64,000 nucleotides of DNA, from the NCBI GenBank assembly GCA_963664705.1, contig OY761556.1, forward strand, positions 5,952,001-6,016,000, written 5' to 3'. How positions within the stretch are numbered: position 1 is the first letter of the stretch; each line of letters begins with the position of its first letter. The notes under the pieces were generated by a model, which made no database searches, was not told where the DNA came from, and was given only the letters and a program-made list of their open reading frames with translations. Below are positions 1-64,000 of the stretch, one piece after another. The position numbers and the translations under genes were made by a program. This DNA comes from Acidobacteriota bacterium (GTDB lineage: Bacteria; Acidobacteriota; UBA6911).

Positions 1-3
1 GCG

Positions 4-540
4 ATGAGGAAAGCACTTTATTTTTTGGGCATCCTGGATGATCGGGATATTGACTGGATAATCCGCAATGGCAGAAAGATGACGCTGAAGCCTGGAGCGC
101 AGCTGATCGAAGAGGGGAAGCCGACGGATTGGCTTTACTTCGTGCTCGAAGGATCCTTCGTGGTCTACACTGCGGCCGCGTCCAGAATCGCAGTTCTCAA
201 AGCGGGAGAGGTGGTAGGAGAAATTTCCTTCGTCGATTCGCGTCCGCCCACCGCCAACGTGCGCGCGGAAACCGAATCCAGAGTCGGCGCGATTCAGCGC
301 GATATGTTGATGCAACGGCTGCAGGAGAACGTCGGGTTTGCAGCTCGCTTCTATCAATCGCTGGCGGCTTATCTGGCGGACCGCCTGCGAACCACCGTGG
401 GAACCCTGGGGGTTCAGAAACTGAATCTCGATGAAAGTATCGAAGACACGGATGAGCTGGCCCCGCATCTGCTCAGCAATTTGTCGATGGCCGGAACCCG
501 TTTTACCGACATGCAGAGACGCGAGTGGGGGAGAGGTTAG
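4..540 (+). CDS. Cyclic nucleotide-binding domain protein, resembling the bacteriocin-type transport-associated family (TIGR03896-like)
   Basis: cNMP-binding motifs (LIEEGKP..LYFVLEG, GEVVGEISFVD.RPPTANVRA). The N-terminus MRKALYFLGILDDRDIDW resembles proteins found beside NHLM/bacteriocin ABC exporters. No HTH, and it sits next to a double-Gly precursor. Confidence 0.75.
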   Translation: MRKALYFLGILDDRDIDWIIRNGRKMTLKPGAQLIEEGKPTDWLYFVLEGSFVVYTAAASRIAVLKAGEVVGEISFVDSRPPTANVRAETESRVGAIQRDMLMQRLQENVGFAARFYQSLAAYLADRLRTTVGTLGVQKLNLDESIEDTDELAPHLLSNLSMAGTRFTDMQRREWGRG

Positions 541-790
541 AGACGAACACAGCGCCGGGCGAGGGAAATCGCATATAGGAGTTACGCTCAATGCGGCAGC
601 CGCGTGCGTCATTCCAATAACCAAAATATTATTGTTTTGCCCGGAGCACTCAAGTAACATCCACGGCTATGTTTGGAAAGTCTGGAGCTTCGCGCCAGTT
701 AATCTTTCAAAATAGCAGCTGACGACCCCGGCAGGCTCAAGGGATTCAAGTGTTGATTTACCATTCATGATCGGACGAAGGAGAGAGAAT

Positions 791-952
791 ATGGCAGACG
801 AGAAGAAAGAAAAGAAGCCCATCAAGATCACCATCGATGACCAAGGAGCGGTCAAGCTCGATCAGGAACAGCTCGATGAAGAACAATTGAGTGCTATTGC
901 CGGTGGGATCGAGATCATCCGGAATGTCACGTGCCGTATAACAAGAAGATAA
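791..952 (+). CDS. RiPP precursor peptide, 53 aa: double-glycine leader (..QLDEEQLSAIAGG) plus 14-aa core IEIIRNVTCRITRR
   Basis: AAGGAGAG RBS before ATG 791. The leader matches the (E/D)LxxxxLxxxxGG pattern cut by C39 peptidase transporters. Directly upstream of two radical SAM genes. Confidence 0.85.
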   Translation: MADEKKEKKPIKITIDDQGAVKLDQEQLDEEQLSAIAGGIEIIRNVTCRITRR

Positions 953-1019
953 TAAATTCCGAAGCCGATGCTGTATTCAATGCACATTGTCTGCAGCTCG
1001 CAGCTTAAAGGCATGACAT

Positions 1020-1050
1020 CCCTTGCGGGGAGATGGTTTCCCCGCAAGGG
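1020..1050 (+). promoter_or_regulatory. Perfect 12-bp stem-loop between the precursor and the first maturase (mRNA-stabilising or attenuating hairpin)
   Basis: CCCTTGCGGGGA-gatggtt-TCCCCGCAAGGG, with no U-tract after it. Confidence 0.6.
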
Positions 1051-1067
1051 CAACCTCGCGCGTAAGA

Positions 1068-2069
1068 ATGAAAGATGTGAATTTCCCATCCCCTGCAGAA
1101 CTGGGGGCAGCCCTGAACCCCAGCGCCCTCTACCTGATGGTCTTTCCGACCGAAGACTGTAATCTCCGATGTACATATTGCTATGAGGATCACAAGCCCG
1201 GCAGCATGAGCCCGTCAGTGCTTGGCGGGCTGGAACGGCTGATTGAGCGCAGAATGAGAGACCTCAGGCATATCCGTCTGTCGTGGTTTGGAGGAGAGCC
1301 GCTGCTGGCAAAAAATGTTGTTTTCGAGTTGGCCGAGTTTGTCCAAAAGTGCTGCGCTCAGTCCGGCTGCGTTCACCTGCCGGGCAGCGTCACGACCAAT
1401 GGTTACCTGTTGACTGCGGATGTTGCGCAACGGCTGATAGCGGCCGGACAAAAGCAATTTCATATTTCGCTCGACGGGATTGGGGAAGCCCATGATCATA
1501 GCCGTCCCCTTGTTTCGGGCCGCGGTTCCTTCGAACGAATCTGGGCCAACCTGCATGCGCTTCGATGCAGCGCACTGGAATTCGAGCTTGTTTTCCGAGT
1601 TCACTATGGATTTCCCGCGAGGGAGGCTACCGAGGCCTTGTGCCGGCATTTGAATGCGGATTTTGGGGGCGATCGCCGGTTCCGCGTTACGCTGCAGTCC
1701 ATAGCCGATCTCGGGGGGGAGAATACCGGGACGTTTACACCGTTGTCTGTTACGGAAGCGTTGTGCGCTTCTGACGTTTTTTCGGCGCTCATGCCCGATC
1801 TTGTGGTCAGCGACAACAAAACAGCTGATTATTGCATATGCGAGGCGGCACGGCCCAATCACCTGCTGATCCGGCCTGACGGACGGGTTTGCAAATGCGC
1901 CGTGAATCTGAATGATCCACGCAATGAGGTGGGCAGAATCACCGAGGATGGCAGAATCGAGTTTAACCAGCAGCGGCTTCAGCCCTGGTTCAGAGGATTT
2001 GAACAACTCGACAAGGATATCCTCCTATGTCCCTTCACTTGGGTTTGCGAAACCCCGCTGGAACAATGA
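1068..2069 (+). CDS. Radical SAM peptide maturase with a C-terminal SPASM/Twitch-like Cys domain
   Basis: PTEDCNLRCTYCYE (CxxxCxxC), WFGGEPLL, TTNGYLL, ISLDG. C-terminal YCICEAARPN..IRPDGRVCKC..C. ATG 1068 preferred over TTG 1023, which lies inside the hairpin. Confidence 0.88.
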   Translation: MKDVNFPSPAELGAALNPSALYLMVFPTEDCNLRCTYCYEDHKPGSMSPSVLGGLERLIERRMRDLRHIRLSWFGGEPLLAKNVVFELAEFVQKCCAQSGCVHLPGSVTTNGYLLTADVAQRLIAAGQKQFHISLDGIGEAHDHSRPLVSGRGSFERIWANLHALRCSALEFELVFRVHYGFPAREATEALCRHLNADFGGDRRFRVTLQSIADLGGENTGTFTPLSVTEALCASDVFSALMPDLVVSDNKTADYCICEAARPNHLLIRPDGRVCKCAVNLNDPRNEVGRITEDGRIEFNQQRLQPWFRGFEQLDKDILLCPFTWVCETPLEQ

Positions 2070-3964
2070 CTGGTAAACGAAAGCGATCGTCAAACTCGAC
2101 CAGGCTCCCCAAGGTGGCACTTGTAGCTGCCCCTTGGCAAACCTTCTGTCGCCCGTCCATCCAGCTTGCCTGTCTCAAAGCTTTTGCTGAAAAACACGTC
2201 CCAGGCGTCAGGGTTGAAACGCATCATCTCTATCTGGCTGTCGCTGCCGGCCTGGGCCGCCCGCAATATGATGCGGTTTCCTGCTGGGACTCTGTTATCT
2301 GTGAATCGCTCTATGGCAATCTGCTTTTTCCATCGAAAAGATCGGACGCCGAGAATGCGCTCCGGCAGATGGTCGGGCGAAGGGCTTTGGCACGCATCCC
2401 ATATGGGCCGCTGATGAAACGGATCCGTGCCGCGACGGATTCCTACGTGGATAGTGTGGATTGGTCCGAATATAGCCTGGTTGGATTCTCCATCTGCCTG
2501 GCTCAACTCGCCTCTTCGCTCTACTGCATCCGGCGGATCAAGCGCCGGTATCCGGATCTGCCGGTGGTTATCGGAGGTTCCTCTTACGGCCGCGAGTCCT
2601 TGCAGCGCATTCTATGCGGTTTTCCCGAGGTGGACATTGCCGTTAATGGTGAGGGGGAAATCCCTTTTGGCGACCTCCTGGAACTGATTTCGAAGGGCGA
2701 GGGCCTGGATGCGATGCGAGCCGTGCCCGGTGTTGTCACAAAAGAGTCTGTGTTTGAGGCACCGATCGCCTGCCGCCAGTTGCCTTCCCTGGATCAGCTT
2801 CCGTATCCCGATTTTACGGATTATTTTGAGCAGCTGAAAACCCTGGCGCATGCAAAACCCTTTTATACCACTCTGCTGATCGAGTCATCGAGAGGTTGCG
2901 CATGGCGTTCAAGCGGAAGTTCAGCGAATCCTGATCGGCCGGGATGCGCCTTCTGCGGTCTGAACCGGACCTGGCAAGGTTATCGTTACAAGTCGGCCGA
3001 GAGAGTAGCGGCGGAGGTTGATGCCCTTTCCGATCAGCATGGAATTCTTGCGCTGGCATTTACGGATAATCTTTTGCCTGTTTCCGCATCGGTTCGCCAT
3101 CCCGTCGAGCTCAAGGCCCTGAACAAAGATCTCAGCCTCTTTGGAGAAATGCGCGCAAACATCACCCGTCCCGTGAGCCGCGCATTGGCGGATGCCGGTT
3201 TCGAGTGCGTTCAGCTGGGAATCGAATCGCTCAGCACGCCGCTTCTCGCAAAGATGAAAAAGGGAACCACTGCGATTCAAAATCTGCAAGCCCTGAAACT
3301 ATGCGAAGAGCAGGGTATTGTCGCGCTGTGGAACCTGCTGATCGAGTTTCCCTCCAGCGACAGGCACGATATCGATGAAACCCTGCGCGTGATGCGCTTC
3401 GCGATGCATTTCAGGCCGTGTAAAATTTCTGTTTTCGAGCTTGAACCCGACAGCATGGTTGCGACTGATCCGCCGGCCTATGGCATTCCCAAAATCATAG
3501 AAAATCCGCTGTTGCACTCGCTTTTCCCTCCCGGGTTTTCGCGTTCACTGCCTCGGCTCTTCCTGGACTATCGCGGGCGAAAGGAACAGAAAAAGCTTTG
3601 GGCGCCTGTGCGTCGCCAGGTAAGGCTTTGGAATCGCGAGTACCAGCTGCTTCAGGAAAACCTGCCACTCGGACCGATCCTGTCCTACAGCGATGGCGGC
3701 TCTTTCCTGTTGATCAGAAAAAAACGGCCGGGGGCTCCGGCAACGGTATATCGCTTTGGGGAGGCGAGCCGGGCACTTTATCTCTTCTGCCACGAACACC
3801 AGTCCTTTGCGGCGATTGCTCGCGCATTCAGCTCCATCCGGGAAGATCATCTTCGCCAGCTGCTGCACTCGATGGTGAACCAGCATCTCATGTTTACGGA
3901 AGCCGACCGATATCTGAGCCTTGCCATCCGCGATAACTGGTCTCGCGACAGGAGACAGGAATAG
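2066..3964 (+). CDS. Cobalamin-dependent RiPP maturation radical SAM C-methyltransferase (TIGR03975/PoyB-PoyC-like)
   Basis: N-terminal B12-binding domain (PSIQLACLKA, LVGFSICLAQ, VVIGGS, GEGE). SRGC..CAFCGLN, QLGIESLS, MKKGTT. C-terminal winged-helix-like tail ending YLSLA. ATGA overlap with the upstream radical SAM gene. Confidence 0.88.
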   Translation: MTGKRKRSSNSTRLPKVALVAAPWQTFCRPSIQLACLKAFAEKHVPGVRVETHHLYLAVAAGLGRPQYDAVSCWDSVICESLYGNLLFPSKRSDAENALRQMVGRRALARIPYGPLMKRIRAATDSYVDSVDWSEYSLVGFSICLAQLASSLYCIRRIKRRYPDLPVVIGGSSYGRESLQRILCGFPEVDIAVNGEGEIPFGDLLELISKGEGLDAMRAVPGVVTKESVFEAPIACRQLPSLDQLPYPDFTDYFEQLKTLAHAKPFYTTLLIESSRGCAWRSSGSSANPDRPGCAFCGLNRTWQGYRYKSAERVAAEVDALSDQHGILALAFTDNLLPVSASVRHPVELKALNKDLSLFGEMRANITRPVSRALADAGFECVQLGIESLSTPLLAKMKKGTTAIQNLQALKLCEEQGIVALWNLLIEFPSSDRHDIDETLRVMRFAMHFRPCKISVFELEPDSMVATDPPAYGIPKIIENPLLHSLFPPGFSRSLPRLFLDYRGRKEQKKLWAPVRRQVRLWNREYQLLQENLPLGPILSYSDGGSFLLIRKKRPGAPATVYRFGEASRALYLFCHEHQSFAAIARAFSSIREDHLRQLLHSMVNQHLMFTEADRYLSLAIRDNWSRDRRQE

Positions 3965-4119
3965 GTCGGGCCGCCAAAATCATGCGCATTAGGCCGAACC
4001 CTGTTTGGGTGAATTGATTTACTGGGAAGTTGGTTGGCGCGCTAATATGTAAGAGGATGGATCGAGCGCTCACTGAATCGGCATCACGCGTCCCCAGTGA
4101 CGCTTGAATCAGGGAGGAG

Positions 4120-4899
4120 GTGGTAGTGCGGCTACCGTCGATTTTCTTCGGCCATGGCAATCCAATGAATGCGCTGAGTGAGAGCGGCTACGGCGCGGAA
4201 TGGCGGCGCCTGGGCGAGGAGATTCCAAGGCCCAATGCCATTGTTTGTGTTTCTGCGCACTGGTTCGTTGGAGGAACCCGTGTTACCGGCAATAAGTTTC
4301 CTGAGACCATTCACGATTTTGGCGGATTTCCAGAGGAGCTCTACCGGATCCTCTATCCGGCGCCGGGGGATCAGGGCCTGGCCGGAAGGCTGCAATCTGC
4401 TCTGGCGCCCCTGGATGTAACGCTCGATGAGACCTGGGGTCTGGATCATGGGACATGGTCTGTGCTCCGGCATGTGTATCCGGATGCCGACGTCCCGGTC
4501 GTCCAGTTGAGCATTGATGCGAGAAAGCCGGCGTCATTCCATTTTGAATTGGGCCGGCGGCTGGCGCCTTTGCGGAGCGAAGGGATTCTGATCATGGGCA
4601 GCGGCAACCTGGTTCATAATCTTCATCATTATGCTTGGGGACAGCCGAAAGCCGAGCCTCGCGCCTGGGCGGTTCGTTTCGAGAATAGGGTTAGGGCGGT
4701 GCTTTCATCGGGAGAGTTTGAGCCGCTGATTCGTTATGAAGAGCTGGATCCGGATGCCAGGTTATCTGTTCCGACGCCGGATCATTATCTGCCGCTGCTT
4801 TATGTTCTTGGTACGCGTCAGCCGGATGAGCCCGTCAGCTATCCGATAGAGGGCATTGAGGGTGGCTCGCTTTCCATGTTGACGGTATGTGTCGGCTAA
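4120..4899 (+). CDS. ygiD: 4,5-DOPA extradiol dioxygenase (LigB family)
   Basis: FFGHGNPMNAL, SAHW, TIHDFGGFP, WGLDHGTW, GSGNLVHNL, PTPDHYLPL. GGAGGAG RBS before the GTG start. Confidence 0.9.
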   Translation: MVVRLPSIFFGHGNPMNALSESGYGAEWRRLGEEIPRPNAIVCVSAHWFVGGTRVTGNKFPETIHDFGGFPEELYRILYPAPGDQGLAGRLQSALAPLDVTLDETWGLDHGTWSVLRHVYPDADVPVVQLSIDARKPASFHFELGRRLAPLRSEGILIMGSGNLVHNLHHYAWGQPKAEPRAWAVRFENRVRAVLSSGEFEPLIRYEELDPDARLSVPTPDHYLPLLYVLGTRQPDEPVSYPIEGIEGGSLSMLTVCVG

Positions 4900-5077
4900 A
4901 AACACCTGTCATTTGTTTGGAATTCCAGATATGTATTTGCCCTTCCGCCCAGATTTGATTACGACTTTTCGGCTGGCTATAAGGAAGTGGAAGAGCTTCT
5001 GGCAAAACATCCCTTGCATGGATTTGAGCAAAGGTAGCTTCAGGCGTAAAGATGCGGGGGAAAGAATGTCCGAAGCA

Positions 5078-5491
5078 TCAAAGCTGTTCGCTGCAGGTAA
5101 TTGAACGAATAGCGGGCTTGCCTGGGCCCTGTTCCTCGCACGGACACGGAAAAGCTTTTTTGATGGCCGAAAGAAGCTCGTTTACCCCAAAAGGCTTTCG
5201 GATCAGCTGAATGTTGGGGTGGGTGCTTTCCGGACACACGGAATATCCGGATATTAAAATGCATTTTATATCCGGCGAAATACGAATTACCTCTTGTAGT
5301 AATTCCGGCCCCTTCATAACAGGCATTTCAATATCAGAAATGATGACGTCAATGCCCGGGTTGTCCCTGACAATATCCAAAGCCTGCTTAGGCAATGATG
5401 TTGTCAGCACCTCGTATTGCGTATGCCTGCGCAAATAGGTGGCGATTAACTTCAGCATAGCGGGTTCGTCATCAACGACAAGTATGCGCAT
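5078..5491 (-). CDS. Single-domain response regulator (REC)
   Basis: ILVVDDE, ISDIEMP, ISGY, KPF. Confidence 0.85.
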   Translation of the reverse strand: MRILVVDDEPAMLKLIATYLRRHTQYEVLTTSLPKQALDIVRDNPGIDVIISDIEMPVMKGPELLQEVIRISPDIKCILISGYSVCPESTHPNIQLIRKPFGVNELLSAIKKAFPCPCEEQGPGKPAIRSITCSEQL

Positions 5492-5628
5492 ATTTGCTAT
5501 TTGAATTGATTGTTTAACTACGAGGAGATGTATATAAGCCTTTTTTCGCAGTAATGCATCAAAAAACTCACTTCCTATTGAAATTAATCAGAAGTCCTTT
5601 GTCATTATGAATTCCTGGTTTTGCACTA

Positions 5629-6900
5629 CTATACGTTCTCTTTCAGCCAGCCTATGTTCGCTCGATGCGCCACAGATTTATTAATCTGAAGCGCCGGCGC
5701 ATGAAGATACCGGAGGAAGCTGCGGAAACAATGAATCAGGGCTTGCTTCATTGTCGAAGTCAGTTTGATGTCGTGTTCCCACCACCAATTCTTAACGTGC
5801 AGGGTGCCGTCTTCCATACGACCCGGCTCGAAGCGGGCAATGAATCGGTCGCCATAGAGGATGGGCAAGACATAATAGCCAAATCTCCTTTCCGATAATG
5901 GCTTATACACCTCCCAGACATAGTCGAAACCGAACAGGGCGCGCACAAGGTTGCGGTCCCATAGAAGATTATCCAGCGGAGCAATAATGGTAGCTCGCGG
6001 TAAAGGGCTTCGCACTGCGCTGACTTGATCCAGTGTCGGCCGGTCTCTGGCAGCCATATACAGAGGGACATCCAGCTCTTTCACGTGAACTCTGAGCACC
6101 TTTCTGCCTTCATGCAGGCGGGTGAGGGCGCGGCATCGCTCCGGCGTCTTCGCACCGATAATTTCCAGCCATGCGTCGCCGGAACGTGCCCAGAGCAGTC
6201 CGATTCCACGCAATCTTCTCAGAATGTGCCAGTCGTGATAGTCCTCCACCGATGAGTGTGGATCAGGCGTGGACAAGAGCCCGCGAGGGATGTGCCGTTC
6301 AGCCAGGTCGTAGAATCTTCGTGTATGCACGCGATGGTGGATAACGAGGTCTCCTCTCCAGAACATGCTCTCCAGCGCAGCGCGGGAAATGCGTGCGGGA
6401 CCCCAGGGCCACAATACTTTTTCATCGTGTTCGAGATCGATCGAGGATAACGGGCCCTGCGCCTGAATCTTTGCATATACATCCGATAGAATCCGGTCTG
6501 CATCATCGCTGTCCTGCAAGCGAAGTCGTCGGGCTATGGCGCGCCGCCTGTGGAAATAGGGCCAGTCCTCCAGCGGATAAAGGGACATTTGCTTGTCCCA
6601 ACCCTCCACCAGCACTCGCTTCTCATACAGAAGCTTGTCCAACAGGGAAGGGGCAAAATCGGATACCCGGGACTGCATAACCAGCTGATGATTGTGCCCG
6701 ACAATGTTCAGCGGGTCGTACTGGATGCAGCGCACACTTCGCAGGAAGGAAAGGGCGCCTTCTTCACCCTTCAGATTGCGCGGAGGCCAGAGCGATTGAT
6801 GCATCAGGATAAAGCGACGCGCCTCTGCCATGGAAAGAGTAATGTCCGTGCCGGAAAATTTTTTCTTCGGGTTTATACCGGCTGTTTCCTTCGATGGCAT
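5629..6900 (-). CDS. HTH_42 winged-helix protein, YcaQ/AlkZ-like interstrand-crosslink DNA glycosylase
   Basis: IQYDPLNIV (QxD), APLDNLLWDR, FDYVWEVYKP..RRFGYYVLPILYGDRF. Confidence 0.85.
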   Translation of the reverse strand: MPSKETAGINPKKKFSGTDITLSMAEARRFILMHQSLWPPRNLKGEEGALSFLRSVRCIQYDPLNIVGHNHQLVMQSRVSDFAPSLLDKLLYEKRVLVEGWDKQMSLYPLEDWPYFHRRRAIARRLRLQDSDDADRILSDVYAKIQAQGPLSSIDLEHDEKVLWPWGPARISRAALESMFWRGDLVIHHRVHTRRFYDLAERHIPRGLLSTPDPHSSVEDYHDWHILRRLRGIGLLWARSGDAWLEIIGAKTPERCRALTRLHEGRKVLRVHVKELDVPLYMAARDRPTLDQVSAVRSPLPRATIIAPLDNLLWDRNLVRALFGFDYVWEVYKPLSERRFGYYVLPILYGDRFIARFEPGRMEDGTLHVKNWWWEHDIKLTSTMKQALIHCFRSFLRYLHAPALQINKSVAHRANIGWLKENV

Positions 6901-7082
6901 AGTGTCTCTCTGGCGGGTGGCAGTATAGCACGGCGCACTGGGAGCGCCGCTGTTCCTGCGGCATCAGCGCCATGGAAGCGGCCGCGCTTTTGCCGGCGCG
7001 CCGCCGCTCGAAAAAAGGTAAATGTCATTAGACGAGATGCCGGGGTTCCCAAGGGTGGATTTTAGAAGCCTAGCAGCAGGCT

Positions 7083-7925
7083 CTAAAAACAGATCCTTTG
7101 CGACATTTCCCCGCTTAAGGTGGCGCTTTTCCCCGGTATGCAGGGCAGTTGCTTTTGGCGTTTCGTGCTTTCCCTGGCCGCCCGTTCCCGCTCGAGCAGC
7201 AGAATAAATGCGTAATTCTCTGAGAGGATTTTTGTCTGAAAGCCGCTGCTCCAGAGCCATCCGGCGCCGATGTGTTCCCAATTTGTTTGATTCCGTGTTT
7301 CTCTGGATCGCATGAAAAGATCGAGAGATCTTGCGGCCGCCCAGTTGTGCAATCTATCCATTTTCTTTCGATCGAAGCGTGTGGCGACGAGCCGATCTTG
7401 GAGAATCACCGATTTGCCGCTGCCTATATCGATTTTCGAGTTTCCGCTCTCGGCGGCCGCATCGCCCTTATAGACGAGCAATGTGCGCGCTGCGGCATCG
7501 ATGCGATATACCCCCTCTTTCCTGAGTTCGGCATGACCGCCCGCGATTTGCACCTGCAGCCGACTCGCTTTGGTCCTCTCCACTATTTCGATCATTAAAG
7601 AGCCTTTTTCCAGCATCAGGCGTACATTGTTGAATTCGCAGCGGTCCATATGAAGGCTGCTGTTTTCGCCCAGCCAGAGATAGGTGTTCGGGGCGAGGAC
7701 CAATTCCGCTTGTCCATCTTTGGTAGACAATCGGGTGCCGCTCCCGATACTGGCCGGCACCTGACTGTTGGCCAGCCTTTCGGCGTCGTTCAGGAACACA
7801 TCCCCTTTGACATAGTCAATGAGTCCGGATTGCAGGCTGATCATTTGCTGAGCAAGCGCGGGATTCATCCGGACCAAAAAGAGTCCCAGAATCAGCAATA
7901 CCCCACGGGAAAGGACTGAAAGCAT
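7083..7925 (-). CDS. Secreted FecR-domain protein
   Basis: Signal peptide, then SGLIDYVKGDV..LSTKDGQAEL..LGENSSL..LEKGS..GVYRID. GGAG RBS before ATG 7925. Confidence 0.65.
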   Translation of the reverse strand: MLSVLSRGVLLILGLFLVRMNPALAQQMISLQSGLIDYVKGDVFLNDAERLANSQVPASIGSGTRLSTKDGQAELVLAPNTYLWLGENSSLHMDRCEFNNVRLMLEKGSLMIEIVERTKASRLQVQIAGGHAELRKEGVYRIDAAARTLLVYKGDAAAESGNSKIDIGSGKSVILQDRLVATRFDRKKMDRLHNWAAARSLDLFMRSRETRNQTNWEHIGAGWLWSSGFQTKILSENYAFILLLERERAARESTKRQKQLPCIPGKSATLSGEMSQRICF

Positions 7926-8159
7926 CTTGTCTCCGCTTCTCCCTGCGCAAGGGGATCGAGGTCCGCGCATGATGCAGGAAACAGATTCAGATAATACAGG
8001 ATTATGATACTTAGATGTTGGATGTCAGTGAAAGCAATTCTGTTCAAAAATGGTAAGACAAGGCATAAAGCAAAAATGAAATTGCTTGTCGGGCAGCCCG
8101 TCCGATGTGGGCACAGGAGCGCTGCGCCAGGGACGAAGTTCACTTGAGGTATTGGTGCC

Positions 8160-8210
8160 ATTCGTGAAATTCGTGGCAGATTTGTTTTGTTTTGCCACGA
8201 ATTCACGAAT
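8160..8210. terminator. Inverted repeat downstream of the cupin-like gene
   Basis: ATTCGTGAAATTCGTGGCA ... TGCCACGAATTCACGAAT. Confidence 0.45.
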
Positions 8211-8233
8211 TAGCGGACAGGTCGGTGTAGCTG

Positions 8234-8710
8234 CTACTTTTTGTTATTTAACGCCTGGTATGTAGGACGCATAACACTTGCGATTTTTTCCGGACGGACC
8301 GACGCTTCCTGTGTGATGCTGGCATCGATGAAGATAAAGGGTTTGCCGACGCGCTTGATGTTCAACGGGCAATGCTTGGTACCCTTGGGAACAAAAATGT
8401 AGCAGGGATAGTTGATCTTCAGAATCTCTTCGCCCAAGGTAAATTCAATATCCGCATCGAACTCGGAAAAAACTTCAGCGCCGAGAAGATAAATCCACTG
8501 GTCAAATGGATGTATGTGGGTGGGGCTCCCGAGTATGTCCGGTTCGGTGATATGGGCGAAGCCCATCGCCAGGGCGGATTCCGGGATTTCCGCCGGGCCC
8601 AGGCCGGTCACCATCGGTTTGGCAATGGTGTCATGAATTGATTTCCAGGGCTTCAATTCAAATACCGTCGCTTCCCGCTTAACGTTCTCAATTTTGGGCA
8701 TGTCAGCCAT
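8234..8710 (-). CDS. Cupin-like hypothetical protein
   Basis: HIHPFDQ..FDADIEFTLGE..VPKGTKHCPL (HxH...H cupin pattern). Paralog of 25666-26103. Confidence 0.7.
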   Translation of the reverse strand: MADMPKIENVKREATVFELKPWKSIHDTIAKPMVTGLGPAEIPESALAMGFAHITEPDILGSPTHIHPFDQWIYLLGAEVFSEFDADIEFTLGEEILKINYPCYIFVPKGTKHCPLNIKRVGKPFIFIDASITQEASVRPEKIASVMRPTYQALNNKK

Positions 8711-8916
8711 AACTCTCTCCGATCAAGGTTTCATTTGTTGGCTTGAATTTCTGTCGACGATTCTACTACAGGTGTGATCGGCAAGGCGACAATTCGTGAA
8801 CTGGCGACAAAAAGGGGGCCCCGCACCGGCCGCCAATTGCTCTAATTTTGAGAAGTCTGTCTTTTGATTTCAGGGTTTGGGCGTATGATGTCTTATTACC
8901 TCAAACAGGGGAAGAC

Positions 8917-9705
8917 ATGCGCTACGAAGAATTCCGGGAACAACTGCAAATCGCCCTTCAGAGTGTAGGCCTGTTTGGAAAGCGAATAGGCAATCCTATT
9001 GAAACTCTGGACCTGGAAAGTACCGTCCGACGCTGGAAGGTTTACATCATGGGAAGCGCGACCGCCAACACCGCCCCTTTCCACGTTGCGCTGAAGATTG
9101 CCTTTAACTGGGACCCATTCAATACCGCCCGGGCATATACCTGCGAGGAAGATCTGCTGACGGAGCTTCTCGGCAGAACCAAAAATTTCCCAAAGACGGA
9201 GCCGAGATTTATCCGCATTGACTTTGATCTGCAGGCGCGGCTTCCCTATGGCGCAACGGCTTTGCCTCCAGAGGGAAAAATTCTTGGTCCCTGGGCCGGT
9301 TCAATTCATCAAAAACTCGGCAAGGTGTTTTCTGAGAGCAAGTGGCGTCAGGGCCATATTGTCTCCGTGCTCGGCGCCCTGGAAGACATTACCATCGAAT
9401 CACAGTGCGATAGCGCAGGCCGCCTCTCCATGGTCGGGTTGGGCGTTGCAGGTTTCCGCATGATACGCTTGCCACGAATTTGGGATAGCCCTGCCCGACG
9501 GGATGCGGAGAATGATGCAACCGCCGAGCTGTCGCAGCTAGCCAAAAAATTCGAATATTCTCTGGAAGAGTGGAGCGCAAGCATCGCAGAACTTGCACTA
9601 TGGACCGATCATACGCTTTCCTCGCCGCGGGTAGAGAAGATCGATCCGGAGTTCGAAAGCCCCGGTCATGATAAAGAAGATGACGGCCCCGAGACGATCC
9701 ACTAA
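8917..9705 (+). CDS. Hypothetical protein
   Basis: Long ORF with a purine-rich RBS before ATG 8917 and an acidic tail. No motif recognised. Confidence 0.65.
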   Translation: MRYEEFREQLQIALQSVGLFGKRIGNPIETLDLESTVRRWKVYIMGSATANTAPFHVALKIAFNWDPFNTARAYTCEEDLLTELLGRTKNFPKTEPRFIRIDFDLQARLPYGATALPPEGKILGPWAGSIHQKLGKVFSESKWRQGHIVSVLGALEDITIESQCDSAGRLSMVGLGVAGFRMIRLPRIWDSPARRDAENDATAELSQLAKKFEYSLEEWSASIAELALWTDHTLSSPRVEKIDPEFESPGHDKEDDGPETIH

Positions 9706-10631
9706 ATCAATGATCTTGAGAAAGTGCTGCTGAAACGCAATCCAGATACCTTCCCGCTGGAATCAAAAAGGATTCCAATCTCCGGTGTCACCGCTGTTCC
9801 GGTGACTGAGCATTTAAAACGATAGATGCAGATCCGTGGATAACCAAAACGCCCGGTTATGGATTCCACGAATGTGATCTCCTTGCATTGACCGTAATTG
9901 CCGCTAAATTGCTTGAAGAGTCTTTCCTGCATTTGAGGACTCAATGCCTTGCGCATATCTGCATTGAAAGCCGCCGGAGCAGACTCGAAAGTGCCCGATT
10001 TCCACTTTTCATACAGGGTGTTCCAGATGAGCCTCGCTCGCATGGCCTGTGCCTGATCGGCTTCGAAGGCAGGAGTATGCTTGAATATGACCCTTTCACT
10101 ATCAAGATTGGCCAGGACAAACGCGCTGCCAAGTATGGCCAGGATGTATCCGCCGGAAAGCACCAGCTTTTTAGCCGGGGAGGCGATTCTGTTGCACACG
10201 GGAGGCACAAGGCAAAACAGTATGGCGGCAATATCGAGCGCAAACCAGTATCTGAAGGGAATGTAATAGTGTCCAATGATCAATCTTCCAAATGGGGCAT
10301 ATAGATTGATGCCCCCGGCGATCATGTCGCAAAAGAGATGAAAGGCAGTCGCGAAATAGCAGCAAAAGAACAGCCCGCGTAATCGGCTGAATTGGCGTGA
10401 AAGCAATAGGACGGTCAGCAGCCCCAGGAGAAGGAACGAAAGCGAGTGGGCGAAGCTGCCATATCGATCCTCCAGTCCCGTATGTGGAGACAGTATATCC
10501 GGGAGTCCGCCACATATTCCGATAATCAGAATCTGCTTCCAGCTGAAAAGGCGAGGTTTATTGCCGGGCCTGCATGTCTCTGTAAATTGAACGGATGCTA
10601 TGGGGAAGAGGATGTGCGCCACAATATTCAT
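9702..10631 (-). CDS. Membrane metal-dependent hydrolase (YdjM-like) fused to a DUF3887-like C-terminal domain
   Basis: AH..LPD..AHSL..FHLFCD motifs with TM helices. C-terminal FNADMRKALS..YG..FDSSGKVSGLRF. Confidence 0.65.
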   Translation of the reverse strand: MNIVAHILFPIASVQFTETCRPGNKPRLFSWKQILIIGICGGLPDILSPHTGLEDRYGSFAHSLSFLLLGLLTVLLLSRQFSRLRGLFFCCYFATAFHLFCDMIAGGINLYAPFGRLIIGHYYIPFRYWFALDIAAILFCLVPPVCNRIASPAKKLVLSGGYILAILGSAFVLANLDSERVIFKHTPAFEADQAQAMRARLIWNTLYEKWKSGTFESAPAAFNADMRKALSPQMQERLFKQFSGNYGQCKEITFVESITGRFGYPRICIYRFKCSVTGTAVTPEIGILFDSSGKVSGLRFSSTFSRSLI

Positions 10632-10815
10632 TGCCTGTTGCTATCTCCTCGCGTAATTTGCCGAAACCGGCGAGAGCCTTTGTATGGCGGCTGGGGTCAA
10701 ATCGATATCGTCCGATTCCGGATTCGGGATTTCAGATTCCAGACTTAGCGCATCAGGAGCGCCGGGCGGTCCCAGCGTTGTGCTGTCAAAGGCAACCATT
10801 ATCGGCAGAAAACCG

Positions 10816-11082
10816 CTACTGCGAATTGCGACGTCGCGCACCGCCGCCCCATATTCCCAAATCCACTCCGGCCGCTACGACCAGCAGGACAATCTCCAAG
10901 ATGTTTAACCCATGAGGCGAGACCAGGGTATAGGTCAAAGTTGTCCAGGGCATGAAAAAGAAACCAAGCAGCGGCAGGAGACTTCCTCCGAAGGCAGCCG
11001 AAATGCGGCGGGTAAACAGCCACATTAAAAAAAGTGCAGCGCGAGGTGCGAATGCAAATGCAAGAATGATCCAGCAGCACAT
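10816..11082 (-). CDS. Small membrane protein
   Basis: Three hydrophobic segments, PR and PWTTL motifs, GGAC/AG RBS. Confidence 0.7.
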   Translation of the reverse strand: MCCWIILAFAFAPRAALFLMWLFTRRISAAFGGSLLPLLGFFFMPWTTLTYTLVSPHGLNILEIVLLVVAAGVDLGIWGGGARRRNSQ

Positions 11083-11339
11083 AATCTGTCCCTGTGGCTC
11101 TAAGCATGGTATCAGAGTTCAGGAGGGATGCCTGCGAAATTTGAGACGAATTTTTTGACTCCTTGCCCAATCATTTCAAAAAATCAACCGGGATATCTCC
11201 CTACTACATTCACTCCCCCGGCTTCGCTATAATTCATTGAGTTGCCTCGGTGTTCTTGGCTCGTCATTAACCCAGAGTGACAAAAGATTTCCGAGACACC
11301 CCCCCATCTCGGAAGACGAGCATTATGAAAGGAGAAGAT

Positions 11340-11663
11340 ATGAGGTCTGGTTTGAAAATCGCTTTTTGCGTTGCTGTTCTCACGGCATTGGTTCTAACGG
11401 TGGGGGCACAGAATAAGGAAACAAAATTGACCGGCAAAATAACATGCGCAAAGTGTGACCTGAAGCTTGAAAAGGAATGCGCGACCGTTATCGTGGTCCC
11501 TGAAAATGGCAAGGATGCTGTGTATTATCTGGATGCGAAGTCTTCCAAGGCGAACCATGATGTCATCTGCCAGGTTCCCAAGCAGGGTTCTGTGACCGGA
11601 GTGGTTTCGGAAAAAGGCGGCAAGAAGACAATTACCGCGACGAAGGTTGAATTCCAGAAATAG
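11340..11663 (+). CDS. Secreted CxxC OB-fold-like protein (DUF6370-like)
   Basis: Signal peptide, LTGKITCAKCDLK..C..H..C. AAGGAG RBS before ATG 11340. Confidence 0.7.
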   Translation: MRSGLKIAFCVAVLTALVLTVGAQNKETKLTGKITCAKCDLKLEKECATVIVVPENGKDAVYYLDAKSSKANHDVICQVPKQGSVTGVVSEKGGKKTITATKVEFQK

Positions 11664-11810
11664 GTTGTTTCCCCGCGGTTGCGTGGTAGACAGGCATGCC
11701 TGCACCTATCAAGACGCATCCATTATTTTGTTAAATTCCGGAGCCTTGGCGATCCTGCGGTATCGAACGGAAATCCAAGGCTCCGGCTGAGAAGAATCAT
11801 GCTCCGCTAC

Positions 11811-12623
11811 CTAGCCACGAGACCTGCTTCCGCGGCATTTGATTCCGACAAGCCCAATCAGACCCGCTCCCAGAAGGAACATGCTTCCGGGCTCCGGCAC
11901 AGGAGTGGAGTAGGTGATACTGCCAAATCCAAACTGGCGGTTGGGGGTCGAGGCGCTGCCATAGGTTTGCTCGACGGCTAGACCGGTTATGTGTTCATCC
12001 GCATAATTCCCCTGGTTGAGCATGTAGTTGATCCAATAGCCCCAGTTCAAGTTATCGGGAGAGGGATTCCCCAGGGGATTCGGACTCAACGCGCCCGCAT
12101 TCACATCCAGACTAAGCAATTCGCCGCTTGCAATATGCAGAAACAGCCTGATGCTGTCCGCCGGGGCGCCGGAGCCTCCTGAAGCGAGGGCATTTGTCCC
12201 CAGAAGCTTGAAGGATAGATCCGTGGCAGCGTAGGTATTGCCAAAGAGAACTGTATTTTTCGGATCTTGTGGTAAATCAAAGTTTAATATCAGTGCTTCG
12301 CGGAAAGTAATAGGGCTATCCGAGCTGCTGGTTCCGACTCCGAGTCCCACATAGGGGGCAGGAGGGGCAACTGGATTCGTGGTTGCAGTTGTTCCCAGGT
12401 AACCCAGCGTGCCCCAGTAAACGCTGGAAGCTGCACCGGTACCTTGCTGAAATGGGTTTTGCGATATATTGCCCATTGTCTTGGCGGTAATGGTCAATCC
12501 TGGGAAAAGGAGCTGGGAAGAGGATGCATCTGTCGCGCCCAAATTGAAAGAAATGGTGGCGGCCCAGGCCGATCCCGTGAATAACATCAATAGTGCACTT
12601 GCGAATAGCCGCGCGAATCTCAT
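11811..12623 (-). CDS. PEP-CTERM sorting-domain protein
   Basis: Signal peptide (SAWA), low-complexity T/S/G/P body, C-terminal VPEPGSMFLLGAGLIGLVG plus basic tail. Confidence 0.9.
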   Translation of the reverse strand: MRFARLFASALLMLFTGSAWAATISFNLGATDASSSQLLFPGLTITAKTMGNISQNPFQQGTGAASSVYWGTLGYLGTTATTNPVAPPAPYVGLGVGTSSSDSPITFREALILNFDLPQDPKNTVLFGNTYAATDLSFKLLGTNALASGGSGAPADSIRLFLHIASGELLSLDVNAGALSPNPLGNPSPDNLNWGYWINYMLNQGNYADEHITGLAVEQTYGSASTPNRQFGFGSITYSTPVPEPGSMFLLGAGLIGLVGIKCRGSRSRG

Positions 12624-12650
12624 TACAGTAATCTCCCTTGGCCCTGCTCT

Positions 12651-12691
12651 ATGCGAATATGCAGCCGAACGTTTATTGTAAAGCCTTGTTA
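12651..12691 (-). promoter_or_regulatory. Possible sigma-54 promoter with an upstream IHF-like site for the PEP-CTERM gene
   Basis: Minus strand: TAACAAggctTTA (one mismatch to WATCAAnnnnTTR), then cGGctgcatattcGCa (GG-N10-GC). Confidence 0.35.
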
Positions 12692-12956
12692 TAGCTAGGC
12701 TTTAACGATCTTGCTGCCCACCCGACGCTTTTGGCAGGCAAAATAGTTACAGCGATAAATACAAACGGACGGATTCTATTCGGGAAAAAGCCACAGGGAT
12801 ATTCGTAAGATTGCCCATTTTAAGACTGGTAATTAGTGCTATAGAACCCTATTGGCAAAATTCTTTCTCTTCGCTGTAATTTCCGGGCGGTTGGAGCGTC
12901 TTGGTAATGTTATCGGAATCCTTGGATTGGCTTTGCGGTGGAGCGGGAAGAAAAGA

Positions 12957-13550
12957 ATGCAAACGCAATCATCGACAGATGAAGGCCTGGTTAGAGACGT
13001 TCTCACGGGCGATGAGATTGCTTTTTCTCAGCTTTACGAACGCTATCGGCAACCTATTTATTCGGCAGCCTTTAGAATTATACGAAACCATGAAGATGCC
13101 CAGGATGCGGCCCAGGAAGTTGCGTATAAACTCTACCGGTCTCTTCACCAGTGGGATGTTCAAAAATCGAAACTGTCCACCTGGATCTATAAGATGACGG
13201 TTAATCATTCCATTGACTGCCATCGAGTGCGTCGCCGACGTATGGAATCCCAGTGGCCGGAGGATGGCACGGATCAGGGCGCGCATTTCGATATCCCCGA
13301 TCGCTCCGCGCGATCTGCCCTAAGCGAGATTGAAAACAAAGAGCAAATCCATGAGGTGCTGCAGTTTGCCGGTACCTTGCCCGCTCAGCAGCGGCAGATA
13401 TTTATTGCCAGGTATTTTAATGAGCATAAGCTTGAAGAAATTGCAGAAACCCAGCGCTGCAGTCTGGGCACCGTAAAATCCTCGCTCCATCGCGCCACCC
13501 ACACCCTCCGCGCCCGGGGGCGGTCTGATGCCAGTCCGTTGGTGCCGTAA
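12957..13550 (+). CDS. ECF RNA polymerase sigma factor
   Basis: AFSQLYERY, DAQDAAQE, LSTWIYKMTVN, EEIAE..GTVKSSLHRA. Confidence 0.9.
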   Translation: MQTQSSTDEGLVRDVLTGDEIAFSQLYERYRQPIYSAAFRIIRNHEDAQDAAQEVAYKLYRSLHQWDVQKSKLSTWIYKMTVNHSIDCHRVRRRRMESQWPEDGTDQGAHFDIPDRSARSALSEIENKEQIHEVLQFAGTLPAQQRQIFIARYFNEHKLEEIAETQRCSLGTVKSSLHRATHTLRARGRSDASPLVP

Positions 13551-13748
13551 GACAGGCATCAAAACCGCTTGGACGATCTCTTGTGCAGGACAACCGGGAT
13601 CGGGTCCAATAACCCAAAAACAGGCTCAAGCAGGCGGCTAAGACTGTTTCAGACATGTCTTTTTGGCGTATCTTGCTGATTTTATAAATCTTTCCTTGGT
13701 CCAGCCCCTGGATTCGGCGTACACTCGGGCAAAATCAAGGACTGGCTT

Positions 13749-16700
13749 ATGTCAGACGCAAGGTCTCTTCTCCGCATGCCCGCGCGCGCATTTGCGGCCA
13801 GAATTGCCTTTTGGTATGCCGCAATCGGTGTCCTTTGGCTGCTCTGTTCTGGTTGGTTGCTGCACCATCTTATCCGAGACAATACTCTGGAATTAAAGCT
13901 TGAGTTCGTAAGTATTTGTGCGTTCATCATCCTTACTGCACTTTTGCTTGGCCTGGCTTTGAGCCATTACTTTCGCGGGAGCGAAGCTCGATACCAGGCT
14001 TTGTTTGACCAGGCGGTGGACGGGATTGTGCTCATGGCGATGGATGGAAGCGAGCTGAAAGTGAATCGCGCCTTTGCCCGCATGCATGGATATGATGCGC
14101 CCGAGGAAATGGGGTCATTGCCGATGGCTGATCTCGTTACGCCGGAGGCGGTCCGTCAAGATCCTGCATTGGCTCGCAGCCTGCTCGCAGGCGAGGCTCT
14201 GTTTCTCGAGATGGAGCACAATCGCAAAGACGGGACCCCCGTTCAGATCGATTCCACCATTTGTCGGGTGGACCTGGCAAGGAAACCCTATCTGCTCTCC
14301 TTTCATCGTGATATTTCCGAACAGAAACGCAACGAGCGTTTGCGTGCACTTCCCGGCGAAGTGCTCCGGATTCTCACTGATGGGCAGGTCTTATCCGATG
14401 CCACCCAGCGTATCCTGGATGCAATCAAAAAGCACACCGGCATCGAAGCGCTTGGGATTCGCCTGCGGCAGGGCAATGATTTTCCCTATTCCGTTGCCGA
14501 CGGTTATTCCGCGGACTTTCTGCGATCCGAGAACAGCATTACAGCCCGCCGGTCCGATGAGGATTCCTACCTGGACCGACATGGGAGAGTTCGCCTTGAA
14601 TGCACCTGCGGTCTGGTCATCTCCGGGCAGACCGATCCATCCAATGCGTCATTTACGACGGGTGGAAGTGCCTGGACAAACGATGCGCGACAGCTTCTGC
14701 AAATACCCGCCGACCAGGATCCTCGATTGCATCCGCGCAATCGGTGCGTTCACGAAGGTTTTCAATCATTGGCCTTTATCCCTATCCGAGTGCGCGACGA
14801 GATCATCGGCCTGCTGCAAATGAGTGACCGACGCAGGGATTGCTTTACCCTGGAGATGATTGGGTATCTCGAGGGGCTTGCCTCCAGTTTCGGGGTTGCT
14901 CTTCAGCGCTTGAAGGAAGAACAGGCATTGCGCGAAAGTGAGCGGCGACTGGCCACCCTTATGGCCACCCTTCCAGGGATGGCCTACCGTTGTGAGAACC
15001 TCCCCGATTGGCCGATGTCGTTTGTCAGTGAGGGCTGTTTTCCTCTGACCGGCTATTCCACTTCAGCGTTGATGAGCGATCAGCCTGCCTATGGGGATGT
15101 GATTATCGAGGCGGACCGGGAATATGTCTGGAATTCGGTTCAACAAGGTTTGCAGATGCATCAACCTTTTGAGTTGACCTATAGGATTCGATCTGCAGAC
15201 GATCGCCTCAAATGGGTTTGGGAGCGGGGCCGCGGCATCTTTGGCGACGAAGACAAGCTGCTTTTCATTGAAGGATTCATCTCGGATATCACCGAACGGA
15301 AACAAGCCGAAACCGAAATCCAGGATTCGAGAAGCTTCCTCAACAGTATCATCGAGCAGACTCCGGTACCGATGTGGATTTCCGATGACAGGGGGACCTT
15401 GATTCGATTGAACAAAGCGTGCTGCCAGACGCTGCATATCACACCCGGGGAGGTGGTCGGCAAGTACAACATCTTCCTGGACAACATTGTTTCCGAGCAG
15501 GGGAAAATGCCGCTGATCAGGTCGGTGTTTGAGGAAGGGAAAACGGTTAACTTCGATCTCGATTATGATTCTTCCCGCATTACAGACATCACTTTGAAAC
15601 AAACCGTTTCCCTCATCCTGAATATCACCGTTTTCCCTATTCGAGACAACGCCGGCAAGATTGCCAACGCGGTGATTCAATACATTGACATCACCGAACA
15701 CAAGCGGGCCGATGAGCTTCTGCACGAGAGTCTTCTGTTCCGGAGAGAGGCGGAAAAGATCGGCCAGATTGGCGCGTGGAAAGTCAGTCCAGACACCGAT
15801 TACCTGTATTGGACCGAAGGCGTGTATGAAATTCTTAAAGCTCCGCTGGACTACAAGCCGGGGCTGCAGGAGGGTTTGAAGCTGTACGATTTGGAGTCGA
15901 TTCCGGTCCTGCAATCGGCGCTCCTGACCTGCTTGAAGTATGGCACTCCCTTCAGGGTTGAAGCCGGAGTGACAACCATGACCGGCCAGCATATCTGGGC
16001 GGAGGTGCACGGCCTGAGACGGCTTGAGGAAGGAGAACAAGCTTATGTGATGGGTACGTTCCAGGATATTACGGAACGAAGGCGGCTCGAAGAACAGTAC
16101 CGTCAGTCCCAGAAGCTGGAGGCAATCGGGCAGTTGGCTGGTGGCGTGGCGCACGACTTTAACAACATTCTGGCGGCGCTCATGATGCAGCTGGATCTTC
16201 TGCAGATGCATACAGAACTGGATGCTGAAACACAGCAGGCTTTGCAGGATATGGATGTGGAGGCTCACCGGGCGGCTTCGCTTACCCGCCAATTGCTCAT
16301 GTTCAGCCGACGTTCGGTCCTTTCCGTGCGCCCGCTGGATCTGAATGAATTGATTGCAAACCTGCTCCGAATGCTAGGCCGTCTCATAGGCGAACAGATC
16401 GATATGCGGTTCAACAGCAAAGCAGGACTGCCCTTTGTGGAGGCGGATGCCGGAATGCTCGAGCAGGTTCTTGTGAATCTTGTTGTCAACGCGCGAGACG
16501 CAATGCCCAGAGGCGGGAATATCACACTCAGCACCGCGCTGGCAATCATGAGTGAACAGGAAGTTGTCGCGAACCCCAACCGCCGTCGAGGACGTTTTAT
16601 CTGCCTTGCCGTGTCCGACACCGGGATCGGCATGGATACGGATACGGTGAAGCGAGTCTTTGAGCCGTTCTTCACCACCAAGGAAGCCGGTAAAGGCACG

Positions 16701-17240
16701 GGTCTGGGTTTGGCAACCGTTCACGGGATTGTGGCGCAGCATAGGGGATGGATGGAGGTAGAGAGCCAGCTCGGCCTGGGAACCACATTCCGAGTATTCC
16801 TGCCTGCCGCAGCCGACGTCGTTGTTCCACAGGATGAGCCATCCGGCCCATCCAGCCCCATGCCATGCGGCCACGAGACCATTCTTGTGGTGGAAGATGA
16901 GGACCCGGTTCGGAGAACCATTGTGAAAGCTTTGCAGGCGCTTGGTTATCAAATCCATCAGGCGGCGAACGGACAGGAAGCCATGCGGCTCTGGCAGCTG
17001 CATGGCTCGGACGTGGATCTGCTTCTTACCGATATGGTTTTGCCGGAAGGCATGAACGGATTGGAATTGACCGAACAGTTACAATCGCTTAAACCGGAAT
17101 TGAAGGTCATCATTTCCAGTGGCTATAGCGCCGAAATCGTGCAGGCCGGCCTGCCGCATCGGGATGGGGTAGTATATCTGCCTAAACCCTATGCTACCCA
17201 CACGCTGGCTGAGGCTGTTCGTAAGTGCCTGGATCTCTGA
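13749..17240 (+). CDS. Membrane-bound hybrid sensor histidine kinase (PAS-GAF-PAS-PAS-PAS-HisKA-HATPase-REC)
   Basis: Two N-terminal TM helices, several DITE-ending PAS domains, GVAHDFNN, NLVVNARDAM, PFFTTK.GKGTGLGL, C-terminal REC. Confidence 0.93.
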   Translation: MSDARSLLRMPARAFAARIAFWYAAIGVLWLLCSGWLLHHLIRDNTLELKLEFVSICAFIILTALLLGLALSHYFRGSEARYQALFDQAVDGIVLMAMDGSELKVNRAFARMHGYDAPEEMGSLPMADLVTPEAVRQDPALARSLLAGEALFLEMEHNRKDGTPVQIDSTICRVDLARKPYLLSFHRDISEQKRNERLRALPGEVLRILTDGQVLSDATQRILDAIKKHTGIEALGIRLRQGNDFPYSVADGYSADFLRSENSITARRSDEDSYLDRHGRVRLECTCGLVISGQTDPSNASFTTGGSAWTNDARQLLQIPADQDPRLHPRNRCVHEGFQSLAFIPIRVRDEIIGLLQMSDRRRDCFTLEMIGYLEGLASSFGVALQRLKEEQALRESERRLATLMATLPGMAYRCENLPDWPMSFVSEGCFPLTGYSTSALMSDQPAYGDVIIEADREYVWNSVQQGLQMHQPFELTYRIRSADDRLKWVWERGRGIFGDEDKLLFIEGFISDITERKQAETEIQDSRSFLNSIIEQTPVPMWISDDRGTLIRLNKACCQTLHITPGEVVGKYNIFLDNIVSEQGKMPLIRSVFEEGKTVNFDLDYDSSRITDITLKQTVSLILNITVFPIRDNAGKIANAVIQYIDITEHKRADELLHESLLFRREAEKIGQIGAWKVSPDTDYLYWTEGVYEILKAPLDYKPGLQEGLKLYDLESIPVLQSALLTCLKYGTPFRVEAGVTTMTGQHIWAEVHGLRRLEEGEQAYVMGTFQDITERRRLEEQYRQSQKLEAIGQLAGGVAHDFNNILAALMMQLDLLQMHTELDAETQQALQDMDVEAHRAASLTRQLLMFSRRSVLSVRPLDLNELIANLLRMLGRLIGEQIDMRFNSKAGLPFVEADAGMLEQVLVNLVVNARDAMPRGGNITLSTALAIMSEQEVVANPNRRRGRFICLAVSDTGIGMDTDTVKRVFEPFFTTKEAGKGTGLGLATVHGIVAQHRGWMEVESQLGLGTTFRVFLPAAADVVVPQDEPSGPSSPMPCGHETILVVEDEDPVRRTIVKALQALGYQIHQAANGQEAMRLWQLHGSDVDLLLTDMVLPEGMNGLELTEQLQSLKPELKVIISSGYSAEIVQAGLPHRDGVVYLPKPYATHTLAEAVRKCLDL

Positions 17241-17263
17241 ATGTAGGATTTCAGGCCTGCGTG

Positions 17264-17360
17264 GTATTTGCAGAATTTCAGATTTCAGATTCCAAATTCC
17301 AGACCAGGACCGGGGAGTGCTCACTGGGAGGGCTGGCGTCCCGGCTACGGCCGCATATTA
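17264..17360 (+). repeat. Single copy of the ~94-bp heptamer-containing repeat unit
   Basis: GTATTTGCAGAA(TTYCAGA)x4..GACCGGGGAGTGCTCACTGGGAGGGCTGGCGTCCCGGCTACGG, matching the units at 21574-21855. Confidence 0.85.
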
Positions 17361-17456
17361 TTCGCCCGAGGAAGCTGGAGGCGCGATGCATCTCAGCCCC
17401 AGCATTTGCCCAAGGAAGCCGGAAGCACGATGCTTCCCAGCCCCAGGGGGGCGGCT

Positions 17457-17639
17457 AGAACGTAGCCGGGGGTGAAGCGCAGCGAACCCCCGGATTGGAT
17501 TAGTCATGTAACAAGCCCTGACGGGGCGGCAGAATGCTGACTTTCGCCCCTAGCCGGGGCTCTCTCTCCCGCTTATCGCTACCGGGGGTTCGCTGCGCTT
17601 CACCCCCGGCTACGTTCTTTCGGCCCTCCGGGCCTGGTG
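17457..17639. repeat. GTAG-type REP/REPIN-like nested palindromic element
   Basis: Perfect 37-bp inverted arms at 17457-17493 and 17582-17618 (AGAACGTAGCCGGGGGTGAAGCGCAGCGAACCCCCGG). Each arm is itself a hairpin preceded by GTAG. Inner GCCC..GGGGCG hairpins. Confidence 0.8.
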
Positions 17640-17757
17640 TTTTATTCGCGTTGCAGGGATTAGAACAAATTAGTATGTGGCATTAGCAGCACCAGCGACA
17701 TCAGCGCTGTGGAGGCGGCCACGCCCATGCCGGCACTCCCAGTGCCTTCCGCCGATT

Positions 17758-18252
17758 CTATTCCTGCCGGGTGTATACCTGTTTTTGGGTTCGGCTTCCC
17801 AGTTCAGTCGTCGTCGTCGTTTTCGTCACAATCAACACTGCCTTGTCAGCCGAAAGCGCCCACTCTTCTTTCTGACGTGTGTCAACATCGCCGAACGGAG
17901 TTCTCACTTTTCTGGTTTCGTGGATTACCAGTTGATCGCCGTTCATCCTGGCTCGATAGATAATGGAAGCTCCGCCTTCTTCTGCCTGTGCATGGTCATC
18001 CCCATCAAGGGAATAGCTTGTTCTTGTTGCGGGCTTATAGCTCCAGACAGATTCGACGTTCAGCTCCTCATCGGTCTGCGTTACCACCAGATTGACATTG
18101 ATTGGTTCGACTCTGCCATTGAGATTTGCAGCCATTGCATCACTTTGGGCGATATCTCTTGTCCAGTTGCCATTAAAGCCAGGCGAGTCGGACGCCAACG
18201 CGGAAATGCCGAAGCTCAAAATAATGCAAAATACGGGAATTGCGGCTTTCAT
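17758..18252 (-). CDS. Secreted lipocalin-like beta-barrel hypothetical protein
   Basis: Signal peptide, FNGNW..SD, YSLDG, WALSAD..L..VYTRQ. Confidence 0.7.
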   Translation of the reverse strand: MKAAIPVFCIILSFGISALASDSPGFNGNWTRDIAQSDAMAANLNGRVEPINVNLVVTQTDEELNVESVWSYKPATRTSYSLDGDDHAQAEEGGASIIYRARMNGDQLVIHETRKVRTPFGDVDTRQKEEWALSADKAVLIVTKTTTTTELGSRTQKQVYTRQE

Positions 18253-18345
18253 AAGTCTCCTTCATTGCTGGGTATTTTGTGAAATAACAAACGATTCAGC
18301 GTTAAAGGATGGACTGGCCGCGGAAAAAGTTTGCTTAAAATGCGA

Positions 18346-19449
18346 TTATGTATGGAAATTGGCTGGATCAATGATGCGAATTGCGTCGTCCAGCTTATAC
18401 CGGCAGCGCTGGCAGAATTCCAGGTCGATGTGACCGTCGCGGCCGAAATGCTGCCGCAATTCCCTGGCCCGTTCTCCATGCCAGACTTCGCGGAAGGAGC
18501 GTGTCTGAAAGACATTCCCCAATCTCTGTTGGCCGGTATGGTCACATTCGCAAACGAGCAGCGTTCCATCGTAGCGAAGCGTGGGCCATGACCACGGCTT
18601 GGTGCAGAGGTTCGGCATTTTGCGGTAGGTTTCAGCCTCCGCGACTCCCTGGTATTGGAAGGAGCGATAGGCTTTGTTCTCGGGGAGCCGCACATCGCGC
18701 GGATCATCGTCGTAGTAGAGGCTGACGCTTTTCACGGAAAAGAAATCGGCTCCATCCTCTTTCGCCACTCTCTGGACATCTTCCACCTCCTGTTCATTGT
18801 CGGCAGTAGCAATAATGCGCAGGTTGATGAAAGGCTTTGGCTGATTCAGATCACGCTTTGCCTCGGCTGCCGCTCGAGTGAATCGGCGCACCAGGTCCAC
18901 GCTTCCTCCCTGGCGGAACTTCCGGTATACGTCCTGGGATGCGCCATCCATGGAGATAATCAGCAAGTCCAAACCGGCACTAAACAATCCCTTGAGATCA
19001 GCCGAGGAGGGATCGATCTGGCCGTTTGTGCTGATCATGGTCATGATCCCATAACGGTGGGCAAGCTTCACCATGTCGATTATTTTCGGGTGAAGCAGAG
19101 GTTCTCCCCATTGCCAAAGAGCAATTGCCAACAGGTAGGGGCCCAGCTCGCGCATCACTCTTTCATAGTTTGAAAAATCCATATGGCCGAGCGATTGCCC
19201 ACTGTTCGCACGGATCCGTGGACACAGAGCGCAGTCCAGCTGGCATTGACTGGTTGCTTCCAGTTGAAGCGCGAAAGGAAAGGATCGCGCATTTGCCCGG
19301 CGCGTCCCGGCTTCGAAGCGACTTCGGATGAAATTGACCCGCTGAGAGAGGCTGAGCTGCCGGTTATACAGCAGCCGGTCATAGGATAATGGATAGCTTC
19401 CCCCGAAAAGCATTTTGGCAAGCCGACTCATCCGCACCAGCGTATTCAT
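18346..19449 (-). CDS. Radical SAM protein with SPASM/Twitch domain (glycan-associated type)
   Basis: CQLDCALC, WGEPLLHP, STNG, ISMDG. C-terminal CTKPW..YDG..VCECD..FREVW..CQRC. Confidence 0.88.
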   Translation of the reverse strand: MNTLVRMSRLAKMLFGGSYPLSYDRLLYNRQLSLSQRVNFIRSRFEAGTRRANARSFPFALQLEATSQCQLDCALCPRIRANSGQSLGHMDFSNYERVMRELGPYLLAIALWQWGEPLLHPKIIDMVKLAHRYGIMTMISTNGQIDPSSADLKGLFSAGLDLLIISMDGASQDVYRKFRQGGSVDLVRRFTRAAAEAKRDLNQPKPFINLRIIATADNEQEVEDVQRVAKEDGADFFSVKSVSLYYDDDPRDVRLPENKAYRSFQYQGVAEAETYRKMPNLCTKPWSWPTLRYDGTLLVCECDHTGQQRLGNVFQTRSFREVWHGERARELRQHFGRDGHIDLEFCQRCRYKLDDAIRIIDPANFHT

Positions 19450-20333
19450 GGCAAAAGCTCTCCTGCATGACGAAGATCATCCTCGATCTGACCGATAGTC
19501 GCATGCGAGTAGTCCACTTCAAGAATTACGGGAAGGTCCCGCCATCTGCCGCCATAATCCCGCGGCAGACGCAGATCAATTTTCCCATGACGCAATCTTC
19601 GATGTGCCACGCGTCCATTGTGATTATGAAGGTGAATACAGGCGATCTCTGATTCAAACGAATGTAAAACCTGATGCCATGCATTTGCGAACTCGACCGG
19701 AAGACCTTTCTTCAATGCAAAAGGATAGGGAGATATCCGGTCATTCAGCGCATAGGCCATTCTGGTCATAAGAGATGTTGGGTATCGGCGTTCGAACAGA
19801 TGGCCCAGATCCAGGCACAGTTTTATGGAATTTTCTGAAAGCAATGTCCGGATCTCACCCGGATTCCACAGGTCATCGGCATTTTCCAGGCAAAAGACCA
19901 GTCCCTGTGTCGCAGCTTGTCTGCCGAGCCGCACCAGCACTTCGCTCCAGGCTTGAAGCTCTTTTGCGCGCGATGCATTTTCGACCTGGCGCCCCCGGGC
20001 ATGGAAAACCGCATAATCCGCTTTGGCCTGCGCGGCAAACAGGAGCGAATCCTCGAGAATATTCAGGCTCGCTTCGGCAATGCGCGGATTAGTGGAGATG
20101 GGATTCATATCCATGAAGGGAAGGTGGATTCCCAGCCTGGCGACCGAGGAACGAAGCTCTTTCACCTTGTCCAGGGAAGCTTTCTCCCACGGCCAGAGCG
20201 CGGGAGGATATAGCGTACGCTCCAGGTGAACCTCGCAGGCGGGAATGGAGAATCGTGCCTGCAGCCGCCGAAATATTTCGGCGGCTTCGTCGAAATTGTT
20301 GCCGGGCAACATTCCCAGTTGAATGCCAATCAT
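19446..20333 (-). CDS. Sugar phosphate isomerase/epimerase (xylose isomerase-like TIM barrel)
   Basis: IHLPF.D.N, VFH, CLEN, CLDLGH, IHLHN, ILE. ATGA overlaps on both sides. Confidence 0.8.
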   Translation of the reverse strand: MIGIQLGMLPGNNFDEAAEIFRRLQARFSIPACEVHLERTLYPPALWPWEKASLDKVKELRSSVARLGIHLPFMDMNPISTNPRIAEASLNILEDSLLFAAQAKADYAVFHARGRQVENASRAKELQAWSEVLVRLGRQAATQGLVFCLENADDLWNPGEIRTLLSENSIKLCLDLGHLFERRYPTSLMTRMAYALNDRISPYPFALKKGLPVEFANAWHQVLHSFESEIACIHLHNHNGRVAHRRLRHGKIDLRLPRDYGGRWRDLPVILEVDYSHATIGQIEDDLRHAGELLP

Positions 20334-21484
20334 AGGATTCGCCTTGTGGCTGCGACCGTTTCGTAGCACTTCAGCGTTTCGGCCGCGGCTTTTTCCCAGG
20401 TGAAGCGCTGTCGTTGCATATATCCAAGTCTTGCCATCTCTTTTCTCCGAGTAGCGTTTTGCCGGAGCTCTTCCATGGCGCGAAATATCTCACTGCCATC
20501 GGGATGAGGGCTCAGATACAGAGCCGCTTCGCCCAATAATTCAGGCAAACTTGAATTACGGCTGACAATCACAGGAACTCCGAATTCCATTGCCTCCAAA
20601 GGAGGAATGCCAAATCCCTCGTAAAGGGATGGATAGATCATCCAGTCTGCCTGCGCGTAAATCGCGCCAAGCTGGTGCCGGTTCACCTGTCCCAGAAGCA
20701 GGATATCATCCGCATATTGTTTTAGTGCCGCGTGATTGAGAATCCGGCCGGTTTTCCACCCCATCGAGCCTATGCACACCAGTTGGTGAGGATAACCGTT
20801 TCGTTTCGCCAGCGCAAAAGCATCGAATAGCGCCTCGTGGTTTTTTCTGGGCTCAATCGTGGAAACGTTCAGCATATAGGGCTTGCGAATCCCAAGAGAT
20901 GCTAGTGAATAGGCGTTGTCCGGGACGACATTTCCAACGAAGGTTTGTCCGGCGCCCGGGATTACCTTGATCTTGTCGGCGAGCTCGGGATGAAAATGGC
21001 AAATATCCTTTTTCGTGTGATCGGATACCGCGATGACAGCGGTCGCATTTTTCAAATTTCGCCAGACATAAGTGCGGAAAATGCGGTTGAATCGGGCGGT
21101 GTGTTTATCCGGAAGAATCAGCGGCACCAGGTCGTGGACGGTCACAACGAACGGAATCCCGGTAAAGCGCAGCGCCGGTTGGTCCGGATGATGCTCATGC
21201 AACAAATCCAGGCGATGTTTCCGGATGACCCAGTCACGCCAAAGTCCGGAATGTCGCACTCCGTGATGAAGCCAATGGAATGGAGATACAAGAATATGAA
21301 CACGAGGATGGCTGATTGGGGCAGGGCCAGGCTTATTGCGAATGAGGTAGTATTGGTTCTTCGATTCAAGCGAAAGCATGACTCGAAGCAGTTCCTGTAA
21401 ATAGACTCCTACTCCGCCATTGGGAATGATGTCCCCGCTCAATTCCGTTGATCTGAAGGAGTCGATGTTAAATCCTATCTTCAT
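20330..21484 (-). CDS. Glycosyltransferase family 4
   Basis: GVGVY, VTVHDL, IAVS, EPRKN, YPSLYEGFGIPPLEAM. Confidence 0.92.
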   Translation of the reverse strand: MKIGFNIDSFRSTELSGDIIPNGGVGVYLQELLRVMLSLESKNQYYLIRNKPGPAPISHPRVHILVSPFHWLHHGVRHSGLWRDWVIRKHRLDLLHEHHPDQPALRFTGIPFVVTVHDLVPLILPDKHTARFNRIFRTYVWRNLKNATAVIAVSDHTKKDICHFHPELADKIKVIPGAGQTFVGNVVPDNAYSLASLGIRKPYMLNVSTIEPRKNHEALFDAFALAKRNGYPHQLVCIGSMGWKTGRILNHAALKQYADDILLLGQVNRHQLGAIYAQADWMIYPSLYEGFGIPPLEAMEFGVPVIVSRNSSLPELLGEAALYLSPHPDGSEIFRAMEELRQNATRRKEMARLGYMQRQRFTWEKAAAETLKCYETVAATRRIL

Positions 21485-21573
21485 TCCGTTTGCAGCATTT
21501 CAAAAGTGAGGGATTGCCGGTCATTCGGCAGGGGAATTTTGATAAAAACGGATGCGTTAATCAATCAACAAAT

Positions 21574-21855
21574 GTATTTGTGGAATTCCAGATTTCAGAT
21601 TCCAGATTCCAGATCAAGGCCGGGAAATACTTACTGGGAGGGGCTGCGCCCCGGCTACGGTTGCACGGTATTTGTGGAATTCCAGATTTCAGATTTCAGA
21701 TTCCAGACCAAGACCGGGGAATACTTACTGGGAGGGTTGGCGTCCCGACTACGGTTGCATGGTGTTTGTGGAATTTCAGATTCCAGATTTCAGATTCCAA
21801 ACCAAGGCCGGGGAGCACTTACTGGGGAGCGCCGCCGTCCGCCCAAGGCCCCATA
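21574..21855 (+). repeat. Tandem array of three ~94-bp units, each with 4x TTYCAGA heptamers
   Basis: Units start at 21574, 21668 and 21762 (period 94). The third unit has a diverged tail. Confidence 0.9.
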
Positions 21856-21888
21856 TTATTTGCTCTAATCCCTGGGACGCGAGCGAAG

Positions 21889-22015
21889 CACCAGGCCCGG
21901 AGGGCCGAAAGCGAGTAGCCGGGGGTGAGCGCTTTTTGCGAACCCCCGGTTGGAATGAAGCATAATAAGAGCCCAGAAGGGGCGAAAGATCGGCTTTCTG
22001 CCGCCCCTCCGGTGC
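21889..22015. repeat. Partial copy of the REP-like element
   Basis: CACCAGGCCCGGAGGGCCGAAAG is the reverse complement of 17617-17639. It is followed by GTAGCCGGGGGTGAGCGC..GCGAACCCCCGG and GGGGCG..CGCCCC. Confidence 0.75.
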
Positions 22016-22208
22016 CGCGACGGCCAATGCCGCATATATTGCCCAAGAACTTTGCCGGTGAGACGGCGCCCGGTGGATTCCCCGTCGCATGATGAGTACT
22101 TCTACGTATTCTTTCGGAATAACATTTGTGCTTTTATTAGCCAGTCCATTCACTGTTTGGGTGATGCATCACGTTTGTCTGGAATGACTGAAAGGCAGTA
22201 GCAATAGC

Positions 22209-24032
22209 ATGTCCCGCAGTAAGCTTTTGGTTCGCAATGCCACAAGTCATAAGCAGTTCGAAGTGCGGCAGGATTTGATGTCCGACATTCTTCGCATTTT
22301 GAACCGGGAGCACAGAGGCATCGCGGACTCGGTTCGAGAGGTCGTCGGGCTTATCCGGCAATATACCGGATTTGACGCGGTTGGCGTGCGCATGCGCCAG
22401 GGAGATGACTATCCTTATTATGAACAGAACGGGTTTCCCGGCGATTTTGTCGGCAAGGAAAACCTGCTGTGTAAAAGAGCATGCGATGGATCCATGGTCC
22501 GGGATAACACAGGACAGCCGGTTTTCGAATGTACCTGTGGACTGGTGCTCTCGGGGAAGACAGATCCGGCTTTGCCCTTTTTTACCGTGAACGGAAGTTT
22601 CTGGACCAATTGCGCATCCGCACTGCTTTCAGTCCCGGGCCATGCAGATCCCAGAATGGATCCCAGGAATACCTGCATTCACGAAGGATATCAATCCTTT
22701 GCTCTCATCCCAATCCGGTCCGGGCCGGAAATCGTAGGACTTTTGCAGCTCAATGATCGACGGGAAGGGCAATTCAGCCCTGAATCCATTCAATTCTTTG
22801 AAGGCCTGGGGGATCAGTTCGGACTGGCATTGAAACGCATTCAGGTTCAGGCAGAACTGAAGGCGCTGAATGCATCGCTCGAGGAGCGAGTGGCGATGCG
22901 CACAGCAGAATCGGAGCAGCGCGCCGAGCAGCTTCGACTGCTTGCTGCCGAATTAACCATGGTTGAAGAACGGGAACGGCAGCGGCTCGCTGAGGTTCTT
23001 CATGATGGGCTGCAGCAGATCCTGGCTGGCGCCAAATATCAGTTGGCTGCCGTCGAAGCCGGCAGTCAAAAAAGAAAGGCCGTCGCGGAAGTCGCTTCTC
23101 TGATCGATGCTGCTATTGAGACATCACGATCATTAACGGCAGAGCTCAGCCCGCCAATTCTCCACCAGAGTGGGTTTGTCGCGGGATTGAGATGGCTGCG
23201 GGACTGGATGCACGACAGGCACGGCTTTCGGGTGCAATTGCTTATCGATGGCAGTTTCGGTTGTCTCCCTGCGGAAATCTCCGTTTTCCTTTTCAACGGG
23301 GCGAGAGAGCTTTTGTTTAATGTGACAAAGCATGCGCACACGGATTTCGCGCGGGTTGAGGTGTTCAGAGCTGGCGGAAATATCCGGGTGGTTGTGGATG
23401 ATAATGGGACCGGCTTCGACCAAACCCGGCTTCGCTCTGAAGGAGGCTGTTGTGGCGGCTTCGGCCTTTTCAAACTGAATGAGCGGCTTTCAATGCTGGG
23501 CGGGAAGATGATTGTCGAAAGTAGCCCGGACACAGGAAGTCGAGTGACGTTGATCCTTCCGGAAACTGGAATCGCCGGGAGCGCTGCCGGCTGTGCGGAT
23601 GAGGTCATTGCCTCGGACTTATCCGGCCCCAATGGTGGATCGGCAGACTGGAAGCCTGATAGGAAAAAGACCCGGATCATTCTGGTTGATGACCATTCAG
23701 TGATGAGGCATGGACTTGCCGTCATGCTGCGGGAGCACCCTGATTTTGAGATTCTGGGCGAAGCTTCCGATGGAGAAGCAGGGATCAGCCTGGTGCGGCA
23801 GCTCAAACCCGATGTAGTCCTAATGGATATCAGCATGCCTGGAATGAACGGGATCGAAGCGACACAAGTGATTCACTCCGAACATCCGGAAATCAGCGTC
23901 ATCGGTCTTTCGATGTTTCGCGAAGGCGAGCAGGCTGCCGCGATGAAGAGCGCCGGCGCCGTGAATTACGTGGCTAAAAGTGATCCACCCGAAAATATCA
24001 TTTCCGCTATTCAGGCTTGCGCTCTGCATTAG
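22209..24032 (+). CDS. Cytoplasmic hybrid histidine kinase (GAF-HisKA_3-HATPase-REC, NarX/NarL-like)
   Basis: ERERQRLAEVLHDGLQQ, NVTKHA, DDNGTGF, GFGL. C-terminal ILVDDH..MDISMP REC domain. Confidence 0.9.
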   Translation: MSRSKLLVRNATSHKQFEVRQDLMSDILRILNREHRGIADSVREVVGLIRQYTGFDAVGVRMRQGDDYPYYEQNGFPGDFVGKENLLCKRACDGSMVRDNTGQPVFECTCGLVLSGKTDPALPFFTVNGSFWTNCASALLSVPGHADPRMDPRNTCIHEGYQSFALIPIRSGPEIVGLLQLNDRREGQFSPESIQFFEGLGDQFGLALKRIQVQAELKALNASLEERVAMRTAESEQRAEQLRLLAAELTMVEERERQRLAEVLHDGLQQILAGAKYQLAAVEAGSQKRKAVAEVASLIDAAIETSRSLTAELSPPILHQSGFVAGLRWLRDWMHDRHGFRVQLLIDGSFGCLPAEISVFLFNGARELLFNVTKHAHTDFARVEVFRAGGNIRVVVDDNGTGFDQTRLRSEGGCCGGFGLFKLNERLSMLGGKMIVESSPDTGSRVTLILPETGIAGSAAGCADEVIASDLSGPNGGSADWKPDRKKTRIILVDDHSVMRHGLAVMLREHPDFEILGEASDGEAGISLVRQLKPDVVLMDISMPGMNGIEATQVIHSEHPEISVIGLSMFREGEQAAAMKSAGAVNYVAKSDPPENIISAIQACALH

Positions 24033-24195
24033 CGGCCTTGGTTTTTCCTGCCTGATAGGCGGCATCCATCAGTTGCTGGGCATACATCGAGAGTTCGTCC
24101 TGCCGGGCAATCGTCACCGGCAGCTCGCGGATCAGGTTTTCAAGCAGCTCAAAAGCCAGGTTCATGGCGTTTACGGCCTGTTCATGTTCAGTCAT
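24007..24195 (-). CDS. Small helical hypothetical protein
   Basis: GGAG RBS 7 nt before ATG, protein-like composition, 3' end overlaps the convergent kinase gene by 26 nt. Confidence 0.5.
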   Translation of the reverse strand: MTEHEQAVNAMNLAFELLENLIRELPVTIARQDELSMYAQQLMDAAYQAGKTKAANAERKPE

Positions 24196-24290
24196 GGTGT
24201 CGCTCCATCAGAGTAAATTTCTGCGTTTTTCTCCCGTGTTTCCCGTTCATACCTTGCTAATATACACATCCCTGTGAATTGAGAATAGAT

Positions 24291-25559
24291 ATGGCAAGTG
24301 CCCAACCCGCTCCGACTGTTTCTTCCGTTCGCAATGGCTTGCCGATGCTGTATATGGCAGAGGCGTCCAATGCAATTGCGGCCATACTTCTTGTTGTAGG
24401 GCTGTCCTTCTACACCAGCCACCGGTTCGGGTGGGGTGCGCGGGAAAATTTTTCCGTAGCTGCACTCCAGGGGGGATTGTACATGTTCGGAGCGCTGCTT
24501 GCGCAACGAGTGTCCGTGCGCTGGGGGCGCGAGAAAGCTCTGCCTCGACTCTATGCCGGGATGACCCTGTTTGCGATCGCCGTTGCGATTAGCGCCTCAA
24601 TGCACTGGGCTGTCCTGACAGCATTGCTTGCGGTAGTGGAAACAGGATTGGTTGCTGTCTCCTGGCCGATGCTGCAAAGCCTTGTTTCTGCATCGGGCAA
24701 GGCATCGAGTCTTTCCCGGCGGCTTGGTTTGTACAACATCATATGGTCGGCTCTGGGAGCTTTCGCTGTGGCGGGAAGTGGAGCGGTTATTCAGCATGCT
24801 CCAGCCTGGGCATTCTTCGGAATCATTGCTGTCGGGCACTTTCTTGCCGGGATTTTGATTCTTTGCCGCACGCGGTCTGTACCGAAAGCATCTGAGCTCG
24901 CAGAGGAGGATGCGGATATTCCAGTCCGGGTTCGCGCTGAACGCCCCGATGCCGCTACGATGCGCATTCATCGTTTGGCACTCTGGCTTTCCCGCATTGC
25001 TCTTCCCTCGACCTACGTCGCTGTTTACAGCATTTCTCCCGCGATCCCGTCACTTCATGCAATCAGACAGTTGACTCCTACGATCGCTACAATTGTGGGG
25101 AGCGCCTGGCTGATTGGGCGTGCTCTCGCGTTTGTCTTTACGGCCGGGACCGAATTTTGGCACAAGCGGCCGGGCCTCATATTCATCTCCTCCGTTGCCA
25201 TGCTGTTCGCCTTTGTGGGGACCATTGTACCGGGAGCCCTGACCGGGCTGAGTTTGGAGCGGGCTTTGTTAGCCATGATCATTGCGCAAATGCTGTTTGG
25301 CTTTTCCATCGGGACTATTTATGCCGCGAGCCTGTATTTCGGGATGGCGGTGAGCGAGGGAAGTACACGGCATGGTGGATATCATGAGGCGCTCATCGGG
25401 TTGGGACAGGTCATCGGACCTCTGGTGGGTGCAACGATGCAGTGGATCTACCCCGGCACGCTGTGGCCGGCAGTCGCAGGGATATCCGGCCTGGTTTTGA
25501 TTACCGTGCTGATCGAAGCTGTGGTCGGAGTTCGTGCTGCCCGTGAAGCAAGAGTCTGA
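24291..25559 (+). CDS. MFS transporter
   Basis: About 12 TM helices, YNIIWS, GGYHEALIGLG.IGPLVG. Confidence 0.8.
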   Translation: MASAQPAPTVSSVRNGLPMLYMAEASNAIAAILLVVGLSFYTSHRFGWGARENFSVAALQGGLYMFGALLAQRVSVRWGREKALPRLYAGMTLFAIAVAISASMHWAVLTALLAVVETGLVAVSWPMLQSLVSASGKASSLSRRLGLYNIIWSALGAFAVAGSGAVIQHAPAWAFFGIIAVGHFLAGILILCRTRSVPKASELAEEDADIPVRVRAERPDAATMRIHRLALWLSRIALPSTYVAVYSISPAIPSLHAIRQLTPTIATIVGSAWLIGRALAFVFTAGTEFWHKRPGLIFISSVAMLFAFVGTIVPGALTGLSLERALLAMIIAQMLFGFSIGTIYAASLYFGMAVSEGSTRHGGYHEALIGLGQVIGPLVGATMQWIYPGTLWPAVAGISGLVLITVLIEAVVGVRAAREARV

Positions 25560-25665
25560 ACTCCCGGGGAATGCATCCTGCCGGAGAATTCCAAACCGCA
25601 TTTGTGATTTCCTTCTTCGTGTCATATAGTGGTCGCATTTCCTGGACGCGTTCAGAAGGAGCCAC

Positions 25666-26103
25666 ATGGCCAATACCAGATTTGGAAAATATTTCGTCAC
25701 TGATGTGCTTCACGAAAGTCCCAAATTCCCCGGGTTGTGGGATGCATCTTCAACTCGCCACCTGAAGGGTTTCGGCGGAGGGCATCTTTCCGTCGATTCG
25801 ATCTTCATTACCCAGGCGTTTACGATGGTCAGCCAGCCGCATACGCACGAATTCCCCCAGTACCTCCACTTCTACTCCGCAAATCCCAATGACCAGAGGG
25901 ATTTTGATGCTGAGATTGAGCTGACCTTGGGCGAGGATGCAACGAACGGGGAGAAACATATCATTACCCGACCGACAGCGCTTTATATCCCCGCCGGCGT
26001 GTACCACGGTCCGCTGGTTTTCAAGGTGATCAACAAGCCCGTACTTTTCGTGGATATCGCGGTCAGCGGCGACTACAAGCGCGTTGGCGATACCCCGGAT
26101 TAG
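25666..26103 (+). CDS. Cupin-like hypothetical protein
   Basis: HTHEFPQ..FDAEIELTLGE..YIPAGVYHGPL. AAGGAG RBS. Confidence 0.75.
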   Translation: MANTRFGKYFVTDVLHESPKFPGLWDASSTRHLKGFGGGHLSVDSIFITQAFTMVSQPHTHEFPQYLHFYSANPNDQRDFDAEIELTLGEDATNGEKHIITRPTALYIPAGVYHGPLVFKVINKPVLFVDIAVSGDYKRVGDTPD

Positions 26104-26181
26104 GGTGCAGGCTGTACGATGACTTAGCTTGGACTCAAGCTCGGTCTGGTGTCCGGATGTGTCCGGCTGGAGGCATAGTTC

Positions 26182-27528
26182 ATGCGCAAAGAATACTGGT
26201 GTATCACGGCTCTGCTTTTGGCTGGCATCCTGGGGTGCTTCAGTCCCTTTGGCCATTCCACACAACCCAGCCAAGATCAGGCTGCCGATACCGCATTATC
26301 CGCGCAGATCGAAAGCCGTGCCGCGGCGGTAGAGCGTAAGGCGATATCATGGCGGAGGGATTTTCACGAGCACCCGGAGCTTTCCAACCGTGAAGTGAGA
26401 ACATCCGGGATCGTGGCGGATCATCTGCGGAGCCTCGGAATGGACGTTCGAACCGGCGTTGCCCACACCGGGGTCATCGGACTTCTGCGCGGCGGCAAGC
26501 CCGGACCGGTGGTGGCCCTCAGGGCGGATATGGATGCGCTGCCGGTTGTTGAAGAGGTGGAGCTGCCGTTTGCCTCGAAAGTAAGAGCGACTTACAATGG
26601 CCGCGACGTTGGAGTCATGCACGCCTGCGGGCATGACATGCATACCGCTATTCTGATGGGAGCGGCGGAAGTCCTGGCGGGTATCCGGGCCGATCTGCCC
26701 GGAACAGTGAAATTTATCTTTCAGCCGGCGGAAGAAGGCGCTCCTGCCGGAGAAGAGGGCGGCGCCAGCGTGATGATTCGTGAAGGGGCGCTCGAGAATC
26801 CCCGTCCAGCCGCTATCTTCGGACTTCACGTTTTTCCCTTTCCCGTTGGCCAGATTTCCTGTCGTCCAGGCGGAGTGATGGCAGGTTCGGATTCCTTGAA
26901 AATCACCGTTCGCGGACGCCAGTCCCATGGAGCAACGCCGTGGGCAGGAGTGGATCCGATCGTGACCGCTTCCCAGGTTATCCTTGGCCTGCAGACGATC
27001 GTAAGCCGTAGAACAGATCTGACTCGTTCCCCAGCCGTTATCACCATCGGCAGCCTGCATGGCGGGGTACGGTCCAATATCATTCCGGACCTGGTTGAAA
27101 TGGAAGGTACAATCCGAACGTTCGATCCCGAGATTCAGACGGGCATTCACGAGGAGATTCGGCGTACCGCACAAATGATTGCACAAGGTAACGGCGCTTC
27201 GGCGGAGGTGACTATCCAGAAGCAGAATCCGGTGACTTTTAACGATCCTGATCTGACCGAGCGAATTCTTCCGACGTTGAGACGCATCGTCGGGGCAGGC
27301 AATCTGAAGCAAACGCCGCCTACTACAGCCTCTGAAGATGTTTCCTATTACCTGAAGGAAATCCCCGGCGTGTATTTCTCTCTCGGAGTGACGCCAAAGG
27401 GCACCGACCCCGCCCAGGCCGCACCGAACCACTCTCCGCGGTTTTTTGCGGATGAAAGTGCCGTGGCCGTTGGAATAAAAGCATTGGCAAATGTAGCGGC
27501 CGATTTTTTGCGGCGGCCTGGGAGATAG
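26182..27528 (+). CDS. M20 family amidohydrolase with a predicted lipoprotein signal
   Basis: HPELSNRE, LRADMDALP, MHACGHD, FQPAEEG, SED, NHSP. N-terminal ILG-C lipobox. Confidence 0.92.
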   Translation: MRKEYWCITALLLAGILGCFSPFGHSTQPSQDQAADTALSAQIESRAAAVERKAISWRRDFHEHPELSNREVRTSGIVADHLRSLGMDVRTGVAHTGVIGLLRGGKPGPVVALRADMDALPVVEEVELPFASKVRATYNGRDVGVMHACGHDMHTAILMGAAEVLAGIRADLPGTVKFIFQPAEEGAPAGEEGGASVMIREGALENPRPAAIFGLHVFPFPVGQISCRPGGVMAGSDSLKITVRGRQSHGATPWAGVDPIVTASQVILGLQTIVSRRTDLTRSPAVITIGSLHGGVRSNIIPDLVEMEGTIRTFDPEIQTGIHEEIRRTAQMIAQGNGASAEVTIQKQNPVTFNDPDLTERILPTLRRIVGAGNLKQTPPTTASEDVSYYLKEIPGVYFSLGVTPKGTDPAQAAPNHSPRFFADESAVAVGIKALANVAADFLRRPGR

Positions 27529-27710
27529 TGCGGAGTTTGCGGTGTATTCACCGATTGCGCCGCCCGGGTTTTTATGATGCTGCGGATCCACAGCTCTTTT
27601 GTGCAACATATTGCTGCGAAATGTACAATGACTACGCAAAAAGCCGCCTTTGGTAGTACAATCCCCCTCATCATCTGAACGAAAGAACTCCAAAAACGTG
27701 AGGCGACAAT

Positions 27711-29966
27711 ATGGCAGATATTGATGGCAGCAATGGGCAGAGAACCGAATTCAAGGCCGTTGGCCGGGCCAATGTGCCCGGTAAACTGTCCTACTCGATA
27801 GCTTCAGGAAGGGCTAAATTCGGCAGCGATTGCGTCGTGCCCGACATGCTCTTTGCCAAATTTCTCAGAAATCCCCATGGCCGCGCAAAGATCAAAAGCA
27901 TGGATATCAGCAAAGCCAAGGCTCTGGAGGGTGTGGTCGATATTGTCACCTGGGATGATCCGGATATTCTGAATATGAAAGGGACGCGTGAGCCCCTTAT
28001 TCCGGATGAATCCGATACTGAAAACGAAGAGATCGGTGCATGTGTTGTGGCGGTCACTCCCGAAATCTGCGATGAGGCCTTGAAGCAAATCAAGGTAGAT
28101 TGGGAAGTATTTCCAACGGTCGTGGATCCGCGGGACAGCATGAAGACCGGTGGAGTTTTCGTTCGCGTTGATCCGAAAGACATGAAGGGAAATTTTGCCA
28201 CCGGAGATGTTGAAGCCGGATTCAAGGAGGCGGATCAGATCGCGGAATTCGATTGGGCTCAATCCCTCATGGCTTCGCACATTCCAAATCCAAATGGAAG
28301 CGTAGCCTGGTGGGCACAGGATCCATTGGGGATCGAGGGACCGGCTCTGTATATCGAGGGGGTGTTCCCTACCTGGGGCGCTTATCAACTGCGTCCGATG
28401 TATAACGTCAATTTCGATAAGCTCTATCGCGGCACCACATTTCAGGGGGGCAAATATTGCGACTGGATGTTCCGCCGCGCTTCTCTGATCACGCCATTGC
28501 TGGCCAGGAGAGCCGGACGCCCCGTTCGCTGCATGAATACGCGGCAGGATGATTTTTATACTTCAAATCCGCAGCGATACAGCCACGTCAAGTTCGGGTT
28601 CAAAAAGGATGGAACGATTACGGCTGTTCATGAATCCACGGTCAGCGATTCGGGAGCTCCCGGCAAGGGGGCGCGTGGCGGTGGTTTCGGAGCGTTCGAA
28701 GCCAGGTACAGTCCCTTCAATACAACCCGGTGCGTGAATCTGAAGAGCGAGTCACTCGGCGCTTATACCAGCTCGGGCAAAGTGACCGGCAGTCAGACCT
28801 CGCCCTATAACTGGGATGCCATGACCATTGCGGAACAGATTATCGCTGAAAAGCTTGGCATGGATGTGACCGACGTGGCGCTGAAGAACGTTCACGGTCC
28901 TGCCTCCCAGGCAGATCCCGGAGTTCCTCCCGGCCTGGCGGAATGTATTGAAAAAGGGAAGAAGGCCATGAACTGGAAGTGGCATTCCGCCGGGGCCAAA
29001 AAGCTTCCGGACGGCAGGATGCACGGGCTGAGTTTCCGATACGCTCAATCGCCGCGTCATGCCATGCAGCCCTACACAGCGACCGTGACCATCCAAGGGG
29101 ACAATAAAGTATACGTGCCGCTCAAGGGTCCCTGGATCGGTGTGTATGCCGCGGATGCCTGCGCTCTGGTCGTTGCAGAGGAAATGGGTGCAAAAGTCGA
29201 AGACGTGATTCTACTTTACGACAATAAGGCTCTCTTTACCCCGGTTGGCGGAGGAAGCGACGGAACGACTGCATCGGCCTGGGTGATGAAAGAAGCCGCA
29301 GTGGCCTGCAAGAAAGCGCTTTTGGATCTGGCGGCAACCAGGCTCAAATGCAAGCCGGGAGATCTGGAAACAAGAGATACAATGGTTTTTCGCAAGTCGG
29401 ATCCAGGCAAGGGGACTCCGTTTGGGCAGTTCATTGCCGACGAAGGGTTCAGTGATCATGATCTCGATATCGCGGCGACCTACTTCGGGCGGCCGCCGGA
29501 AACGACGTGGTCCAAAGGCGGACACATCCTTGATGTGATGAATGCCAGTTTCTGCGAAGTCGCGGTTGATACGGAAACCGGCGGTGTTGAAGTGACCAAG
29601 TTTGTGGTTGCCTGCGATCCGGGGAAGGTGCTGAGGATGACGTCGTTTGAGGGGCAGTTGCACCAGGCGATGTTCTTCAGCCAGGGCGGCGGTTTATCGG
29701 AGGAGTGGATTTACGACAAGGCTACGGGCGTAAAACTCAGCACGAACATGTTTGAGTATAAAAAGCCCACCATCCTGGATTTCGGAGCGATCGACACATG
29801 CGCGGTCGAGTCCCGGTCAGGAAATGCCTGCTATGGTGCGTCCGGCATCAGCCACTGCATGGCGGCTCCACTGCTTCCGGTTTGCGCCGTGGCCAATGCG
29901 ATAGGGAAGTGGATTCAGCCTCCAGTAACTCCGGATAAGGTGCTCCGGGCACTCGGTAAGGCATAG
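27711..29966 (+). CDS. Xanthine dehydrogenase-family molybdopterin-binding large subunit (stand-alone paralog)
   Basis: FLRNPHGRA, GDVEAGF, GRPVR, AEKLGMD, EVAVDTETG, EGQ, PVTPDKVL. Confidence 0.9.
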   Translation: MADIDGSNGQRTEFKAVGRANVPGKLSYSIASGRAKFGSDCVVPDMLFAKFLRNPHGRAKIKSMDISKAKALEGVVDIVTWDDPDILNMKGTREPLIPDESDTENEEIGACVVAVTPEICDEALKQIKVDWEVFPTVVDPRDSMKTGGVFVRVDPKDMKGNFATGDVEAGFKEADQIAEFDWAQSLMASHIPNPNGSVAWWAQDPLGIEGPALYIEGVFPTWGAYQLRPMYNVNFDKLYRGTTFQGGKYCDWMFRRASLITPLLARRAGRPVRCMNTRQDDFYTSNPQRYSHVKFGFKKDGTITAVHESTVSDSGAPGKGARGGGFGAFEARYSPFNTTRCVNLKSESLGAYTSSGKVTGSQTSPYNWDAMTIAEQIIAEKLGMDVTDVALKNVHGPASQADPGVPPGLAECIEKGKKAMNWKWHSAGAKKLPDGRMHGLSFRYAQSPRHAMQPYTATVTIQGDNKVYVPLKGPWIGVYAADACALVVAEEMGAKVEDVILLYDNKALFTPVGGGSDGTTASAWVMKEAAVACKKALLDLAATRLKCKPGDLETRDTMVFRKSDPGKGTPFGQFIADEGFSDHDLDIAATYFGRPPETTWSKGGHILDVMNASFCEVAVDTETGGVEVTKFVVACDPGKVLRMTSFEGQLHQAMFFSQGGGLSEEWIYDKATGVKLSTNMFEYKKPTILDFGAIDTCAVESRSGNACYGASGISHCMAAPLLPVCAVANAIGKWIQPPVTPDKVLRALGKA

Positions 29967-29980
29967 CATTGACTAAAGGA

Positions 29981-30025
29981 TTCGTGAGATCCGCGGCGGA
30001 AAAGTCCTGCCGCGGATCTCACGAA
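29981..30025. terminator. Hairpin between convergent genes
   Basis: TTCGTGAGATCCGCGGC ... GCCGCGGATCTCACGAA (17-bp stem). Confidence 0.65.
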
Positions 30026-30635
30026 CTCCAAAGCTGTGTCGGCGTGACATGCTTTTCCCTGGCAGGGAAGAGTTTTTCGAATTCAGCAAGTTCCTCGGCT
30101 TTTATGTGGTAGACCTCATCTTCAAAAAAGCATCCCGCAACCCCGCGGAGGCGGCCCGGTGCCAGTTCCACTCCCATGAAATGGTCGTAGCTTTTCCCGT
30201 CCGATGCCAGGATGCCAAAATGTTCTGCATTTCTAAATCCGAACCGAGGGTAGTAGGCAGGGCTTCCCATCAGAAACACGCCGCGAAATCCCAGCTCCTT
30301 GCGCGCGACAGGCTCTCGAGGATAAGGCGTCCTCCAATCCCCTGTCTCTGATAATTGGGATGGACCGTTACGGGCCCCAGGCAGAGTAGCTCGAATTCGA
30401 GCCCCTCATTTCCTTGCACGCGCGCTCGTGAATACATGATGTTGCCGACAAGAAGATCTCCGCTGCAGGCGACCAGGTCCAGATCTGCAACAAAAGCCGA
30501 AGAATTTCTGAGCTTATGCACTACGAGGTGCTCATCGCAACCCGGTTTATAAATATCCCAGAAGGCGTCGCGAGTAAGAATCTCGATTTCCCGGTAGTCT
30601 TCAGGTTTCTCCGGGCGGATGATAATGGCTGTCAT
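30019..30635 (-). pseudogene. YhbS-like GNAT N-acetyltransferase split by a 1-nt frameshift near 30300 (pseudogene or sequencing error)
   Basis: The 5' ORF has IRPE..AFW..LGPVTVHPNYQRQGIGGRLI. After ..SRA the expected KELGFRGVFLMGSPAYYPRFGF continues in another frame. Confidence 0.8.
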
Positions 30636-30660
30636 TTAATACTCCTGTTTGCGACACTGC

Positions 30661-30780
30661 CTCTACCGGGAAGCGCCGCCGTCCCGCCTAATGTCCCATG
30701 GTATTTGCAGAATTTCAGATTCCAGACTCCAGATTTCAGATTCCAGGCCAAGACCGGGGAGTACTCACTGGGCACGCCGC
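30661..30780 (+). repeat. Dispersed copy of the 94-bp repeat (tail fragment plus one unit with 5 heptamers)
   Basis: ..GGAAGCGCCGCCGTCC.., then from 30701 GTATTTGCAGAA(heptamer)x5 CCAAGACCGGGGAGTACTCACTGGG. Confidence 0.8.
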
Positions 30781-30803
30781 CGGTCGGTTCCGGTGGGCCC
30801 GAC

Positions 30804-33191
30804 TTATTTCACTTTGAGCACTTCCTGTAATTTACCGGCAAGCTCTCTGGAGTTATAGGGTTTTTGCAGGAAATGGACGCCTGGATCCAAAATTCCCTGG
30901 TGCGCAATCACATTTGCCGTGTACCCGGAAATAAAGAGCCTCTTAATGGCGGGATGAAGCGTCATCACATTGTCTGCAAGTTCGCGACCATTCATTTCGG
31001 GCATGACCATATCAGTAACCAGCACATGGATATCTCCGTCATATTTCTTTGCGAGCTGGATGGCTTCGATCGGCGAGTGGGCAGGCAATACAGAATAGCC
31101 CTGCTGTTCCAGCATGCGTGTAGTTAATCGCAGGATAGCCGGCTCGTCTTCGACAAGAAGGATGGTCTGATTGTTGCCGCGTGCCGGATTGGGCAAGGCT
31201 TCCGCAGGCTCCAGTTGCTTCTCGGAATGCCGTGGCAGGTAGATGAAAAATGCCGTTCCTTGACCGCTTTCGCTATGGACATCAATGTAGCCATGGTTTT
31301 GTTTGACAATGCCGTAGGTGGTTGCCAGGCCAAGCCCCGTTCCAACCCCGATCTTCTTTGTGGTGAAGAAAGGTTCGAAAATCTGACTGAGCGATTCGGA
31401 ATCAATACCACTGCCGTTATCGCGAACGATGAGCCGGACATAGTCACCGGCAAACGATCCGGGATGGGTGGATGTGAATTCCAAGTCAAGGCTGACGTTA
31501 TCGGTTTCCAGCGTGATCCTGCCCGGCCCGACGATGGCATCTCTTGAATTGACAAAGAGATTCGCGAGAACCTGGTCAAGTTGTGACGGATCGATCTTGA
31601 TGGGCCACAGATTTTTGCCCGGCGCCCAGTCCAGGACGATATTTTCGCCGATCAGTCTTTCCAGCATTCGGAGCATGCCCGAAATGGTTTCGTTCAGGTT
31701 CAGAACTCTCGGTTGAATCGTCTGCTTTCGGGCAAAAGCCAGGAGTTGTCGGGTAAGGTCCGCTGAGCGTTTGCCTGCCTTCAGAATCTCGCTTAGATCC
31801 GCATATAGAGGGTGACTGGGATCCAGTTCGTCCAGAACCATCTCCGCGTGTCCCATGATCACGCCGAGCATGTTGTTGAAATCATGGGCGACTCCGCCGG
31901 CCAGCCGGCCGACCGATTCCATCTTTTGTGCCTGCAGAAGCTGGGCGGCCAGTTTTGCCTTGTCTTCCTCCGCCCGTTTGCGTTCCGTGATATCGCGCGC
32001 AAATGCACAAATATAGCTTTGATCCTCAAAATCCACATAGGTGGATTCGACTTCGACGGGAAACTCAGTCCCGTCCTTTCTGCGATGAACCGTTTCCACC
32101 GATACCGTTCCACTTTCCTGGATTTCCTTCCAGGAATTGCGCCAGGTGTTTTCTATCCTGGGGCTCACGTCCGCAATATGCCTGTTCAGCAACTCTTCGC
32201 GCGTATAGCCGACCGATCTGCAGGCGGAGTCATTGACATAAATGAAACGACCATCGGAATTGGTCCAGAAGGCCGCATCGGAAGCGAGATCAATCGATCG
32301 CTTCATGATATTGAGCGTAAGCTCCGCCTTTTTGCGTTCGGTAATGTCTTCAAAAATGCAGGCAAACTGGTTGGGGGCCGGACGGAAAACCGACACCATG
32401 AAATATTTCCTGATTTCAGGCCGATAGTTTTCGAACGAGACCGGTTCCCCGGTGAGAGCCACCTTGGCATAATGGTCCATCCATCCGGGTTCTCTATTCG
32501 GAAATACTTGCAGGGCCGATTTTCCCAGCAGGGAGTCGGCCTGCAGGCCGGACATGCGTTCGAAGGCCGGATTTACCGCGAGATAGCGAAAATCGACAGG
32601 AATGGCGGCGCCATTGCAGATAACTTCGCTCAGCATGAAACCATTGCGCATTTCCCTGAAAAGCGTATGGTATTTTTCCTCGGCCCGGCGGGCAGCCGTC
32701 ACATCCCGGCTGACAGATAGAACGGATTTTACTTCTCCCTGCGCATTGAATTCCGCGACAAATCGCCAGTCAAAGTATATTCGTCCCTGTTCGCTATTAA
32801 AGGCGAACTCTGTTTCATAGGATTTGCCCGTATCAAAGACGCGCTGAAGAGCTCTTTCCCAGAGCTGGCAATGCTCCTCGGAAAATCCCAGTTCACGGTG
32901 GGTTTTGCCTATGAAATACTCCGACGGTTGCCCGGTTATTTCCGTAATATTGTCGGTTACATATTGATGCCGAAAATTACGATCGAAGCGACTCACGATA
33001 TCCGGAAGGCTTGAAATCAAGGCACGAAATGCTTCGTCCTTCTCCTGCTGTATTTCAGATGAAATATCCCCGCTGCCTCGAGCCGGGGGAGCGGATTTGT
33101 CGCTGGATTCCGGGTGCTCTTCGGCATTTCTTTCATGGCTGGATGGCGCTGTCTCAGAATTTGCTTTGATTGAGTTATTCCTGTCGGGCAT
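30804..33191 (-). CDS. Cytoplasmic hybrid histidine kinase (3x PAS-HisKA-HATPase-REC)
   Basis: GVAHDFNNML, NSRDAI, PFFTTK, GTGLGL, LLVEDE..TDMVMP. The start could be 33227. Confidence 0.92.
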   Translation of the reverse strand: MPDRNNSIKANSETAPSSHERNAEEHPESSDKSAPPARGSGDISSEIQQEKDEAFRALISSLPDIVSRFDRNFRHQYVTDNITEITGQPSEYFIGKTHRELGFSEEHCQLWERALQRVFDTGKSYETEFAFNSEQGRIYFDWRFVAEFNAQGEVKSVLSVSRDVTAARRAEEKYHTLFREMRNGFMLSEVICNGAAIPVDFRYLAVNPAFERMSGLQADSLLGKSALQVFPNREPGWMDHYAKVALTGEPVSFENYRPEIRKYFMVSVFRPAPNQFACIFEDITERKKAELTLNIMKRSIDLASDAAFWTNSDGRFIYVNDSACRSVGYTREELLNRHIADVSPRIENTWRNSWKEIQESGTVSVETVHRRKDGTEFPVEVESTYVDFEDQSYICAFARDITERKRAEEDKAKLAAQLLQAQKMESVGRLAGGVAHDFNNMLGVIMGHAEMVLDELDPSHPLYADLSEILKAGKRSADLTRQLLAFARKQTIQPRVLNLNETISGMLRMLERLIGENIVLDWAPGKNLWPIKIDPSQLDQVLANLFVNSRDAIVGPGRITLETDNVSLDLEFTSTHPGSFAGDYVRLIVRDNGSGIDSESLSQIFEPFFTTKKIGVGTGLGLATTYGIVKQNHGYIDVHSESGQGTAFFIYLPRHSEKQLEPAEALPNPARGNNQTILLVEDEPAILRLTTRMLEQQGYSVLPAHSPIEAIQLAKKYDGDIHVLVTDMVMPEMNGRELADNVMTLHPAIKRLFISGYTANVIAHQGILDPGVHFLQKPYNSRELAGKLQEVLKVK

Positions 33192-33437
33192 GAGGGACCC
33201 TCCGAAGAGCAGGTGATACCAGTACATTAGCAGATATTTAGAATAGTGGCGCTTGAATTTATTAAAGGGCGCAGGACTCAGCGAGGCAATTCTGGCTTTG
33301 TGAGTGAATTCACGCGGCAGTTCCGGTGATCTTTAGGCAATACTTTTCTTTGACTTGCGGTGCTGCAAAAACGCGAGTATGTTCCTCTCTGCGTGTTCTC
33401 TGCATTCATACATCCCACGCAGTTTGGAGAATAAGCA

Positions 33438-34520
33438 TTGAATCATTCTGACTCCCATAAGCGGCATGTTATTGCGCTGCCGTGGATTCTGTTTGCCTTG
33501 GCGATCCTGCTGGTCCACCCTCTTAATGCAGCCCCAAAACAGAAGCATGAGAAACGGGCGGCAAGCGCTCTGCCAAAATCATCCGCCGTAAAGAAAAGCG
33601 TGCGCGCTAAAAAGCCGGTGCAGTCCGCTGCTGTTGCCGAGAAAGCAAAACCGAAAAGAAAATATCCAGCCGGGGAGGACCCGGATTTTGCAGCGGAGTG
33701 TGGATGGCCCGTGAAAGGGCCACAGCTCCTTGCCGGTTCGATTCTTCCCGGAAAAAGGATCGTTGCCTATTATGGAAATCCTTTGTCCCGGAAAATGGGT
33801 GTCCTCGGCGAATATCCCAAAGACGAAATGCTGCGAAGGTTCAAAGCGGAAGTGGAGAAATGGGGGAAAGCGGATCCCACGCATGCGGTGCAGCCGGCAC
33901 TTCATCTTATCGCAGTAGTGGCACAGGGGAAACCCGGACCGGCGGGCAAATACCGGATGGTGATGCCGGATAAAATCATCAATGATATGTATGGATGGGC
34001 CAAGGAGGCGCATGCAATACTATTCATCGATATCCAGACGGGGCAGGACGATATCCGCGCTCTCCTTCCGCACTTCGAGTGGATACTGAAAAATCCGGAT
34101 GTTCACCTTGCGATCGATCCCGAGTTCAACCTGATCAGAAGCGGGAAAATCCCTGGCACTAAAATAGGCACCCTCGATGCTGCCGATGTGAACTATGCGT
34201 CCGGCTATCTGCAGGGTCTTGTGAAGAAATACAATCTGCCACCCAAGGTGCTGATCGTGCATCGTTTCACCAAGAACATGGTGACGAATGCGAAACAGAT
34301 CGCGCTTCATCGCGAAGTCCAGATGGTTATGAATATGGATGGCTGGGGGCTGCCGCCGCTCAAGAGGAATACATACAAAGAATATATCGTGCGGGAACCG
34401 GTGCAGTTTACAGGCTTCAAGCTTTTCTATCACAACGACACAAAAAAAGGGGGCGGACTCCTCCAGCCGCAGGATTTGTTGAGACTGTGTCCAACGCCGA
34501 TCTATATTCAGTATCAATAA
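33438..34520 (+). CDS. Exported conserved hypothetical protein (Lys-rich linker plus probable TIM-barrel-like domain)
   Basis: Signal or TM segment, IVAYYGNP..GVLGE, DIQTG, AIDPEF, HRF, MDGWG, GFKLFY. Confidence 0.75.
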   Translation: MNHSDSHKRHVIALPWILFALAILLVHPLNAAPKQKHEKRAASALPKSSAVKKSVRAKKPVQSAAVAEKAKPKRKYPAGEDPDFAAECGWPVKGPQLLAGSILPGKRIVAYYGNPLSRKMGVLGEYPKDEMLRRFKAEVEKWGKADPTHAVQPALHLIAVVAQGKPGPAGKYRMVMPDKIINDMYGWAKEAHAILFIDIQTGQDDIRALLPHFEWILKNPDVHLAIDPEFNLIRSGKIPGTKIGTLDAADVNYASGYLQGLVKKYNLPPKVLIVHRFTKNMVTNAKQIALHREVQMVMNMDGWGLPPLKRNTYKEYIVREPVQFTGFKLFYHNDTKKGGGLLQPQDLLRLCPTPIYIQYQ

Positions 34521-34534
34521 AAGGGAGCTCTCGA

Positions 34535-35527
34535 TTATCGGCGGCCGAAAAATGAGAAGACCCAGGCCATGATACCTCCGGCTAAAGCTGACGCCGGAAG
34601 CGTGAGAACCCACGCCATAACAATTTTCCGCGTAAGCCCCCATCGCACCGCCTTCACGCGATGTGCGGAGCCAACTCCCATAATCGTAGTGGCGGCGACA
34701 TGAGTCGTCGAGATAGGCGCACCTTTCCAGGCGGCTGCTTGCATGACCAGCGCTGCTGCTGTCTGCGCCGCGAAGCCATCGGCCGGTGTCATCTTGAAAA
34801 GGCGTACTCCGAGAGTGAGGATGATGCGCTTTCCTCCGGCGAAGGTCCCCAGACCGATAGCGAGGGAGCATGCCAGTTTGACCCACAGCGGAACACTGGG
34901 TGTTGAAATGGCTCCGGTAACAAATAGCGCCAGCGTAATGATGCCCATCGTTTTTTGCGCGTCATTTAATCCATGGGAGAGAGCCATGAAACTGGCTGAA
35001 AGTATCTGGGCGCGTTTGAAATTGCGGTTCGCGGGTCCCGGTGAGGCGGAGTAGCAGATTCGGCCGAGGACGACGGTCAGGATCAGGCCCATCAGAAAAC
35101 CAAGAACCGGCGAGACTACAGTCGGGATGACCACTTTGAACAGAATCCCCATCCACTGCACACCGGTTGGGCCATAATCCACGATAACGGCACCCGCGAT
35201 GCCTCCGATCAGGCAGTGGGATGAGCTGGAGGGGATCCCATAGTACCAGGTAAGGAGATTCCAGAATATGGCCCCAATCAGACCCGCAAAGACAACGGGC
35301 AGCGAAACGACGCTGGGGACAACGATTCCCGTGGCTATCGTCATTGCAACCACCGTCGACATCATCCCACCGACAACGTTGAGAACAGCCGCAAGAATCA
35401 ATGCGGAATTTAGCGACAGTGCGCGCGTGGATATCGATGTCGCAATGGCATTTGCGGCATCATGAAATCCATTGGTAAAGTCGAAGATAAGAGCGGTGAT
35501 AATAACGGCGTACAGCATCCATTCCAT
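34535..35527 (-). CDS. Inorganic phosphate transporter, PiT family
   Basis: NGFHDAANAIAT, PSSSSH, HGLNDAQKTMG, PISTTH. Confidence 0.93.
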   Translation of the reverse strand: MEWMLYAVIITALIFDFTNGFHDAANAIATSISTRALSLNSALILAAVLNVVGGMMSTVVAMTIATGIVVPSVVSLPVVFAGLIGAIFWNLLTWYYGIPSSSSHCLIGGIAGAVIVDYGPTGVQWMGILFKVVIPTVVSPVLGFLMGLILTVVLGRICYSASPGPANRNFKRAQILSASFMALSHGLNDAQKTMGIITLALFVTGAISTPSVPLWVKLACSLAIGLGTFAGGKRIILTLGVRLFKMTPADGFAAQTAAALVMQAAAWKGAPISTTHVAATTIMGVGSAHRVKAVRWGLTRKIVMAWVLTLPASALAGGIMAWVFSFFGRR

Positions 35528-35645
35528 AAGTCATCAGCCCGATCAGACGAAAACACATCCCATTTCCGAATATCACGGATATCTGGAAGTGAGCGGATGA
35601 TCCTATACCAATATGCGGGAGAAAAGAACCCTGAATGCGAAATTG

Positions 35646-36062
35646 TCAGACCGGGCTGTCCTTTGGTGCCGGCCCAAATTCCTTTTCTTCCCACATGTCG
35701 TAGCCGGTAGCCGTGGATGAAGCCTGCGACAGAATGGCCAGGGCACACACGATATGAATCCCGCGCAACACAGATAAAGCATAAGGCAATTGGGGCGCCA
35801 GGTGGGCAATGCCGCCCATGGCTGCGCCAACAACAAGCTGAAAAAAGGAAAGTCCTGCCGTCACCTTGCTGATGCGCTTCAGCCTGTCGGGAACGGATAA
35901 TGCTCCAAGCTTCCGTGCGTTACCTGAAACCACAAGCAGCATCAGAATCCCCAGGACCGCATGTACGGGGAATCCGGCATAAGCTCCCATCCATCTCGGG
36001 ATCAGTACACAGGAGAAAAACGCAAGCCAGACCGTATTATAGAGCTTTCGCCACAATTCCAT
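35646..36062 (-). CDS. Four-TM membrane protein
   Basis: Hydrophobic helices with His residues. GGAGG RBS. Confidence 0.7.
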   Translation of the reverse strand: MELWRKLYNTVWLAFFSCVLIPRWMGAYAGFPVHAVLGILMLLVVSGNARKLGALSVPDRLKRISKVTAGLSFFQLVVGAAMGGIAHLAPQLPYALSVLRGIHIVCALAILSQASSTATGYDMWEEKEFGPAPKDSPV

Positions 36063-36074
36063 ATCTTCCTCCGT

Positions 36075-36151
36075 CCGGGATTCCAGATTCCGGATTCCAG
36101 ATTCTAATCTGAAACCTGAAATCCTAAATCTGAAATCTTGAATCCGAAATC
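36075..36151. repeat. Inverted heptamer (TTCCAGA/TCTGAAA) array forming a hairpin
   Basis: GATTCCAGATTCCGGATTCCAGATT.. then AATCTGAAACCTGAAATCCTAAATCTGAAATC. Confidence 0.65.
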
Positions 36152-36221
36152 AGTCCGAAGGCTGCTATGATACAAACTCATTTTTTTAAACGAATGAGTA
36201 AAAATATGCGGAGGTAGTTCT

Positions 36222-38573
36222 ATGAGATTGAGAAGCCTCTTTTTGCTTTTATTGCTGTTCCTTTCTGCCGTATCCATTGATGCACAGAATAGCCAGCTGC
36301 CGCAGCTCGGCAAGTCGACCATTCAACAGATTGTTGCCGCGATGACGCTGGAGGAGAAGGCCAGCCTGCTGGTCGGCAAGGGGTCGGGACAAGCTCCATC
36401 CGGTCCAATGATTGGGCAGATGCAGGCTCTCGTGGAGGGCGCGGCAGGCCGGACCTTTGATTTGCCCCGGTTGGGAATTCCAACCATGGTTTTGGCAGAC
36501 GGCCCGGCCGGATTGCGCATCAGCCCCACCAGAAAAGGGGATGCCAATACCTATTACTGCACGGCATTTCCTGTTGGGACGCTGTTGGCTTCCTCCTGGG
36601 ATGTGGATCTTGTGAATAGAGTCGGACAGGCAATGGGGAATGAGGTTCTGGAATATGGCGCTGATATTATCCTGGGTCCAGGACTCAACCTGCATCGCAA
36701 TCCATTGTGTGGCAGAAACTTTGAATATTACTCGGAAGACCCCTATGTGGTCGGGAAGACGGCCGCGGCCATGGTCAATGGTATTCAGTCGCAAGGGGTG
36801 GGGACCTCTATTAAGCACTTTGCGGCCAATAACGCCGAAACCAACCGGAACACCTTAAATACATTTGTCAGCCAGCGCGCGCTGCGCGAACTGTACCTTG
36901 AGGGCTTTCGGATTGCAGTCCAGGACGCGCAGCCCTGGACGGTCATGTCTTCCTACAACCTGATCAATGGCACCTATGCTCCCGAGAGCTTTGACCTGAT
37001 CACGAACATTCTTCGGAAAGACTGGGGCTTTAAGGGATTCGTGATGACCGACTGGGGTGGGGGAAAGGATTGGCCGGCGGAAGTACGGGCCGGGAATGAT
37101 CTGATCATGCCCGGGAATCCGTCCCAGGTCCAGGCGATCATTGCCGCCGTGAAGGAGGGCAAGCTGGATGAAAAGGATCTGGACAGGAATGTCGAGAGTA
37201 TTCTCAATATCGTGCTGAAAAGTCCCCGATTCAAAGGGCACAGATTTTCCAACAAGCCCGATATGAAAGCTCACGCCCTCGTTGCCAGGCAGGCTGCGTC
37301 GGAAGGAATGGTGTTGCTGAAAAACAGCGATGAGACACTGCCGTTCCCGGATTCACTCAAAAAGATCGCTGCTTTCGGCAATACGTCGTATGAAAGCATA
37401 ACCGGCGGGACCGGAAGCGGAGATGTGAATGAAGCGTACAGCGTATCGCTGTCCGAGGGTCTGAAAAATGCAGGCTATGCCGTTAATGAAAACCTTGCCG
37501 CAATGTATCAGGGGTACTTAAAAGCAACCAAAGAGGGCCGCCCCGCCGCCAGGCAGTTTATGGTGAGCGTTGCACCGACGCCGGAGCTTATCATCGATGC
37601 CGGCCTTGCAGCCAGCATGGCTGCCGTATCGGACGTCGCCGTCATTACGATCGGCAGGAATTCGGGTGAAGGACGCGACCGCAAAGATGAAGAGGGAGAT
37701 TTCCGGCTCAGCGCGGTGGAAAAGGATATGATCAAGACGGTCACCGAGGCTTTCCACGCCAAAAACAAAAAGGCGGTGGTAATTCTCAATGTCGGTGGAG
37801 TCGTGGAAACATCAAGCTGGAAAGCGGCGCCGGATGCGATTCTCCTGGCCTGGCAAGGTGGGCAGGAAACCGGGAATTCCGTAGCCGACATCCTGAAAGG
37901 CATTGTAAATCCATCAGGAAAGCTGGCCACAACCTTCCCTGTCACTTACGAAGATGCGCCCGCCGCCAAAAACTTTCCCGGCAAAGAGCTTCCATCCGAT
38001 CAACCATCTCAGCCTCAACAGGGCTTTATGCGAGGGAAACCCGCAGAGGTTACCTATGAAGATGGGATTTACGTGGGGTATCGCTATTTTGAAACCTTCA
38101 AGGTAAAACCCTCCTTCGAATTTGGTTATGGGCTTTCCTATACGAGCTTTGAGTACGGCAGCCCGAAATTGAGCTCGCAATCCTTTGGGGGAAATCTGAC
38201 CGTTTCGGTGGATATCAAGAACAGTGGCAAGGTGCCCGGGAAGGAGGCGGTACAACTGTATGTGAGCGCTCCTTCCGGAAAACTCGACAAACCAGCCATG
38301 GAACTCAAAGGGTTTGCCAAGACAAAACTGCTGCAGCCCGGAGAGACTCAGACCCTTTCGTTTGTTCTGGATGCACACAGCCTGGCTTCCTTTGACGAGA
38401 CCGAGTCGGCATGGATTGCCGATGCCGGAACCTATGCTGTCAAAGTCGGGGCATCATCCAAAGATGTTCGGCAGAGCGCCTCATTCACTCTCGGCAAGAG
38501 CATGGTAGTGAAGAAGGAAACGAATTCGCTTGCGCCGAAAACCAAAATCAATGAGTTGAGGCCTGCCAGGTAG
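36222..38573 (+). CDS. Secreted GH3 beta-glucosidase
   Basis: DGPAG, GRNFEYYSEDP, KHF, VMSSYN, VMTDW, GEG.DR, VGYRYF, fibronectin-like C-terminus. Confidence 0.95.
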   Translation: MRLRSLFLLLLLFLSAVSIDAQNSQLPQLGKSTIQQIVAAMTLEEKASLLVGKGSGQAPSGPMIGQMQALVEGAAGRTFDLPRLGIPTMVLADGPAGLRISPTRKGDANTYYCTAFPVGTLLASSWDVDLVNRVGQAMGNEVLEYGADIILGPGLNLHRNPLCGRNFEYYSEDPYVVGKTAAAMVNGIQSQGVGTSIKHFAANNAETNRNTLNTFVSQRALRELYLEGFRIAVQDAQPWTVMSSYNLINGTYAPESFDLITNILRKDWGFKGFVMTDWGGGKDWPAEVRAGNDLIMPGNPSQVQAIIAAVKEGKLDEKDLDRNVESILNIVLKSPRFKGHRFSNKPDMKAHALVARQAASEGMVLLKNSDETLPFPDSLKKIAAFGNTSYESITGGTGSGDVNEAYSVSLSEGLKNAGYAVNENLAAMYQGYLKATKEGRPAARQFMVSVAPTPELIIDAGLAASMAAVSDVAVITIGRNSGEGRDRKDEEGDFRLSAVEKDMIKTVTEAFHAKNKKAVVILNVGGVVETSSWKAAPDAILLAWQGGQETGNSVADILKGIVNPSGKLATTFPVTYEDAPAAKNFPGKELPSDQPSQPQQGFMRGKPAEVTYEDGIYVGYRYFETFKVKPSFEFGYGLSYTSFEYGSPKLSSQSFGGNLTVSVDIKNSGKVPGKEAVQLYVSAPSGKLDKPAMELKGFAKTKLLQPGETQTLSFVLDAHSLASFDETESAWIADAGTYAVKVGASSKDVRQSASFTLGKSMVVKKETNSLAPKTKINELRPAR

Positions 38574-38597
38574 GAATGTCGATACAGACTGCACGCA

Positions 38598-39773
38598 TCA
38601 AATTGAGCCGGGTTCAGGGCGATGCGTGCAGTCTGTACCTGATTTGACCAGAAAGACAAAAAGGACCAGGCCCGCCGCCATGCAGAGAGAAGCGGCGTAA
38701 AAGGCAGATGCCAGCCCAAGCTTGTCGGCAATTCCTCCAAGCACTACCGGGCCAATGCTGTTGCCGGCATACATGGCCATCATAAACATCGTTACCGATG
38801 CTCCCATTCCGTAAGTGCGCCCTTCCCGAACCACGTATGCATTCGCCGCAGGGATTCCCAGGGCTTGTCCTACCGTTACCCAAAGATAGGCAATCAGCAG
38901 ACCCCAGAAGCCGGCAACCGACGGAATGAGGAGTACCGCAACCACTGTGATCGCTGCGCCCCAAATCACCATTAGACGGCGGTTCCATCTGTCGGCCATC
39001 CGTCCCGTATAGGACTGGCAAATGGAAATGGGAATACGGGCGGCAAGCATAAGGCCGATCATGGTGGAAGTGAGCCCAAGCCTTAACCCGGCGAAAAGAG
39101 GGACAAAGGCCATGAGAGTGGCGGTGCCGACTCCGACCGTCATCCGGTAGCTGAAGACGCCGCGCATGATGCGACTCTTCAATGGCGCCAGGAAGGACTG
39201 GTACTCCCGGACGGCCCTTTTGCGCGGCAGCTCGCGGACAAAAAAGAGAATGGCCAGGAGGCCAAGTGCATTCATGGCTGCAAGTGCCAGGAACGCGACG
39301 CTGATGCTGTAGGCGTCCGTGATTGCTCCGCCGACAAGCGGCCCGGAGCCCATTCCGGCAAAAAGAACAGCATTGAAATAGCCCATCCACCTTCCCTCGC
39401 TGCCGGACTGCAGGCGGTCCCCCATATAGGCTTGGGAAATGGCCAGAAAAGTGGAGGCGCCCAAGCCCTGAAAAAAGCGCAGGACGATGAGATGCAAGGG
39501 TGTGGAGGCAAACATAAACGCCGCGGATGAGATCGAGAGAAGAGCCAGCCCGCCTGCCAGGAACGATTTTCGGCCGTAATCGTCGGACAGCCTTCCAATG
39601 AACAGAAGCGTGGTGGTTCCGGAAACACTGAAGGCCGCCTGCACAAAGCCCAACTGCAACGCCGATGCGCCCATTTTCCTGGCATAGAGCGGCAGAAACG
39701 GCGAAATGATGTTCATTCCGAGCATGGATATGAACAACGTGCCCAGCAGTACAAAAAATGTCTTTTTATCCAT
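38598..39773 (-). CDS. MFS transporter (drug:H+ antiporter-like)
   Basis: GRLSDDYGRK, RFFQGLG, GPLVGG. About 12 TM helices. Confidence 0.9.
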   Translation of the reverse strand: MDKKTFFVLLGTLFISMLGMNIISPFLPLYARKMGASALQLGFVQAAFSVSGTTTLLFIGRLSDDYGRKSFLAGGLALLSISSAAFMFASTPLHLIVLRFFQGLGASTFLAISQAYMGDRLQSGSEGRWMGYFNAVLFAGMGSGPLVGGAITDAYSISVAFLALAAMNALGLLAILFFVRELPRKRAVREYQSFLAPLKSRIMRGVFSYRMTVGVGTATLMAFVPLFAGLRLGLTSTMIGLMLAARIPISICQSYTGRMADRWNRRLMVIWGAAITVVAVLLIPSVAGFWGLLIAYLWVTVGQALGIPAANAYVVREGRTYGMGASVTMFMMAMYAGNSIGPVVLGGIADKLGLASAFYAASLCMAAGLVLFVFLVKSGTDCTHRPEPGSI

Positions 39774-39909
39774 TCGGAATCTGCTTCAGTCCACCACTTT
39801 TCCAAACCGCTCTTTATATCCGACTGCGCCGGACCGAACCGGCGCGGTTAAGATACTACGGGTTCCGGAAATAATCAGCGGCAATGCATCGGGAAACCGG
39901 AAGCGGCAC

Positions 39910-39937
39910 AAAAAAGGGCCACCCCGAAGAGTGACCC
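39910..39937 (-). terminator. Intrinsic terminator about 140 nt upstream of the MFS start
   Basis: Minus strand: GGGTCACTC-TTCG-GGGTGGCCC-TTTTTT. Confidence 0.75.
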
Positions 39938-40325
39938 GGTGAGGGATATGAAATAGATGAAGCCGTAAGCTATCAGTATGCAAACAACGTTCCCGAATGA
40001 GTGTCTTTGGAGAAGAATCGCGCAACATGTGTTCTTCTCGGATGTTAGCGTTATTTGATAATTTTTGATTCTGGGGGCCGGCCTCGGCAATTTGTAAACC
40101 CTGCTGACAGGCCATTGCAAAAATGGGTTTCAGGAAGCGCTGAAGCAGTTGAAATAGCAAAACATATTTATGTGTAAGCTATTTCGACGCTGGAATATTT
40201 GCTGCCAATACCTGGAGGATAGAGATGTGCAGGCAGGGAGGCATTATTTTGATGCGCATGTCTCCCCTTATTCGATTGGCCACAATCATTCGAGCAGTAA
40301 CCGGAAGATCGCGGTACCCGGGTGC

Positions 40326-41075
40326 CTATTTGGTGGATGGATCAATTGTAACCAGTTGTCCGTCACGCATGCTAAACATGACATTGTGCATACTCACTTC
40401 CAGTTCGCATGTTTTCTGCTTGCCGGTATTTGCGTCAAACCCCAGGGCTATTTCCAGGCGGGATCCCGGACGGATCCATCTTGCCGGGTAGTGGTTGCCG
40501 GGACCGAAGAATTGGTTGCATTCACAATTATATGAAAAACCGAGGAGTGCCCCTGCATCCTGAGTATTGCCATATCCCGAGCCACGTTTGCTCCCCGTGG
40601 AGGCTTGCCCGACTTCCGCAGTCCAATGCGTATCGATGATCTGAACGCGCATCCCATATGACCGCAGGCTTTCGGTTTCCGCCGGATTTTTGAAGAGCCG
40701 GAAAGAGACCTCGATATTTGCCTGAACATCGACGGGGTTTCCGTTGTAGGTGCCGGGCTGAAAGCGCCATTTCGTGGCAATTGTGTTTATTGCGGATTCG
40801 TCGAGCCCGTACCCCAGTCCTTTGAGGATTTTTAAGCTGTCGACGGTGCCGTCTTTTCTGACGATGGCCTGGAGAAGAATGATTCCCTCCGCACCCGCCT
40901 CACGCGCTTCAGGCGTGTATGCCGGCAGTGGCTGGGTCAGGACGACAGGCGCTTTTACACCGCCTCCAATCTTATAGGGGGCGGCAGGCCCGCCTTCCTG
41001 ACCGGAAGCATATCCGGGGAATAACAGGCAACCGACGAGAAATGGCGTCGGCAGTACCTTAAATAGCTTCAGCAT
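40326..41075 (-). CDS. TonB C-terminal domain protein with an extra C-terminal domain
   Basis: Signal peptide, P.YTPEAR..EG..IVRKDG..GLGYGLDESA..WRFQPG..G.PV..VSFRL. Confidence 0.85.
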   Translation of the reverse strand: MLKLFKVLPTPFLVGCLLFPGYASGQEGGPAAPYKIGGGVKAPVVLTQPLPAYTPEAREAGAEGIILLQAIVRKDGTVDSLKILKGLGYGLDESAINTIATKWRFQPGTYNGNPVDVQANIEVSFRLFKNPAETESLRSYGMRVQIIDTHWTAEVGQASTGSKRGSGYGNTQDAGALLGFSYNCECNQFFGPGNHYPARWIRPGSRLEIALGFDANTGKQKTCELEVSMHNVMFSMRDGQLVTIDPSTK

Positions 41076-41337
41076 GATGATTCCTCCGTAGTAAGCCGGG
41101 TTTCGGGATTTTTACATGCAACTTTCTTTATAAGACGACAATTCGCAAATTTGGTTCAGGAAAAACAATCTAGACATAATACGTTAAACCGGGCGGAAGG
41201 CTTCGCCTGAGGTTCAGGATTCACCCTGCGGCAAAGAAATCTGCGGACAAATTGGGACCTGCTGAGCTATTGTGACTGTGCCCAATCGTCAGTTGTTGGT
41301 GGCCAGTTTGCCGTAACATGCAGAAAGGAATGCAGCC

Positions 41338-41706
41338 TTGTATAAAAAGACAGTTTTTGCGGCTTTTACGCTTTTGGTAATTTGGATCGGGTGTGCAATT
41401 GCTGAGGAAAAGCGCCCATTTACGGCGGATCGCCATAAAGCCCTCAATATTGCCTGCGCCGGATGCCATGGAGAGGAAAAACCTCAGAAGGCTGCAACGG
41501 AAGAGTCCTGCATTAAATGTCATCAGACCATAGAGAAGGTTGCGGAAAAGACGACGAGTTTGAAACCGAATCCGCACAAGAATCATCTCACGGAAGGCAG
41601 CGATGTGGCGTGTACGCAGTGCCATGCGAGCCATAAAGCCGATGACATTATCTGCGAGCGATGCCATGCAGGGCTGAAATTTGAGAAGCAGGCAGAAGCC
41701 AAATAG
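41338..41706 (+). CDS. Small periplasmic tetraheme cytochrome c (flavocytochrome c3 heme-domain/STC-like)
   Basis: Signal peptide, four CxxCH motifs (CAGCH, CIKCH, CTQCH, CERCH), NPHKNH. AAAGGA RBS before TTG. Confidence 0.9.
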   Translation: MYKKTVFAAFTLLVIWIGCAIAEEKRPFTADRHKALNIACAGCHGEEKPQKAATEESCIKCHQTIEKVAEKTTSLKPNPHKNHLTEGSDVACTQCHASHKADDIICERCHAGLKFEKQAEAK

Positions 41707-41719
41707 CCGGCCTGAATCC

Positions 41720-41767
41720 TAAAACTAAAAAGGCTCGAGAGGAATGCCTCGAGCCTTTTTAGTTTTA
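41720..41767. terminator. Bidirectional intrinsic terminator
   Basis: Perfect 20-bp inverted repeat TAAAACTAAAAAGGCTCGAG / CTCGAGCCTTTTTAGTTTTA between convergent genes. Confidence 0.85.
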
Positions 41768-41782
41768 CTGCCTGGATTCCTG

Positions 41783-43360
41783 TTACCAGCTGCTTTCGAA
41801 ATTGGCATATTCACGCAGCCGATTTGAATACTGTGCCCGTCGAAGCTTCATCAAGGCATTCTCCTCGATCTGCCGAATCCGCTCCCGTGTAACCTGGAAT
41901 TTTTCTCCACATTCCTGAAGCGTGTATTCCTTTCCGGCTTCATTCATTCCGTATCGCATGCGCACGATTTCCTGTTCGCGCGGAGAGAGCGATTGCAGGG
42001 CTGAGTCGGCCACTGCCCGCAAATCATCGCTCATGACGGGCTCGATCGGCTGAATGGCTTTCTTGTCTTCAATGAAGTTATTCAGCTCCGAGTCCTTTTC
42101 TGAAGTCATGCAGGCCTCGAGCGACATTGGCTCCTGGGCGGCCTCCAGAATCTGCATCACCTTCGGGGCTGGAATATTCAGTTCCTTGGCGATTTCTGCC
42201 TTGGAGGGCTCGTGTCCCAGGCGTTTCTTGAGTTCGTTGGCTGTGCGCATGACCTGGTTGATCGCCTCTACCATGTGCACCGGGACTCGAATTGTCCTTC
42301 CCTGGTCTGCAATGGCGCGCGTGATACTCTGCCGAATCCACCAGGTCGCATAGGTCGAAAACTTGTTTCCCAGGCGATAGTTGAATTTATCCACCGCCTT
42401 CATGAGCCCGATGTTCCCTTCCTGGATAAAGTCGAGAAAATCGATTCCGGGATAGGAATACTTTTTGGCGATACTGAGGACCAGGCGCAGATTCGAGCGA
42501 ACAAACTGGTCTTTCGCGTCGCGCATTTCGGACTTATTTCGACGGATATCGCTCAGTACATCCCGCAAATCCTGGGTGTTGGTGAGGTATTGCCGTTCGA
42601 GCTGGCGCAAGCCTGTGGAGGCCTGGCGACGGGAATTTTGTTCCCGCAGGCGACCGCGGACAGGCTTTCGCGTTTCCTTTTCGGCCTGTTCCATTTTGAG
42701 CAGCCCATCCTCGACACTGTGGATGAGGTCATTGATTTGGTTTTCTGTGAAGTCAATGCGTCGCATGCATTCGAAGATAGCGTCCCGTTTCAGAGTTTTC
42801 CGGGCAGATATGCTGCGCGATCTGCCGCAGGCCAGTCGATACCTGGCTTCCAGTCGCTCGAGCCGCGACATGATCTTGCAGATTGCCTTCATCCGGAGCT
42901 CATTTCGTTCTTCCAGAGAAATGTCTGTTTCCGACTGAACCTCCCGCCCCGTGGCGTCAGGCGCAGCAACGCTTGCCGTCGGCTGAAGATCCTCGGCCAT
43001 CTCCAGTATTTTTGTCGAGGCAATCGTTGTTTGCGACAGGAAGCGCAGCACATTGTGCCGGGCGGTTTCGAGTTTTCTGGCCAGGTCGAATTCCTGGTCT
43101 CGCGTGAGAAGCGGGAATTTGCTCATGCTCCGGTAATATACATAAACGGGGTCCGTGAGCTGAGCCGTGTCTTCCGTGCTCCTGCGGTCTGGCTTGTTTT
43201 CGTCAGGTAGCCGCTCGAATCGCGATCTGTCCTGGTTTGTTTCCCGGTAGGCAGAATACAATTCGCGGTTGTCCTGGCTGTCATCCCCTAATTCTTCTTC
43301 GATGTCTTCCAGTATGTTGTCTTTTGTGAGTTCGATCATGGTCGCTCGTATCCTCGCCAT
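41783..43360 (-). CDS. RpoD-family (group 1/2) sigma-70 factor
   Basis: [69 protein letters not shown]. Confidence 0.92.
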
Positions 43361-43763
43361 TCAGTTCAGGGGGGCATTTAAACATCATTCGGCCCGATAT
43401 CGATATCCGAAGAAATACCCCTTTATGCGTAGGTAGTAACACCCACGCCAATTGTGCAAAGAACCCAGTCGATAAATCGAGGCGGCTCTACCCGTTCACG
43501 TGTGTTTCGCAAATGTTATGGACAAGCCAAGCGAACGGGTGAGACGTTCGGCATTTCCCCGCCATATAGTGTGATTTTTCCAATGTTTTTTTGGACCGTC
43601 TGAAGCAGAATAGGGTGGCATAGTCTGCCTTTTCAAAAAAGAAAGCAGTCGACAACCACAGAAGCACAAGGTCGAGCGAGCCTTACTGCTGGAATATCTG
43701 GGAGAAGAGAAGATGAGCATCGATGGAATGCTCGAATTCTCCCGTGTTCTTATGGAGAGATAA

Positions 43764-44135
43764 ATGAAATTCAGGTTTGACCATAACAACATCAACGTCC
43801 GGGATCTGGAAAAAAGCCTTCGATTTTATAAGGACGCGCTCGGACTTGTCGAAACACGGAGAATGGAACCGCCGGACAAGAGCTTTATTCTTGTATTTCT
43901 TGGCGACGGCCAGACAACGCATAAGATTGAACTCACATGGCTCCGGGACCGCACCGAACCCTATAGCCTTGGCGATAATGAATTCCACCTGGCCTTTAAA
44001 GTGGATGACTATGCTGCCGCGTTCGCCCATCATAAAGAGATGAATTGCGTGTGCTATGAGAATCCCGTGATGGGGATCTACTTCATCGAAGATCCCGATG
44101 GATACTGGCTGGAAATCATTCCAGAGAAAAAATAG
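43764..44135 (+). CDS. VOC/glyoxalase I (lactoylglutathione lyase-like) protein
   Basis: HNNINVRDLEKSLRFY, IELTW, HLAF, FIEDPDGYWLEI. Confidence 0.88.
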   Translation: MKFRFDHNNINVRDLEKSLRFYKDALGLVETRRMEPPDKSFILVFLGDGQTTHKIELTWLRDRTEPYSLGDNEFHLAFKVDDYAAAFAHHKEMNCVCYENPVMGIYFIEDPDGYWLEIIPEKK

Positions 44136-44193
44136 CCAAGGCAATTCCCAAGAGATTTTTGTCTGAAAAACCCACGCATTGGATGAGACAGTT

Positions 44194-45093
44194 ATGAAAA
44201 AAGCAGGTTTGAGTTTACTTATTACCATCCTCCTTGTTGCCCCCGCCGCCATGCGCGCCCAGGATAAGGCGCCGACGCCGCAGATAAAATCAACGGCTGA
44301 AATAATGACGCAGCCGATGAATGTTTTTCGGCGATTCTCCGGGGAGGGCAAGCCGATCTATGATTTTTATGGAAAGATAATAGGTCTTAAACGGCTGGAG
44401 ACCTACAACCTTGGCGGGAATACAAGTGTCGACAGATTCCAGATCGGTCCCACGCTGCTGAAATTCAGCACATTTGTTGCCAATCGCAAATATCAACAAT
44501 GTGCGGTTCCGGAAGCGACCGGCCTGCGTCTTCTGACTTTCTTTTTTCCCGATAGGGCCCCGGTTGAGGAGAGATTTCGTGCCAATGGTCTTTCGGTCCC
44601 CGAATTCAAGCCGATCCCCGGCTCGAAGAGGGTCAGTGCCTTGGTCCAGGATCCGGCAGGGCAGTGGGTCGAAATTGTCGTTGCCCCGGATGAGCCCGCG
44701 TCTACATACGATCAAATCGAAATCGGCCTGGTTGTTTCCAACCTGGATGTCAGCCGCAAATTCTATAGGGATTTCATAGGCCTGGAAGAGCTCCCGCCTG
44801 TCGACGATCCCGTTTTCAAAACCAAGAAATATCCTTACAGGCGTGGAGCGGTTGTCGTAACGCTTCGCTGCTTTGGCAAGCCTGGCTCGGCGGATACGGG
44901 AAGCGGCGGCATTCAGTATGTTGCTTCCGATGTGCAGGCAGTTCAGGATCTGGCAAATGCGAGACAGGTAAAAGTCGATCAGCCGGTCAACACGCTCCGT
45001 GGCTTCAGCCTCAGGTTTGTGTGGCTGGATGATCCGGATGGAATCACCAACTACTTTGCCGAGATTCCCGCTACGCCTCCCAAGAAACAGTAA
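44194..45093 (+). CDS. Secreted two-domain VOC-family protein
   Basis: Signal peptide, two VOC repeats (FYGKIIGL..DPAGQWVEI; FYRDFIGL..DPDG). Confidence 0.78.
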   Translation: MKKAGLSLLITILLVAPAAMRAQDKAPTPQIKSTAEIMTQPMNVFRRFSGEGKPIYDFYGKIIGLKRLETYNLGGNTSVDRFQIGPTLLKFSTFVANRKYQQCAVPEATGLRLLTFFFPDRAPVEERFRANGLSVPEFKPIPGSKRVSALVQDPAGQWVEIVVAPDEPASTYDQIEIGLVVSNLDVSRKFYRDFIGLEELPPVDDPVFKTKKYPYRRGAVVVTLRCFGKPGSADTGSGGIQYVASDVQAVQDLANARQVKVDQPVNTLRGFSLRFVWLDDPDGITNYFAEIPATPPKKQ

Positions 45094-45176
45094 TTGCCGT
45101 CTGTGGACGGCTTTCCGGAGCCGTCCCGTGAACTTTGCAGCATGATCTTGAATTATTTGACCTTTTGAGGTGATTC

Positions 45177-46529
45177 ATGAAATCTTCGCCCCCTTCCAAA
45201 ATTGAAATCGGTCAGTTGATCGATGAGCGACGGCTGGCCCCGCTGCAGATACTGGTTATTGTCCTTAGTTTTCTTGTTGTCTGGCTGGATGGATATCACA
45301 TTCAAAGCATGTCTCTCGTGGTGCCGACCCTGGCCAAGGCGTGGTCTGTAAAACCGACAGATTTTAAAATAGTCGTTTCGGCCGCGCTTTTTGGCATCCT
45401 GCTCGGAAGCGCCTTCATTGCCAGCTCGGGAGACCGTCTGGGACGGCGCAAGGTTCTGATCATTTCGATGGTCATTGTCGGGATTTCCTCCATTGTGACC
45501 GGGTATGCCAATGGGATGACACACCTTGTTATCTGGCGGTTCCTGACCGGTCTGGGGTTGGGCGCGAGCATACCAAACGCGACCGCCCTGACTTCCGATT
45601 ATGTTCCATCAAAGAGGCGCGCGGCGCTCCTGACGCTGATGTTTTCGGGCGTCGCGATCGGAGCATTTGCGTCGGGGTACATCGGTGCTCCAATTGTAGA
45701 GCATTGGGGCTGGCGGAGCCTGTTTACCATCGGCGGAATCGTCCCTCTGTTCATGGCTCTTCTGCTGGCGGTTGCAATGCCGGAGTCTCTGAGGCTGATG
45801 CTTGTGCGCACACCGGATGATCCGCGCATAGTGAAAATCCTCGCCCGCATGGCGCCGGATGTCGACCCCAAAACCATCTACGCGAAAAAGCAGGATGTAC
45901 AGCATACGTCTGCCCTCGAACTGTTGAGCAGCACCTATAGAAGAGGAACGCTGCTGCTTTGGTTTGTTTTCTCTGTCAACATGTTCATCCTGTATCTGCT
46001 TGTGAATTGGTTGCCCACGCTTCTTAGCGCTCAGGGCTGGACCGCGGCGCAGGCGATGCGCGGCTCCGTAATGAACCAGCTCGGGGGTGTGCTGGGCGGC
46101 TTCATTCTGTCCTACTATGTGGACAAAGGAAAGACGGTCGTCTCGACCATAACATCGTTGGTTCTTACAGGAATTGCGTTCTGGCTTTTCAGCATTTTGC
46201 CGTCCACGGGACTGTCGTGGTGGATTCTTTTAATGATCGTCGGCGGTGGGATATCCGGGGCGCAGTTTGTGCTCAATGCCCTGGCCGGAGGTTTTTATCC
46301 CCCGGTTATCCGTTCGACAGGAGTGGGCTGGGCTTTTAGTGTCGGGCGCATTGGCGCGGTCCTCAGCGGCGTTGTAGGAGGGAGAATTCTGGAGATGAAC
46401 CTGGCGCCGATGACGCTGTTGAAGATGCTGGTCATTCCGGTTGCGCTGTGTATCGTCGGCGTTCTGATGTTCCGGAATACGTTTCAGCCTGCCGCGATTC
46501 CGGTAAAGACATCAACCGCAGGAAAGTAA
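45177..46529 (+). CDS. MFS transporter, aromatic acid:H+ symporter (PcaK/BenK-like)
   Basis: LDGY, DRLGRRK, RFLTGLGLG..PN, YPP.IRSTGVGWA.VGRIG. Confidence 0.88.
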   Translation: MKSSPPSKIEIGQLIDERRLAPLQILVIVLSFLVVWLDGYHIQSMSLVVPTLAKAWSVKPTDFKIVVSAALFGILLGSAFIASSGDRLGRRKVLIISMVIVGISSIVTGYANGMTHLVIWRFLTGLGLGASIPNATALTSDYVPSKRRAALLTLMFSGVAIGAFASGYIGAPIVEHWGWRSLFTIGGIVPLFMALLLAVAMPESLRLMLVRTPDDPRIVKILARMAPDVDPKTIYAKKQDVQHTSALELLSSTYRRGTLLLWFVFSVNMFILYLLVNWLPTLLSAQGWTAAQAMRGSVMNQLGGVLGGFILSYYVDKGKTVVSTITSLVLTGIAFWLFSILPSTGLSWWILLMIVGGGISGAQFVLNALAGGFYPPVIRSTGVGWAFSVGRIGAVLSGVVGGRILEMNLAPMTLLKMLVIPVALCIVGVLMFRNTFQPAAIPVKTSTAGK

Positions 46530-46535
46530 AAACAC

Positions 46536-46582
46536 AAACGCCACGAATTTCACAAATTGCTGTGAGATTCGTGGCGTTTTTT
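46536..46582. terminator. Terminator hairpin between convergent genes
   Basis: AAACGCCACGAATTTCACA ... TGTGAGATTCGTGGCGTTTTTT. Confidence 0.7.
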
Positions 46583-46589
46583 GTTTCGG

Positions 46590-47540
46590 TTAGACGGCAG
46601 CCAGGAGAGCTCGTTTTACGAGCGTCTTGGCGATCTGGACTTTGTACTTGGTGGCACTCAACGGCTTGGCGTCTTCAACCGCAGCCGCGCCGGCCGCTTC
46701 GGCATTGGCTTCATTGATGGCCTTGCCCGCGATCGCCGCTTCGGCCTTGACCGCGCGATACGGTTTCGGGGCAACGGCATTCAGAGCAATCCTCGGAGCT
46801 CCTCCCCCCACCATCACGGCACAGTTGACGATCGGGAAATCGATCGACTTGCGGATGGCGAATTTGAGAAAAGCGCTCTTGGCACCGGCCGGAGGGGTCG
46901 GGACCTGGATTTCGGTGATGAATTCGCCGGCAGCGAGAACGGTGTTGCCGGGGAATTTGACATCAAAGAAATTCTCGGCATTGATCTTGCGCGTGTTGGT
47001 CACCACGGAGGCATTCAAAGCAATGAGAGCCGGGGCGACGTCGCTGGGATGAACGGCGATGCACTTGTTGACGTTGCCGAAGATGGAGTGATAGCGGTTG
47101 TCGCCCATCATGGCAAAGCAGGTTGTGCCACCCTTGCGGACGCAAGGGAACCGGTTTTCCGGCTTCCGGAAGTACCAGCAGCGGTGGAGCTGAGCGATGT
47201 TGCCGCCGATGGTGCCCATGTCGCGGACATGGGGCGTGGCGACGCGCAGAGCTGCCTGAGCCAGAGCGGTGTATTTCGCATTGATGTCCTTGTTGGCGGC
47301 GACATCCGCAAGGCGTGTGGCGGCGCCGATTTTCAGGATACCGGCTTCTTCCTTGATGTAATCGAGACCCGGGGTAACGGTCTTGATGTTAATCACGGCT
47401 TCGGGGTACGTGGGAAGGATGTTGTCCTTGAGCCGGCCGATGAGATCGGTGCCCCCGGCAATGATTTCTGTTTTTCCGCCGGCAAGGGCAGTTTTGACCT
47501 CGGCCAGGGTTTTTGCATTCGTATGATTGAAACCTTTCAT
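46590..47540 (-). CDS. XDH-family FAD-binding subunit with [4Fe-4S] insert (PaoB-like)
   Basis: AGGTDL, GTIGGN, RCWYFR..C..C..CIAVHPSD, RKSIDF. Confidence 0.92.
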   Translation of the reverse strand: MKGFNHTNAKTLAEVKTALAGGKTEIIAGGTDLIGRLKDNILPTYPEAVINIKTVTPGLDYIKEEAGILKIGAATRLADVAANKDINAKYTALAQAALRVATPHVRDMGTIGGNIAQLHRCWYFRKPENRFPCVRKGGTTCFAMMGDNRYHSIFGNVNKCIAVHPSDVAPALIALNASVVTNTRKINAENFFDVKFPGNTVLAAGEFITEIQVPTPPAGAKSAFLKFAIRKSIDFPIVNCAVMVGGGAPRIALNAVAPKPYRAVKAEAAIAGKAINEANAEAAGAAAVEDAKPLSATKYKVQIAKTLVKRALLAAV

Positions 47541-47552
47541 GAGTGTCTCCTC

Positions 47553-50087
47553 CTATGCCTTGCCCAGCGCTTTGAGAACTTTATCCGGCGTTGCCGGCGG
47601 ATCGACCCACTTGCCGATCGCATTTTGAATTGCACAAATGACGAGATGAGTGTTGGCCAGTGAATGGCTGATCCCATTGGCGCCGTAGGCTGCATTGCCT
47701 GCGCGCGTTTCCAGTAATTTCATGTCCACCGGGGGCATATCCAGCATGCTGACTTTCTTATAGTCAAACATGTTGGCATTGAGTTTGACGCCGGTAGATT
47801 TATCAAAGAAATAATCTTCCTGAAGCTGGCACCCGGCGCTGAAATCCATTACCTGGTGAATCTGGCTTTCCAGTGAAGTCTGGCGGAGGATCTTTCCGGG
47901 GTCTGCCACCACACCAAACCGGACGATTTCAACTTCGCCGGTTTCTGTGTCAACGGCAACTTCGCACATAGCAACATTCATGGTGTCGAGATACTTTCCC
48001 ATGCCAGTCGCCCAAAGAGCCGTTGGAGGTCTTCCCGAGAAAGTGGCGAACAGGTTGGACTGTCCTACCGCTCTTGCCAGCGGAACCGCTTTGCTCGGAT
48101 CGGATTTGACGTAGACGTTTCCGTCTTTCATATCCAAATCTTCCGGCTTCAATCCCTTGAGTGGACTGGGAGCGGCCGGACCGCCGCCAAAGCCACCAAA
48201 GCCGCCAGCGGCCGGAGGATTGTTGGCATTTTCTATCGCAGCTTCCAGAATCCGCTTCTTCAGAATGTTCGCGCATTCCTTCGTTGCCCAGGCTGAAGCG
48301 GTGGTTCCATCGCTTCCACCACCGACAGGCGTAAAGGTCTCCCGGTAATCGAAGTCGATGCTGATGTCTTCGTAGCGCAGCCCGAGTTCTTCCGCTACAA
48401 CCATTGCGTTCCCTTCCACCGCATAAATGCCCGTGCAGGGACCCTGGGTCGGCATGTGGACCTTGCCGCCCTTGACTTCCAGTTTGCAGTTGTAGCCGGA
48501 GAAAGAGTGGCGCGGGCACATTTGATATCGGAAACTCGCGCCGTGCATTCTTCCATCCGCGAGTTTTTTCGCGCCGGTGGCGTGCCATTTCCAGTTCATC
48601 AGCTTTTTGCCTTCCGCGACGCAGGCTTCATAGCTGGGTACGGGATTTGTGTCCGTTTCACTCGTCGGCCCATGAATGTTCAGGGTCGCGATATCGATCG
48701 GATCTTTGCCCAGTTTTTCAGCAATCAATTGATTTGCCATGGTCAGCGCGTCGAAATTGAACGGACAGTGCTGGCCGCTGGTGTACATCTTTCCCCGGTT
48801 GCTGTTCACGACTTCCATCGTCTGCTTGATATTCAGGCATTTTGTCGTGAAATAGGGGCCGTATCCCTGATCCCCGGAGGTGCCGAGATTGGAAACCGGT
48901 GGGACTCCGGCATCTGAAATGGAGAAATCTTCAATCGCGGTAATGAGGCCGTTATTCTTAAACCCGACCTTCAGGTGCATATAGCGCTGGTTCATATTGA
49001 AGTCGTACATTTCTTTGCGCGTGCACACCATCCGGACCGGTCGCCCCGTTCTTTTGGAAAGCAGCGGCGTGATTTCCTGGGTTTTGCGTGTACCCCAATC
49101 GCAATACTTGCCGCCCTGGAAGAGACCTTCCTGCTTTACTCTGTCCGATGGGAGACCGTACATACCTCCCACGGCGTCTTTTCTCTGAACGGCGCCTTCA
49201 ATATGCAGGCTGAGCTGATCTGTGCTTTGCATCGGATCGCTGTACCAGTAGGCCGCCGATCCGGAAGGATTCGGAATATGGCCGGAGAAAGCGGGCAGCA
49301 TAAGATCGTATTCGATGATCTGATCGGCCTGTTTGAAACCGGCCTCTACATCGCCGCGGTTATTGGTCGCAACCGTGACGTTTCCCTTTCCTCTCGGGTT
49401 GTCCCGGATGACCGGCGCATCGGGCTTTCTTCCTTCCATGATGTCGATGACGTGCGGACGCACTTCCCATTGAGGATTGAGCGCCTTCAGGGCCTCGTCG
49501 CAAGCTTCTTCCGTTTCCGCCACGACGATGACTGCAACTTCATCATCTTCCATATCGGCCACCTGATCGACGTAGGCGCTTTGGGCTCCGCCCATCCCCA
49601 TTCCACCGCCATAGCCACTGCCACCGGCCTGGCTTTTAGGTGCCGGCGCACTGGCATTCGCCTGAGGCGGAGGATTGGTGCCGAGACCTGCAGCTGGAGG
49701 GCCGAAGGCAACGGGGTTGTTGGCCAGGCCGCCGCCTTCGGCCGGTTTTGCCGCTGGTGCAGCCTTGGCAGCCGGCTTAGGTGCGCCGCCGCCCATTCCG
49801 CCCATTCCACCGCGACGACCGAAATTTTTCAGATCGTCATCTTCCCAGGTGAGGATATCCACAACGCCAGGGATTTTTTTGGCTGCGGCGACGTCAACGC
49901 TCTTTACCATTGCATTGGCGTGCGGGCTGCGCAGGAATTTGGCATGAAGCATGTTTGGGAAGACATAGTCGATGCCGAACTTAGCCTGGCCCGTAGCCAG
50001 TGCATAGGACAATTTGCCGGGAAGGTTTGGCTTTCCGACGACCTTAAAATCGGGTCTTTGACCATTAACTCCAGCAAGATCTGCCAT
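47553..50087 (-). CDS. XDH-family molybdopterin-binding large subunit (PaoC-like) with a Gly/Ala/Pro-rich insert
   Basis: FLRSPHANA, GDVEAGF, GRPVR, EVAVDTETG, PATPDKVL. Confidence 0.92.
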   Translation of the reverse strand: MADLAGVNGQRPDFKVVGKPNLPGKLSYALATGQAKFGIDYVFPNMLHAKFLRSPHANAMVKSVDVAAAKKIPGVVDILTWEDDDLKNFGRRGGMGGMGGGAPKPAAKAAPAAKPAEGGGLANNPVAFGPPAAGLGTNPPPQANASAPAPKSQAGGSGYGGGMGMGGAQSAYVDQVADMEDDEVAVIVVAETEEACDEALKALNPQWEVRPHVIDIMEGRKPDAPVIRDNPRGKGNVTVATNNRGDVEAGFKQADQIIEYDLMLPAFSGHIPNPSGSAAYWYSDPMQSTDQLSLHIEGAVQRKDAVGGMYGLPSDRVKQEGLFQGGKYCDWGTRKTQEITPLLSKRTGRPVRMVCTRKEMYDFNMNQRYMHLKVGFKNNGLITAIEDFSISDAGVPPVSNLGTSGDQGYGPYFTTKCLNIKQTMEVVNSNRGKMYTSGQHCPFNFDALTMANQLIAEKLGKDPIDIATLNIHGPTSETDTNPVPSYEACVAEGKKLMNWKWHATGAKKLADGRMHGASFRYQMCPRHSFSGYNCKLEVKGGKVHMPTQGPCTGIYAVEGNAMVVAEELGLRYEDISIDFDYRETFTPVGGGSDGTTASAWATKECANILKKRILEAAIENANNPPAAGGFGGFGGGPAAPSPLKGLKPEDLDMKDGNVYVKSDPSKAVPLARAVGQSNLFATFSGRPPTALWATGMGKYLDTMNVAMCEVAVDTETGEVEIVRFGVVADPGKILRQTSLESQIHQVMDFSAGCQLQEDYFFDKSTGVKLNANMFDYKKVSMLDMPPVDMKLLETRAGNAAYGANGISHSLANTHLVICAIQNAIGKWVDPPATPDKVLKALGKA

Positions 50088-50088
50088 A

Positions 50089-50823
50089 TTATGCTCCCCC
50101 CTTCATAACCTGAGCGGCTTCCATAATTGCAGTAGGATGCCGTGGGTAGGTTCCACAGCAGCAGATATTGCCGGCGAGAGCCTGTTTGCAATCATTCTCA
50201 GTCGGGTTGGGATTTTTCTGCAGCAGAGCCTTGGCTGAAACGACGAAGCCCGGAGTGCAGTAGCCGCACTGCATCGCGTCCCACTTGCAGTAGGACTGGA
50301 TGAGGGAGCGCCATTTGGGATCGGCAGCAATTCCTTCGACGGTCTCGATGGATTTGCCCTCGCATTCGACCGCCAGGGTCGAGCAGGAGAGGACGGTTCT
50401 GCCGTCAATGTTCACGGAGCAGGAACCGCATACGCCGCGGTCGCACATCTGCTTGGCTCCGGTAAGACCGAGTTTGAACTGCAGGGTGCGCTGAAGAGTC
50501 CAATGGGGCTCGATGAGAACTTCGTAGTCCTTGCCATTGACTTTGAGCTTGGTGGTAACGGGAAGGACCTGTCCGGGATGCGCCTGGGCGAAATGGGCCT
50601 TGAGGCCGCCGTAGGTGTTGAAATCCTTGGCGCAGATCGGGCACCTGAAATTGGTGATGGTCGAGGGAGCCTCTGCGGCAGCCGCGGCAGCCGCTTCCGT
50701 AGACAGAGTCAGACCTGCTCCCAAAGTGCTGCCGGCGACGACCGCGCCCGCACTCTTGAGAAAATTCCTTCGATTCAGTCCGGTTCCTTCATTGTTATTT
50801 GTAGTGCTGCTTTCATCAGCCAT
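50089..50823 (-). CDS. XDH-family 2x[2Fe-2S] subunit with Tat signal (PaoA-like) and a C2H2 zinc finger
   Basis: NRRNFLK Tat motif, CDRGVCGSC..C, QCGYCTPG..CCCG. Confidence 0.92.
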   Translation of the reverse strand: MADESSTTNNNEGTGLNRRNFLKSAGAVVAGSTLGAGLTLSTEAAAAAAAEAPSTITNFRCPICAKDFNTYGGLKAHFAQAHPGQVLPVTTKLKVNGKDYEVLIEPHWTLQRTLQFKLGLTGAKQMCDRGVCGSCSVNIDGRTVLSCSTLAVECEGKSIETVEGIAADPKWRSLIQSYCKWDAMQCGYCTPGFVVSAKALLQKNPNPTENDCKQALAGNICCCGTYPRHPTAIMEAAQVMKGGA

Positions 50824-51167
50824 AATTGGCTCCTCCTTGGAATTATCGCTTTGCTAGAGATTCGCAGAGGAATCCCTGCCCGACAGCCACCAACCGCAAA
50901 GGGGAATGACGGCGTAGAGACACTTGTGGAAGAGAGCTTACTGCATTTTGAGACAAAATGGAGATTGCTTGCATAAAATTAGCTGTAGGAGTCTGTCACC
51001 AAACCGTAGCGGCAGGCAAGCTAATTCTTAGGTTTTTTAACCTATTGCCGCGCGGGCGAACTACACTCCAGTATTGACTTACGACAGACCCGCTCGCGCA
51101 TTTCATGGGAAACGCCGCCGGCACGCAAAAAACGGCGGATGCGGGGAAGCCCTCCTTGTCGATGGGG

Positions 51168-52466
51168 CTATTTTTTTAGGTGCATTTCAAGAAATTTGAA
51201 AAAATATTCCCAGTCGGAGGGTAAAGAGCCATGGCCTCCCGCATGCATAAAATACCCGAGCGTGTGGAGGAGTGGAATTCCCGCAGCGGGCATTTGGGGA
51301 GCTTCGATACCATCTTTCCCGAATAGCTTATAGACGGGGGTTGCCGCCAGGGCAGCGAGGAACTCTCCTTTGGGATCCGACCACCGATCAGTGTCGCCGG
51401 TCTGCAGCAAAACGGGCCGGGGGGCAATCAGGGCGAGCAGCATATGGGCATCCACCGGAAACTGATCAACGTGGTCGGCGTATTTTGCGTAGTTTGCGCA
51501 AAACTGGTAGGGGTAGCGCGACGGTTCCACCAGGTGTTTGATGGTCTCCCCATAATTTCTCCGGCTCAGAGCGGCACCCCCCTCTCCTGAGCAGCTGGCA
51601 ATCACCAGGGAAAATCGCGGATCGTGGGCCGCCGTCCACAGAACTGTTTTGCCTAGCCTGGAGACGCCCATCAAAGCTACGCGTCGCGCATCAACGCCCG
51701 GATCGGTTTCCAAATAATCCAGGGTTCGGCTAAGTCCCCATGCCCAGGCGGAGATAGCTCCCCATTCATCCGGCGCAGGTGCGGACTGTCCCGGCTTCAG
51801 ATAGATGCTGCGAATGCCCGCGGCCAGGCCATTCAATGCATCGGGATCGAAATCGGCATAGTTTACGGTCGCAACCCCGAATCCCCGTTCCAACAGTGGC
51901 ATAACATCGATGCCGCCGAAATTGAATCCGCCCGGTTTGGCCGGGGTGCGCTGGTTTGCTTTGGGATCAAAGAGGCGTCCTTCCTTTACCCCGGGATCAT
52001 TCACAGCCAGATTGTTTGCCGTGAATCCTGCGTTCAAGAGCACCGGAACGCGACCGCCCGGTTTGGCCGGAAGATATAGCAGCACATCTGCGAATTGCTT
52101 GAATTTGTCTTTGGTGAAGTAGATCGTAATCTGCCTGCGAATGGCTTTGCCGTCAAATGCCGGAGTCCCTTTATCGAAAACATCGAAACTCAGTTCGGCC
52201 GGCCGGCCCGGCATGCGGCCGAACTGGTTTTCTTCGAGCAGCTTCAGGATTTCCGGGCGCCTTTTTTCAACCCAGGTTTTTGCGCTGGTCACAGGCTTGC
52301 CATTGGCCAGTTTCAGCAGATCCGGCAATGTGTAGCTGCCTGCCTTGGATTCCGTGTAGTTGACCGGGATACCACTCTTTACTTCATCCGGAGCATCGGC
52401 AACCTGGGCCTTTGCAGTCCAGGCACAAAACAGAATAAGAGCCAATGAAAGGCAGCGGTTCTTCAT
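51168..52466 (-). CDS. Secreted CE15 glucuronoyl esterase-like protein
   Basis: NYTESK..YTLPDLL, WGAISAWAWGLSR, GVSRLGK, SGEGGAALSRR..GE, LIAPRP, W.DPKG. Confidence 0.88.
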   Translation of the reverse strand: MKNRCLSLALILFCAWTAKAQVADAPDEVKSGIPVNYTESKAGSYTLPDLLKLANGKPVTSAKTWVEKRRPEILKLLEENQFGRMPGRPAELSFDVFDKGTPAFDGKAIRRQITIYFTKDKFKQFADVLLYLPAKPGGRVPVLLNAGFTANNLAVNDPGVKEGRLFDPKANQRTPAKPGGFNFGGIDVMPLLERGFGVATVNYADFDPDALNGLAAGIRSIYLKPGQSAPAPDEWGAISAWAWGLSRTLDYLETDPGVDARRVALMGVSRLGKTVLWTAAHDPRFSLVIASCSGEGGAALSRRNYGETIKHLVEPSRYPYQFCANYAKYADHVDQFPVDAHMLLALIAPRPVLLQTGDTDRWSDPKGEFLAALAATPVYKLFGKDGIEAPQMPAAGIPLLHTLGYFMHAGGHGSLPSDWEYFFKFLEMHLKK

Positions 52467-52670
52467 CGTAGATCCTTTCCGCAAAAACACTGTTGGTGTG
52501 GGTAGAATATAGCACCTTTTCCGCTTCGTAGAGTTCACGGCTGTAATGGGACTGGGGATCGGTCGGGAATTGGATGCATCATCGCAGTTCCCGATTTGAG
52601 GAATTCCGATTGCAGCGCATTGCGTTTCGTCGTATTCTCTTCACAAAAATCAAACATGGAGAAATCTGCT

Positions 52671-53390
52671 ATGAAACGCTGGTTGCTGCCTATAGTCGTG
52701 GTTGTTGCGCTCGGGTTGTGTGTTGCAACAGCCGGCGATTTCTGGAAGTCGAAGAAGTTTTCTACCTGGAATGATGAAGAAAGCAAAAAGGTATTGGAAG
52801 ATTCCCCCTGGGCTCGCCAGGTTCCCATCAAATATATCTTTGCCGGTGGTCGCGGTGGCCCCGGTATGGGTGGGGGTATGGGTAGAGGCGGAATGGGAGG
52901 CGGCGGTGGTGAAGGCGGCGGAGGCTTTGGTCCCCTGGGTCCTCCAAAGGCCGAAGCACAGACGCCGAAAGCTACGCTGCGCTGGCAAAGCGCTCTTCCC
53001 GTCAAGCAGGCGATGGCTCGTTTGCGGTACAAGGATGAAGTCGAAAAATCCGAAGAGGCTGCCAAGAGCCTGTCCCGGCAGGAAGGGCAATATATTCTCA
53101 GTGTCAGTGGAGTAATGGGCGCGCCCAATTCCTTCAAAACTGAGGTGCTTAAAGCAGGCGCGACGCTGAAAATCGGAAGCCTCGATCCTATGCCGCCGTC
53201 CGATGTGCTGGTTGATCGGAATGGGATGTCGACGGTTCTCTTCTTTGCCTTTCCCAAGGCTCAGGCCGGATCTCATATCATTGAAGAGAAAGACAAGTCG
53301 ATTGAATTTCAGCTCAAAACGCCCAATATAGAACTCAAAGGCAAGTTCTCTTTGGACGACATGGTCTATCAGAGCAAGCTGGAAATTTAG
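52671..53390 (+). CDS. Secreted hypothetical protein with a Gly-rich insert
   Basis: Signal peptide, W..K....W......L.DSPWA, RWQSALPVKQA, F.FP, F.L.DM.Y. Confidence 0.75.
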   Translation: MKRWLLPIVVVVALGLCVATAGDFWKSKKFSTWNDEESKKVLEDSPWARQVPIKYIFAGGRGGPGMGGGMGRGGMGGGGGEGGGGFGPLGPPKAEAQTPKATLRWQSALPVKQAMARLRYKDEVEKSEEAAKSLSRQEGQYILSVSGVMGAPNSFKTEVLKAGATLKIGSLDPMPPSDVLVDRNGMSTVLFFAFPKAQAGSHIIEEKDKSIEFQLKTPNIELKGKFSLDDMVYQSKLEI

Positions 53391-53434
53391 TCGAACCGGA
53401 CGGTGCTTGCGGGAGGTCTGCGCGAGCAGGAATC

Positions 53435-53489
53435 AAAGGGGGGGTGCTGATTTTTACATAAAAATCAGCACCCCCCCTTTTCTTTTTTT
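53435..53489. terminator. Intrinsic terminator (bidirectional)
   Basis: AAAGGGGGGGTGCTGATTTTTA / TAAAAATCAGCACCCCCCCTTT followed by a T-run. Confidence 0.85.
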
Positions 53490-53492
53490 GAC

Positions 53493-54410
53493 TTACTTGG
53501 CTTTGAAGAAGTCTGCGTCGATCTTGCCGTTATTCAGGAACTGCCCGCTGGACCGCATGGTCCAATTGGCCACAAAAGAAGATCCTTGCCCCTGAACCTC
53601 ATATTCTATCGCGTATGAGTACGGAAGAACCAGGTCGCCCGCTTTCTGGTAGTTGTCAAATTTTTCGATGAGAGTGTAATAGGAATTCGGAACGCCGGCC
53701 ATGATTGTGGCATTGGGTCTGGCCTGGCCGTTATCATATCCGGCTCCTACCGGAGCTGAGGAAACGACGTTTTGGGTCGCGCTCAGGTCATCCTTGTGCG
53801 AAACCTTGTACTCCGTCCGCAGGTGATGAAAATTTTCCGCATCGAAGAACATCTTTACTTTGAGATCTCCGAGGGCCTTTTTGGGGCGGTATTCAACTTC
53901 GTATACGGACTTTCCATCCAGTTTGCCGTCACTGACCTTGAGTTCAGCGCCGCGGTCTTTCAGGCTGAGCAGTGGCCATGCCAGGGATAAGGTGCCGCCA
54001 AGCAAGCCTTCCTTGACAAGTCCGTTATTCCTATAAATGAATTCCGCAATCGGCGATTTCTGGCCAGGCTTGATATTGCCGACCGTGACCTCTTTCCCGT
54101 CATAGGCAAAATATTCACCCGGGTATTCCAGGGCGCCGAATTTCATTGCCAGGCCCATCCGCTGCGGCTCTGAAGCCACAAGGAATCCGCCGTCGTTCCA
54201 GGCTCCTGAAGCGCCCTGGACGAATCTTACCGCCGCGACTCCGCTGATGATGCGGGAATGGAGCGACTTGACCGCTTCCGGGCTTCCAATCGATTTCAGA
54301 TGGCCGGCCAGGAGTTCTTCGGCCGTCATCTTCTTTTCCTGCGCCTGTGCGGCGGCAAGTGGAAGGATGAAAACAAGGGCGAGCCATAAAAGGCGATTCA
54401 CTTTTAACAT
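53493..54410 (-). CDS. Secreted hypothetical protein (LolA-like fold possible)
   Basis: Signal peptide, H.KSIG, FFDAENFH..R.EY, E.FDNY....LVLP. GAGGAG RBS. Confidence 0.7.
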   Translation of the reverse strand: MLKVNRLLWLALVFILPLAAAQAQEKKMTAEELLAGHLKSIGSPEAVKSLHSRIISGVAAVRFVQGASGAWNDGGFLVASEPQRMGLAMKFGALEYPGEYFAYDGKEVTVGNIKPGQKSPIAEFIYRNNGLVKEGLLGGTLSLAWPLLSLKDRGAELKVSDGKLDGKSVYEVEYRPKKALGDLKVKMFFDAENFHHLRTEYKVSHKDDLSATQNVVSSAPVGAGYDNGQARPNATIMAGVPNSYYTLIEKFDNYQKAGDLVLPYSYAIEYEVQGQGSSFVANWTMRSSGQFLNNGKIDADFFKAK

Positions 54411-54838
54411 GGATTCCTCCTCAAATAGAGCTAGCAGTGCAAGTGTTTATGGGTGCGATTCTATCAGATAACGCCTTCGTTTTTATTGATCAGTATTTCA
54501 GCTGAATAGTTCAGAAATTTGCGCTTTTCGGATCCATCTGGCGTTCGAAGTGGTCGTAAGCCCTTGTGGAATAGCCGGGACAGTCCTTTTCCTGATAGCA
54601 AAAGCATTCAAGTATAGTTACGCTTCTTGTCCTGAAATGGTTTCAGCCAAACTGGGCAGGAGTCCGAATATTTATATTTTGCCGCAATTTAGGTTCAAAG
54701 TGTGACTCCAACCTCTGCTATGCTGAAGATACCTGGCAGGGAACGAAGCGTGGCCGCATGGCTACCCGGAAGTTGGCAGGCATCGCCGTGTCGTGTCCAT
54801 TTGATGTCCATTGAAGCAGCAAAGTGGGGCGTGCGTTT

Positions 54839-55486
54839 ATGAATGCGCATGTGAAGGAAATCCTGGAATTTTCGTTTGTGGCCTTCAGCTCCATCTTTTT
54901 TATCGTAGATCCGCTGGCGGCTATCCCTTCTTTTCTCGTGATGACCTCCGAAGACAGCGAAGAGAAGCGCAGGCGGATGGCACGGCAGTCTGCATGGACC
55001 TGTTTCCTCGTCTTGATGGTCTTTTCGCTGGCCGGGACACTCATTTTCAAATTGTTCAGCATCACGCTTCCGGCATTTAAAATTGCCGGGGGGATCATTC
55101 TGTTCCTTGTAGCTATCGATATGCTGCAGGCCAGAAGATCCAGTACCCAGGAGGTTACCGAGGAACGCCTGGAAGGGGCGGAAAAGGATGAGATCGGGGT
55201 TACCCCCATGGGAATCCCGATGCTTGCCGGCCCAGGTGCGATTTCTACCGTGATGGTACTGATGGGGCAGTCAAGGAATTGGTGGCAGGTTATCCCGGTA
55301 TTTGCCGCCATCGCGATCACCGCCCTGGCATCCTATTACATTCTGGCAGGAGCCAACCGTGTTCGACGGTTTCTCGGGGAGATCGGGATTCGCATTCTCA
55401 TGAGGCTCATGGGTCTGGTCCTCACGGCACTGGCTGTTCAGTTTGTAATAAACGGACTGATGGATATTAGGGTCATTAGTCGGTAA
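54839..55486 (+). CDS. MarC family integral membrane protein
   Basis: IVDP..IP, FKIAGGIIL, PMGIPMLAGPGAI, RLMGLVL.ALAVQF. Confidence 0.92.
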   Translation: MNAHVKEILEFSFVAFSSIFFIVDPLAAIPSFLVMTSEDSEEKRRRMARQSAWTCFLVLMVFSLAGTLIFKLFSITLPAFKIAGGIILFLVAIDMLQARRSSTQEVTEERLEGAEKDEIGVTPMGIPMLAGPGAISTVMVLMGQSRNWWQVIPVFAAIAITALASYYILAGANRVRRFLGEIGIRILMRLMGLVLTALAVQFVINGLMDIRVISR

Positions 55487-55525
55487 ATCACCTTCTCTGG
55501 AATCGTCCATCTGGAATCCCAAACC

Positions 55526-56656
55526 TTGCTGCCGATTACGCTGCAGGAATCTGAAACAGAAAACACCCGACCGGAGAAGGGAATTGCGCTTTGCCTGTCC
55601 GGCGGTGGCTACCGGGCCATGTTGTTTCACCTGGGAACATTGTGGCGGCTGAATGAATTGGGTTGTCTTCCAGCCCTGGACCGCGTTTCGAGCGTGTCCG
55701 GGGGGACGATCACTGCGGCGGTGCTGGCATGCTGGTGGCCTCAATTGCAATTTGATCGCCAGGGTGTGGCAGCCAATTTCAGAGAGCTTGTTGCCGGACC
55801 GATCTGTGCCATGGCCGCACGGAGTCTTGACATCCCTTCCGTTTTAAAGGGGCTTCTCTGGTTCGGTTCCGCGTCCGAGCATGTTGCTGCTGCCTATCGT
55901 CGGCATCTCTACGGAAGCAAAACGCTGCAGGATCTTCCGGACCATCCGCGGTTTGTCTTTAATGCCACGAATATGCAGTCGAAAGTGCTCTGGCGCTTTT
56001 CAAAGCCCTATATGGGAGACTATCTCGTAGGCAGAATATTCTCTCCGGTGTTGGATATTGCGACTGCTGTAGCCGCTTCATCCGCATTCCCGCCCGTTCT
56101 CTCCCCCGCGATTCTGAAGATCGATCCGGAGCTTTTTGCGCCGGGCAGCGGATCTCTCCAGCATCCGCCCTTTACATCGCGAGTGATTCTGACGGATGGC
56201 GGCGTATACGACAACCTGGGCCTGGAAACCGCCTGGAAGCGCTACCACACAATTCTGGTGAGCGATGGTGGTGCGGAAGCCGCAGTGAAACCCAAGCTCT
56301 CGCGCAACTGGATTTCTCAGTCCATCCGCGTGCTCGCACTAATCGATAACCAGGTCGGCAGTCTTCGCAAAAGACAGGTTGTTGAATCCTACAAAATGAA
56401 AATCCGGGCAGGAGCCTACTGGGGCATCCGCAGCGACATCCGCAACTATAGTCTGCGGGATGCGCTGCTTTGTGATCATTCTGAAACAATGAAAGCTGCA
56501 AGCATTCCCACGCGTCTGTCCGCACTCTCGCGGGAGCAGCAGTATCGCATTATCGATTGGGGATATGCCGTCTGCGATGCCGCCATGCGCGCGCACGTAC
56601 TTCCCGCGGCAACCGCTCCCACGCGTTCTCCACACGGCGTATTTTCGAATCAGTGA
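55526..56656 (+). CDS. Patatin-like phospholipase
   Basis: LSGGGYRA, SSVSGG, ASSAFP, DGGVYDNLG. Start codon uncertain. Confidence 0.88.
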   Translation: MLPITLQESETENTRPEKGIALCLSGGGYRAMLFHLGTLWRLNELGCLPALDRVSSVSGGTITAAVLACWWPQLQFDRQGVAANFRELVAGPICAMAARSLDIPSVLKGLLWFGSASEHVAAAYRRHLYGSKTLQDLPDHPRFVFNATNMQSKVLWRFSKPYMGDYLVGRIFSPVLDIATAVAASSAFPPVLSPAILKIDPELFAPGSGSLQHPPFTSRVILTDGGVYDNLGLETAWKRYHTILVSDGGAEAAVKPKLSRNWISQSIRVLALIDNQVGSLRKRQVVESYKMKIRAGAYWGIRSDIRNYSLRDALLCDHSETMKAASIPTRLSALSREQQYRIIDWGYAVCDAAMRAHVLPAATAPTRSPHGVFSNQ

Positions 56657-56658
56657 TC

Positions 56659-56721
56659 GCAGATTCCAGATTCCAGATTCCAGATTTTGAACTTCTCCTG
56701 AAATCTGGAACCCGGAATCTC
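56659..56721. repeat. Inverted heptamer array (hairpin) after the patatin gene
   Basis: AGATTCCAGATTCCAGATTCCAGATTT ... AAATCTGGAACCCGGAATCT. Confidence 0.6.
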
Positions 56722-56734
56722 AAGTACAAACTCT

Positions 56735-56782
56735 TTGACAAATATGCACTCCGATGATATTAATGTGATATCACTTTGATAA
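56735..56782 (+). promoter_or_regulatory. Sigma-70 promoter overlapped by three TGATA repeats (candidate operator)
   Basis: TTGACA at 56735, TATTAA(T) 17 nt later. TGATA at 56755, 56766 and 56777. Central palindrome GTGATATCAC. Confidence 0.55.
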
Positions 56783-56791
56783 CAGGAGACA

Positions 56792-57805
56792 ATGGACGTC
56801 ATGGAAAACGAAGAGGCTTTGTTGAACAGGGAACAGACCGTTCGTGTTCAGAATGGCTGGCTGATGCTTGTGCTGTTGATCGGGCTCTTGATTTGTGACG
56901 TGGCGCTTTTTGTGTATTCGATAGCTGAAGGTTCGGAGGTGCAGGGGCATCCCCTGATCCCGCTGTTTTTGGGGAGTATTGTAGGGCTGGCAGTCCTGAT
57001 TATCCTGTTGACGGGATTTTTCACGCTGCAGCCCAACGAAGCGCGCGTGCTGTTGTTGTTCGGGAAATATCGCGGCACGGTGAGGGAGAGCGGATTTCAC
57101 TGGGGCAACCCGTTCTACTCCAATGGGCAGAATATCAGCCAGGCGGGGGATCGCTCTCAGGTTGAAGCGCAACGCAAGCAGATCGGGCACGGGAGGACAA
57201 AAGTGACCTTTACGCGCAACAAGATATCTTTGCGTGCGCGGACCATCAATGTTGAGAAACTGAAGGTCAATGACAAGCGCGGCAACCCGATCGAGATTGG
57301 GGCCGTTATGGTCTGGAGAGTTCAGGATACGGCTCAGGCGGTCTTTGACGTCGATGACTATGAAAAATATGTGGAGACGCAGAGTGAGTCGGCGCTGAGG
57401 CATCTGGCCAGTGAGTATGCGTATGACCATGGGGAAGAGCATGAAAGCACTCTCCGAAGCAATGCCAACGAGGTTTCGGCGGCGTTGAGAAAAGAGCTCG
57501 AGGAGCGCTTGTCCAGGGCCGGAGTTGCGGTGGAGGAAGCTCGCTTGACCCACCTGGCGTATGCTCCGGAGATTGCGCAGGCGATGTTGCGGCGTCAGCA
57601 GGCGGAAGCGGTGATTGCGGCCAGGCAAAAAATTGTGCAGGGCGCGGTCAGCATGGTAGATATGGCGCTTCACGATTTGGCGGAGAAACAGGTGGTTGTG
57701 TTGGATGATGAACGGAAGGCCGCCATGGTCAGCAACCTGATGGTCGTGCTTTGCGGCGAATCCGAGGTTCATCCTGTTGTCAATGCCGGTACCCTGTATT
57801 CATGA
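56792..57805 (+). CDS. SPFH/band 7 domain membrane protein
   Basis: Two TM helices, [44 protein letters not shown]. Confidence 0.93.
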
Positions 57806-57816
57806 TCCGGTGACTG

Positions 57817-58014
57817 ATGGATAGCAGAAAGTCATTCCTATTGCGAATTGATCCGGAGCTTTGGGCGGAGCTGGAAAGCTGGGCGGCCGCCGAGCTCCGG
57901 AGTGTCAACGGGCAGGTGGAATACCTGCTCCGGCAGGCAGTGGCGAAGCGAAAAGGTAGTTCGGCGCGAAAGCCCAAGGCTGACGGTTCACCGCATTCGG
58001 GCGGCCGGGAATAG
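57817..58014 (+). CDS. Arc-like ribbon-helix-helix DNA-binding protein
   Basis: [27 protein letters not shown], in the usual position after this SPFH subfamily. Confidence 0.85.
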
Positions 58015-58078
58015 CGACCGAAGTTTTTATTGCCGCGGGTTTCGGGAATATCGATATTGGCGCTATACTGGCCGGCAT

Positions 58079-58678
58079 ATGAAACGTCTTCAAATTCATC
58101 CGGTAAATCCGCAAAGCCGTTATCTGAAAAGTGCGGTCGATATCCTTGGCGACGGGGGACTCCTGATCTACCCGACCGACTCCGTATATGGGCTGGGGTG
58201 CGACCTTTTCAACAAGAGCGCTGTCGAGAAGATTTATCAGCAGAAGGGAAATGACAAGCGCAAGCTGCTGAGTTTCATCTGCCCTGATCTGAAGAACATC
58301 ACGGAATATGCCTACGTTTCCAATGCCGCCTACAAAGTGATGAGGCATCTTTTGCCGGGGCCCTATACCTTTATTCTGAACGCAACCAAACAGGTGCCCA
58401 AGATTCTTCTGGAGAAGCGCAAAACCGTTGGGATAAGGGTTCCGGACAACGTCGTATGCCAGGGCCTGCTCGCCGAATTCGGCCGGCCTGTCATCAGCAC
58501 AAGCGCCTGTTTGCCCAATCAGGAGTTCTTGAGCGATCCGGATGCGATTGCGGACACATTCGGGAGCATTGTGGATCTCTTCCTGGATTCGGGTCCGGGT
58601 GGCATGGAATTATCCACAGTGATCGATTTTACGCAGGGTGAGCCCGTAGTGGTGCGGCAGGGAAAAGGGAAGGTTTAG
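58079..58678 (+). CDS. Sua5/YciO/YrdC family protein (YciO-like)
   Basis: IHPVNPQ, YPTDSVYGLGC, LPGPYTFIL, VGIRVP, STSA, STVID. Confidence 0.9.
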   Translation: MKRLQIHPVNPQSRYLKSAVDILGDGGLLIYPTDSVYGLGCDLFNKSAVEKIYQQKGNDKRKLLSFICPDLKNITEYAYVSNAAYKVMRHLLPGPYTFILNATKQVPKILLEKRKTVGIRVPDNVVCQGLLAEFGRPVISTSACLPNQEFLSDPDAIADTFGSIVDLFLDSGPGGMELSTVIDFTQGEPVVVRQGKGKV

Positions 58679-59577
58679 TTGACGAACCCAATCAGCGTCA
58701 AAACGAGGAAAGCGGGTTCGTTGCTTTTGTCGACGACCCGGCGAACCGCAGTTCCGAATGCCCCGGCCTGTTGAAGAATGCTCCCTCCGTTGATAATTTT
58801 CAGGCTCTTCGGATTTCGAAGCAATTGAACGTTGATGTCCACTCGGGATATTCCGTTGCGGTAGAGCTCTTCGGCCGAGTTTGCCACGAGGCCCTTAAAT
58901 TCCCCAATGGACGCAGAAGGGTCAACCGTTAGCGCTGAATCCTGCGCCAGTCTTTCAAGCAACGCATCCGCAATTAGTGCTCCAGCCCCGTTTTTTCTCA
59001 GATCCTCGATTTGACTCTGCAGCGCTTCCTGGATTTCGGCAGGCTGGTGTTCTTCTCGCGGGCTTGCGAATACTTCCGTGATGAACAGTTCCCGCTCGTA
59101 AGGAGGTGCGCAATGGACAATCCCGATTCCAACTCGACTGACATCGATCGCAAGGATATTGTCGCGGTGGGCGGGACTCTGCATCAGGGCATTCTCAGCC
59201 CAGGTGAGTGATCTGGAGCTGGCAACATTTTCTCGCGCGGCTTTGTAGCGATAGCCGCCGATATTCATCCTGGTTTTGAGATCCCCGGCGGGCATTTCGT
59301 GACTGATGAATCCCTGGCGCGCCATTCCCGCGGATTGTTCACGCGCGATTTGGGTAAGCGCTTCATCGAAGACCAGCGGTACAAGTCCCTGCTGAATTCT
59401 CCTTTGGTTGGTCATGGTCAGCAGGGTGTCTTCCAGCCGCGCCGCGTCCTTCGAGGAAATCTGTGTGCTCCACGATCGCGGAACATCGGCGGCCATCGCG
59501 GTCATAGCACAGAATACGCAAAGCATTGCAATGGACAATGCTCGAAGGAGACAGTCGGAAGCCCACGTCTTTGGCAT
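58675..59577 (-). CDS. Secreted CAP (SCP-like) domain protein
   Basis: N..R...GL..L, SH, ENVA, M.SPAHRDNIL, GIGI..TEVF. Confidence 0.85.
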   Translation of the reverse strand: MPKTWASDCLLRALSIAMLCVFCAMTAMAADVPRSWSTQISSKDAARLEDTLLTMTNQRRIQQGLVPLVFDEALTQIAREQSAGMARQGFISHEMPAGDLKTRMNIGGYRYKAARENVASSRSLTWAENALMQSPAHRDNILAIDVSRVGIGIVHCAPPYERELFITEVFASPREEHQPAEIQEALQSQIEDLRKNGAGALIADALLERLAQDSALTVDPSASIGEFKGLVANSAEELYRNGISRVDINVQLLRNPKSLKIINGGSILQQAGAFGTAVRRVVDKSNEPAFLVLTLIGFVN

Positions 59578-59999
59578 GCGCCCTCTTTACTTATCTTGGT
59601 CAGGATCAATATCGCGGATTTTTGGGGGCACTTTGGTGATGGGCATCACCAAAGCAGAGGATTTCGGCAGAAACCAAGCCATTGCCGGTGGAGCAGGCAG
59701 CAATGGAAACGGAGGAGCCCCGTCATCGATCATATCTGCCAATACCGTGGAAAGCCTGTAAAAGGAGGCGTTTGTAACTTAATGCGGCTGTTTCAGGCAA
59801 AATGGTGGCTTTGCGCCATTCCGATGGCGAAGGCAGCTAAACTTGCAAATCTTAATGAATTCCGGTGAAGATAAGGGCACTTAATGCCGAAGAATCTTTT
59901 GGAAGTGTGATAATATGAAAGCTCTAAGGAAAAAAGCGTGACTCCGCAAAGTCGGTCTCATGCCCGCGAGCTCTCAACAACGATCAGGGGTAAGAGTCC

Positions 60000-60791
60000 G
60001 TGTACATTCGTAAGCGTGTTCGCAGAAAAAGCTTCCTGAGAAGGCATCGGGTACTGATACTAATTCTGCTGGGTGTTGGTTCTGCTCTTGGAGCTTTCGT
60101 CGCGACACGATATCTGCGCACTCCCCCGGAACAAGTTGTCTTTTCTCCCCCCAGTTTTTCGGATTCCGCGGTCCAGCAGAGCCGGCAATTTCGACCTTCG
60201 AAGAACCCGCGATATGTGTATCCCTATTCGGTGATTCCCGGTGGCGTACAAAGCCGCGAGGAACTGACCAGCATTATCGCGAACGATCCGGTTGTTGCTG
60301 AGCATTACGCCAAGTTTATGGTAAGTCAGGCAAGGATAATCAGTACCAACGAAACCCAGTTTGTGCACGTGGCTTACCGACTTAAGAACAAGGTCTATTG
60401 GACTTCAAAGACGGTAAAGATTCCCAAGGGCGAAACCCTGATCACGGATGGAACCGCAACCGCACGCACGCGCTGTGGAAACATGGTTTCCGCAGTCCCC
60501 CTCGAGCCGGTTGCCGAGGAAGAGCCGTCGGTGGAAACATTCGACGTTACGGTGCTCGAGAGGATTGATGTTCCCGATCTGGAGACTCCGGCGCTGGACA
60601 TGCAGTTTAGTGAGGTTCCGACACTGAAGCCGTACCTTCCCGTGCAGCGGCCCACCATTCTTCCTTACTATTACCGCCCGCTTTTTGTAGTGCGCCCCAG
60701 CACCACAGAGGTCCCGGAACCTGCCACTTTCAGTCTGCTTGCGATCGGGCTGGCGGGGCTTGCCACCTATAGATTTATGCGAAGAAAGTAG
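60000..60791 (+). CDS. PEP-CTERM protein with an N-terminal membrane anchor
   Basis: Basic N-terminus plus TM, VYPYSVIPGGV..YWT..GETLITDG..RTRCGN, C-terminal VPEPATFSLLAIGLAGL..RRK. GTG start uncertain. Confidence 0.8.
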   Translation: MYIRKRVRRKSFLRRHRVLILILLGVGSALGAFVATRYLRTPPEQVVFSPPSFSDSAVQQSRQFRPSKNPRYVYPYSVIPGGVQSREELTSIIANDPVVAEHYAKFMVSQARIISTNETQFVHVAYRLKNKVYWTSKTVKIPKGETLITDGTATARTRCGNMVSAVPLEPVAEEEPSVETFDVTVLERIDVPDLETPALDMQFSEVPTLKPYLPVQRPTILPYYYRPLFVVRPSTTEVPEPATFSLLAIGLAGLATYRFMRRK

Positions 60792-60915
60792 CCTTCCTCC
60801 TCACGGTTTCGCTTCTCTCTCCTCGTCATGAAATTTGACTTACAAAATGGAAGGCCGCGTTGTATATGTTTTGGGTCTTTCCTTAACAAATTTTGTATGC
60901 AAATGGGGAGGGTAT

Positions 60916-61656
60916 ATGAAAGTGCGGACGGCTGTTTTACTCCTGGCAATGCTGGCGGCCGGGATCCCTGCATTGGCGCAAGGCCAGGCACAGGCTCCGG
61001 TGAAAGCATTGACAGGGAACTTTGGTATCGGGTTTGCCCTGACGGGAGGGAACACGGATACGAAGAGCTTTAACTTATCCTACGAAGCAACGCATGATCC
61101 CAAAACCAAAAACGTAATCAAATCCAGGGGGCTTTACCTGCGATCCAGCTCGAAAGATGAATTGACTGCGGATTCGCTTCGACTCGACTTCCGGGATGAC
61201 TATGCGTTTGCGAAACGCGTGACATTGTATGGTGCCATGGGATATTTGCGAGATCCTTTCAAGAGCATCAGCTACCTGCTCAATCCCCAGGGTGGAATCG
61301 GCTTCAAAGCCTATACTTCCGATAGAGCCACTTTTGCTCTGAGCGGCGGCGCGGGTGGTGTTTGGGAGAAAGACGAGGGTTTGGATGTGCGGTCCAGCGG
61401 GACCCTGAATGCCGGCCAGAGTTTTTCCTGCAAGATCTCGAATACCGCGAAGCTGACGCAGAACCTGACGGGAATGTGGAAGACGAAGGAGTTTGCGGAT
61501 GCCCTGTACCACTTCGATATTGCCCTTGTGGCCACGGTTGTAAAGAAGGTGGACGTCAAACTTGAATTCATGGACGAGTATAAAAACAGAACTCCGTTGG
61601 TCACGATCAAGAAAAACGATACCGCGTTTATCACCAGTCTGCTTTACAAATTCTAA
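60916..61656 (+). CDS. DUF481 outer-membrane beta-barrel protein
   Basis: Signal peptide, G....GNT, RDPF, alternating beta-strands, C-terminal YKF. Confidence 0.82.
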   Translation: MKVRTAVLLLAMLAAGIPALAQGQAQAPVKALTGNFGIGFALTGGNTDTKSFNLSYEATHDPKTKNVIKSRGLYLRSSSKDELTADSLRLDFRDDYAFAKRVTLYGAMGYLRDPFKSISYLLNPQGGIGFKAYTSDRATFALSGGAGGVWEKDEGLDVRSSGTLNAGQSFSCKISNTAKLTQNLTGMWKTKEFADALYHFDIALVATVVKKVDVKLEFMDEYKNRTPLVTIKKNDTAFITSLLYKF

Positions 61657-61744
61657 GCTATCGGAGCAGCCATTCTGCGAATGATCACGGACGGATTTGC
61701 CCGTGATCATTCGCTCCTCGCGGAATGGTCACTGCCGCTGCCGG

Positions 61745-62488
61745 CTACCGCCTGGCTGCCTGGGCTTTGGCTTTCGACGTTCCCTCTGCAGTGGCCGGTT
61801 CGCCAAAGACGGCCTGATAGGTTAGTCCGGCCAGGGCAGCTCCCAGAAGAGGTGCAATCCAGAATAACCACAATTGATGAATCGCCCAGCCGCCGACAAA
61901 CAAGGCGGGTCCTGTGCTGCGCGCCGGATTGACCGAGGTATTGGTGATCGGTATCCCGATCAGGTGAATCAAAGTCAGTCCCAGGCCGATCGCAATCGGG
62001 GCAAAGCCCTGGGGCGCACGCTTATCCGTTGAACCGAGAATAATCAGCAGGAACATGAAAGTGAGGACTACCTCGGCAATCAGGCATGCCATCAGGGAGT
62101 AGCCTCCCGGGGAATGGTCCGCATATCCGTTGGATGCGAATCCTCCCGCAAGGGTGAATCCGGTTTTGCCGCTTGCGATGGCAAATAAAACGCCGGCGGC
62201 TATTACAGCTCCAATGATTTGAGCCGCGCAATAGGCCGGTAATTCAGATGCCGGGAATCTCCTGCCAGCCGCCAATCCAACGGAAACCGCCGGATTGAGA
62301 TGACAGCCGGAAATGTGTCCTATCGCATAGGCCATGGTCAAGACAGTCAGTCCAAAGGCAAGTGAAACTCCAGCAAAGCCGATACCCAGCTGGGGGTAAG
62401 CTGCTGCCAGCACGGCACTTCCGCAACCGCCAAAGACAAGCCAGAAAGTCCCAATACATTCTGCACAAGCTCTTTTTGCAAGTGACAT
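61745..62488 (-). CDS. aqpZ: Aquaporin Z
   Basis: [43 protein letters not shown]. Confidence 0.96.
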
Positions 62489-62644
62489 ATGGAATCTCCC
62501 AGAAGTTTTGCCCTGAACACACAATTGGGGTTGAATCCCCCGAAAAATCATATTTGGGAGTCTGACCCCGATTTTCACGATTTTCAAGAGTCGTGATATC
62601 CTCATAGGCGGGTTTAAGTCGCCAAACCTTGGAGAGTATTAGGT

Positions 62645-64000
62645 ATGTCTATCCCGAGTTGTTATGCGGGTAAAATCCTGCTTGTCAATTTAACTGATGG
62701 AAAGCTGAGTGAAGAGGTCCCCGACGAGAGGATCTACCGGGAGTTTGTCGGAGGCAATGGGTTGGGGGTCCGGATCCTTTATGAAAGGATAAAGCCGGGG
62801 ACTGACGCATTGGGTCCCGATAACATTCTGGGATTCGTTGCCGGCAGCTTGACGGGAACAAAGGCACCGGGGAGCGGTCGGCATATGCTGGTCACAAAAT
62901 CTCCTCTCACCGGAACCTGGGCCGAGTCCAATTCCGGAGGAACGTTCGGTCCGGAACTGAAGACTGCCGGCTATGACGCCGTGTTGTTTTATGGCATTTC
63001 TCCGCGTCCCGTGTACCTGCTGATTCGGGATGGCAAAGCCGAATTGAAGGATGCTTCTCATCTTTGGGGACGGGATGCCTACGAAACGCAGGATCTTCTG
63101 CTGCAGGCATTCAACGATCCGAGAATGAAAATTTCGTGCATTGGCCCGGCGGGGGAAGCCGTTTCGCTGCTGGCCGGCGTTGTCAGCGAACGGGGCAGGA
63201 TGGCCGCACGGAATGGCGTGGGTGCCGTGATGGGTTCCAAAAGACTGAAGGCCGTTGCCGTCTCCGGCGGGTATCATGAGATCGTGCCGGCAAACCCGCA
63301 GAAGTTCAATGTCGCCTTTGGACAATTCCTTGCCATCATTCAAAACAACGAGTATGCAAAGGAACTTGCTGCTTCCGGGACCGGCAGCAATATCAGTTTT
63401 CTGGTCTCGATCGGAGATGTCCCGCTAAAGAACTGGCAATTGAGTGGCCTGGACGCCCTCCCCTCCGTCACCAACCTGGATGGCGGCAATATGAACAAAT
63501 ACAAGGTGGGCAATTTCGGATGCTATGCCTGCCCGATCAGTTGTGGCGGCATTATCCGTCAGGAGGCGGGGCCATTTGCCATAAAAGACCAGATGCACCG
63601 GCCGGAGCAGCAAACGCTGGCAGCCTTGGGCGGCATGTTGATGAACGACAATCTCGAGGCGGTCATTAAGGCAAATGATATATGCAATCGATACGGCATC
63701 GACACGATGGGAGTTGGCGGCTGCATTGCGATGGCGATGGAGTGCTACGAACGGGGTCTGATCAGCCGAGAAGAGACTGACGGCATCGACTTGACCTGGG
63801 GAAATGCCGAGGCCATTGTCGCGATGGTGGAGAAGATAGCCAAACGCGAGGGGTTTGGCGCCGTCCTGGCGGACGGATCGGGAAAGGCTGCAGAGAGGAT
63901 CGGAAGAGGATCCGAAAAATATGCCGTGGCTATTCGTGGCAAGAGCCTGGCCTTCCATGATCCGCGCATGTCCCCATCTCTGGGGACTGCCAATATTGCC
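62645..64000 (+). CDS. Tungsten-type aldehyde:ferredoxin oxidoreductase family protein (runs off the window end; absent from the ORF track)
   Basis: Read by hand from ATG 62645: MSIPSCYAGKILLVNLT..FVGGNGLG..KSPLTG..SNSGG..IGPAGE..GAVMGSKRLKA..CYACPISC..GIDT..HDPR. Confidence 0.92.
   Translation, partial: MSIPSCYAGKILLVNLTDGKLSEEVPDERIYREFVGGNGLGVRILYERIKPGTDALGPDNILGFVAGSLTGTKAPGSGRHMLVTKSPLTGTWAESNSGGTFGPELKTAGYDAVLFYGISPRPVYLLIRDGKAELKDASHLWGRDAYETQDLLLQAFNDPRMKISCIGPAGEAVSLLAGVVSERGRMAARNGVGAVMGSKRLKAVAVSGGYHEIVPANPQKFNVAFGQFLAIIQNNEYAKELAASGTGSNISFLVSIGDVPLKNWQLSGLDALPSVTNLDGGNMNKYKVGNFGCYACPISCGGIIRQEAGPFAIKDQMHRPEQQTLAALGGMLMNDNLEAVIKANDICNRYGIDTMGVGGCIAMAMECYERGLISREETDGIDLTWGNAEAIVAMVEKIAKREGFGAVLADGSGKAAERIGRGSEKYAVAIRGKSLAFHDPRMSPSLGTANIA

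Follow-up and report, generated by a model that had tools for sequence, protein, structure and literature searches.

A seven-gene bacterial cluster whose predicted product would be an undescribed modified peptide

Genes of the cluster

The window, a stretch of 64,000 nucleotides from an Acidobacteriota genome, begins with four genes that are all encoded on the forward strand, as a sequence-only reading of this DNA had described them: a cyclic-nucleotide-binding protein of the NHLP transport cassette (4..540, 178 aa), a precursor peptide (791-952, 53 aa), a radical SAM enzyme (1068..2069, 333 aa), and a B12-binding radical SAM enzyme (2066..3964, 632 aa). The last two genes overlap by ATGA (1068-2069 versus 2066-3964), again in line with that reading. 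The cluster itself starts about 5.7 kb upstream of the window with three export genes that all score above their family cutoffs: (i) a TIGR03794-type gene (G000:C1:5946257-5946883, 208 aa; 204 bits versus a cutoff of 156), (ii) a TIGR03796 C39 peptidase/ABC gene (G000:C1:5946890-5949094; 1097 versus 853 bits), and (iii) a TIGR03797 gene (G000:C1:5949096-5951975; 942 versus 709 bits). The gene for the cyclic-nucleotide-binding protein begins 28 bases after the third of these and matches the second half of TIGR03896 only; its homologs were found at 11 of 160 related loci. The three-gene NHLP export cassette, a trait of proteusins, is thus present, and the TIGR03796 gene bears out the proposed pairing of a double-Gly precursor with a C39-peptidase exporter. 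Together, the seven genes would specify an undescribed modified peptide. A separate contig is identical to bases 1-4100 of the window and may be a source of the same DNA. Scans for promoters and terminators gave counts at chance level (6 versus 6.6 and 18 versus 14.4, respectively).

The precursor ORF follows a purine tract containing GGAG. Its 39-aa leader (791..907) ends in Gly-Gly and carries the leader motif of the family, hydrophobic-x-hydrophobic-D-x-x-G-x-hydrophobic followed by an acidic stretch. The predicted 14-residue core IEIIRNVTCRITRR, which with the stop codon occupies 908..952, carries the motif [IV]-I-R-x-x-x-C and includes Arg5 (920-922), Asn6 (923-925), and Cys9 (932-934). 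Three orthologs of 75-85% identity in public assemblies, together with a genome-wide scan for double-Gly leaders in which this ORF was the sole convincing one of three regex matches, indicate that the precursor is more than a chance ORF; no other candidate precursor was found in the genome. As claimed earlier, it lacks an NHLP or Nif11 leader: the peptide has no match to TIGR03793 or TIGR03798, and neither TIGR03793 nor PF07862 matches anywhere in the genome at E<=1. Across 137 genomes of the host class, the precursor profile matches this genome alone, and a degenerate pattern of the leader/core junction has 0 matches in viral contigs. Two candidate matches were discarded: a tblastn self-match of the core at C1:1655396, where an unrelated protein of 455 aa begins, and a likeness of the leader to a hairpin in the C-terminus of the radical SAM enzyme itself, which is generic (10% probability by hhalign).

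The radical SAM enzyme and the core motif

The radical SAM gene was assigned the ATG start that aligns with its orthologs. The enzyme carries CxxxCxxC at positions 31/35/38 and has no N-terminal RRE. The Cys-rich SPASM/Twitch domain previously ascribed to its C-terminus did not hold up, since C258, C277, and C321 are the only invariant auxiliary cysteines among 107 homologs, with every other Cys column at 45% or less; likewise, the SPASM scan proposed with the sequence-only reading stayed below cutoff (PF13186, 14.3 versus 21.5), which sets the enzyme apart from the SPASM maturases (TIGR04463, TIGR04085), whose two auxiliary clusters take seven or eight Cys. The AuxII cysteines are absent where longer relatives carry them. 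These relatives retain the RRE and extra SPASM cysteines, and the short enzymes that lack both form one clade. C321 lies in a low-confidence region of the model and aligns without gaps to an AuxII cysteine of the longer relatives, so we treat it as a putative ligand.

Of 7,997 scored candidates, 1,176 match the family at E<=1e-30. Its members come from at least six phyla, and it has no NCBIfam name; none of its enzymes passes an NCBIfam cutoff, and the best match of the present one is TIGR04463 (126 bits, E 1.4e-36, cutoff 525). In the host family, the enzyme profile matches 2 of 51 genomes, the second match being a longer enzyme with the RRE and SPASM. In the literature searched we found no paper on the family, the motif, or the gene combination, and one supplement searched for the family gave no match; radical SAM RiPP atlases in subscription journals, with their supplements, could already list it.

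Among solved structures, the thioether-forming CteB is the best match by both sequence and Foldseek, and the stripped-down enzyme likely closes a sulfur ring in the peptide. Non-thioether chemistry, for example oxidation or epimerisation, in which the Cys would anchor the core to the auxiliary cluster or later enter a disulfide, we consider unlikely. Fold similarity would allow it, as anSME, CteB, and ChlB, which catalyze different reactions, are tied at Z 20-21 in VIA-align, and the lineage-specific His42, His132, and Glu259 could support other chemistry; however, the best profile matches are thioether enzymes, and a partner residue stands at a fixed spacing from the Cys across the family, which is a trait of ranthipeptides and sactipeptides. 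In addition, an internal disulfide and cyclophane chemistry are excluded, as this core contains just one Cys and lacks aromatic residues. Formation of a thioether is, in our judgement, quite probable.

To survey the cores of the wide family, we used a leader-only profile and collected cores from loci of the radical SAM enzyme. Precursors adjoin the enzyme in 94 of 161 loci. A Cys is present in 103 of the 104 unique cores, and NxxC in 79 of them, compared with 27.7 +/- 4.1 in 1000 shuffles; WP_012413210.1 of Nostoc punctiforme and the peptides encoded next to it are one example of an NxxC pair. Asn stands three positions before 142 of 304 Cys (32.6 expected), making -3 the commonest register, and by four positions in 66 cases (31.5 expected), which indicates that the -4 register is also in use.

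The lineage of the present peptide differs. Among the precursors with the closest leaders, I-R-x-x-x-C occurs in 8 of 19 short matches and NxxC in 3. Eleven peptides supply 14 sister motifs. All of these have Ile or Val at position -6, and at position -3 nine have Gly, three Asn, one Ala, and one Arg; the invariance of Ile and Arg in this set follows from the way in which the motif was defined, and four IEIIR sequences were part of the search profile. The enzymes of the lineage share the signature H42/H132/A278/N280, and of the 11 enzymes carrying N280, eight could be matched to a precursor, which in all eight cases has the motif; one pairing comes from the genome itself, one from the consecutive accessions MEJ2033106/MEJ2033107, and the others from longest contigs of equal length, which is circumstantial. 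NxxC, proposed earlier as the defining motif, is not supported as such, since sister precursors have Gly, Ala, or Arg at that place within [IV]-I-R-x-x-x-C, and its occurrence here is probably incidental. For the same reason, a family-wide Cys-Asn link was dropped for this peptide, and Arg5 or the alpha-carbon at -3 is a likelier acceptor than Asn6.

Given a thioether, Arg5 is our leading candidate for the acceptor, although it falls somewhat short of an even chance. The alpha-carbon of residue -3 is a weaker candidate, and the beta-carbon of Asn6 and all other acceptors taken together are each doubtful. A ring in the -3 register at the alpha-carbon (sactionine type), with Gly, Ala, Asn, or Arg as the acceptor and Ile-Arg as a recognition element only, is as a complete explanation rather unlikely. 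It would fit the excess of Asn at -3 in the wide family, the Gly of the nine sister motifs, which has alpha-hydrogens only, and the Ile, Met, or Gln that neighbouring lineages carry at -3, but the nearest characterised relatives by profile (CrpC, PapB, and CteB) form non-alpha thioethers, and Asn is enriched at -4 as well.

A link between the Cys9 sulfur and the Asn6 beta-carbon of the NxxcB type, the version that corresponds to the NxxC label of the sequence-only reading, is improbable as the full account. NxxC dominates in the wide family and is present in three of four close precursors, and NxxcB makes this very link and reportedly tolerates Ala, Gln, and Asp (PMC9389541). In contrast, Gly in the nine sister motifs cannot form a beta-thioether, a precursor of 77% identity has Arg at the Asn6 position, and the lineage has replaced Q132, T278, A280, and F42, which are near-invariant in NxxC-associated enzymes.

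The B12-binding enzyme and the predicted pathway

The assignment of the fourth gene to the C-methyltransferase family was confirmed (TIGR03975, 350.4 versus a cutoff of 281.85 bits), and no second TIGR03975 gene was found in the genome. Its product contains PF04055 and a PF02310 match below the gathering score, and its top Foldseek matches are OxsB, TsrM, and TokK. The cluster motif in the four closest rows is CX15CX2C (one row lacking the second Cys) instead of the PoyC/MpcB-type CX7CX2C; the Cys loop is CX13 in 40 of 52 nearest relatives and CX7 in 32 of 36 distant ones. The C-terminal domain (539-605) is confidently modelled as three strands followed by three helices, an RRE-like topology, and DUF5825 clusters are among its Atlas look-alikes (score 0.92); sequence-profile tests of this domain for PqqD/RRE gave nothing significant. 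In the tree, the enzyme groups with stand-alone Desulfobacterota genes rather than with methylases of proteusin clusters, and a grouping with the enzymes that kin of the host carry in NHLP/Nif11 clusters is rejected (AU p 6e-54); two trees differ in placing the lineage as nested within or sister to the stand-alone genes.

The supposed radical SAM/B12 pair is not a widespread unit, since B12 homologs were found at 0 of 160 related loci, many of them short. The link is confined to this genome and, probably, one metagenome contig: orthologs of the enzyme, the methylase, and the precursor have a common 37,398-base longest contig. Methylation of the present peptide is a prediction, as the nearest B12 relatives stand alone and have no known peptide substrate. 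The core ranks first of the 104 unique cores for Ile+Val and for Ile+Val+Thr; this compositional argument is weakened by the Ile/Val-rich core start common to sister precursors, in whose clusters no B12 gene is known. Complex prediction for the enzyme and the precursor scored 0.00, which is evidence neither way.

Whichever acceptor is used, the B12 enzyme might be a passenger, might be decaying, or might act in trans on some other protein, as is presumed for its stand-alone relatives, in which case the product would be a thioether-cyclised peptide only. We hold this to be a minority possibility. In addition to the absence of the gene from the related loci, 251 genomes of the phylum to which a Desulfuromonadales bin belongs include 24 with a relative, each time as a single copy; no leader-like ORF lies within 1.5 kb of these relatives, and a TIGR03796 gene scores above cutoff in 0 of the 24 genomes. 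The lineage has lost W279, a Trp conserved at 94%, and has a longer Cys loop, and the ortholog P0123 lacks the second cluster Cys. On the other hand, the gene overlaps the radical SAM gene and is probably co-located with it in a further assembly, where the identity is 71-79%; 74 of the 78 conserved columns are retained, and the long stem branch (0.66-0.81) fits a change of substrate. We lean towards action of the B12 enzyme on this peptide.

The preferred pathway would thus begin with the 53-residue precursor, which the radical SAM enzyme, having no RRE, may recognise by the conserved motif in the leader. The three cysteines of the enzyme would hold one auxiliary Fe-S cluster, to whose open iron the substrate thiol would bind. 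Abstraction of hydrogen from the acceptor by the deoxyadenosyl radical would allow Cys9 to be joined to a residue that precedes it by three or four positions, with Arg5 as the most likely one, and the 14-residue core would thus be cyclised. The B12 enzyme would beta-methylate the core on Ile/Val/Thr, and cleavage after Gly-Gly and export would be carried out by the upstream NHLP-type ABC cassette. The predicted product is a small, cationic, and amphipathic peptide for competition or signalling; the mass of the core would be 1742.01 Da when unmodified, 1739.99 Da with the thioether, and 1754.01 Da with the ring and one methyl group. That ring and beta-methylation occur on the same peptide, whatever the acceptor, is in our view an evenly balanced proposition. 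The most specific scenario is speculative: in one lineage of a miniature radical SAM family with no RRE and one auxiliary cluster, the acceptor would have switched from Asn to Arg, giving a thioether between Cys and the side chain of Arg, which none of the papers searched described, and an orphan B12 enzyme, recruited by a branch of this lineage, would beta-methylate the cyclised peptide.

As the family is large, multi-phylum, and without a curated name, one experiment would annotate many clusters. The 333-aa enzyme, with no RRE and no second auxiliary cluster, offers a compact test of leader recognition and turnover and is a candidate tool for peptide cyclisation, and the change of core motif, which tracks four enzyme positions, provides a natural experiment on how the acceptor is chosen. 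Moreover, a B12 clade that elsewhere stands alone without a known target is here connected with a substrate that is short and cheap; methylation of the ring peptide, if true, would give this orphan clade its first defined substrate.

Comparison with known systems

The nearest characterised relative of the radical SAM enzyme, by its best NCBIfam match, is the TIGR04463 ranthisynthase CrpC, which reportedly installs ranthionines and has a three-Cys AuxI (C333, C352, and C403) and a dispensable AuxII (PMC13692751). Both systems have a three-Cys first cluster, the same 19-residue distance between the first two auxiliary cysteines, and a Cys-containing substrate encoded next door. However, 126 bits is far below 525, and the present enzyme lacks the RRE and the AuxII cysteines. 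The CrpC substrate is a large protein in which the Cys precedes the acceptor, whereas here a short exported peptide has the partner residue before the Cys.

The streptococcal NxxcA/NxxcB system forms an Asn-beta to Cys thioether (PMC9389541, PMC8326336) with the Cys three positions after the Asn, as here and in the 79 NxxC cores of the wide family. By description, NxxcB carries two auxiliary clusters in its SPASM domain (PMC11851443) and belongs to a quorum-sensing context, whereas in the present lineage the Asn is not conserved, being found in this peptide and in 3 of the 14 sister motifs.

Proteusins (PoyB/PoyC with the NHLP cassette; PMC11285071, PMC2887384) share the TIGR03794/03796/03797 cassette, a TIGR03975 enzyme, and a Gly-Gly site with an ELSDEEL-like ending. 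They differ in the leader, as the 39-aa leader here matches neither NHLP nor Nif11, in the lack of an epimerase gene among those seen in the present cluster, and in the position of the B12 enzyme in the tree.

Clavusporins are made by MpcB/MpcC, with B12 radical SAM beta-methylation by MpcB of Ile/Val/Thr in a short peptide rich in these residues, like the one predicted here (bioRxiv 10.1101/2024.01.23.576971). The present cluster lacks a separate DUF5825 gene, an S9 peptidase, and an MFS transporter, its B12 enzyme has CX15CX2C in place of the CX7CX2C of MpcB, and it encodes a further radical SAM enzyme as well as a core that contains Cys. Clavusporins are a precedent for a short peptide that is methylated by a B12 enzyme although it lacks an NHLP leader.

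Export genes and the precursor peptide

The window, G000:C1:5952001-6016000, opens with four forward-strand genes, present as the sequence-only reading had described them: a cNMP protein (4-540), a 53-aa precursor (791-952), a radical SAM enzyme starting at 1068 (1068-2069) and a B12 radical SAM enzyme (2066-3964), the last two overlapping by ATGA at 2066-2069. Three co-oriented genes upstream of the window exceed the NCBIfam cutoffs for TIGR03794, TIGR03796 and TIGR03797, respectively; thus, the cluster comprises seven genes, three of them for export. This trio has been described as the exporter for NHLP precursors cleaved at Gly-Gly (Haft, Basu, Mitchell; PMC2887384).

The TIGR03794-type adaptor is a short form of 208 aa (L001:14257-14883 = G000:C1:5946257-5946883; the profile has 421 positions), apparently without the central region of the profile. 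Since other short forms occur in the related loci L084 (298 aa) and L111, it may be a natural variant. The TIGR03796 protein contains the Cys and His motifs that a C39 peptidase should have. In the cNMP protein, the match to TIGR03896 is confined to the second half of the profile; proteins of half length also occur in L083, L084, L085 and L123, and full-length ones in several cyanobacterial loci. A co-oriented LigB-type 4,5-DOPA extradiol dioxygenase gene (4120-4899; NF007914 above cutoff) lies about 160 bases downstream. It was absent from the top 40 recurring neighbour clusters, no tie to the RiPP cluster was found, and it was treated as unrelated. Elsewhere in the host genome (G000:C1:1650174-1661854), a gene for a protein containing three Cys-rich repeats in tandem precedes multiheme cytochrome and NHL-repeat-like genes, labels that come from reading the sequence.

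The 53-aa precursor is a real gene. Besides the peptide itself, a search with the 53-mer recovered two orthologs at 85% and 75% identity (three of four candidates), and a cluster look-up added a third ortholog. A genome-wide double-Gly regular expression gave three matches, the only credible one being this precursor. Profile searches detected no NHLP or Nif11 leader anywhere in the host genome, in agreement with the earlier description of the precursor as lacking both. The precursor profile matched the host alone among 137 genomes of its class, so the cluster is rare in this group of relatives.

The radical SAM enzyme and its wide family

The 333-aa radical SAM enzyme and six distant homologs score below every NCBIfam cutoff, as do all 29 precursors taken from related loci or from searches. 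Its best match is TIGR04463, from profile position 78, that is, without the RRE. The Cys-rich SPASM/Twitch C-terminal domain initially proposed was not borne out: outside CxxxCxxC, the only invariant cysteines among 107 homologs are C258, C277 and C321, and equivalents of all three are present in 151 of 164 enzyme ORFs of the loci, the remainder being cut or gapped. Four longer relatives retain an N-terminal extension and extra SPASM cysteines, whereas 37 short enzymes form a separate clade (FastTree, support 100, branch 0.82). In the AlphaFold model (pLDDT 83; below 50 for the C-terminal 16 residues), the top Foldseek match is CteB, and anSME, CteB and ChlB tie in VIA-align. Installation of ranthionines was demonstrated in 2026 for CrpC, which belongs to TIGR04463; for its AuxI, three Cys ligands and an open iron are predicted, whereas its AuxII is dispensable (PMC13692751). 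For CteB and SkfB, the open auxiliary site is described as binding the substrate thiol (PMC8326336). We infer a minimal thioether-forming enzyme, with C321 as a putative third ligand.

The wide family was sampled in 160 loci, the best 80 each from metagenomes and genomes of more than 570 confirmed. A profile restricted to the leader and built from 26 hand-picked examples detected 115 small ORFs in these loci and our own. Of these ORFs, 109 lie no more than 1.5 kb from the enzyme, and 104 are unique; leader-type precursors accompany the enzyme in 94 of the 161 loci. NxxC occurs in 79 of the 104 unique precursors, against 27.7 +/- 4.1 in 1000 shuffles (maximum 43), and 142 of 304 Cys have Asn at -3 (32.6 expected), while 66 have it at -4 (31.5 expected); these counts are descriptive, as kin among the sequences are not independent. 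The leader ends in GG or GA in 61 of 104 precursors, and an NHLP-type exporter is found in 15 of 160 loci.

Several loci have features of their own. L083:9628-13487 encodes two enzyme paralogs, the copy with A278 coming after an Asn-free precursor and that with T278 after one with NxxC; four more double-Gly peptides lie between them, and this pair offers a natural specificity test. Cys-free double-Gly peptides with a common TED-x-x-Y-x-G ending, without Pfam match, occur in two phyla (L083:11645-11863, L084:11790-11951), and in L084 a 2OG-Fe(II) oxygenase gene follows the radical SAM gene. In L077:6900-7232, L078:241-561 and L123:6950-8471, precursors near the enzyme have long, NHLP- or Nif11-like leaders and short cores with Asn and Cys, and therefore the family may accept several leader types. 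A cultured representative is found on Nostoc punctiforme plasmid NC_010632.1 (L223:6030-7981); two small genes before its enzyme are annotated 'type A2 lanthipeptide', yet the adjoining modifying gene encodes the family radical SAM enzyme, and the label is possibly a misannotation. Locally recurring accessory genes encode a JmjC oxygenase (5 loci), an S8 peptidase (3) and DUF7005 (4), for example L006:9055-10197, L005:1833-2993 and L103:6764-7978, which suggests modular tailoring.

A motif switch and the putative acceptor

NxxC precursors recur in the wide family, but the cluster's own lineage differs. A profile of eight close precursors, searched against 1.84 billion representatives, gave 28 matches, 19 of them of at most 100 aa; the nine longer ones were repeat-like and were dropped. 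NxxC is present in 3 of the 19 and I-R-x-x-x-C in 8. With three other close precursors added, 11 peptides contain 14 motifs, all with Ile or Val at -6; position -3 is G in nine, N in three, A in one and R in one, so that the NxxC label given to this peptide does not describe a conserved Asn. Ile and Arg are fixed by the motif definition and the profile is weighted towards both; it is equally weighted towards Asn, yet Asn was not recovered.

The enzyme residues provide independent support for the switch. H/Y42, H132, A278 and N280 are shared by 11 of 24 close enzymes, the wide family having F, Q, T and A there. Eight of the 11 were paired with a precursor, and all eight precursors have the motif; the pairs come from our own genome, from consecutive accessions (MEJ2033106.1 and MEJ2033107.1 for P0011/P0259) and, in six cases, from same-sized longest contigs (37,398; 3,779; 6,264; 2,861; 1,688; 7,649 bases). 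A278 enzymes without N280 accompany different cores that also lack Asn. In P0257, P0263, P0267 and P0273, the leader is joined to a third type of core, C-[RQ]-I-Q-[TS]-x-x-x-G-C-x-M; P0257 and enzyme P0017 have contigs of identical length (2,857).

Since the lineage motifs mostly have Gly at -3 and the enzyme residues track the motif, the Asn of the 14-mer core is probably incidental. With non-alpha chemistry of the CrpC kind, a Gly at -3 could not serve as acceptor, and Arg at -4 (Arg5) would be the natural one; radical SAM enzymes such as RrrB, WprB and XncB are described as functionalising Arg side chains. Should the enzyme retain the -3 register, the bond would have to be to the alpha-carbon. 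We narrowly favour Arg5.

The B12 enzyme and comparison with known pathways

The B12 enzyme belongs to TIGR03975, and its B12/radical SAM model is confident (pLDDT 91). The notion of the two enzymes as a recurring unit fared worse: a B12 homolog (E<=1e-8) was found in none of the 160 related loci, which all come from outside the closest lineage and many of which are short. Only three proteins are 64-75% identical to it, the next best being 43%. For the orthologs of the radical SAM enzyme (79%), methylase (71%) and precursor (75%), the longest contig has the same size, 37,398 bases, a hint that another assembly may carry the cluster as well.

Relatives at 40% identity are present as single copies in 24 of 251 genomes from the phylum to which a Desulfuromonadales bin belongs. 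In the 1.5-kb flanks of these stand-alone genes (ORF lists for 16 of 24 loci), no match to the leader profile fell below E 1.1 and the double-Gly expression had no match; TIGR03796 was above cutoff in none of the 24 genomes, with weaker matches in five. This single-copy TIGR03975-like clade (L199-L222), mostly with CX13CX2C, is found in about one tenth of the sampled genomes of that phylum, and its substrate is possibly a protein. The window enzyme falls inside the stand-alone genes in a 51-row quick-search tree and as their sister in a 20-row tree, on a long stem in both; the AU test rejects grouping with two NHLP/Nif11-cluster enzymes of the host's kin (p 6e-54). The window enzyme retains 74 of the 78 conserved columns (nearest-group median 77) but has lost W279 and has the motif CX15CX2C, the second Cys being absent from one ortholog. 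The host genome has a cobalamin synthase gene.

Among the 104 cores, the 14-mer has the top rank in beta-branched residues. This argument for methylation is weakened because the sister precursors are likewise Ile/Val-rich ahead of Arg. MpcB is described as beta-methylating Val, Ile, Thr and Pro of a 13-mer (bioRxiv 10.1101/2024.01.23.576971), and PoyC as methylating Ile and Val (PMC11285071). On balance, we consider it fairly likely that the B12 enzyme acts on this precursor.

The literature searched, which covered few subscription journals, describes neither the family nor the motif nor the combination. Each proposed chemical step has precedent; the novelty lies in the enzyme family, in the motif switch and in the B12 enzyme having been recruited. 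The cluster would work like a ranthipeptide or sactipeptide pathway, with a predicted B12 tailoring step similar to that of clavusporins. It shares its exporter type with proteusins but differs in the leader, consistent with the initial view that it is not a typical proteusin; its radical SAM enzyme differs from SPASM maturases in cysteines and cutoff, and its lineage differs from the NxxC family in lacking the conserved Asn.
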